DNA of 37,155 bases from NCBI GenBank assembly GCA_043381765.1, contig JBHJMP010000873.1:1-37155 (forward strand). Reading direction: 5' to 3'. Under the pieces are notes generated by a model, which was not told where the DNA came from, did not search any database, and saw nothing but the letters and a program-made list of their open reading frames with translations. Made by a program: the position numbers and the translations under genes. This document shows positions 1-37,155 of this stretch, piece by piece (position 1 is the first letter of the stretch; each line of letters opens with the position of its first letter). The DNA is from Collodictyon triciliatum (taxonomy: Eukaryota).

Positions 1-417
1 TTTCTATCTCCCACACATCACCACCTACTTTGGAACTACTTGCCTGATGGTTGAATGAAAGATTGTTGAGACGGGCTCAACAGCTAAGACTTTTAGAATA
101 AAAAAAAATTATAATGGAACATCAATTTTTTATCTTCAATTTTTTTTTAATTTTATTATATTATTTTTTTTTAAAAAAAATAATAAGTAAAAGGTAGGGT
201 TGCTCTGAATGGTCTGTTGGGAGAAGATTGCATGAAAATCTTATGAGGGGGGTTCCAGGAACAAGACGAAAGTATCAATCAAGGGGCGAATAGAAAAGCG
301 TGTAACGCGATGATACTTTGAACGGAGTAGGTTGGCTTTGACCCATTTCTGCTAATCTCTTCATCCCATCAAGAGTAAATTTTCTTTCTGGATTTTTTTT
401 CTCCAAAGAAGCGGTTG

Positions 418-2733
418 TTACGAGGACTTACTGAAGTGACGTAAAGCGATATATGTATAACATCGCATAGAGATAATAAAGAGAAGCAAAATGCCAATAT
501 ATTGCCCAACAGAAAACTCTACCATATACTTTTCCAGTATTTGTTCGTGGGGTATAAACTCTGCATCGGGACATACCTCGTACTCTGAATAATAATTCGG
601 ATCTTTAGAACAGGAGAATTTAATATCACCAGACACATCAACCTTAAGCAACACACCAAAGGCATAAGGAAAGAATGAGGCATATCTGAGTTGTCGTATC
701 CCATTTGGTATTCTATCTATTTGGGCAAAGAATCCAGTCAATAGACAAGATGCAATCATTAACGTGACAGCTACGATAATTGATTTTTCAAAGTCTGGTA
801 CTGTTGCACTTATTGCAAGGCCCAGCGATTGTGCTGTGAGGCAATTAAGGAGAAAGCAAAACCAGAACAGAAAAAAGTGAGCAGGGTCTGGATTCAGCCC
901 TGTGACCCAGTAAATTATCAAAAGAGAAAACGATGGCCACAACAGTTCAAAAGGAAGCTCTGCTGTTGATTTTGCGAGGTAATAAGCGAGAAGTCTATAT
1001 GACCCTGAAGCTCTTTCTTTGATTAAAATATCCCGCTCTCCTGGAAATGAACCTAGCGCACCGAATAGTGATTCAAAAGGCCAGTTGGTGGTGAGAAAGA
1101 AAATAGCACCGATGCGATTCTCTATACTCTCTTCCTGTGTTCCAACCTGGAACCAAATAGCACCGAAAATGATTGATAGGGCAATGTTCTGCCAAAACAA
1201 TATGGATTTGATAGTCTGGCCACGCTTTAGTTTAGATGCTCTGGAACAGAGAACTTGATACTGTTGCCAAAGACTTGTGGGCCATACAGTTTCTTCGTTT
1301 TGGGTCTGGAATTGAATTTTTGCTAGGTTTTGTCCTTCTGTTGGAAGAGTCCTGCTGTTGAAAACTGGCTCTATGGAAAATGCAGGCGCTCCTGAATGTC
1401 CACAATCTACATCAATGTCTTTTTCTATTATGTGCCCACTTTTTCTTTGGCTCTCAACATATGCTTCGATTGAGGAAACAATTGTAGACTTTACCTCTTT
1501 CTCATACTTACTGATCAAGTTTTTTTTGGATGAATCGGAGTTGGGATATCTTGGAGGTGTTGCATGTGCCACTATATCATATTTTGGCAACTCTTGGTCA
1601 CATAGTAGATCCATCAAGTAATCTGCTATGTTAAAACCAGAAGGGCATATGTAATCCAAACTCGAAAAGTAAGATATAGCCATCTTGGCTTGCCCTTGGT
1701 ACGCAATGTGGCCATCAGCCAGAAGAATTAATTGGTCCAGCATGGCAAACATCTGGCTGGATGGTTGGTGGATAGAGAGAATGATGGTTTTGCCCTGCTC
1801 AGCAAGTTTCTTGAGTGTTACAAGTAAGAGGTAAGCAGTGGAAGAGTCAAGACCAGATGTGGGCTCGTCAAGCATGAGTACGCTTGGGTCTGTGATAAGC
1901 TCATTTCCGACATTGACTCGCTTACGCTCCCCACCAGACACTCCTCGTTGCAGCGAGCTTCCTATGATTGAATCAGCACATTTTTCAATTCCGAGGGTGG
2001 TGATAACGTCATCTACGCGCTGCAACTTTTGCTCCCGAGTCATCGAGTTCGGTAGGCGTAGGAGGGCGGTGATTGTAAGAGTCTCACGGGCAGTAAGAGC
2101 TCCAAAAAGTATGTCGTCCTTTAACAAGAGCAAATGGGATTAGACAGCGAAATTATGTTGCATAGACACATATTTTGGTAAAGAAGGAAGGTAACAAGTA
2201 ATAGAAGGACTTTTGTATACCTGCATGACAAAGCCGACGAATTTCTTGATTTGTTTTGTCTTCGGAGCCCCGTTGTAGAGGATGTCTCCAGACAGAGACC
2301 CGCTTTTAATCCGATTACCTAAAACGCTAAGGAGTGTGGTTTTGCCGGAACCTGACGGGCCCATCACGGCAGTTATTTTTCCAGGTAGTGCAGAGCCGCT
2401 AATAGATTGTAAGACTTTCTTCGAATGAGGTTGTTTGGGGCTGGTAGATGTTAAATTATCATTTTTTGGGACAGTTCCATGCATAGATGTTTCTTCTGCG
2501 TCGAAGCCCAACAAATTCTTTGCACTCGTTGCGATATGGCGAAGGGAGCTTTTTAACCCATCTAGAGTACCTTGTGGCACTAATATACGAACTGTGTAAT
2601 CGATGTTGTAAAAATCTACACGAAGAGGTGTGCTCTGTGACCAAACTTTAACGAGGCTGCCTTTCGAACTCAAGTTGGCACTGCCATTGTGCTGGGTGAG
2701 ATCCGGTTTCTCAGGGGCCGCCTCAATGACACT
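418..2733 (-). CDS. ABCG-family half transporter (NBD-TMD); exons 2733-2221 and 2118-418
   Basis: Walker A GPSGSGKTT. Q-loop VMQ|DD is joined across a phase-0 GT..AG intron at 2220-2119. Signature VSGGERKRV, Walker B MLDEP, H-loop SIHQP, then a hydrophobic ABC2 membrane domain ending at TAA 420-418. The exon starts right after a TAG acceptor (2736-2734) with no ATG before the first NBD strand (LRVDFYNIDYTV). Confidence 0.96.
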
Positions 2734-2879
2734 CTATACATACATTAGACTTCATTGGTCAATTAAGGTGTTGTTTATTTATTATAAAAATAAGCAAAAT
2801 TATTGTGATAAATGACTTTGTAAGAATCAGTGAATGCAAGAAATAAACGCCCTACTAAAATGAATGAATATTTAATTAC

Positions 2880-3468
2880 CAGCGAATTGTGTGCGAGGAT
2901 GCTAGTCTTTGTGACATCAATTTGCATGGCTATGTGATATACAGGTTGTCCCTGGCTATCAAGCAAAGGCTGGGCGTCCAAGTAGTTCCAGTACGGCAAC
3001 CCATCGTCTCCATAGTCCAATACAACATTCTTTGCTTCACAAGCTTCTGGTGAAGACATGGATAACGATCTAATGTTTTCGTTATTATATAATATTATAT
3101 TATGTTATGTTATATTCTACTCGTGGTCGAGTTTGAAGAGCCTTATGATACCGATTTAATGGAGATGATCACGAAATACGATAGCTAACTGCATATATGG
3201 GTAATAATATGGACACTAACTGAGCAACTTCAACACGCGGCGTCACAGAACCCTGTCTGCGGTGGTAATAATGTCCATCCAACTTCAACATGTTGAACTG
3301 TGAACTCTCAAAGAACTCGTGTGACGCAGCAACTACCGGACAATCAGCCAGCTGCGGATTAAGAAGCACAAAGCACGGCGATATTGAATTTAGAGACTCT
3401 ACCAAATCGGTGTCCACGGCAGGCGGCAAACTTAATGCATCACGGGTGGTCGCCAGGAGGGTTGGTGG
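2880..3468 (-). CDS. Degenerate LOV/PAS domain exons (about 3468-3221 and 3069-2880); probable N-terminal part of the ABCG gene
   Basis: The spliced sequence CFVLLNPQLADCPVVAASHEF..GHYYHRRQGSVT..VVLDYGDDGLPYWNYLDAQPLLDSQGQPVYHIAMQIDVT follows the LOV consensus (FVITDPRLPDNPIIFAS..GRNCRFLQG..NY.K.G..FWN....P..D..G....IGVQ.DVT). Phase-2 intron 3220-3070 (GTTAGT..TAG) and phase-0 intron 2879-2734 (GTAATT..CTAAT..TAG) both preserve frame. The 5' boundary is uncertain. Confidence 0.8.
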
Positions 3469-3707
3469 CTTTGGTGTGAAGTATAGTCGTCATTCATAGT
3501 TCATAAAGGCTACGTAAATCATGGAATGCCTGGAACCTTTGCTGTTGGTGGAAGGCCGTGATTATTTTTGCTGCGGCCGAGGAGACGAGGCATCAGAAAG
3601 CAGAGTAGCTTAGTGTTCTTGTTTACTGGTGAAGTGTAAGGCGGCTCTGTAAAATGTATCGAAGTTTGTTTGTTTGTTTTGTTTGATTGATTGTGTTTTA
3701 TTTTTTT

Positions 3708-3815
3708 GTTTGTTTGTTTGTTTGTTTGTTTGTTTGTTTGTTTGTTTGTTTGTTTGTTTGTTTGTTTGTTTGTTTGTTTGTTTGTTTGTTTGTTTGTTTG
3801 TTTGTTTGTTTGTTT
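3708..3815. repeat. (GTTT)27 microsatellite
   Basis: Perfect tetranucleotide run, with degenerate copies at 3664-3700. Confidence 0.97.
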
Positions 3816-4570
3816 GAGGCTATCAATAGGAGTAATCGTTGTTGGTTGTGGCTGTGTGGGCATATCCTGTGTGACGAAGTGGAAGTGCTTGACAATCCCT
3901 TTACTTCCGCTGGTTGGCTGTGGTTGTCGGCTTTATATCTTGAAATTGTGGGGATTACGGCGGGTGGGGAATGGGATAGGAGACGGGCGCTGGCTTTGTG
4001 TCTACTCCTGGTATATTCCAGAGAAAAATTCATTTGGCCAGCTTCACTGAATCCTTTTCGTGTCGTTTGGGCTTCCTTGGAGTTTGAATTTATATTATCC
4101 GGATTGGTCATGTTGACTTTAGCGTGGCCACCATCTCGTATGTGGTTCATGGGCTCTGTGTCTTAATTATTACTGGAATATAATTTAATAATGATAATTT
4201 TATTTTAATTACCCATTTATAAAGTATCGAATATATATTTATGGATCAATAACTAAATCTAGATCATTATGTCGTGAACCAGCACCAATCCACTAAATCA
4301 AGTCTCGTGTCAGAGAACCGCAAGCAGAGGCTAAGCAAAACAGAAGCAACCCGAGCCAAGAGACTTACCCGAAAGATAACTGTGCCAATGCTAGGAAAGT
4401 AGCCATCACTTAGGCCCCCTTTCACCACCACACCACACAACCTCTGAGATTGGAACATGATCTGCTGTTTTCCAACACCTGAAGAGCAACTTCCTAGCAA
4501 TAAATAGTAATATTAAAAAAAAAAAAATAAGTATATATAAACGCCGCAACAGGGAAATACACCAGCAAAG

Positions 4571-5708
4571 ATGTCGTTCTTTGGCTTGACAATGCTCGGA
4601 CCCAACAGCCAATCCATCCTTGGTGAGCAGTCGTTGCAATTGCTTTCCATACATTCCTTCGGTGACGAGATTCTGAAGGAGGCGTTCCGGCAGGTGGATG
4701 CAGAGGACAGAGGCGTGATCTCCCGGGTAATAGACCCTTAGATACACCCCACTTTGGCCCTTGGATGATAAAGATAATGATAATGACAATGATAATGACA
4801 ATGATAATGACAATGATAATGACAATGATAATGATAATGATAATGACAATGATAATTGTTATTGTAATTGAATTCGCTATGACAACAATTACAATCTTCA
4901 CTTCAATACGTGGATATGTTATGGAAAGAGATTAGCATAAAGTGAGATAAATCTTTAAAACTGAGAAAATATGGCGCAAAAATAATAATAATAATGAAAT
5001 CGCCCCGGCAACCTTTGTGCTCTAGGACCAAGTCACCTTGTTTCTCGGGCTTTTGTACGAGGGGGGAAGTGTCCCTCAGCAAGAGGAGATGATGTTCACA
5101 ACATACTTTGAAACAGCCAAATCAGACGACATCACTTACCCGCAGATGCTGCAGGCTGTCCAGATGGTTCGAGGTAACCAGTTCCGTTGCTTTTCGAATC
5201 ACACCAGTATATTGGCACAGACGGACTTTTCGTGTGAGTAGGCTTGTAACATAAATGTCCGGTATATCAGCAAGAATCCCTCAAACAAATGCCGCCCGCA
5301 AGTTCGATTCGTACGAGCAACTGAAAGCCTTCAAGCACAAGCACCAGAGAATCGAGACCGATCCGAACCAAATGTACCAGCAGCCGGTCACATCATCTCA
5401 AGGTGTATTATCATGTCTTCTCCTACTCGTTCTTTTATTTTTCACTGAAAATAGATAATGATATTAATATTAATATTAATAATTACGATTGACACACCCA
5501 CACAAAGAGTAACTTAATATATCAAAGAATATGGGTGGTATGACACATCGTCGTCCAGCAAGGTTCCTCCAAATGCAAACAGCGGGACAAGCAGATGGGA
5601 CCCGTCTACGTGTGTATTAAGCAAATCATTCCTCTTTTCCTTCTTTATGTACATATGCACTGTTTTATTATCAGCGTTCCTTTCATTTTATCCACACGCA
5701 ACTTTTTT

Positions 5709-5739
<31 letters not shown>

Positions 5740-5894
5740 ATCCTTACTATCATGTTAATTCCACTAACATACTAAATGCATGTTCATTTCCAACCAGTTC
5801 ACGAAACCGTGTCGCTCCTCAAGACTTTTATGGCCATCGTGAATCGCAGGAATCGAAACACGCTGAGGCGGTTTATCGCGAGGATTATAAGTAA
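4571..5894 (+). CDS. EF-hand-containing TEX49/SPMIP11-like ciliary microtubule inner protein; exons 4571-4726, 5026-5173, 5271-5402, 5528-5609, 5798-5894
   Basis: Five exons join in frame through GT..AG introns: MSFFGLTMLG..EAFRQVDAEDRGVISRDQV (EF-hand-like)..SYEQLKAFKHKHQRIETDPNQMYQQPVTSSQEYGW..HRESQESKHAEAVY. The N-terminal MxFFxLxxLG and the PNQx[YF]xxPxTxxQxxxW motif resemble TEX49 as recalled. Confidence 0.75.
4775..4856. repeat. Intronic (ATGATA/ATGACA)n low-complexity repeat
   Basis: Tandem hexamer variants inside intron 1 of the TEX49-like gene. They produce the spurious SLSLSL and IIVII ORFs. Confidence 0.9.
5713..5739. repeat. (TG)n microsatellite
   Basis: Dinucleotide run after poly-T in intron 4 of the TEX49-like gene. 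Confidence 0.9.
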
Positions 5895-6532
5895 ATAGCA
5901 CAATGACGAAAAGCAAAAGAAAAGACACGTGATGCTGACAATCAAATAAACCGTCTCATCGTAATTGAAGGCCACATTCGTTTTCTGTTGATAGAAAGAA
6001 CTAGCATAGAAATCGTATGGATTGAATGCAGTAGATATTACGAAGAGAAGCAAAAAGGAGGAGAGAATCAGAAGGAAAAAATGGCTTGCATATCTTAGTG
6101 TTCCCAAATAATGCCAAGTGGCCAGTTAATATTTTATTTATTTTATGCTTTCGTATGAGAAGCAAGTAAGGAGAAAAGATACTAATTTGCTGAAGCCCGC
6201 ACTGTCTTTCATCATTCGCGATAATCAATGCAGCAGAAAATAAACAAACTTTCTTTTATATATAAAACCCTCTCGTTTAGTAGGGTCAAAGTGAATAAAG
6301 TAGTAGCCCACGAGATATAAATACTGACGAGCATCGGCCGATGGTCTGAGATGAATCGTGTTTTTTCGAGGATACATTATTGGCTTTCGTTTGATTTGAC
6401 TAATGAGAAAGCTTTGGTCAATAAACTGTTTATCATAATGTTTATGACAGGAATATTTTACTTTATTTTTTAATATAAAAATTGTAATAGTAAAATAAAT
6501 AGAAATGTGCGAATGATACAGGAAAATAGCAT

Positions 6533-9500
6533 TCAAGAGGATTTACTGATAAAGGTTCGAAGCGAGTCTAGTTTTTGGAGAACTCGTTTTGCAAGAGCCA
6601 CATTAGACTCTGATATCTTTGCCAACGTCTCGGGGTTTGCCAGGAAATACCTGCGGCAGATGTAAAGAGTGAATATTGAGAATAAATAAGCAAATTAAAC
6701 TGTTGCTTTGGACAAAATGAATATTATCTATGTTGTAAGTGATGAGAGCCTTTTTTTTGTTTTTGTTTTATTGATACACTAGCCATACTTGAATTCCTCC
6801 AGAAAGTTATCAGCAATATATTTCCGAGCTACTTCGGAGGCAAGAGTGATTTTATCCAACACAATCAATGTACGATACATGCTACTTAAGTGTGTCGATG
6901 CTGCAATAAATAATTATTACATCAGCGATTTGTGATGTTTTCTTTCCTTTTATGTAGATATTTATCATTCAACGTAAAACCATATTTGTTACGTAGTGAT
7001 ATTGTTGTTTCGAATAGTTACAAACCAGTAGAGCTTTTTCCGAAAAGCTCGATAAGGTATACAACGAATCCAGATAACCGATTGAGGAAGAATGGTTGGT
7101 TGGTTATCAAAAGTAAATAGTCTTGCAAGCGAAATTCAACTTTTTCTGTTTTAGCCTAGCGATTCAAAGTATGTTTGTTTGTTTGTTTTGTTTTGTTTTG
7201 TTTTTAAAAAAAAAGTGGAATCGGACACCATTGAATCAGGAGGAGCAATAGTAAGAAAAATGAAATAAAAGAAATGAAACCTGTCTGAACAGCCCATCAA
7301 TCACTTCAAAAATCAGAGAAACTATTAATCTTGTTAGTGAGGTTTGGTTTGTCATTACATCTGTTTTCGGACTTTTGTCGGAAGCGTTGTAATCGCTTAT
7401 AGTGAGAAGTGCTTGTGTAAACTCGCTAATTGTACACGGGCTTTACATAAAAAGATGAGAAGAAAAATATTATTCCAAAAGCAAATGACGATGATATGAT
7501 AACCAACCCCTAGATTTACACACATGTTTACATTAAAAAAAATGTAGAGTTGCTTACGGTGGCCTTTTAACGAGATTCAGTCGTTCTGGTAGGGTATCTG
7601 AGCCTCGCAGCATGTACAAGACAAGCCTTAGCAGTGCAAGAATATATCTATTGAACCCGTCATTAGTTCGTTTGTTAGAAGAGAACATAATGTCATAATT
7701 AAATATATAGAAAGGGAGAAAAAAAATCATGTATTCGAATTTTCATGAGTATCCCAATTCCACAAAACTGGAGCTCTGCTGCTCGAATCACAGAATCCTT
7801 CTCTGTTCCCGTCGTGGATTCACGAACACCTGACAATCCTAGAGGAGGAAGAACATGCTTTCGAAGAGTCTGTGCATATATCGAGAGTGTATGTATTAAG
7901 CTCATGCATAATATTGGTACATTTCACTTCCGATGTAACAAAGCTGTTTGATAAGGCAAATACGGAGTCGGGTCTGTCGGAGGGTGCGTAGCTTGCAGAC
8001 GACCGGATGGATGGAGGAGCTGCCGGCGTGCTGGGTGGGTATGGACGGAGACTTCTCTGCGTGTTTGTACTTGGAGATGGCGGAGGGCGATTCGAAATAC
8101 CTGTGGGAGGACGGTAGAGCTCTCCTGTCGCTGACGACCTAAGGCCAGTGCGAGATAGCTGGTCGCCCGACGTGTTTGTCAAGTCACCAAAGTCTGATGA
8201 TGAAAAAGTGGTGGTGAGGTCGATGGAGCCCTGGGCCAGCATGCCGTTTGCCTCGCCAGTGCGCTGCTTCATGGACGTGGAGAGAGACCCAGCTGTTGGC
8301 AAAGGAGGGAGTGAATGCTTTGACGGTAGCTTTGGGAGATATGTGGCCACTAGTGAGCTTGAGTTGGATGTGCTTCTGGGAATCGAGGGTGATGGATTCG
8401 GTTTGAGTGCTGGACTCTGCTTGGCTGATATGACCGGGACATGGGGCCCAGGGCGGGGAGGTTCTGTGCGACGTTTTGGGCCGGAATCGACCGGGATGAG
8501 CGGTCTTCTTCCAATTGCTTTGCGTCCAGTCGGAGGAGGCTTTGATATAGTATCTGGGGTGACGAAAGGTTCGTGTGCCTGCTTCTGGATGGATTCAGCC
8601 AGCTTTGAGGCTGCAATCGAAGAATGGAGTCCAAGTGGCGGCAGTCTCAAAGTGTTGCGCTCGATGCGCTCCAACTGGAGTTGTCTCTCTATATTGGACA
8701 CAGGTGCTGATGAGCGAACATATGTGCTGGATGTGGATAGTACACTCGAAGGTCTTGATGATGGTCCTCGAAAAATGGGTGCAGATACCTTGATATATAT
8801 GTATGTGTGTGTTTTGTGTTATGTACTTGCGTATGATTTGCATATGCATTTATTATCTACACATATTATCTTTTTGTAGATGAAATTGCAGATTTCAATG
8901 ATGGTGTCTCTTTTTTATTTTTATTTTTTTATTTTTTGCTATGTGGTATATGACTAATAACATGAAAAAAAAGTGTTTATACCTGTGATATTGACATAGC
9001 ATCTATGCTCTTGGATGTGGAGCCCGATGAATTTGTATCACTGAAACCTTTTGCTATACGATGCATAGCTTCCATTCTTTGTTTCCGAAAATGAAGAGCT
9101 CGGGGCGAAGTCGACGTTGAAGAACCTTTATCCATCGCTCCATCCATAGATTGCCTCATAAATAGTGCAGACCGAAACTCCACTGGGGTTAAGAAAAATA
9201 ACGTGTCTTCGATGATGAAGCTGAAAATAAGCTCCGACTATATTTGATGAGACCATATGGATTAGTTTTCACTTTGTGACGCTAATAATCCTGTGAGACG
9301 ACGGAAAAGAGATACAGAAAGGAAGAGAGCGCATCACAGGACATAACATCATGAAAATATAATCTGAGATACTCCATACCTCGAAAAATAATTTTCGTAA
9401 TGGTAAGTGTCTTGTGGCTGCAACATGAAGTTCCTCTATTAAGTTGGTCTTGTACTTGACATCGTCTTGCTTTTCAGGTACAATAAGCTCATTCTCCAAA

Positions 9501-10828
9501 TCTCGGAATCGTGAGCGAAGTTGTTCGATACTGAGATGGTGAAAGGTTTTTTTTTTAAAAAAAAAAAAATAGAAAAGAAGAGAGGGGGAAGGAGCATGTT
9601 TTCCGAGTACTGAATTCCAAATATTAAGTTTTGGTCACGCATGGGACGGGCGTTATAACATATTTTAAAAGTCTAAATTCACTTATTGTAACGAATTTTA
9701 TTACTTTTTCTTCTAGACAAAATAAGAATAATCCATAGCTTGCTTTAAATCAAGTAAAAATATGAGAAAATCTGATTATTCATGTATTTAAGGTGGGGCT
9801 TACTCCAAAGTCTTGCGCTGTTCTTTGGCGATAGAACGGTTTGCTTCCTTTTTAGACTAAATGTATATAAAAAAATGTTGAAAGTTTGCGTTAGCAAATA
9901 CTCCTGAGTTTTGTTTTTATTAAAAAAAAAAATACAGCAAGTATTCAAGAGTCGTTTCTTTTATACCATCGCATGAGATTTCCATGTCTCTTCGATATGG
10001 TAATGAGCCTTTGATTCTTGAACGAATGTAAATATGTTCAATTCTATAAAATACAATAGAATACAAATTATTGTTGAATTGAAAAGTGCGGGTCATGCGT
10101 GTTAATGACAAATGTATTTCCAATTTTTCACCACAAATATTTTGTTGATATGCATTTGATGATGAAATCAATATCCTCATAGTTATGACATATAAATACC
10201 TCCTAGTTGTTTTTTCTGATTATCTTTGAAGAATGTAAGGACGATATGAAAGCTGTTTGCTGACAGATTTTCTTCCAAGAAGTTTGCACCGTCTTTTCCA
10301 ATTCGCGCCCCATGGTCTTTAAGGATAACCTGTAGGTGTAAATCAATAAAGTAAATGGAAAGGTTGGAAAATGAATAGAGTTTTTTTAACATACATTCAT
10401 GGGTGATGCCAATATAACCAAACCTCATGCACATGAGAAAAAGATATTGTTGGATTCAGAACTGGATCTTTGGCATTTAGTGGAATCAAATAAAGGTAGT
10501 TTGCTGTCACGACACAATGACGAAAATCTGGACCGATTTGTATCTTATCAAAATTAACACGATAACTGACGAATAAGGCAATATCGTTTTGAAGAAAAAG
10601 AGGAAAATATGAACTAGCAATATCTTTGGACTTGATCCATATCAAAGTCAGTCAATTATAGATGACATCACCAATTACATGAGGTATTACAAACACCATA
10701 CTTTTTTTCCCTTGATCATATTCAATCACTGTTTCATAGTGACGCATAGAGTCGTACACATCTCCAGGCAAAATACGCTTTAGTAACGATGTTGTTTTTG
10801 GATTCAGATCAATCGATTGATGTGGGGG
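6533..10828 (-). CDS. C12orf56/DUF4551-like protein, multi-exon (~14 exons), first exon unresolved
   Basis: In-frame spliced blocks LLKRILPGDVYDSMRHYE, FRHCVVTANYLYL, NFLEENLSANSFHIVLTF, ELNIFTFVQESKAHYHIEETW, LIEELHVAATRHLPLRKLFF, AAELQYILALLRLVLYMLRGSDTLPERLNL and YIADNFLEEFK|YFL occur in the same order as blocks I recall from human C12orf56. Stop TGA at 6535-6533. Confidence 0.75.
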
Positions 10829-12154
10829 CTGCGATATACGTAAGATATAGATTATGCGATATGGAGGAAATAGGTCGCTAGAATGGTCTGAGGAAAAGGT
10901 GGTGTGCGTTTTCTCAACTGTATAGTGTGTTAAAAAAACAGAGATCATAAGGAAAATGAATAAGGAAACCAAACATATGTAGAGATTAATCACAAGAGAT
11001 ATTATTAAGACGTCCTGGATCGTTGTATAATTACCATATTTTATTGCTTCAAGTTACCAGCAGAGTGGCCTCCAAGGCATAACAGGGCCTTTATCTGGCC
11101 ACCAAAGTCTACGGCACGTGATAATTAGAGATGAAAAAGTCATGCTTAAAGCGTATATTTTTTAACAACACGTTCTGGTACTTTTCCACGCAATGGTAAA
11201 AGACCTTTGGAAAAAAATGCTAGAGCAGAAATAAGACTCCAGGTGATTGTGTATTGATTGCCAAAGTCATTCTTTGAAAGAAAGAAAAAAGGCTTGCCAA
11301 GTTGGATCATATATAGCAAAAAAAAAAAAAATTATAAGCAAGAGAGGGCGGGGAAGAATACGGTAATGGATGAAGAGTCAACAATAGGATAATTCAGGAG
11401 AAGGTTGAGGGCTTCGGTACCGCCTAGTCAACCTCATTTACACCTTATTTATTGACACAGAGCGATAATGAAGTCCAAAACTAATCGTAAGAAGGAGAAA
11501 GAAAAAAGAAAACATTGGAAAGAGTCTATCAAATTGGAAAAAAAATGCCTTTAAAGAAAGACCAGAGAAATAAGTAAAAAGAAGATAGGCAACTGATTGA
11601 ATAGTTAGAGGAAACGGGAAAGGATTGGACTTGGGATGAGAGGAGGAAAGTCTAGGAGCAACGTATTCTGTTTCTTTGTCTTTTCTGCATCTGCAACACA
11701 ACACTCTTTGGATCCGATCGCAAACGCACAGGAAACATCGCCACGCAGCAAAAGGACAACCAAGAAAGCGGAACACACAAAAACGGCTGCAAGAGACTTT
11801 CCAGAAATGGTCTGTGATGGACTCGCCATTTCAGAAATATACCGTAAAAAAAATATGGGAATCAGGCTGCCCAGCTTCGGTACTGGAAACGGTTTTGACT
11901 CTTTTTCATCTCCTCATGTGATTTACCTCCACTTGAATCGAATAAAGGAAAAAAAAAAATAAAATAATCTCATGTGATTTCCTTCGTTTGCCAACCCTCT
12001 CTCGCAATCCCAAGTATCGATTTTTTTAAAAAAAATTAATTAATAAAAAATTATTTTAGATACGAGCTAAGTAACTTCTCGTCCAGTTTTATATGAGCTG
12101 AATGCATTATGCAACAACTTATTGATATGTTTCGTCAGAGGGGGCTCTCTCGAC

Positions 12155-12783
12155 TTATTTCTTCTGTCCGTTGTTTCCCCCGAGATTCACCTGCTCTAAG
12201 GAAGGATGTTCTTTGAAAACCATATTAAGGTAATCAGCTCCATCCTCAGATATCTCATTTTGTCGTAGGTTAAGAGACAGAATGGTCTTATTTGACTTCG
12301 ACATTTCACCGAACGCCTAGTTCAAGAAATAAGAGGGAAATGAATATATATAAACCTTTCCGCCAACGAGAGTGTGTTGATTAAAACACCATAGATGTAA
12401 CTAACATAATCTTTCTTAATAAATCCATAAATTCACTGGACACGGAATTGTTTACATGTCCATTTAATGAATATATAGAAAGAAAGCAAGAGCTTTGAAT
12501 CGAGTAAAGGGGAAAAAAGAAAGAAAACAAGAAAACAAGAAAACAAGAAAACAAGAAAAGAATTATTACTCTGGCTCCGATGTCAGATATCATATTTCCC
12601 TGTAGTATGAGATGCTGCAGAACGGCATTCTGGGCCAACCCGTTTGCTATGTAGCCAGCTCCAACGTCAGTAATTTCATTTCCTTGCAAGTTGATTTCTA
12701 CTAATGACTTGGTCACTCTTAGAAATCTCTCCACTTGCTTACAATCTTCATCCGAACCTTCGTTTCCACCAATGTGGAGGGTT
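12155..12783 (-). CDS. Ribonuclease-inhibitor-type leucine-rich repeat protein, last two exons (12783-12570, 12316-12155); 5' part unresolved or decayed
   Basis: 28-aa repeats: SLVEINLQGNEITDVGAGYIANGL, LQHLILQGNMISDIGAR|AFGEM, TILSLNLRQNEISEDGADYL, SLEQVNLGGN. Phase-0 GT..AG intron at 12569-12317. Confidence 0.8.
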
Positions 12784-13767
12784 CTGAGAGGAAATAATGT
12801 GTATTTTTTGTATGAGTTCGTCATATGGGTTTTTGTTTCTTATCCAAAAAAAATAATTAGTCGAACAAAGGATGTAAACCATGATAAATGATTCAACACA
12901 GTGCCCTAAAACCATGTTTGCAAAAAGGGATATTAAAAAAAGTAATGATATATTAATGTGAGGAGGAAATACGTATCCCAGCCAAAGAAGTATAAGGAGA
13001 AAGAACATGGATAGAAAAAAACCTTCAAAAAAATAATAATCATTAGTCTGCTTTCATAATGAAGGAAATCAGCCACCTCAGCAATGTCCCGAGCGAACTT
13101 GTACGGGTAATGCTTCTATTGAGAGGAAAGCAATGATCTGTACGTCCCAGTAATCTTAATCGCTTTTGCCCGTAGGTGTGCCGTGGTCGGAACAGTTGTA
13201 AATATCACCCTGCGGGCGAGGCAGGTATCTTGGGTGCCCGATTCAGATGGCCTCGCCTTGTCCCTTCACCTGATTGGTGCGAGTCCTGGAGTCTCTGGTG
13301 CAGCAGATCAGAGTGGCGCTGAGGCCCTTGGAAAGGGTTAGGGCACAGGGGGTGAGCTGCCATGAGACTGGCAAGGTCTTGAATGCCCGGGAGGCCATCC
13401 GTTGGAGAAGGGGAGCAGGGGCCCAGTACAGGGACTGTGAGCGTGGCGGCCTTATAAATCACTCGCGTTTTTAAGAGTTCTTTTTTTATTCTTTTGCGAA
13501 AGAGAGGGGGTTGCGATGAAAGAGAATAAAATAATGATGTCGGGGGAGTGTTTCGGAAGGGAGTTGCAGCTGGAGGGACAGGAGGGAGGTACGGGAGTCT
13601 TCAGGTTCGAGCAGTGGCATTGCGGCAGATCAGTCTCAGTGGGCGGGACGCAGCCAGGATGGTGTTCCGTGAGTCCCGGGGTTGGCCTCCACATGAGCGC
13701 ATTGGCTTCGTCAGTTGGAGGAAGGACAAGGGCTCACCGCGTGGCTGGCAGCAGAGATGCAGGCTGC

Positions 13768-15210
13768 TTAGAAGTCAAACTTGCTCTGGGCTGGCTGGGT
13801 GGCGGCAAGCAGGGGGTTGACACGGGCAGCTGGGGCCGGGGCCGGAGCGGGAGCAGGGGCCGAGCCGAAGGTGGGGTTGACTGGGGCGAGGGGCTCCGGG
13901 GTGGAGTCACGGGCCTTTCCGGTCAAGGGGTTGAAGCTGCGGGCGGTGGCCTGGGGAGCGGCCGAGCCGAAGGTGGGGTTGGCGACCACCGGGGCGACTA
14001 CTGGGGCGGGGGCGGCAGCGGGAGCTGGGGCAGGGGTGGAGAAGGAGGTGGTGCCCGAGAAGGAGACGGTGGCAGGGCTGTACGAGCCGGAGGGCTTTCC
14101 GGTCAGGGGGTTGACACGGGGAGAGGGCTGCGTCTGCGAGAAGCTGGCGGCAGGGGTGGCGACAACAGGGGCGACAACAGGGGCGGGGGCGGGGACGGCG
14201 AAGGAGCGGTTAGAAGCCTGGGAGTTCTCCAGCTCGTGGACGCGGCGCTCAGCAAACTCAGCACGTTGGCGGGCCTCCTCAGCCTCAGCACGCAGGCGGG
14301 CGGCCTCCTCTTCGGCGCGGATGCGGGCGGCCTCAGAGGCGTGGAACTGGGCGTTGGCCTCCTGCTCCTTGTGCAGGCGGGCAGCCTCGGCCTCCTCCTC
14401 AGCACGCTTGCGGGAGGCAGCCTGGCGACGGGCAGCCTCGGCCTCTTCCTCGGCACGCTTGCGGGCAGCATCCTGCTCGGCCTTGATGCGGGCACCCTCC
14501 GACAGATTGAAGCTGCGGGTCTTGGTCTCCTCATCCTTCTGCGAGCGGATGGCCTCCACGTAGGAGCTGAGGGAAGCGCGCGGGGCGGGGCCGGCAGCCT
14601 GGTTGAGGGAGCGGGTGGAGGCGCGGGGGAAGAACTGGTAGCCCTCCTCCTGCACAGGCACGGGTACGGGGGCGGCAGCGACGGAGTACGAGCGGGTGGA
14701 GCCGGCGTAGGGCAGAGGCACGGCGGCGGGGGCGGCCACTGTGGTGGGGGCGGCGGTGGTGGAGGTGGTCTGCACAGTGGTGGAGGCGGCGGGCAGCACG
14801 TACGAGCGGGTGGCGCCGGAGGGGGGGAGGACGAAGGAGCGGGTGGCGCCGGCAGGGAAGTAGGAGCCGCTGTAGGCGGTGATCGGGGCGGGGACGACAG
14901 TGGCGGCGGCAGAGGCGGCAGGGGCGGCGGTGGTGGAGGTGGTCAGGGTGGCGGCGGGGGCCGGGGCGACAACAGGGGCCGGGGCGGCGACAACGGGCAG
15001 GGTGTAGCTGCGGGTGGAGGCGCCGTAGAAGCTACAGGGGTGGGCGGATGAGCTGCGGAGTCAGAGGGTCGCAGGGCGCGAGGGGGTCAGGGCGTACCCG
15101 GCAGGATAGGCGGCGGGGTAGGAGGCGCCGAGGGAGCTGTAGCCGTAGGGGACGGGGGCGCCGATGACGACGGGGGCGGTGGCGGTGGTGGCGGGGGCTT
15201 CGGAAGACAT
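13768..15210 (-). CDS. 458-aa Ala/Pro/Thr/Val-rich repeat protein with a central charged coiled coil; exons 15210-15098 and 15031-13768
   Basis: ATG at 15210. A 66-nt intron 15097-15032 (GTACGC..CTGAC..TAG) removes an in-frame TGA. Strong C-ending codon bias; AEEEAEAARR coiled-coil repeats; ends SKFDF-TAA. Confidence 0.85.
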
Positions 15211-16257
15211 CGGGGCGGTGGTGTGGGTGGCGGGGATGCTGTGGGGCGGAGGATGGGTTGAGTGGGGTGAGCAGTCATTCCTTGGGCGCAGGTGGATCGG
15301 CGAGTCGCCTCCGTGCGGGGTTTCGAGTGATCGGTTTTGTTCGCGGTCTCGTCTCCCTGCTGCGCTTTTGGGCCGCTTGGGTGTGTGTGGGTGTATGTGT
15401 GCGCTTGCGAGGAATCGTGGGCGCGGATCATTAAAGCGCGCGTTGTGTTTAAATATCTGTTCAGCTGAGAGAAGTCGCTGCGCTTCGAGTGTGCAACGCA
15501 TATATAGACCTTCTTCGAATGTTCTACACGCTATCATTACGTAATCTGTCGCTTTTCTGCGAAACATGGAGATGGAAATGGAAGGTATCCGGTTTATTTT
15601 TTTGAATGTTTGAAATTTGTTTTGGAAAAAGGCCTGCACCACTGTGGTCTAGGCTTGTGGCCATGGCTTTGTTGCGCCCGCCACTAATGCTGTGTGTCCC
15701 ACGCGGCAGATGCTGGAAACCATGCCCAAAAATAGGCAGCGCTCGGTGCGTTTGTTGCAGACTATTGCAATCCTGGATTCCAGAAATCCTGGTTTCGCTT
15801 GTAGGTAAATCAGTTGGTCATTTTATTTCTGGAAAATAATGAATTAAAAGTATTTACTCTCCTCAGGCCTCGATAGGACTTAATAATTGTTTGAATATTG
15901 TAATGTGCTGTCCATTTTATGGAATCATCGACCCCTGCAGGCGCCAAATACACAGCGTGCACCCGCATTGAATGAATTGTCGCTCAGTCCAGCGGTGGCC
16001 CAGTGTAAGAGGGATGTCTTTATTGATAGCGCAAGTCAAAGCAATCTTCGAGTGCCATAAGCAACATCCGTAAAGGGGACACAACCAGAAAATCGACACA
16101 CCAAACAGGAGAAACCAAGATTCAAGAGCAATATGAGGGGAGGGAAACAGAGAGACACAGACAAAGACACAAGCACGAGCACAAGCACAAGCACAGACAC
16201 AGGCACAAGCAACGCCAGGGTCTCGAGGCAGGGTGTGGAGGAACAAAAGGTGCTGTG

Positions 16258-17429
16258 TTAAATGCCAATCATAAACTTTTTGCGTGGCACGTACCCGGCG
16301 AAGGATGTGGCTCGAGTCTCTCCAAGGTAATCCTCCACCTGGTAGCCAGGTGTCCCAGGAGCACCACGGGAAGGAGGCGTACGAAGCTGCTCGCGATTTC
16401 CGGTGGCCGGTCTCGAGTTCGGAGCTGACTGGTGTCGTGACTGTGGGCGGGAGGTTCTCTCGATTTGATGGACCTGCTCAGCCCTCTCTCGATACTGTTC
16501 TGCGATGCGCTCCCCAGGTGTCATAGGGCGACTTCCACCTCGGCTACTCGGCTTATTTGGAGTCCTTGGAGCTGGGGTTCCACGCTGGGATTGGCGACTG
16601 GCTGGAATCACTTGCTGTTCGTCCACAATACGCTGCACGTATTCTCCATTCTGGTAGTCGCTATTGATGACACCATATGCATTTATCATCCCGGGAACGT
16701 GGCCCTATTTTGTTTAACGAATTCTAAATATTAATATTTTATCTATAACGATTAAATTCATTTGACAGTTGTTTTCAGAAGAGTAGAGTTTTGTCTTTTT
16801 CTTCTGTTTGTTTGTGATTCCAAAATGCCGAGATTGGAGCGTTCTTTAGAGTATTTTTTTTTAAAAAAAAATTAAGTAAAAATAACTTGGTATCCCATTA
16901 TTCGAGGACGCGAGGAATTATAGTCAACAAATGCACCATCTCCTTGATAGCTGCCAACCGGCGGATGATGAAAATCAAACTGCTCGGCTTCATAATGGTT
17001 GACTCCGTATGATTGACGGGGTGCTATTTTTGAGACAAGATGTCATTTTCTTTTTTTTCTAGTATTGCTAGAATATGTAAATCCGAAACGTGGATGTGAG
17101 TGTGAGTCCAGGTACGAGGATGAAGAAGTTAACTTACCTTTAGTCGGCGAAAAACGGTTCTCAAACTCAAACTGGGAATACTCACTGTTGTTTACTAAAC
17201 CATGTCGTTTATACATCAATTTTCTGATAAGTTGCCAGACCAACCATATTTTGACTAGAAGGCCGGAAATATTCTTTCAGGATCCCCTGAACATTTAAGG
17301 AGGAGGCCGAAACCCTTTGAATCGAATAAAGAAAATAAAAAAGGGGGCCAACTTACCTTCTAGAGTATGTTGCAGACCAGGGATATGGCCGGCATACCCA
17401 GAGATTCGTCCACGCGCAGTTGAGTACAT
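16258..17429 (-). CDS. FAM166/CIMIP2-like PYG-repeat ciliary microtubule inner protein; exons 17429-17357, 17194-17138, 17023-16887, 16704-16258
   Basis: Four exons join in frame. Three repeats (ISGYAGHIPG, IMGYQ|GHVPG, ATSFAGYVPR) match the GY.G[HY].P motif of FAM166/RIB21/RIB30-type proteins. Confidence 0.72.
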
Positions 17430-19456
17430 CTCTAGTTTCCTACACTCGAGCTGGTGTCTAGGTATGGTCAAACTCTCATGTGCACTCAAAAAAAAAAAAG
17501 CAGACACCACTAACATGCTGCAGAAGAGACGGGCGAGTCTTACGAAGCAAGACTTGAAAGGAGAAAAAAAAAAGGCGTCCGGCAAAGCGAGCTAATGACC
17601 CTCGCAGCCCATTTTTGCGTAGGACTGAAAAAAAATAGCAGTGTGATCCTTTTATCTCTCCAAATCGCTTCCCTACTTTACATGCATAGAACTTGTGCAT
17701 TATGTATGGACATAGCCATCCTCAGCGACATGTAGTTTTGGCCAGAGAGCAGGCGAGGCCGACGGAAAAGACAAACTCAAGTTTCCTGCGAGGCTCAAGA
17801 CCAGTGAAGCTCGAGAGACTGATCCTCTGATCCCTTCTGCCTTGGCCTTTGTCTGGCGGAATTTGCAGTGATTTTGTCCAATAACGGAAGTCTTTTTCCT
17901 TATTAATTCAGAAAAGTAACGATAGCACAGCAATTCCATTGAAAAATTATCGTATTATTTCCATCGTATAAACTTGTAACGAAAGCCCGTTCTGTGGAGC
18001 AGAGGATGAGAGCGCCGCAAAGGTCTTGCCAAGCGATGCAGCTCCTATGGTATGCATCTCAAAGTCTCGTCTCTCACCCTAGATAAATGTAAAATGATAC
18101 GCGAGGATTTGAGCTTGGGAAAGCCAGGCTCAAGTGATTGGATTCAGTTTAAAAAAAAGAGAAATATTAATACAGCTCGGTTAAGAAATTTTCCAAGGCT
18201 CCAGCTCACAATCGCAGTGGGTAATGAGTTTAGTGGCGAGCTAAGAAAAAAAGAAACAAGAAATGCATGCTGGTGTGTTTCCAAGAGTTTTGCGTCTGAA
18301 GTGCTCAGAGACCAAATTAATCATTCAACTGCATCGCATACCTTATGCAACTCATAATTGCCAGATGCATAATCTCATCTTGTTTTGCGCGAACTACTCG
18401 CGTTAGCTATCTACCATGGGTACGTATTTCACCCCTTGTACGGCATAATCCTGTTTCATTTTGAATGGAATAAAGAGTTGGGGAGAGAACCAGGGATGGC
18501 GATTAAATTAAAAAAAAAAAAAGCCTTGAAACAGAATTCTCACCGCGCAGCCACCACAGAGGAATATGCCGCTCGCCCAACAGCAAACGGGTATGAAGAA
18601 ATAATGCCCGCCGTAGATGTGAATATATATTTTCTTATCAAATACTATTTTATTTTGAGATTGATGTCCTATATTGCTAGTAAAATAAAGTTGGCAACAT
18701 ATTTTCCACAATTAAGTATTCCGTTATCCATAGTTCCTTTTAGTGGAAATCGGTGCGAATGAGCAAATGGGCGGTTGGATAAGCCAGCGCCACAAAGCAC
18801 CGATCGCAGAACCATCGGAGGATTCTGCATTTTTACTTCAACAGAAAACAAGCCACCGCAGTGCCAGGAGCAGCGGTGAGACTCGGCTTCTGCTCGAAGA
18901 CAAATAAGGTCCCAAATAAACAGAAAGAAAAGCTGCAAGCACCAGTCTGTCCTGGCAGAAGGGAATGCGCCATACAGCTTTGGGAGACAATTTAACCTCA
19001 ACCTCAACCTCAAACCAAACAAAATGTAAAAACAAAAAAAACAAAAAAAAACAAAAAAGAAAAGAAAAAGAAAAGAAAAAGAAAAATAAACGAAAAAAAA
19101 GGAGACATCAAACTGCAAACAATCGAAGCAGCCGAATTGAAAGGCTTTGTAATCCATATACAAGAAACATATACGACTCATCTGAAAGTAAAGAGAGGCG
19201 GTTGTAGCTAGACTGATGAGCCTGGCTTACTTCAGCTATTCGCATTTACCTATTTTTCTTCTCTCGATTACTCTGCATATTAAGGAAAAACGGTCTGACC
19301 AACTAGACCCTCACGATCCCCTGACAAAAACAGCCAGACCAAACAACCCGCCAGCAAGGCGATCCAAAAAAAAAAAAAAACACAGAAAAAGGTGAGGAAC
19401 CCAATCTCATATAAAGCGGAACTAGTGCGCAGCGACCCAAGCCTGATCACTCTACC

Positions 19457-22400
19457 ATGAGCAATCACTACCCACGATCCATGCCGAGCGTCCCCGTGAT
19501 CTCTGTGGAAGAAACAAAGGAATCCGAGCCAGCAACTGCCGCAAAGAGAGGCGAAGACGAAAACGAAAACGAAAACGAAGGAATCAGCTTCAATGTGGAG
19601 AATGCGATGGAGCCTGTAAACTCGTCAGCCACACGGGCCCCGACAACGACAACGACAACGTCTCCAGGAAACCCCGCACAAAGCCAGAAAGACGCATCCC
19701 AGGAAATATACACTATGAAACGCTCGTCCGGTCTCGAAGCAGGCAGCAACGCAAGGCTGGCAAAGTCTTTCTCGGATGCGATGTTTTCTAAGGAGCTGGA
19801 CACCACAAACAGCACAAGAGGAAACACTGTGGAGCAAGGACAGGCAACCATGAGCATTACTCGGACCAATTCAAAGAGTAACATCGCAACTACAGTCGAG
19901 TTCCCAACCACCGGGGAGAAACGAATGAGTCGCAAGGAGGAATTTGAACAGAAATCAGTGCAACTCTCACAAATGATGCAGCAGCCGAGCGCTTCCTTAA
20001 ATGCTGCACGCCAAGTGAGACGAACATCATCCGTCCCGTCCATTGTGGAAAGTCTTGCGGCAAAATCAAGTGAGGAAAAAGCAAACATCATCACATCTTG
20101 GATGATGACTTCCAATGGAAAACCAGTATCAAACATTGCTCAACCAGCACAGCCCATTAGTGAAGTGGGAAGGCAAAATCCACTTCCAAGAAATCCTAGC
20201 CCAACTCCGGACCAGACGGGAGGGAAAAGTGACCAGCAAATGAAGGTTTATTCATCAAACACTGGACAGCCGGGACAGCATGCTGGAAAACAACCGGGAG
20301 TCGTGACTCACGAACGCGGGGATGTTATGATGCCAGGTGTTGAAAAGGACATCTTCCATTTTGGCATCACAGACATTTCAAATATGAGCCATTACATGCC
20401 GAAAATTCTGGTTCGGAGCTTGATAAAAAATCCATCTTCAAAACATTTTGCACAACAGTAAGCCATAATTCCATAACACCCTCATGATTGACACTTTTAT
20501 GCTATACCTGATTTTACAGGAGTACTATTCCCTTTTTTTTCTCTCGAGTTTAAAGTCATATTATTGTTTACCGTTTCTTGTTGTAAATAGGGTTCCAGTA
20601 GCGTGTTTGTATGCGAAAATTGACGGATTCTCCCAAATTACTACACGCCAGTTGTTACGTTCAGGAAGTATTCCTAATTTTGTACCGAAAGAGGTTCCTT
20701 TCATAAATAAATCTCCAAAAAGAAGAATAGGTCCCCAAAGAAAGAAAAATTGCCCTTCCAGGAATGTTTATACGGTACATTACAATTAAACTCTATTCCT
20801 CTATAATAATCATAAATGACAGAACGGTTCGGAACAAGGCGAAGTCATCACCGAGCTTTTAGCAAATTTATTCAATCAGTACTTTAGCTTGATTATCGAC
20901 TCTGTTGCAAAGTTTGACGGAGACGTGATGAAGGTCACTGGAAACTCTCTTTTCGCCATATGGGAGGCTGACGTACGCTTTTTTTATATCACTTTGCATT
21001 AGTCTTATGTAGTAAATTCATTATGTTCGTGCAAAAATCTTATTTATTGTAAAAAAATTATCTTCATTCATTCTCTCTTGTACGATGACTTGATTGTACC
21101 GCACATGTCTTTACTAATAATTAAAACAGCCTTCTTCAGAGGAAGAAACACCAACACCAAAGATAACTCTTTCTGAATCGTGCCGAAAAGCAGCACAATG
21201 CGCTATGTATATGGTAATTGCAGCTTAGGGAAAACAAATTCAATTTTTACAAAACAATGGTGTTTTATACAGATTCACTGAATGTCTTCTATAAATACAT
21301 AGTCAAAGAAGCTGCACAATTACAACCTCGTGGGTGAATTCAAAATGTCCCTCGTCATTGGGCTTGGCGCAGGAGATGTATGGGCACAGCGACTGGGTGG
21401 TGTCGGGGGGATGTGGGAGCTTGTTCTTGCCGGCCATCCTCTTCTGCAAATGAATAACGCGGCTGAGCAAGGCCAAGCTGGCCAGGTTTGTGAACTTTTA
21501 TTGGTGAATAAATGGATAATGTAGAATCAGAAAAGAACCCATTTGGCATAAAAGAGGCTCCCATTTCACCATTATCGGTATTACCTTTGGATTCACATTA
21601 CCTTATTGGCATACATTCATAGATTATATGCTCTTGGGAAACATGGAATGAAATTCAAGTAACAAAACAAATGCTTAATCATTTTCCTCCACTACTTGAT
21701 TTTATGTAATTTCGAAAATAACTCGACTTTTTTTATTTACTCACTTAATGATTTATCCTTTTCCTTTATTCTATTCAAGGGAAGGATGGGGGTTTAGATT
21801 ACTTAATGATTAAATTTAAAAATTTAAAAGGACTACTGTGTTGGTGTAGAATTGAAATCCGCTGATACAAAGTTAGAAAGCATTAAAGAAAATTTGGAAA
21901 TTAACCCAGTTGAACAGAAACTAGACATTTTCGATAAAGCCAGGTTCTCATTAAACACATATAGTATATTTTGTGTCAGATTCGCCTCTATTTATACTTT
22001 TGTAATACTAAGATTCCGTATAAACATTAAATAAATTAAAAAAAAAGAAAATCCGAAAAGATAAAAAATTGGGAAATGACTGTAGTAATTAATTATCATG
22101 TGGTCTATAATTTTCGATATTAGCAACAGCTTTTAAGTAAAGAGACAACTTTTAATTAATTCATTGTTTATGATAAATAGTGATGGGGATAGACTCCAAA
22201 TCGTCGGGCTTTTTGCTGGATTCATTTCCAGACCGATTCGGCACATTTTAGGACAGTAAGTTTTCAGCCTTTCACTTTCGTTTTTTTTTTCTTTAATAGA
22301 TTTATAGTTCAAGAAATCTAGGTCGTATAAGGGATTGGTAAAGTGCTAATATTAGAGAGCGTTTATGTCCGTTTTCACTCAGTTCCCACCAGAACTATAA

Positions 22401-25400
22401 TAACACATGTCGTTGTAGGGCAACAAACGGAAACTTTGGGTGGTTCTCAAACGAGGCAAGACGCGTTACTGTGGTCGTTGTAAATTTCCCAGAGCTAGAC
22501 TACATGATGATGGAAGAAGTGGAAAAGGCTCAAAAGTTCACGTGTCTTGTTCAGGTAGTCTAATCATCCAACAAATAGCATAACTTTGTATTTTAATTAT
22601 GGACAATCCATTCTAAATCATAATGGGTCGTATAAAAAAATAGACTGCAATACGAAGATACGAAGGCACAATCAATCAGTTTTTTGTGAACGCTAAGGTA
22701 CTACTATGCTCTTTCCGATACCTTTTAACACAAACACTCAACAAACAAAATTCACGTATTTTTTTTGGCATGTATCATCACTATCACTTTAACTTGCGAT
22801 AAACGCAATAAAATCAAAAGGGCTTAACAATCGTCGCTGGGTTCGGCTTGCCTCCATTGTCTCACGAAGATGACCCGTTCCGTGCTGTCCGCACAGCCAT
22901 GGAAATACGGGAATCACTGCGAAAGCTGGAGTGGGGTAGAATGTTTGGCAAGAGAACGAGTATTTTAAAAAGTTGTTTTGGCATAGCGACAGGTTTTAAT
23001 TATCATAATTGGTTTTTTTTTTTACTTATATAGTATACTCAGTATTATTACCGTGTTTTTTCATCCATCCGAAAATATCTAGTGTTGTTTTATTATTCAA
23101 AACAACACTTCTCTTCTACCAGGAAAAATTTTCTGTGGGACCATAGGAAACTCGACCAGGAAAGAGTATGCCATGATTGGAGAGGTTTGTATCTTCATGT
23201 GTTTTGACTTGATGAAACTATAAAGTGTGTCATTTACGACTGTTATACCACTTCATTCGAAATTCATGGTCATACATATATTTCTCCTTTCGCTTTTTTC
23301 CTTGTCTTCTTCCCAATTCATATCAAAGGTACTGACCTATGCTGCATCTCTTGTTGCCATGGGCCGTGACGAGTTATTGTGTGACCAGGCAACATACGAC
23401 TCATGCAATCGGTACTAGGCACATGATATAAAGTTATAAATAATCTATAACATAAACCTGTTGTATTTTAAATCGAATAAAGGAGAAAAAGGTGTATATA
23501 TGTTGCCACATCCGTCACATATCTTTAATTTCCTATAGTTTTTTTTAAAAAAGAAGAGAAATTCTACAATAAGGCGACTGATTTTTAATTCATTCATTTT
23601 ATTATTATAGGCAAATTGTATTCGAAAAAGTTTCCGTGCGTCTAACCAAGCCAGTCCGCCAAGATACATCAGGAGGAAATCCTATAGGCGTGGCAAAGCA
23701 GGCAAACACATCTGCCCTGGTTGTCTATCGCCCCAGCGCCATGGATAAACCAATTATGAATACACAGGTTTGTATTTGTTTAAATTTTATCTAGTTTGTA
23801 AATCTAAAGACTCATGCAATCAGCTTTTCTTGTTTTTACATATAGGTCGAAGACGAGAAAAGAATACCGATAATTGGAAGAAAGACTGAGATTGGAATAC
23901 TTATGGAATTACTCAAGAAACTGAAATTTGATGGCCGTGGTCACTTTGTTCTGGTCACCGGACCTGCTGGGATAGGTTTTTCTTCTCCCCTGTGTACTTT
24001 ATACCAAGTTCCTTTTTTCTATTTTTTTCTCAATTGGATCCCAAATACCTTCTAAACATGAATTTTTTGTTTATGGATTTAAGTAACTGATTGTATAAAT
24101 GAATTCATTCCTACTCAATCATGTCGTATGAGTTAATTTTCTTGCCGATTTTGCAGGTAAGTCGTATTTTGTTCAAGAATTTCAAAGGCTTGGTGAAGAA
24201 ATGCGCTGCAAGGTAATTCTATTGCAGCTTTTGATATGTTTTCCACCAATTTTTTATGTGTAAAATACTGACGTTGTAAAACACTTCACAATGAGTCACT
24301 CTTCCTTTTGAATTCTAGATTGTGAATGCGAGTGGCGACTCTGTCTTCAGAAATGCACCGTATCACGCCTGGGAAAAAGTTATTCTCGAGCTTCTGGATT
24401 TACACAATAAAGTTGTCCAAGGTGCCACTACAAATATTGAGTCATCACCATTGCTTTCTTCCTCTTCAGCGATGAAAAAGTCGACTCAAACGCTACAAGG
24501 TAGCACCCGAGCTATTAACTTTATTTTTTCTCTTATCTGTTTACTGTGGAAAGAAATAATATGGTGATATTTTAGCTGAAGCCTTTTTTTTTCTTCTTTA
24601 TTCGATTAAAGGGATTTGAACAGGAGCCTTATTAAATGTTAAATTCATTAACGATGTAGTACCTGGAGCTGGTAATACTCTTGCACCTCCCGGACAGCCT
24701 GGCGCTACAAATGCAGGTGCTGCTGCAAATGGAGCGGCAAACAATGTGGATAGGAAATTTAGAAAAAGAATGGCGTCGATGTTAGTCAGCCACGATGTTT
24801 TCAAGATTCAGCCCGACCTAATCCAACTTGCGCCGTTGTTGAACACAATCATTCCGAATCTACGAATGCCTGACAACGATGTTGTTCGAGATATGAGCGT
24901 CCAGGTAAATACTTCTGTTAATTGAAAAATTGGAGATAAGAAATAACGAAACCTGAGTGCGCTCCATGTTTTCGAAAGGATAATAGTAATACCAGATTAT
25001 TACAAAATGTAATGAGTGACAAACTTTTCCAATTATATCTAAACATGACTTATTTTAAGGCTCGAGCAGAGAATACTCGCTTCCTTTTGCTTAGTCTATT
25101 ACGATTGACAGCAGAAAGGTCGCCCTTTATACTCATCATGGAAAACGCACAATAGTATGGTTTAAATATTGATTAAGACAAAATACACATAATCAAAGCT
25201 TCGAATATGAACTTAAATGAAATTAGTATGGACTCTGCTTCCTGGTCTCTCTTGAGGCTCGCTGCTACACAAATACCTGGAATATTATTTGTTGTTGCAA
25301 TGAGGCCTTCGTCAGGTTTGCTCGAACAGCATTGTATTTATTACTGTTCCTATTATCATATGCCAATTAATGGGTGACCACATCTGGATTTTTGATAGAG

Positions 25401-28400
25401 ATGGATAATGAAATCAGAGAGCTATACCAAGCATCTGATTTGCATGTCATGAACCTTGAGCCATTATCAAGAGAAGAAAGTGATAGGCTAGTTTGTTCTG
25501 TGATGAAAGGTTAATCTCATATCAAAATCAATACAAGTATTTCAAATCACTCATAATATATTCTCATGTAAATTCATATTCATCTCATACTATGTTAATT
25601 TTTTTTCCTTTATAGTAAGGGATTGTGACGAGGAAATTAAAAGGCTCGTGTACGAAAAATCTCAAGGGAATCCTCTCTTTGAGATTGAATTGACTCGCTC
25701 TTTGATGACTAACGAACGAGTTGACATCAGTGGGAGGTAAGTACTCGCCTTTTTTTTTTTTTCGTCATTCTCGTCGGATAGGCTGCCTAAGTTTATTGCT
25801 TACTTATTAGGAAAGCGAGAATCAAAGGCGAAAGGGCGTTGAGTGTCACTATTGGTGATAATCTGATGTCTTTGGTTACTGGGAGAATTGACGCATTAGC
25901 AAACACCCCCTCACAACATTTTGCATTGAAGGTTAATATAACTTGATATCTCCCTTGATAGAGTAAACTACATATTGGTTGAATGAACCTCAATCTCACA
26001 TTATCTTGAACTGGATAGCTTTAACATTCTCACAACTCATAGGTTGCAAGTGTTATCGGTAAAAATTTTCATGAGCAACTCTTGTCAGACATCTATCCTG
26101 ATGAATCAGCAAAGTCATCTCTCACAAAGGACTTACAGGTTTGATTATATATTGTTTGGTATATTTTAAATGATTTAAGCATTCTCGAATGAAATGGCTT
26201 TTACATTCCAAAAATTCATTCATGACAACCATGTACCAGAATTTGGAAGGAAACGGCCTTATCGAAACAGTCGGCCCAGGCTCGTACACATTTGTAAATC
26301 AGGTCATTCGCGAGGCAGCTTATGAATTGCTGCTGATATCACAGGTTCCCTATGTGTATGAATATATGGAGGAATTATATTTGAATCAACTCACCTCGCT
26401 ACACTTTGAATCGAATAAAGGGAAAAAAAATATTTGAATCAACTAATCTTCTCCCTTCGAAAAATATAAATGAACATTATAATAGAGACAACAACTGCAT
26501 AAGTCGATTGCAGAGTGGTATGAGCGACACAAGAGTGAAGACCTGAAGCCACTCTACCCTGTTCTTGCTCTCCACTACTCTCGTGCTAATGTTGAGGATA
26601 AGGCAATATATTACTGCGAACTGGCAGCTAGGTTCTTTTTATTCTTTTTGTTAATACTCGATATCAACATGAATGTCACAAATTTATAAATATGTCGTAC
26701 TTTTACATTATATCCCACATATGTATTATCGGATTGTTCGTTTGGTAGATAAACTTATCTCATGATGATAACAGATCATCCTTGGAGACTTACGCAAATC
26801 AAGAAGCTGTTCGGTACTTCAAACGAACGCTGGCTTTCTATCGAGATATGCCAAACACTTCTTTTCACACCGCAAGATGCGAGAGAGGACTAGGAGGTCT
26901 CTTTTATATCTTGAATTTATCCTAATACAGGGAGTGTTAATTCGTGCCCATGTAAAATTTAAATCGTTTCTATGACTATTTAATCCAGAAACCTATCTTC
27001 GTATGGGTGATATCCCAGCTGCGAGCAGCCACTTTACACAGTCGCTACTTTCGCTACAAGAAAGGGTTCCCAGAACAAAGGTTATTGCGATAAGGAAGAC
27101 ATGTGCATTCACACTTGGGACATGCAATATACTAATTATGAATACATCAATTTTGATTTCTTTAGTTCAATCTCAAGGTCGCATGTTTCTATGAACTTTT
27201 AATCCTTCGCATTCGAGAAATTATTGGGAGAAGACCTCCAGTAGATGTACCTGGAAACAAAGTTACACAGCTAACTGTGCAAATGGGACAGGTACGTTCT
27301 AGAGTAACTTTTTCCCTATATATATACGATGATTTAAAGAGATTCGATGTACTGCGGGTACTCAGTATACCGACCGGAGGCGATGGCTTTTTTTAAAGGG
27401 AGATATTTTTGTGCAGCCTTCGCATTCTGATAAATTGCTAGAAGCCGCTAGTACATGTGAAGGAATGTATCATGTTGCGCAGTCCAGTAATGACCTGGGG
27501 GCTTGTTTATACTTCTCTCTGCGTTCCATTAACATATCTGAGAAATTGGTTTGGCAGTTCGATCACTTATTCATACATGCCATTCGGCGTCAATACCTTT
27601 ATTATGTTGGTCTGTCGATGTGCTACAAAAAAAAAAACATAATTAAAGTCATTTCCCCGTAGCCTGTGGACTATTCTTCCATGGGTATTCGCTCGCGTGC
27701 ATATAGTCATCTGGGGCTTCTTTATGGCCTTTACAAAAATTATACAAAGACACAATATTATTTTGCACGAGCTCTGGAATTTTGCCACAGAGACGATAAT
27801 GGATCGAAATCGTCGATTGTTTTGACTCGTTGTCATTATGAAATTATGCAAGGAAACTGGACTTCAGCCCAGGTATATTGAATTATATATTTGATTTTTT
27901 ATCACTTCAACATAATTTATTCAGTTATTCACTTTTATCATCAAATAAGTCATCTGCAGAAGAGAGCTTTCAAATGCGCTCTCGCATTGGTGACTTACGA
28001 GGGCAGGAAGATGCACTTTTCCATTCATCATTCGCACAGAGAGCAAAAGGAAGACTACCAGAATCCTTGTAATTGATTTGGGCATTATTCTAGTTTATCT
28101 ATTTACGGCCTGATGACCCATCCTTGACTTAGAACCATGGTGACAAAATATCTGAGCTCAGCCCGTTCCCGAGGTGACCAACAAATGGAAGCCCGAGGAT
28201 TGTGTGACTTGGCGCATAGTGAGATTCTTGCTGGTCGTTACAAGGAGGTACTTACATATGATATACTCATGCATCTTTCAAAGCTCTTTTACTGTTTGTC
28301 TTTTCATTAATTTTTTTAATGTTTGCTTTCAATGTTTATTTCTTTTTCTTTTCTTTTTCTCTTTATTTTACTTTTTCTTTTTAATTTTTAATTTTTAGGT

Positions 28401-30121
28401 TCCATTCTTCATTCTTCATTCCCTTCCCTCAATTTAATATGAATAAAAACTAAGTATCATCCATACAAGGCGGTCAAGCTTGCTCAACAGGCTCGACGTT
28501 TGGTGGCAAAGACAGAAACCTATTTTGTGGCTGACACATTCTCTATGTATGGGAGATTAGCTCTAGCATCTTGGCGGCATGGCGACAGAAGCGGGTATGT
28601 AAATGCTGTATTTTGCCATTATTTCAAGGTATAATTGAAATACAAAAATCCATGAGACGCCTTCACGTTTTCTTTGTTATTCACTTCCTTTCCTTCTGTA
28701 TCTTCGATTATGAACACAAATGCAGCGCATTCTCTGCCGCCTTATCAGCCCATTCACTAATCAGCAAAGTCGATCAAATCAATTTTTCCTCGTATGAAGG
28801 TTACGCTGGGATGTGCGAAGTGAGTGTACTTTCCTTTTAATTTGACCCAAAGTGCAAATAGCTGCATTAAATTCAACAACTAAATATAAAGCTAGGAAAG
28901 GTGTATCATAAATACATACATGCCATAGATATCCATATGCAATACTTAATTAACCAATTGTCCAATCCTCCAAACAAGGTTTTGCTGTCTATTCTCGAGA
29001 AACCTTCTGATTTCCGGAATGAAGTTGCAGCTGCGCCTCAAGGAAAACCTACTCCGATGAGCAAGGGGTCTGGACGAGTTGGGTCTGTTGACGACAATCA
29101 CGATTTGGAGGCTTCACAAACCAGTACCCAAATTCGAATGTTTAATCTGGAAGATATGTCTATGGAGCAGCTTTTACGTGTGTCTAAAGAGTCTGTGGAG
29201 CATTTTCTCTTGTTTGCTGAGAGGTTAGATAATCTTCTCAAGTGCCTCGATAAAAAATTTTCCCTCATTCCTCTTGTATTTCATACATATGGGCTTTATT
29301 TATTCATTAGATAATCCTTTGCAGTTACAAATTTGCGCAACCAAGGGCGCTTCTATATAGTGCACTTTATCGGAAACACAGCGAGATAGCTGGGAAACAT
29401 ATCTCCCCTGCCCAAAAGGATGCCCTGTCTGCGGTTATCCGAAAAGTGGTTCAAAAGAGCCTCTCCTTGTCACGGTTCTGCTTTATCCTTTATCCTTTAT
29501 CCTTTATCCTTTATCCTTTATCCTTTATCCTTTATCCTTTATCCTTTATCCTTTATCCTTTATCCTTTATCCTTTATCCTTTATCCTTTATCCTTTATCC
29601 TTTATCCTTTATCCTTTATCCTTTATCCTTTATCCTTTATCCTTTATCCTTTACCCTTTACCCTTTCTTTTTTTCTTTTTTTTTCTTATTTTCTTTTTTT
29701 CTTATTTTCTTTTTTTCTTATTTTCTTTTTGGTTTTTTTTGGTATTTTTTGGTTTTTTTGGTTTTTTTTTTTTTGGTTTTTTTTGGTTTTTTTTTTTTTG
29801 GTTTTTTTTGGTTTTTTTTTTTTGGTTTTTTTTTGGTTTTTTTTTGGTTTTTTTTGGTTTTTTTGGTTTTTTTGGTTTTTTTATCTCGCTCAAATGGTTC
29901 ACAATTGGCATTTCTAAACCTTCCATCCGCATTATACGTTTTTTTTTTTTATGCTAACTAAAATCGTAAATAGCGAATATGATATGCCGTTTGAAGAAGG
30001 AATGGCTCTGTATGTCAGTGCTTCGTGTGGAGGTGGGCAAGAAGATGCACGAAAAGCAGATAGCATATTTTCGCAGCTGGGGGTTGTGCGTCCTGTTGCA
30101 TCGTCCATTCCATCTCTATGA
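19457..30121 (+). CDS. Soluble adenylyl cyclase (ADCY10)-like protein: disordered N-terminus, two class III cyclase domains, STAND NTPase, TPR-like C-terminus; ~38 exons
   Basis: C1: VACLYAKIDGFSQIT, FDGDVMKVTGNSLFAIW, IGLGAG..LGGVGGMWELVLAG. C2: NEARRVTVVVVN, GFGLPPLSHEDDPFRAV, GIATGKIFCGTIGNSTRKEYAMIG. Walker A GPAGI|GKS; LIMENAQ|YMDSASW; KSQGNPLF; LK|VASVIG; YTFVNQVIREAAYELLL; QQLHKSIAEWYE; YANQEAVRYF. The last exon ends at TGA 30119-30121. Confidence 0.92.
29482..29663. repeat. (TTTATCC)24 heptamer satellite followed by two TTTACCC variants
   Basis: Perfect 7-mer array just after the donor of the last intron of the cyclase-like gene, followed by T-rich GGTTTTTTT repeats to about 29880. 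Confidence 0.97.
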
Positions 30122-31256
30122 GGACATTTCAAAAGTAACAACTACTATTCAATCAACACCATGAATATTCGTAAACGCCCTACCTTCACAGTAATGTCGT
30201 ATCTGCTACGGACTTCTAGATATTCATTCACCACGACTGTTGATTCCCTTCATACCTAGCTCTTTCAAATAAAAAAACATACTTCGTAGAAAATACATTT
30301 ATACTTGGGTGGTGTATCAAACATACTGCGGTTGTGTATTTTTTTTTCGTTTTTCTTCTTTACTTTACTCGATGTTAGATAATTGAGCTGCCTTGTGGAA
30401 GAGCAAAGGGCATGAAGAGAGAGGATTTAAGTAAAATTTAAGAGATATCGGAGAGGAATGGTACACGAAAGATGAAGCGACCAAGGCAATTCCAGAGGCC
30501 GTGAGTCTATCGCCTCACAAAAGTGGTTTTACATATCGGCAAGTCAATCCATGCTGAATAACGCCTGCAAATTATATGATTTATTTGGATAAGGAGGCCT
30601 CCTGCTTAACCTAATATAATTAAGCTATATATTCCACAAATACTTTATAACTGGAAATTATTGTCTTTATTAGTAAATCTGGAATTTATATATGAATATC
30701 AAATTTTATGATCAAATCTAATTATTTGATTGAATTGTATACATAGATCAATATTGCATAATAATAGTGTCAACATTAAAAACTTGCCGTGAATTTGAAT
30801 CGGAAAACCAGGAATAGGGTGCATAACATATTGTTGGCATTGAGGTTCGTTTCTGTCATGACACTTTGGATGGGAAAGAGTTGCTTCCTCTTGTTCAAAA
30901 TTTTATCCAATACAGGTATTTTTCACAGACCAGTAATCAAAAATGCATTTATTCTGGAAAATTCGAGTGCGATGAGCCCCCACCAAAATGTTGCAATAAA
31001 TAACTAAATAAAAAAAATATATAGCAGAACGTAATAGCAGCCGAATCAAAACCAATCTTGTAATCAATCGCCATCACACCCAGAACCACCGATACAGACA
31101 ACTGATCGATTCGCAACGTGAAGAACCCTGCTCGGCAACAAATCTCCGAGGCGACTTTTCCCCTTAAGCCGCCGACTCTTCCACTCCCCTTATCCGAAAT
31201 CAAACAGTCCACAAGACAAACAAACAATCAACGAGAAACCCAGAGAAGCCAACGCC

Positions 31257-31971
31257 ATGTTCACCTCTCCAAACGCCGTTGCGTATCTGCCAAACAAACC
31301 CGCCGAAGCAGCAAACACACGACAACACAATCCGGCCATGTATGTGTATCACGAGACGCAGCAAGTCAACGCAAGCCACATGTCTGCTTCTGTCTCGGCT
31401 TCTGTCTCTGATTTTGCGCCCAACCAACCAAATCACTATGCGTGGAATACAACAGAAGGACTTGGAGCATCGCACTCACGCAACACACCCGGACGGCTCG
31501 CAGAATACCGCCCGTACGAGGACGGAATTCACGCCCGCCCGCGTTCGCCCGAGGATGATGAAGACGGCTCCACTCCCAGACTTTTGTGAGGCTGTTATTA
31601 TACTCTTCATTAATCGTATCACAAAAGGCCATTTGCAGATTTCACGAGATGTTTTGGGGGTGCTGTATTGGATGAATGTGATGAAGTATGTATGGTTGTA
31701 AGATGATTTCGCAAACTGTAATAGTTACTTGGAGAAAAATCTAAAATAAAAAAAAAAAGAAAGAAGAGAGAATAACTATTACCTTTTAATTTTCACTATG
31801 CCCAGATTCTTGTGCGGCTTTGTTCTCACTCCGCTTGTTTGGTTGGCCGGCTTTTGGTGGTGGTATCACCCAAATACAACTGCAAGACTCTGGGCGCGGA
31901 TTAATATCATAGCATTCATCATCGTTCTGGTTGCAATCGCAGTGGCATTCTTTGTTTACAATTTGACCTAA
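31257..31971 (+). CDS. 164-aa protein with a disordered N-terminus and two C-terminal hydrophobic segments; exons 31257-31585 and 31806-31971
   Basis: Phase-2 intron GTGAGG..CAG joins DGSTPRLL to FLCGFVLTPLVWLAGFWWWYHPNTTARLWARINIIAFIIVLVAIAVAFFVYNLT-TAA. Confidence 0.75.
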
Positions 31972-32064
31972 TATCAGGATATTGTGATACGGAGTCGATT
32001 TTTCCACTCGCTCCTGTCCATTTCGGTTCTATTTGTGATTCATTTTGACTATATTTTAGCTCCC

Positions 32065-32195
32065 CTTTTTTCTTCTTTTTTCTCCTTTTTTCCTCTCTTT
32101 TCCTCTTTTTTCTTCTTTTTTCTTCTTTTTTCTTCTTTTTTCTTCTTTTTTCTTCTTTTTTCTTCTTTTTTCTTCTTTTTTCCTCTCTTTTCCTG
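32065..32195. repeat. Pyrimidine-rich (TTCTTCTTTT)n low-complexity repeat
   Basis: Tandem ~10-mer T/C units. Confidence 0.85.
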
Positions 32196-32430
32196 TTTCA
32201 ATATTCGATTACGCGATGGTTACATCACATCTCCATCCACTTACGTAGACCTTTTATTTTTCCCCTATTTTTTTTCTTTCATTCATCTAGACTCTTTCCT
32301 TTGTTTTGTTGGTGTCTGCTCCACACGACCTACTATGAGATAAATGTGTACAATCAAGAAAACAAAAGTGGTGACGGTGTTCTGATCACTTTCTTTTCTT
32401 TCCCTTTCCTCTCTCCCTCTCTCCCTCTCT

Positions 32431-32914
32431 NNNNNNNNNNNNNNNNNNNNNNNNNNNNNNNNNNNNNNNNNNNNNNNNNNNNNNNNNNNNNNNNNNNNNN
32501 NNNNNNNNNNNNNNNNNNNNNNNNNNNNNNNNNNNNNNNNNNNNNNNNNNNNNNNNNNNNNNNNNNNNNNNNNNNNNNNNNNNNNNNNNNNNNNNNNNNN
32601 NNNNNNNNNNNNNNNNNNNNNNNNNNNNNNNNNNNNNNNNNNNNNNNNNNNNNNNNNNNNNNNNNNNNNNNNNNNNNNNNNNNNNNNNNNNNNNNNNNNN
32701 NNNNNNNNNNNNNNNNNNNNNNNNNNNNNNNNNNNNNNNNNNNNNNNNNNNNNNNNNNNNNNNNNNNNNNNNNNNNNNNNNNNNNNNNNNNNNNNNNNNN
32801 NNNNNNNNNNNNNNNNNNNNNNNNNNNNNNNNNNNNNNNNNNNNNNNNNNNNNNNNNNNNNNNNNNNNNNNNNNNNNNNNNNNNNNNNNNNNNNNNNNNN
32901 NNNNNNNNNNNNNN
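32431..32914. other. Assembly gap (484 N)
   Basis: Run of N; it interrupts the kinase C-lobe. Confidence 0.99.
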
Positions 32915-35900
32915 TCTTGTCTTGAGCTCAGGCGCCATGTACTGGGTGGGTGGGTGGGTGGGTGAAAGAGGCCGCGAATGTGATGGACAGTCTCAGGTAT
33001 ACTTACTTATCTATCGATGTGTTTGGTATTTGGGTTATGTCGGTTATGGTCGTAGTTGTACATACGCAGTCTTTTTTCGGGGCTAGTCGAGTATCGGCCA
33101 GATATGAACGGGTTACGTCAAAGCCCTAATTTAAGTGGGTGATAAGGTTTTCTCAACAGGAGGAAGTGTGCGGCGTTTGGATGAGGAAGGGAAGGGAAGG
33201 GAAGGGGAAAGGGAAGGGAAGAGAAGAAAATAGAGAGGAAAGTAATAGCAATAGTAATAAATTAATAATAAAAAGGAAGTAAAAGGGATAGTAGAAAAGT
33301 AAGAACGAGTGAAAATGAGCTCTTGATTAAGGATTAATAACAATAATAATAATAAATTACATAGTCAGATATGCGGATATTGAAGTTTCGGTCAACCTTT
33401 ATGCGGGTGGTTATCAAACGTGAACTCGTGATAATTGACACGTCTGAAAATCAATTATGTATATGAATAAGAATGAAAGTCTTTGGTACCAGAATATTGT
33501 TGCTCGTAATATTCCGATGAATAATCCCGTTAGCGTGCAGAGTTGAAAGGCCTTGAGACATCTTCAATGCCTTTGGTGAAAATGAGGAAAAAATAATTAA
33601 AATGTGCCATGAGAGTGAGCAAGATGTACACAATGGATTTGTGTTAAAGAAAAGAAAAATGAATACATATAGACGAGTAGAATGTGGACTATTACCAGCT
33701 GAACAAGAGTCTTTGGTTCAAGGTCAGCATTCTCGTTCAAAACGTCGCGAATACTCCCAGATTCCATGTACTCATAAATAATCATATATCGACTTTGGCT
33801 GATGGTCAAGGCCGTCAGCCGCAGTAGAAAAGGATGTTTTATTTTCCTGTAAAGAAGTTAGTTTTCTTTAGTTGTAATCAGTTTGTTCTTTTATATCTTC
33901 TACCCGATCTGGTGAATGTAGGAAAGACAGTAAAGTGATAACCCAGTCTGGTATAGAAAAAGAAATTAAAAAAAAACGTTCATATACCGGATTTTATTGG
34001 CCTCTGAAATAAGTATATCGTCAGCATTTTGTAAAGATATCTCGTTCTTGGATATTTCTTTGGCGATGTGTTGCTTCCCAAATAAATAGCAATCGAATAT
34101 TCTCCCCATAGTTCCAGTGCAAAAGTGTTCACCTAGAATGACACTCTTTTCCGCCACAATGAGGGGGTCGGGTTTTTGGTAGTAAATCAAATCTAGTCCT
34201 AATTGAAAAATGGTAGAATGGGACGGGTTGGAAATATTTGATAATGCTGCATCCTCTTTTTGGTGTAGGACAACAGTCAATCTAAGCGCGATACTGAGTG
34301 TTAGTTGATATAATTTCGAAATACAACAAGAACAAAAGAAATAATACGGAAGAATGAAGCATATCATTGCTATATGTTTTCATATTTTTTTAAAATTATT
34401 ATTATTATTATTATAAAAACCTCTCGAAAATAGTCTTGGGTGTACATAAAGGAGGTGCCTGTGTTCGAACAAAAATATCCTTGCTGACAGCTTGGGATGC
34501 AGGTATGGTTGAATTGGCTCCATTTTCCCAAGAGATAGTAATGGATTTAGTAGGTTCTTGAGTGATGGTACTAATTGTGCCATTACAAAACGACGGGATA
34601 TTGGTTTCAGGTAAAAAATATCCAGACGTTACTCGTTCATTAATCTCCATGCTCTCTGTGCTGATTCTACAGAGAAAGCTTTCATCTAGATTTCGGAAAA
34701 TCAACAAAATCTCATTGAAAGCTAAACTCTAAAAAAAAAAAAGAGAAGATAAAGCAATATTTATAGCCTTTTAAAAAATCATCAAACTCTATGGTGGTGA
34801 TAGCGCTTTGCACAGGAAGACAAAGCTACTGACATCGCACATAGAATAAGAAAAGAACAGATATATATTCAACCAATTACCATGTATGGCTAGAGAGAGA
34901 TCTGTTATCAGCGGAGTTGAACGGTAAAATCCATAGTTCCCCCAGTCCCATTTCACACTAACAGTAACTCTGTCTTCACTGAGCGAATCGACCGTGCCGA
35001 ATAATTCCAACAATTCTTCTGGATATTGTGTGTATTCAGAGCGGAAGTCGGGTCCCTTTTTTACACGAACTCCAGGGAGCAGTCTGTCCGGGGTGGCTGG
35101 AGGCTCCAAAGTATATCGATTCATGTTTACTGTATTGAATATCGATAAGCTATAATGATGCATTTTCATCTTGTATATAGTATCTTTTCAAAAAAAAAAA
35201 AGAAAAAAGAAGTAAATCTAGAAGAAATTGGAAGAAACTTCTCGTATTGACGTAGTATAAGTTACTGTAAATAAGTCACCCATATACATGAACAAAAACA
35301 AAGATAACAGAAGCGAGAACCTGGAGCTGTAAAGAATAATTTGTAGAAGCTTGACTTTCCTATTTCAAATGATGTTGTGACAGATTCTGAAAACTGGACT
35401 ATGCATGTTTTGTCGACCGTGTCCACACTGATTACTTTTCCTGTGTCAGAATTATCGGGGCCAAGACCCTTCACACTAGCCCCGATGTAAACATTCGAAG
35501 TGTTTACAATCACATTGAATTCTGTGGAGAGAAGAGTGATGAATATTACTAGGACAGATGACATAAATTATTGAGGATATTGATTTTCAAAAGATAAATA
35601 TGCCCAAATGAAGTAAGATGGAAAGTAACAAGGATAATAGTAGCCTTAGTAATGAAATATCACTATCGGTTATTGGAGTCCCCATTGCAGATACAAGAGG
35701 CTTGTGATAACCCCAAGGACAGTATGCCAGTGGACACGTAGTGTTATTATGTGTAGAGACAGTGAAAAGCTTCTTGGAGTCAAGCCAGTAAACAATCCAA
35801 CCGTTTTTTGTTTCCTCTAGAAGGTACCCATATGAGTCCAGTTCTCCATGGATATCACCAAATTCCCAGTTTGGCCCCCGTACAACAGGAAGACCGGGTA

Positions 35901-37014
35901 TGGCTGTGTATGGACCCAAAGGAACTGGTTTGTTTCTTTCTATTTGAGTTTTGGAAGGAGAGAAAATTATTTTCTATACTTCAGAAGAAATTGTGTGATG
36001 AACCCGAGGTAATATATCTCTCATTAGATTAAAATAGAAAATGTAGAGAGGAAAGAAAAAGAAAGAAAGCTCGGGCAAAGGTATGTAAAATTCACAAATA
36101 AGTTGTTTTCTCTGCGCTGCTATTGCATAACAAGGCATCCTAAAAGATTAGTGACTTAAAAATAAGCACCTGGAACTGCAGCGATTGCCAGGTCAAAGAA
36201 CCCTCTGTGTCCGATACGATGCGGTTGTAAAGTCTTGGTGGACAACCAAAAGACATAGCACCAAGAATCTCCAATGAGCTCCACGAGGATTCCCTTTCCA
36301 CCAATACCTCCATCTTCGTCTCCTGAAGTCCAGTGTGGGCCTCTCGTGACGTGAAATCCAGGGAGGAAATTCGTTTTAGTGACAACGATTGGCTCACCTT
36401 GAAAAAAAACACATTAATAATGGTGTAATATCCAATACTAGAGGCAATACTGTAAAAATATGTGTGCTACAGGCATCTATGGACAGAATAAATAGTGTTA
36501 TATGAGGGTGGAAATGAGCCTGAAAATTATTGTAATTTGAAGCATTCTTAGTGGAAATGATAGATACAGGAACCGAACCTTTTGCAACGTATAGCTCAGA
36601 TCTCTGTAAAGATGCTGAATGTGTGTAGACGTTGTCTGGGTCGTGATCCCACAGAACAGCCCAATAATCTGTGGCAACACATTCTAGAACTGTGCCGATA
36701 AATACTTCATCCTTGGTTTGTTTCTCGATGGTCCAATCTGGTCCACAAGCAACTCGCAGTCCGGGAATTACATCGCTTGGTGTGACTGTGGTGATAGTGG
36801 GATTATAGTGTGTAGATGAAATTCATACGTCTTGTGTTTAACGTGAAGGTTCGGTATTGTCGCTACATGATTCATTTACGAACATGCCAAGGCACAAGGC
36901 CTATTTAATTGGCGCTTACTTCACCGAAGCGTTGTAAACAGATAGATAGTGAAAAGAGTCAATACTTGACGCACAGGTTCCAACACAAACAAATTGTAAT
37001 TCTCTTTCGTTTCT
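32915..37014 (-). CDS. Tandem MIB/HERC2-repeat protein with a C-terminal TKL-type kinase domain (partial: 5' end beyond the window, 3' end in the gap)
   Basis: Repeats PGLRVACGPDW, PGFHVTRGPHWTSGDEDGGIGGKG..W..HRIGHRGFFDL, PGLPVVRGPNWEFGD, PGVRVKKGPDF..VKWDWG..YR..DL. Kinase motifs CTGTMG, HIAK, ISEANKI, KHPFLL, YEYMESGSI, LHANGIIHRNITSNNIL, ISDY|G, YMAPEL across GT..AG introns. Confidence 0.88.
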
Positions 37015-37037
37015 CTAGCCATATGTTGACCATCATC

Positions 37038-37092
37038 GTTTTTTGTTTTTTTGTTTTTTTGTTTTTGTTTTTTTTGTTTTTTTGTTTTTTTT

Positions 37093-37155
<63 letters not shown>
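37038..37155. repeat. (GTTTTTT)n and poly-T tract at the window end
   Basis: Low-complexity T run, probably intronic or a contig end. Confidence 0.9.

Follow-up and report, generated by a model that had tools for sequence, protein, structure and literature searches.

ABCG half-transporters work as homo- or heterodimers, with ABA as the substrate of ABCG25, and urate and drugs as the substrates of ABCG2. To our knowledge neither of these transporters carries a PAS domain, and we know of no ABC exporter on which a fused sensor domain acts as a direct switch. Our literature search likewise found no exporter switched in this manner, nor any experimental work on proteins that join a LOV or PAS domain to an ABCG transporter (LOV/PAS-ABCG proteins). 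A 'LOV-ABC transporter' is, however, named in passing in a 2025 preprint (bioRxiv 10.1101/2025.06.20.660589), the accessible portion of which reports the LOV-ABC fusion only in algae. Here we analyze a stretch of 37,155 nucleotides from Collodictyon triciliatum (contig JBHJMP010000873.1; hereafter the window), in which a preliminary description had proposed a fusion of these two modules.

The locus, part of a heterotrophic-protist-like genome, most likely holds a single minus-strand gene with four exons and in-phase joins. Exon 1 (3489-3221; GC 0.506), which lies within a stop-to-stop ORF at 3169-3489, is predicted to encode an N-terminal cap plus the PAS domain's first half, while exon 2 (3069-2880; translation P0001) would supply the second half, ending in ...QIDVTK (2924-2907), together with the start of a linker. 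Exon 3 (2733-2221; translation P0002) continues with the linker, the first strand of the nucleotide-binding domain (NBD), Walker A and the Q-loop, and exon 4 (2118-418) with the remaining NBD and the ABC-2 membrane domain, terminating at a TAA (420-418). Intron 1 (3220-3070, 151 nt, GTTAGT...TTAG; GC 0.305) bears stops in every frame; intron 2 (2879-2734, 146 nt, GTAATT...TATAG, with CTAAT at 2748-2744) is phase 0 on both sides; and intron 3 (2220-2119, 102 nt, GTATAC...AAAG) precedes the large exon, its removal yielding VMQ|DDILF, which matches homologues in the alignment. GC content was 0.43-0.51 in the exons versus 0.25-0.33 in the introns. The features cited in the preliminary description, namely the exon start at 2733, the CTAAT motif, the TAG acceptor, the GTAATT donor at 2879 and the shared phase, were all found on the minus strand, and its intron lengths of 146 and 151 nt agree with 2879-2734 and 3220-3070. 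Taken together, we estimate a probability of roughly 80% that this gene encodes a protein of ~890 residues composed of a LOV-derived PAS domain, a ~45-residue linker and a complete ABCG half-transporter.

In the transporter portion, Pfam matched ABC_tran in exon 3 (4.8e-8) and exon 4 (7.2e-10), and ABC2_membrane at residues 289-495 of exon 4 (6.1e-41), C-terminal to the NBD. The ATPase motifs were all intact on the minus strand: Walker A (GPSGSGKT, 2361-2338) in exon 3, the Q-loop (VMQDD) across the exon 3/exon 4 join of the spliced model, and the signature (VSGGERKR, 1941-1918), Walker B (LMLDEPTSGLD, 1878-1846) and H-loop (SIHQPS, 1776-1759) in exon 4. Exons 3 and 4 encode a complete ABCG half-transporter of reverse topology, in which the NBD is followed by a six-helix ABC-2 membrane domain. 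When exon 4 was compared to the PDB, the best matches were ABCG25 (6.9e-80) and ABCG2 (4.2e-74), with ABCG1 also found. Arabidopsis ABCG25 (8i38) and human ABCG2 (6eti) share the reverse NBD-TMD topology and every ATPase motif, but PDB chains of this type, at 655-698 residues, are too short for a comparable extra N-terminal sensor domain, and at 30-40% identity their substrates cannot be transferred to the C. triciliatum protein. The closest ABCG relative among the matches listed comes from Diphylleia rotans. For exon 4, the nearest relative among the matches listed was P0003 (61% identity), which shows no PAS domain but begins inside Walker A, and is therefore uninformative on this point.

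We likewise compared the N-terminal region to LOV domains. Spliced exons 1 and 2 scored 51.7 bits against a phototropin LOV1 HMM (HMM positions 3-118), 42.1 bits against a LOV2 HMM and 36.4 bits against an HMM built from six fused homologues, while the best score among 2000 shuffles of this N-terminus did not exceed 8.7 bits; exon 1 alone scored 18.7 bits against the LOV1 HMM. These profile scores indicate that exons 1 and 2 encode a full-length LOV-type PAS domain, in line with the PAS match that the preliminary description anticipated for the spliced upstream exons. Pfam, which was given the separate exons instead of the spliced domain, matched PAS_9 (PF13426; gathering cut-off 27 bits) in exon 2 at 12.9 bits (profile 68-103), with no match in exon 1. 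In the PAS tree the domain grouped with eukaryotic LOV domains and not with bacterial multi-PAS rows (support 84), albeit on a very long branch (3.59) and with a best identity of 32%.

The domain has lost the cysteine-adduct chemistry of a LOV photoreceptor. The flavin-adduct motif, quoted as GXNCRFLQ in the same preprint (bioRxiv 10.1101/2025.06.20.660589), reads GHYYHRRQ here. In alignments a degenerate GHYYHRRQG (3250-3276, minus strand) occupies the place of GRNCRFLQG. Relative to phototropin LOV1 and LOV2, the C. triciliatum domain retains the Q of ...RFLQ, the N of FWN and the Q of GVQxDV, but has Y for the adduct Cys, Y for the preceding N, H for the following R, and D for the N of NY(K/R)KxG. 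Only part of the polar contacts is retained at the positions that we take to be flavin contacts. We expect the PAS domain (model residues ~20-160) to bind no flavin. Since both the adduct cysteine and the neighboring arginine are absent, the LOV photocycle is excluded in this copy. The term LOV in the preliminary description therefore holds with respect to the PAS profile, but not in the sense of a photoreceptor. The long branch and the lost flavin-contacting residues could reflect decay instead of a new function. Finally, phototropin carries a kinase, whereas this PAS domain is joined to a transporter.

The only RNA matches lay in three lake/freshwater metatranscriptome runs, with small shares (the X1 and X2 records are identical and may represent one data set). 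A lake metatranscriptome contig matched 2891-3069 with 0 differences and then continued with 8 letters equal to 3221-3228, for which the chance of an 8/8 match is ~1.5e-5; removal of intron 1 at the 3221/3069 junction named in the preliminary description is thus seen directly in RNA. This contig ends at 2891, within exon 2, and the other RNA contigs cover 2384-2525 of exon 3 and a diverged 43-nt ABC motif; stretches lacking coverage count neither for nor against a junction. The fusion junction itself (2880|2733) would read ...AMQIDVTKTSILAHNSL|SVIEAAPEK...LRVDFYNIDYTV. An in-frame TAG (2736-2734) adjoins the start of exon 3 and doubles as the acceptor, and the exon encodes the conserved first NBD strand (2625-2590, LRVDFYNIDYTV) ahead of its first in-frame ATG (2484-2482). 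The abutting TAG and this early strand mark exon 3 as an internal exon; these two features, together with the phase and the homologues, lead us to infer the exon 2 to exon 3 splice.

We considered whether the locus might instead hold two transcription units, with exons 1 and 2 constituting a short PAS protein that ends 35 codons into intron 2, and the ABCG transporter starting separately. Another first exon or the ATG at 2484-2482 would be the candidate ABCG starts. The frame of exon 2 does remain open for 35 codons beyond the donor (ORF 2775-3104), the RNA contigs leave 2880|2733 uncovered, and short LOV/PAS proteins are common. Such an arrangement is nevertheless quite unlikely in view of the exact coincidence of the exon 3 opening with the acceptor, where the TAG lies, and of an NBD strand encoded ahead of any exon 3 ATG. 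Also arguing against it are the in-phase donor and acceptor, the composition of intron 2, where AT content is the highest of all segments (GC 0.247) and the three frames contain 3, 4 and 7 stops, and seven full-length database proteins in which a single chain shows this domain order.

The 5' end of the gene bears on a different alternative, in which an ancestral LOV-ABCG gene has left the PAS exons as remnants that are still transcribed and spliced but untranslated or nonfunctional, the transporter being produced from a start that is internal or elsewhere. A TGA (3492-3490) bounds the frame of exon 1, in which no in-frame ATG occurs until midway through the PAS domain, and an ATG at 3493-3491 is one base out of frame. 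These features, as well as the loss of the cysteine, arginine and other flavin contacts and the very long PAS branch, are consistent with decay, although a homopolymer error in the assembly would account for the out-of-frame ATG just as well. We nonetheless consider decay of this kind unlikely, since the ~152 codons of exons 1 and 2 are stop-free (chance (61/64)^152, ~7e-4), the match extends over the whole PAS profile, the splice sites are intact and used, and translation beginning at exon 3's first ATG would omit the conserved NBD strand. The preferred reading, a single fused protein, leaves several candidate starts. An enumeration gave 108 fitting ATG/GT/AG combinations, none of which stands out. 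One candidate acceptor makes 3468 the first base of exon 1. Candidate starts include an ATG at 3593-3591 with an intron of 68 or 140 nt, a further exon upstream that begins at ATG 4150, 4111 or 4033, has its donor after 3905 or 3959 and is spliced to 3468, and the ATG at 3493-3491 with a one-base frame error. GC profiles showed no AT-rich intron between 3650 and 3470, and the 5' end of the gene may be defective. Upstream of exon 1 lies a (GTTT)n/(CAAA)n microsatellite of 38 copies (3664-3816, no strand assigned), which may belong to the 5' UTR, an upstream intron or the promoter. Rfam gave 0 matches in the whole window, and Pfam 0 families in its six other large ORFs.

Proteins with the same architecture were recovered from Cyanophora paradoxa (P0007), Mesostigma viride (P0231/P0516), Chlorokybus atmophyticus (P0082), Balamuthia mandrillaris (KAL6042921.1, P0010) and Ancoracysta twista (P0005), as well as from TSA (P0048) and Logan (P0513). 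At least five distant eukaryotes identified by name thus pair PAS_9 with ABCG, and a 'LOV-ABC transporter' is named in the 2025 preprint, so that the pairing, of which the preliminary description knew no example, is not unknown. Precomputed PAS_9 annotation was present in 5 of the 120 exon 4 relatives listed, our own HMM found PAS in 7 of 113 scanned N-terminal regions, and PAS_9 exceeded the Pfam cut-off in 6 of 9 re-scanned proteins. The C. triciliatum model aligned collinearly with six PAS_9+ABCG proteins through the PAS domain, the linker and the first NBD strand; a seventh full-length fused protein (P0513) and a fragment (P0063) were added later. The proposed order, PAS upstream and ABCG downstream, is supported by collinearity with seven fused proteins. 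In tblastn, P0007, P0048, P0231 and P0513 gave HSPs at 3420-3109, and for canonical LOV-ABCG queries the best HSPs beyond the ABCG body lay, in collinear order, in one or both of exons 1 and 2.

The database proteins consist of one chain with an N-terminal PAS_9/LOV domain, a linker, an ABCG NBD and an ABC-2 membrane domain, and their ABCG parts are 36-41% identical to that of C. triciliatum. The cysteine of [NS]CRF[LM]Q is kept in P0007, P0048, P0231 and P0513, but is absent from P0005, P0010 and P0082, as it is from the C. triciliatum copy, whose YYHRRQ is unique among the proteins compared. By these sequence comparisons the C. triciliatum gene appears to be a degenerate addition to a scattered LOV/PAS-ABCG set already present in databases. 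In a search for longer proteins with exon 3, the matches were mostly PDR-type and plant ABCGs, P0231 being the sole new fused protein among those listed; with residues 1-330 of P0007, all 119 other matches listed were LOV-kinase proteins, many of them named phototropin. Exon 2 matched 226 proteins at E<=0.001 among 1.84 billion representatives, the 150 listed being 25-46% identical, with no self match or orthologue among the matches listed. P0362, the top exon 2 match, was rejected as a PAS protein after Pfam showed a repeat protein without PAS, and L001, the sole locus from a metagenome contig scan with exon 2, was rejected as an orthologue, being a bacterial multi-PAS/GGDEF-like ORF.

The occurrence of one domain order in distant lineages argues against the 'young chimeric gene' suggested in the preliminary description, which is unlikely. 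In its specific form, a lineage-specific chimera in which a LOV/PAS exon pair was recently shuffled before an ordinary ABCG gene, independently of other PAS-ABCGs, we regard it as highly improbable. Fused proteins did not form one clade in the ABCG tree (7 changes for 8 rows, at least 4 of them forced), and an AU test rejected an exclusive fused clade at p = 6.1e-40 for a group that was named after the tree was seen. A single-origin exclusive clade is accordingly rejected by the ABCG trees, and the split of the ABCG parts counts in favor of a recent chimera, but paraphyly with repeated PAS loss would fail the exclusive-clade test as well. The lack of resolution in the PAS tree can also be cited for a chimera, although more than one origin is not required by that tree. 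Furthermore, the N-to-C order is identical and the linker comparable in at least five distant named lineages, fused proteins make up 2 of the 4 nearest rows by path after P0003 in the mixture-model tree (3 of 4 with FastTree), and the PAS domain, with a best identity of 32%, is too diverged for a recent copy of a canonical LOV domain. Independent fusions in distant lineages may have occurred; from the ABCG and PAS trees, gain and loss of the fusion cannot be told apart.

The architecture suggests how the protein might work. By analogy to other ABCG half-transporters, it would form a homodimer, placing a PAS pair beside the NBD pair, where it could modulate NBD closure and ATPase activity, and hence export. 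The trigger would be something other than cysteine-adduct photochemistry, such as a ligand, the redox state or a partner; alternatively, the PAS domain may act as a mere dimerization or regulatory module. The C. triciliatum protein is thus a putative sensor-gated exporter. We tentatively raise the possibility, which we consider less than even, that LOV/PAS-ABCG proteins represent an old eukaryotic class of sensor-gated exporters, with those of the phototrophs Cyanophora and Mesostigma retaining a photoactive LOV domain through which blue light would gate ATP-driven export, and those of several lineages, including C. triciliatum, retaining a Cys-less LOV-derived PAS domain through which ligand, redox state or partner would gate the same pump. 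Members come from Archaeplastida, Amoebozoa, Ancoracysta and a Diphylleia-like lineage.

If true, a natural sensor domain would for the first time be shown to control a eukaryotic ABC exporter directly, and the proteins would provide a template for light-controlled transport. The family would make direct sensor switching of ABC exporters testable: its canonical LOV-ABCG members could be natural blue-light-gated pumps, while Cys-less members like that of C. triciliatum show the fate of the sensor after loss of photochemistry. The C. triciliatum gene gives the family a divergent member from a protist lineage that has been poorly sampled, and extends the LOV/PAS-ABCG fusion beyond algae, the sole group to which it is assigned in the accessible portion of the preprint.

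We assign to the minus strand a predicted fusion gene with 4 coding blocks, resolved by stop-to-stop frames and direct translation, all of them open frames on that strand: exon 1 (3489-3221), exon 2 (3069-2880), exon 3 (2733-2221, open from its acceptor) and exon 4 (2118-421, followed by the stop TAA at 420-418). The blocks are separated by intron 1 (3220-3070; 151 nt, GTTAGT...TTAG), intron 2 (2879-2734; 146 nt, GTAATT...TATAG, with CTAAT at 2748-2744) and intron 3 (2220-2119; 102 nt, GTATAC...AAAG). GC content is 0.43-0.51 in the exons compared to 0.25-0.33 in the introns, each of which contains stops in all 3 frames. Exon 1 ends in phase 2, its third base being supplied by exon 2, and the end of exon 2 and the start of exon 3 are both phase 0; the joins read VEVAQ/SLSMS (exons 1/2), AHNSL/SVIEA (exons 2/3) and FVMQ/DDILF (exons 3/4). 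The conserved first NBD strand, LRVDFYNIDYTV, lies in exon 3 at 2625-2590, and the first in-frame ATG of this exon (2484-2482) falls 36 residues past that strand and 41 residues before Walker A. The statements of the preliminary description regarding exon 3, the CTAAT motif, the TAG immediately upstream of 2733, the GTAATT donor and the sizes of the first 2 introns were all correct as judged by frames and translation.

Small parts of the window were present in 3 lake or freshwater metatranscriptome runs. A 187-nt contig, identical in runs X1 and X2 (possibly a single data set), matched 2891-3069 with 0 differences, and its last 8 letters, after 3069, were identical to 3221-3228, where exon 1 ends. 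Since this contig joins 3069 to 3221-3228, intron 1 is removed in RNA, bearing out the 3221/3069 junction proposed earlier. The contig ends at 2891, leaving 11 nt before the exon 2 donor, and its RNA span thus stops ahead of the 2880/2733 join. The contig from the third run, X3, falls within exon 3 and has adapter sequence at its end.

With the exons scanned singly against Pfam, exon 1 had no match and exon 2 a weak one to PAS_9 (12.9 bits, positions 68-103 of the 103-position profile). The spliced N-terminus scored 51.7 bits over positions 3-118 of an HMM built from phototropin LOV1 domains (matches of a search with the N-terminus of P0007, a fused relative), 42.1 bits against a LOV2 HMM and 36.4 bits against an HMM of the PAS domains from 6 fused homologues, compared to a best of ≤8.7 bits for shuffled controls (n = 2000). 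Because the halves singly scored 18.7 and 29.8 bits against 51.7 for the spliced form, the domain is continuous in register across the RNA-verified exon 1/2 junction, and the anticipated PAS match was recovered as a full-length, LOV-type one. With exon 2 as query against 1.84 billion representatives, 226 proteins reached E≤0.001, and 9 of 10 sampled matches carried PAS_9. The top match, P0362, aligned in 18 stretches and proved to be a repeat protein that has Tcp10_C among other families and lacks PAS. Within exon 2, the GDDG..YWNYLD part looks like a short beta-hairpin repeat. The metagenome contig L001 has a bacterial-looking open frame at 970-2538 (+) with 53% identity to exon 2 over 34 residues; by eye it is a multi-PAS protein with a GGDEF-like end, and it was rejected as an orthologue.

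The LOV motif is given as GxNCRFLQ in a preprint (10.1101/2025.06.20.660589). Alignments place GHYYHRRQ at this position in the window, with Tyr in place of both the adduct Cys and the Asn before it, and His in place of the Arg after it. Asp replaces the Asn of NY(K/R)KxG, and the motif-final Gln, the Asn of (F/Y)WN and the Gln of (V/M)QxDV are kept. Several of these positions are presumably flavin contacts. Because the adduct Cys is Tyr, the sequence excludes a cysteine-adduct photocycle, and flavin binding appears doubtful. In a PAS-domain tree the domain falls among eukaryotic LOV domains on a very long branch (3.59). The earlier designation as LOV therefore holds for descent, by profile, and fails for the photoreceptor motif: the predicted sensor is a PAS domain that derives from LOV and lacks its photochemistry.

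Exons 3 and 4 match Pfam ABC_tran (4.8e-8 and 7.2e-10) and ABC2_membrane (6.1e-41), with Walker A, Q-loop, signature, Walker B and H-loop all present. Their best relatives of solved structure are Arabidopsis ABCG25 (6.9e-80) and human ABCG2 (4.2e-74), and the encoded product is an ABCG half-transporter.

The preliminary description knew of no LOV domain joined to an ABCG exporter. Of 8000 candidates scored against exon 4, 7075 had E≤0.001, and 5 of the best 120 carried precomputed PAS_9 and ABCG families together: P0005 (Ancoracysta twista), P0007 (Cyanophora paradoxa), P0010 (Balamuthia mandrillaris, named just 'ABCG2'), P0048 (from TSA) and P0082 (Chlorokybus atmophyticus). A separate exon 3 search added a sixth, P0231 (Mesostigma viride); P0516, also from Mesostigma viride, and P0513, from a Logan contig, are likewise fused. 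N-terminal regions from 113 of 121 proteins were scanned with a PAS HMM (the 8 lacking a Walker A pattern match were left out), which detected 7 at E≤6e-19, namely the same 6 and P0063, an N-terminally cut Logan contig; the next best protein had E = 1.8, and the window's model 7.8e-11. On Pfam re-scan PAS_9 was above cut-off in 6 of 9 proteins, below it in P0063 (20 bits), and not found in the non-fused neighbours P0004 and P0037. The same architecture thus occurs in 5 named genera, and the pairing is not unique to the window. The window's model is collinear with the fused proteins across the PAS domain, the linker and the first NBD strand. When proteins retaining the adduct cysteine were compared to the 37-kb window by tblastn, their best HSPs after the ABCG body lay in one or both of exons 1 and 2 (exon 1 only for P0513), ordered and on the same strand, with E from 1.8e-4 to 0.11. 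The cysteine is kept in P0007, P0048, P0231 and P0513, and absent from the window, P0005, P0010 and P0082. It is missing in both named heterotrophs with a fused protein (Ancoracysta and Balamuthia, which we take to be heterotrophic) and kept in 2 of 3 named phototrophs, Chlorokybus being without it; with 5 named organisms, a relation to trophic mode is only a hint.

Among the best 120 of 7075, the closest relative is P0003 of Diphylleia rotans (61% identity), paired with the window in ABCG-part trees with support of 100. Its transcript model has 12 unrelated residues and then begins mid-Walker A, though the ORF is labelled complete; it is therefore uninformative on the N-terminus, and is probably an aberrant or partial isoform. 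The ABCG trees scatter the fused proteins, FastTree requiring 6 changes for 6 rows and a mixture-model tree 7 changes for 8 fused rows, at least 4 of them forced; Chlorokybus and Mesostigma fall among green-plant ABCGs and Balamuthia with 2 unfused proteins. Constraining 9 rows together, a group named after the tree was seen, cost 194 log-likelihood units (AU p = 6.1e-40), and an exclusive clade of fused proteins was rejected. Independent fusions in separate lineages may account for this scatter, and an old fusion followed by repeated PAS loss would give the same ABCG tree picture. The starred branches of the PAS tree (41 rows, P0082 dropped as its match was too short) force only 1 change, and it is otherwise poorly separated. 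With fused proteins across distant eukaryotes, the young chimeric gene suggested earlier, recent and private to the window's lineage, is unlikely.

Upstream, a TGA at 3492-3490 bounds the exon 1 frame, in which no ATG occurs ahead of the mid-PAS domain. An ATG at 3493-3491 is offset from this frame by one base, possibly through an assembly error, possibly through a genuine defect. GC is exon-like over 3470-3650. Of the upstream combinations of ATG, GT donor and AG acceptor, 108 leave the frame open, none outstanding. Two AT-rich segments lie farther upstream: a stretch at 4151-4250, and a 38-copy (GTTT)n/(CAAA)n microsatellite at 3664-3816, directly upstream of exon 1, which may lie in a 5' UTR or an upstream intron. 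Elsewhere, both strands of a GC-rich island at 13000-15600 (0.55-0.73 GC versus ~0.37 nearby) carry long, overlapping open frames, e.g. 13441-15051 (+; 536 codons), with no Pfam family or Rfam match. The window also contains (CTTTATC)x26.6 at 29481-29882 followed by a T-rich tract of ~220 nt, 1 kb at 32001-33000 with a GC of 0.20 and a (CTTTTTTCTT)n repeat, and a terminal T-run at 37039-37155.

Our literature search found no experimental study of LOV/PAS-ABCG proteins; the sole relevant item names a 'LOV-ABC transporter' as one of 13 modular LOV proteins that bioinformatics identified in algae (section 3.4; 10.1101/2025.06.20.660589). We place the probability of a PAS-ABCG fusion, with its predicted 2880/2733 join, at roughly 0.8. 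The architecture is already present in other eukaryotes and was mentioned once in passing (10.1101/2025.06.20.660589). The window's gene is a new, divergent representative of a known but uncharacterised LOV/PAS-ABCG kind.
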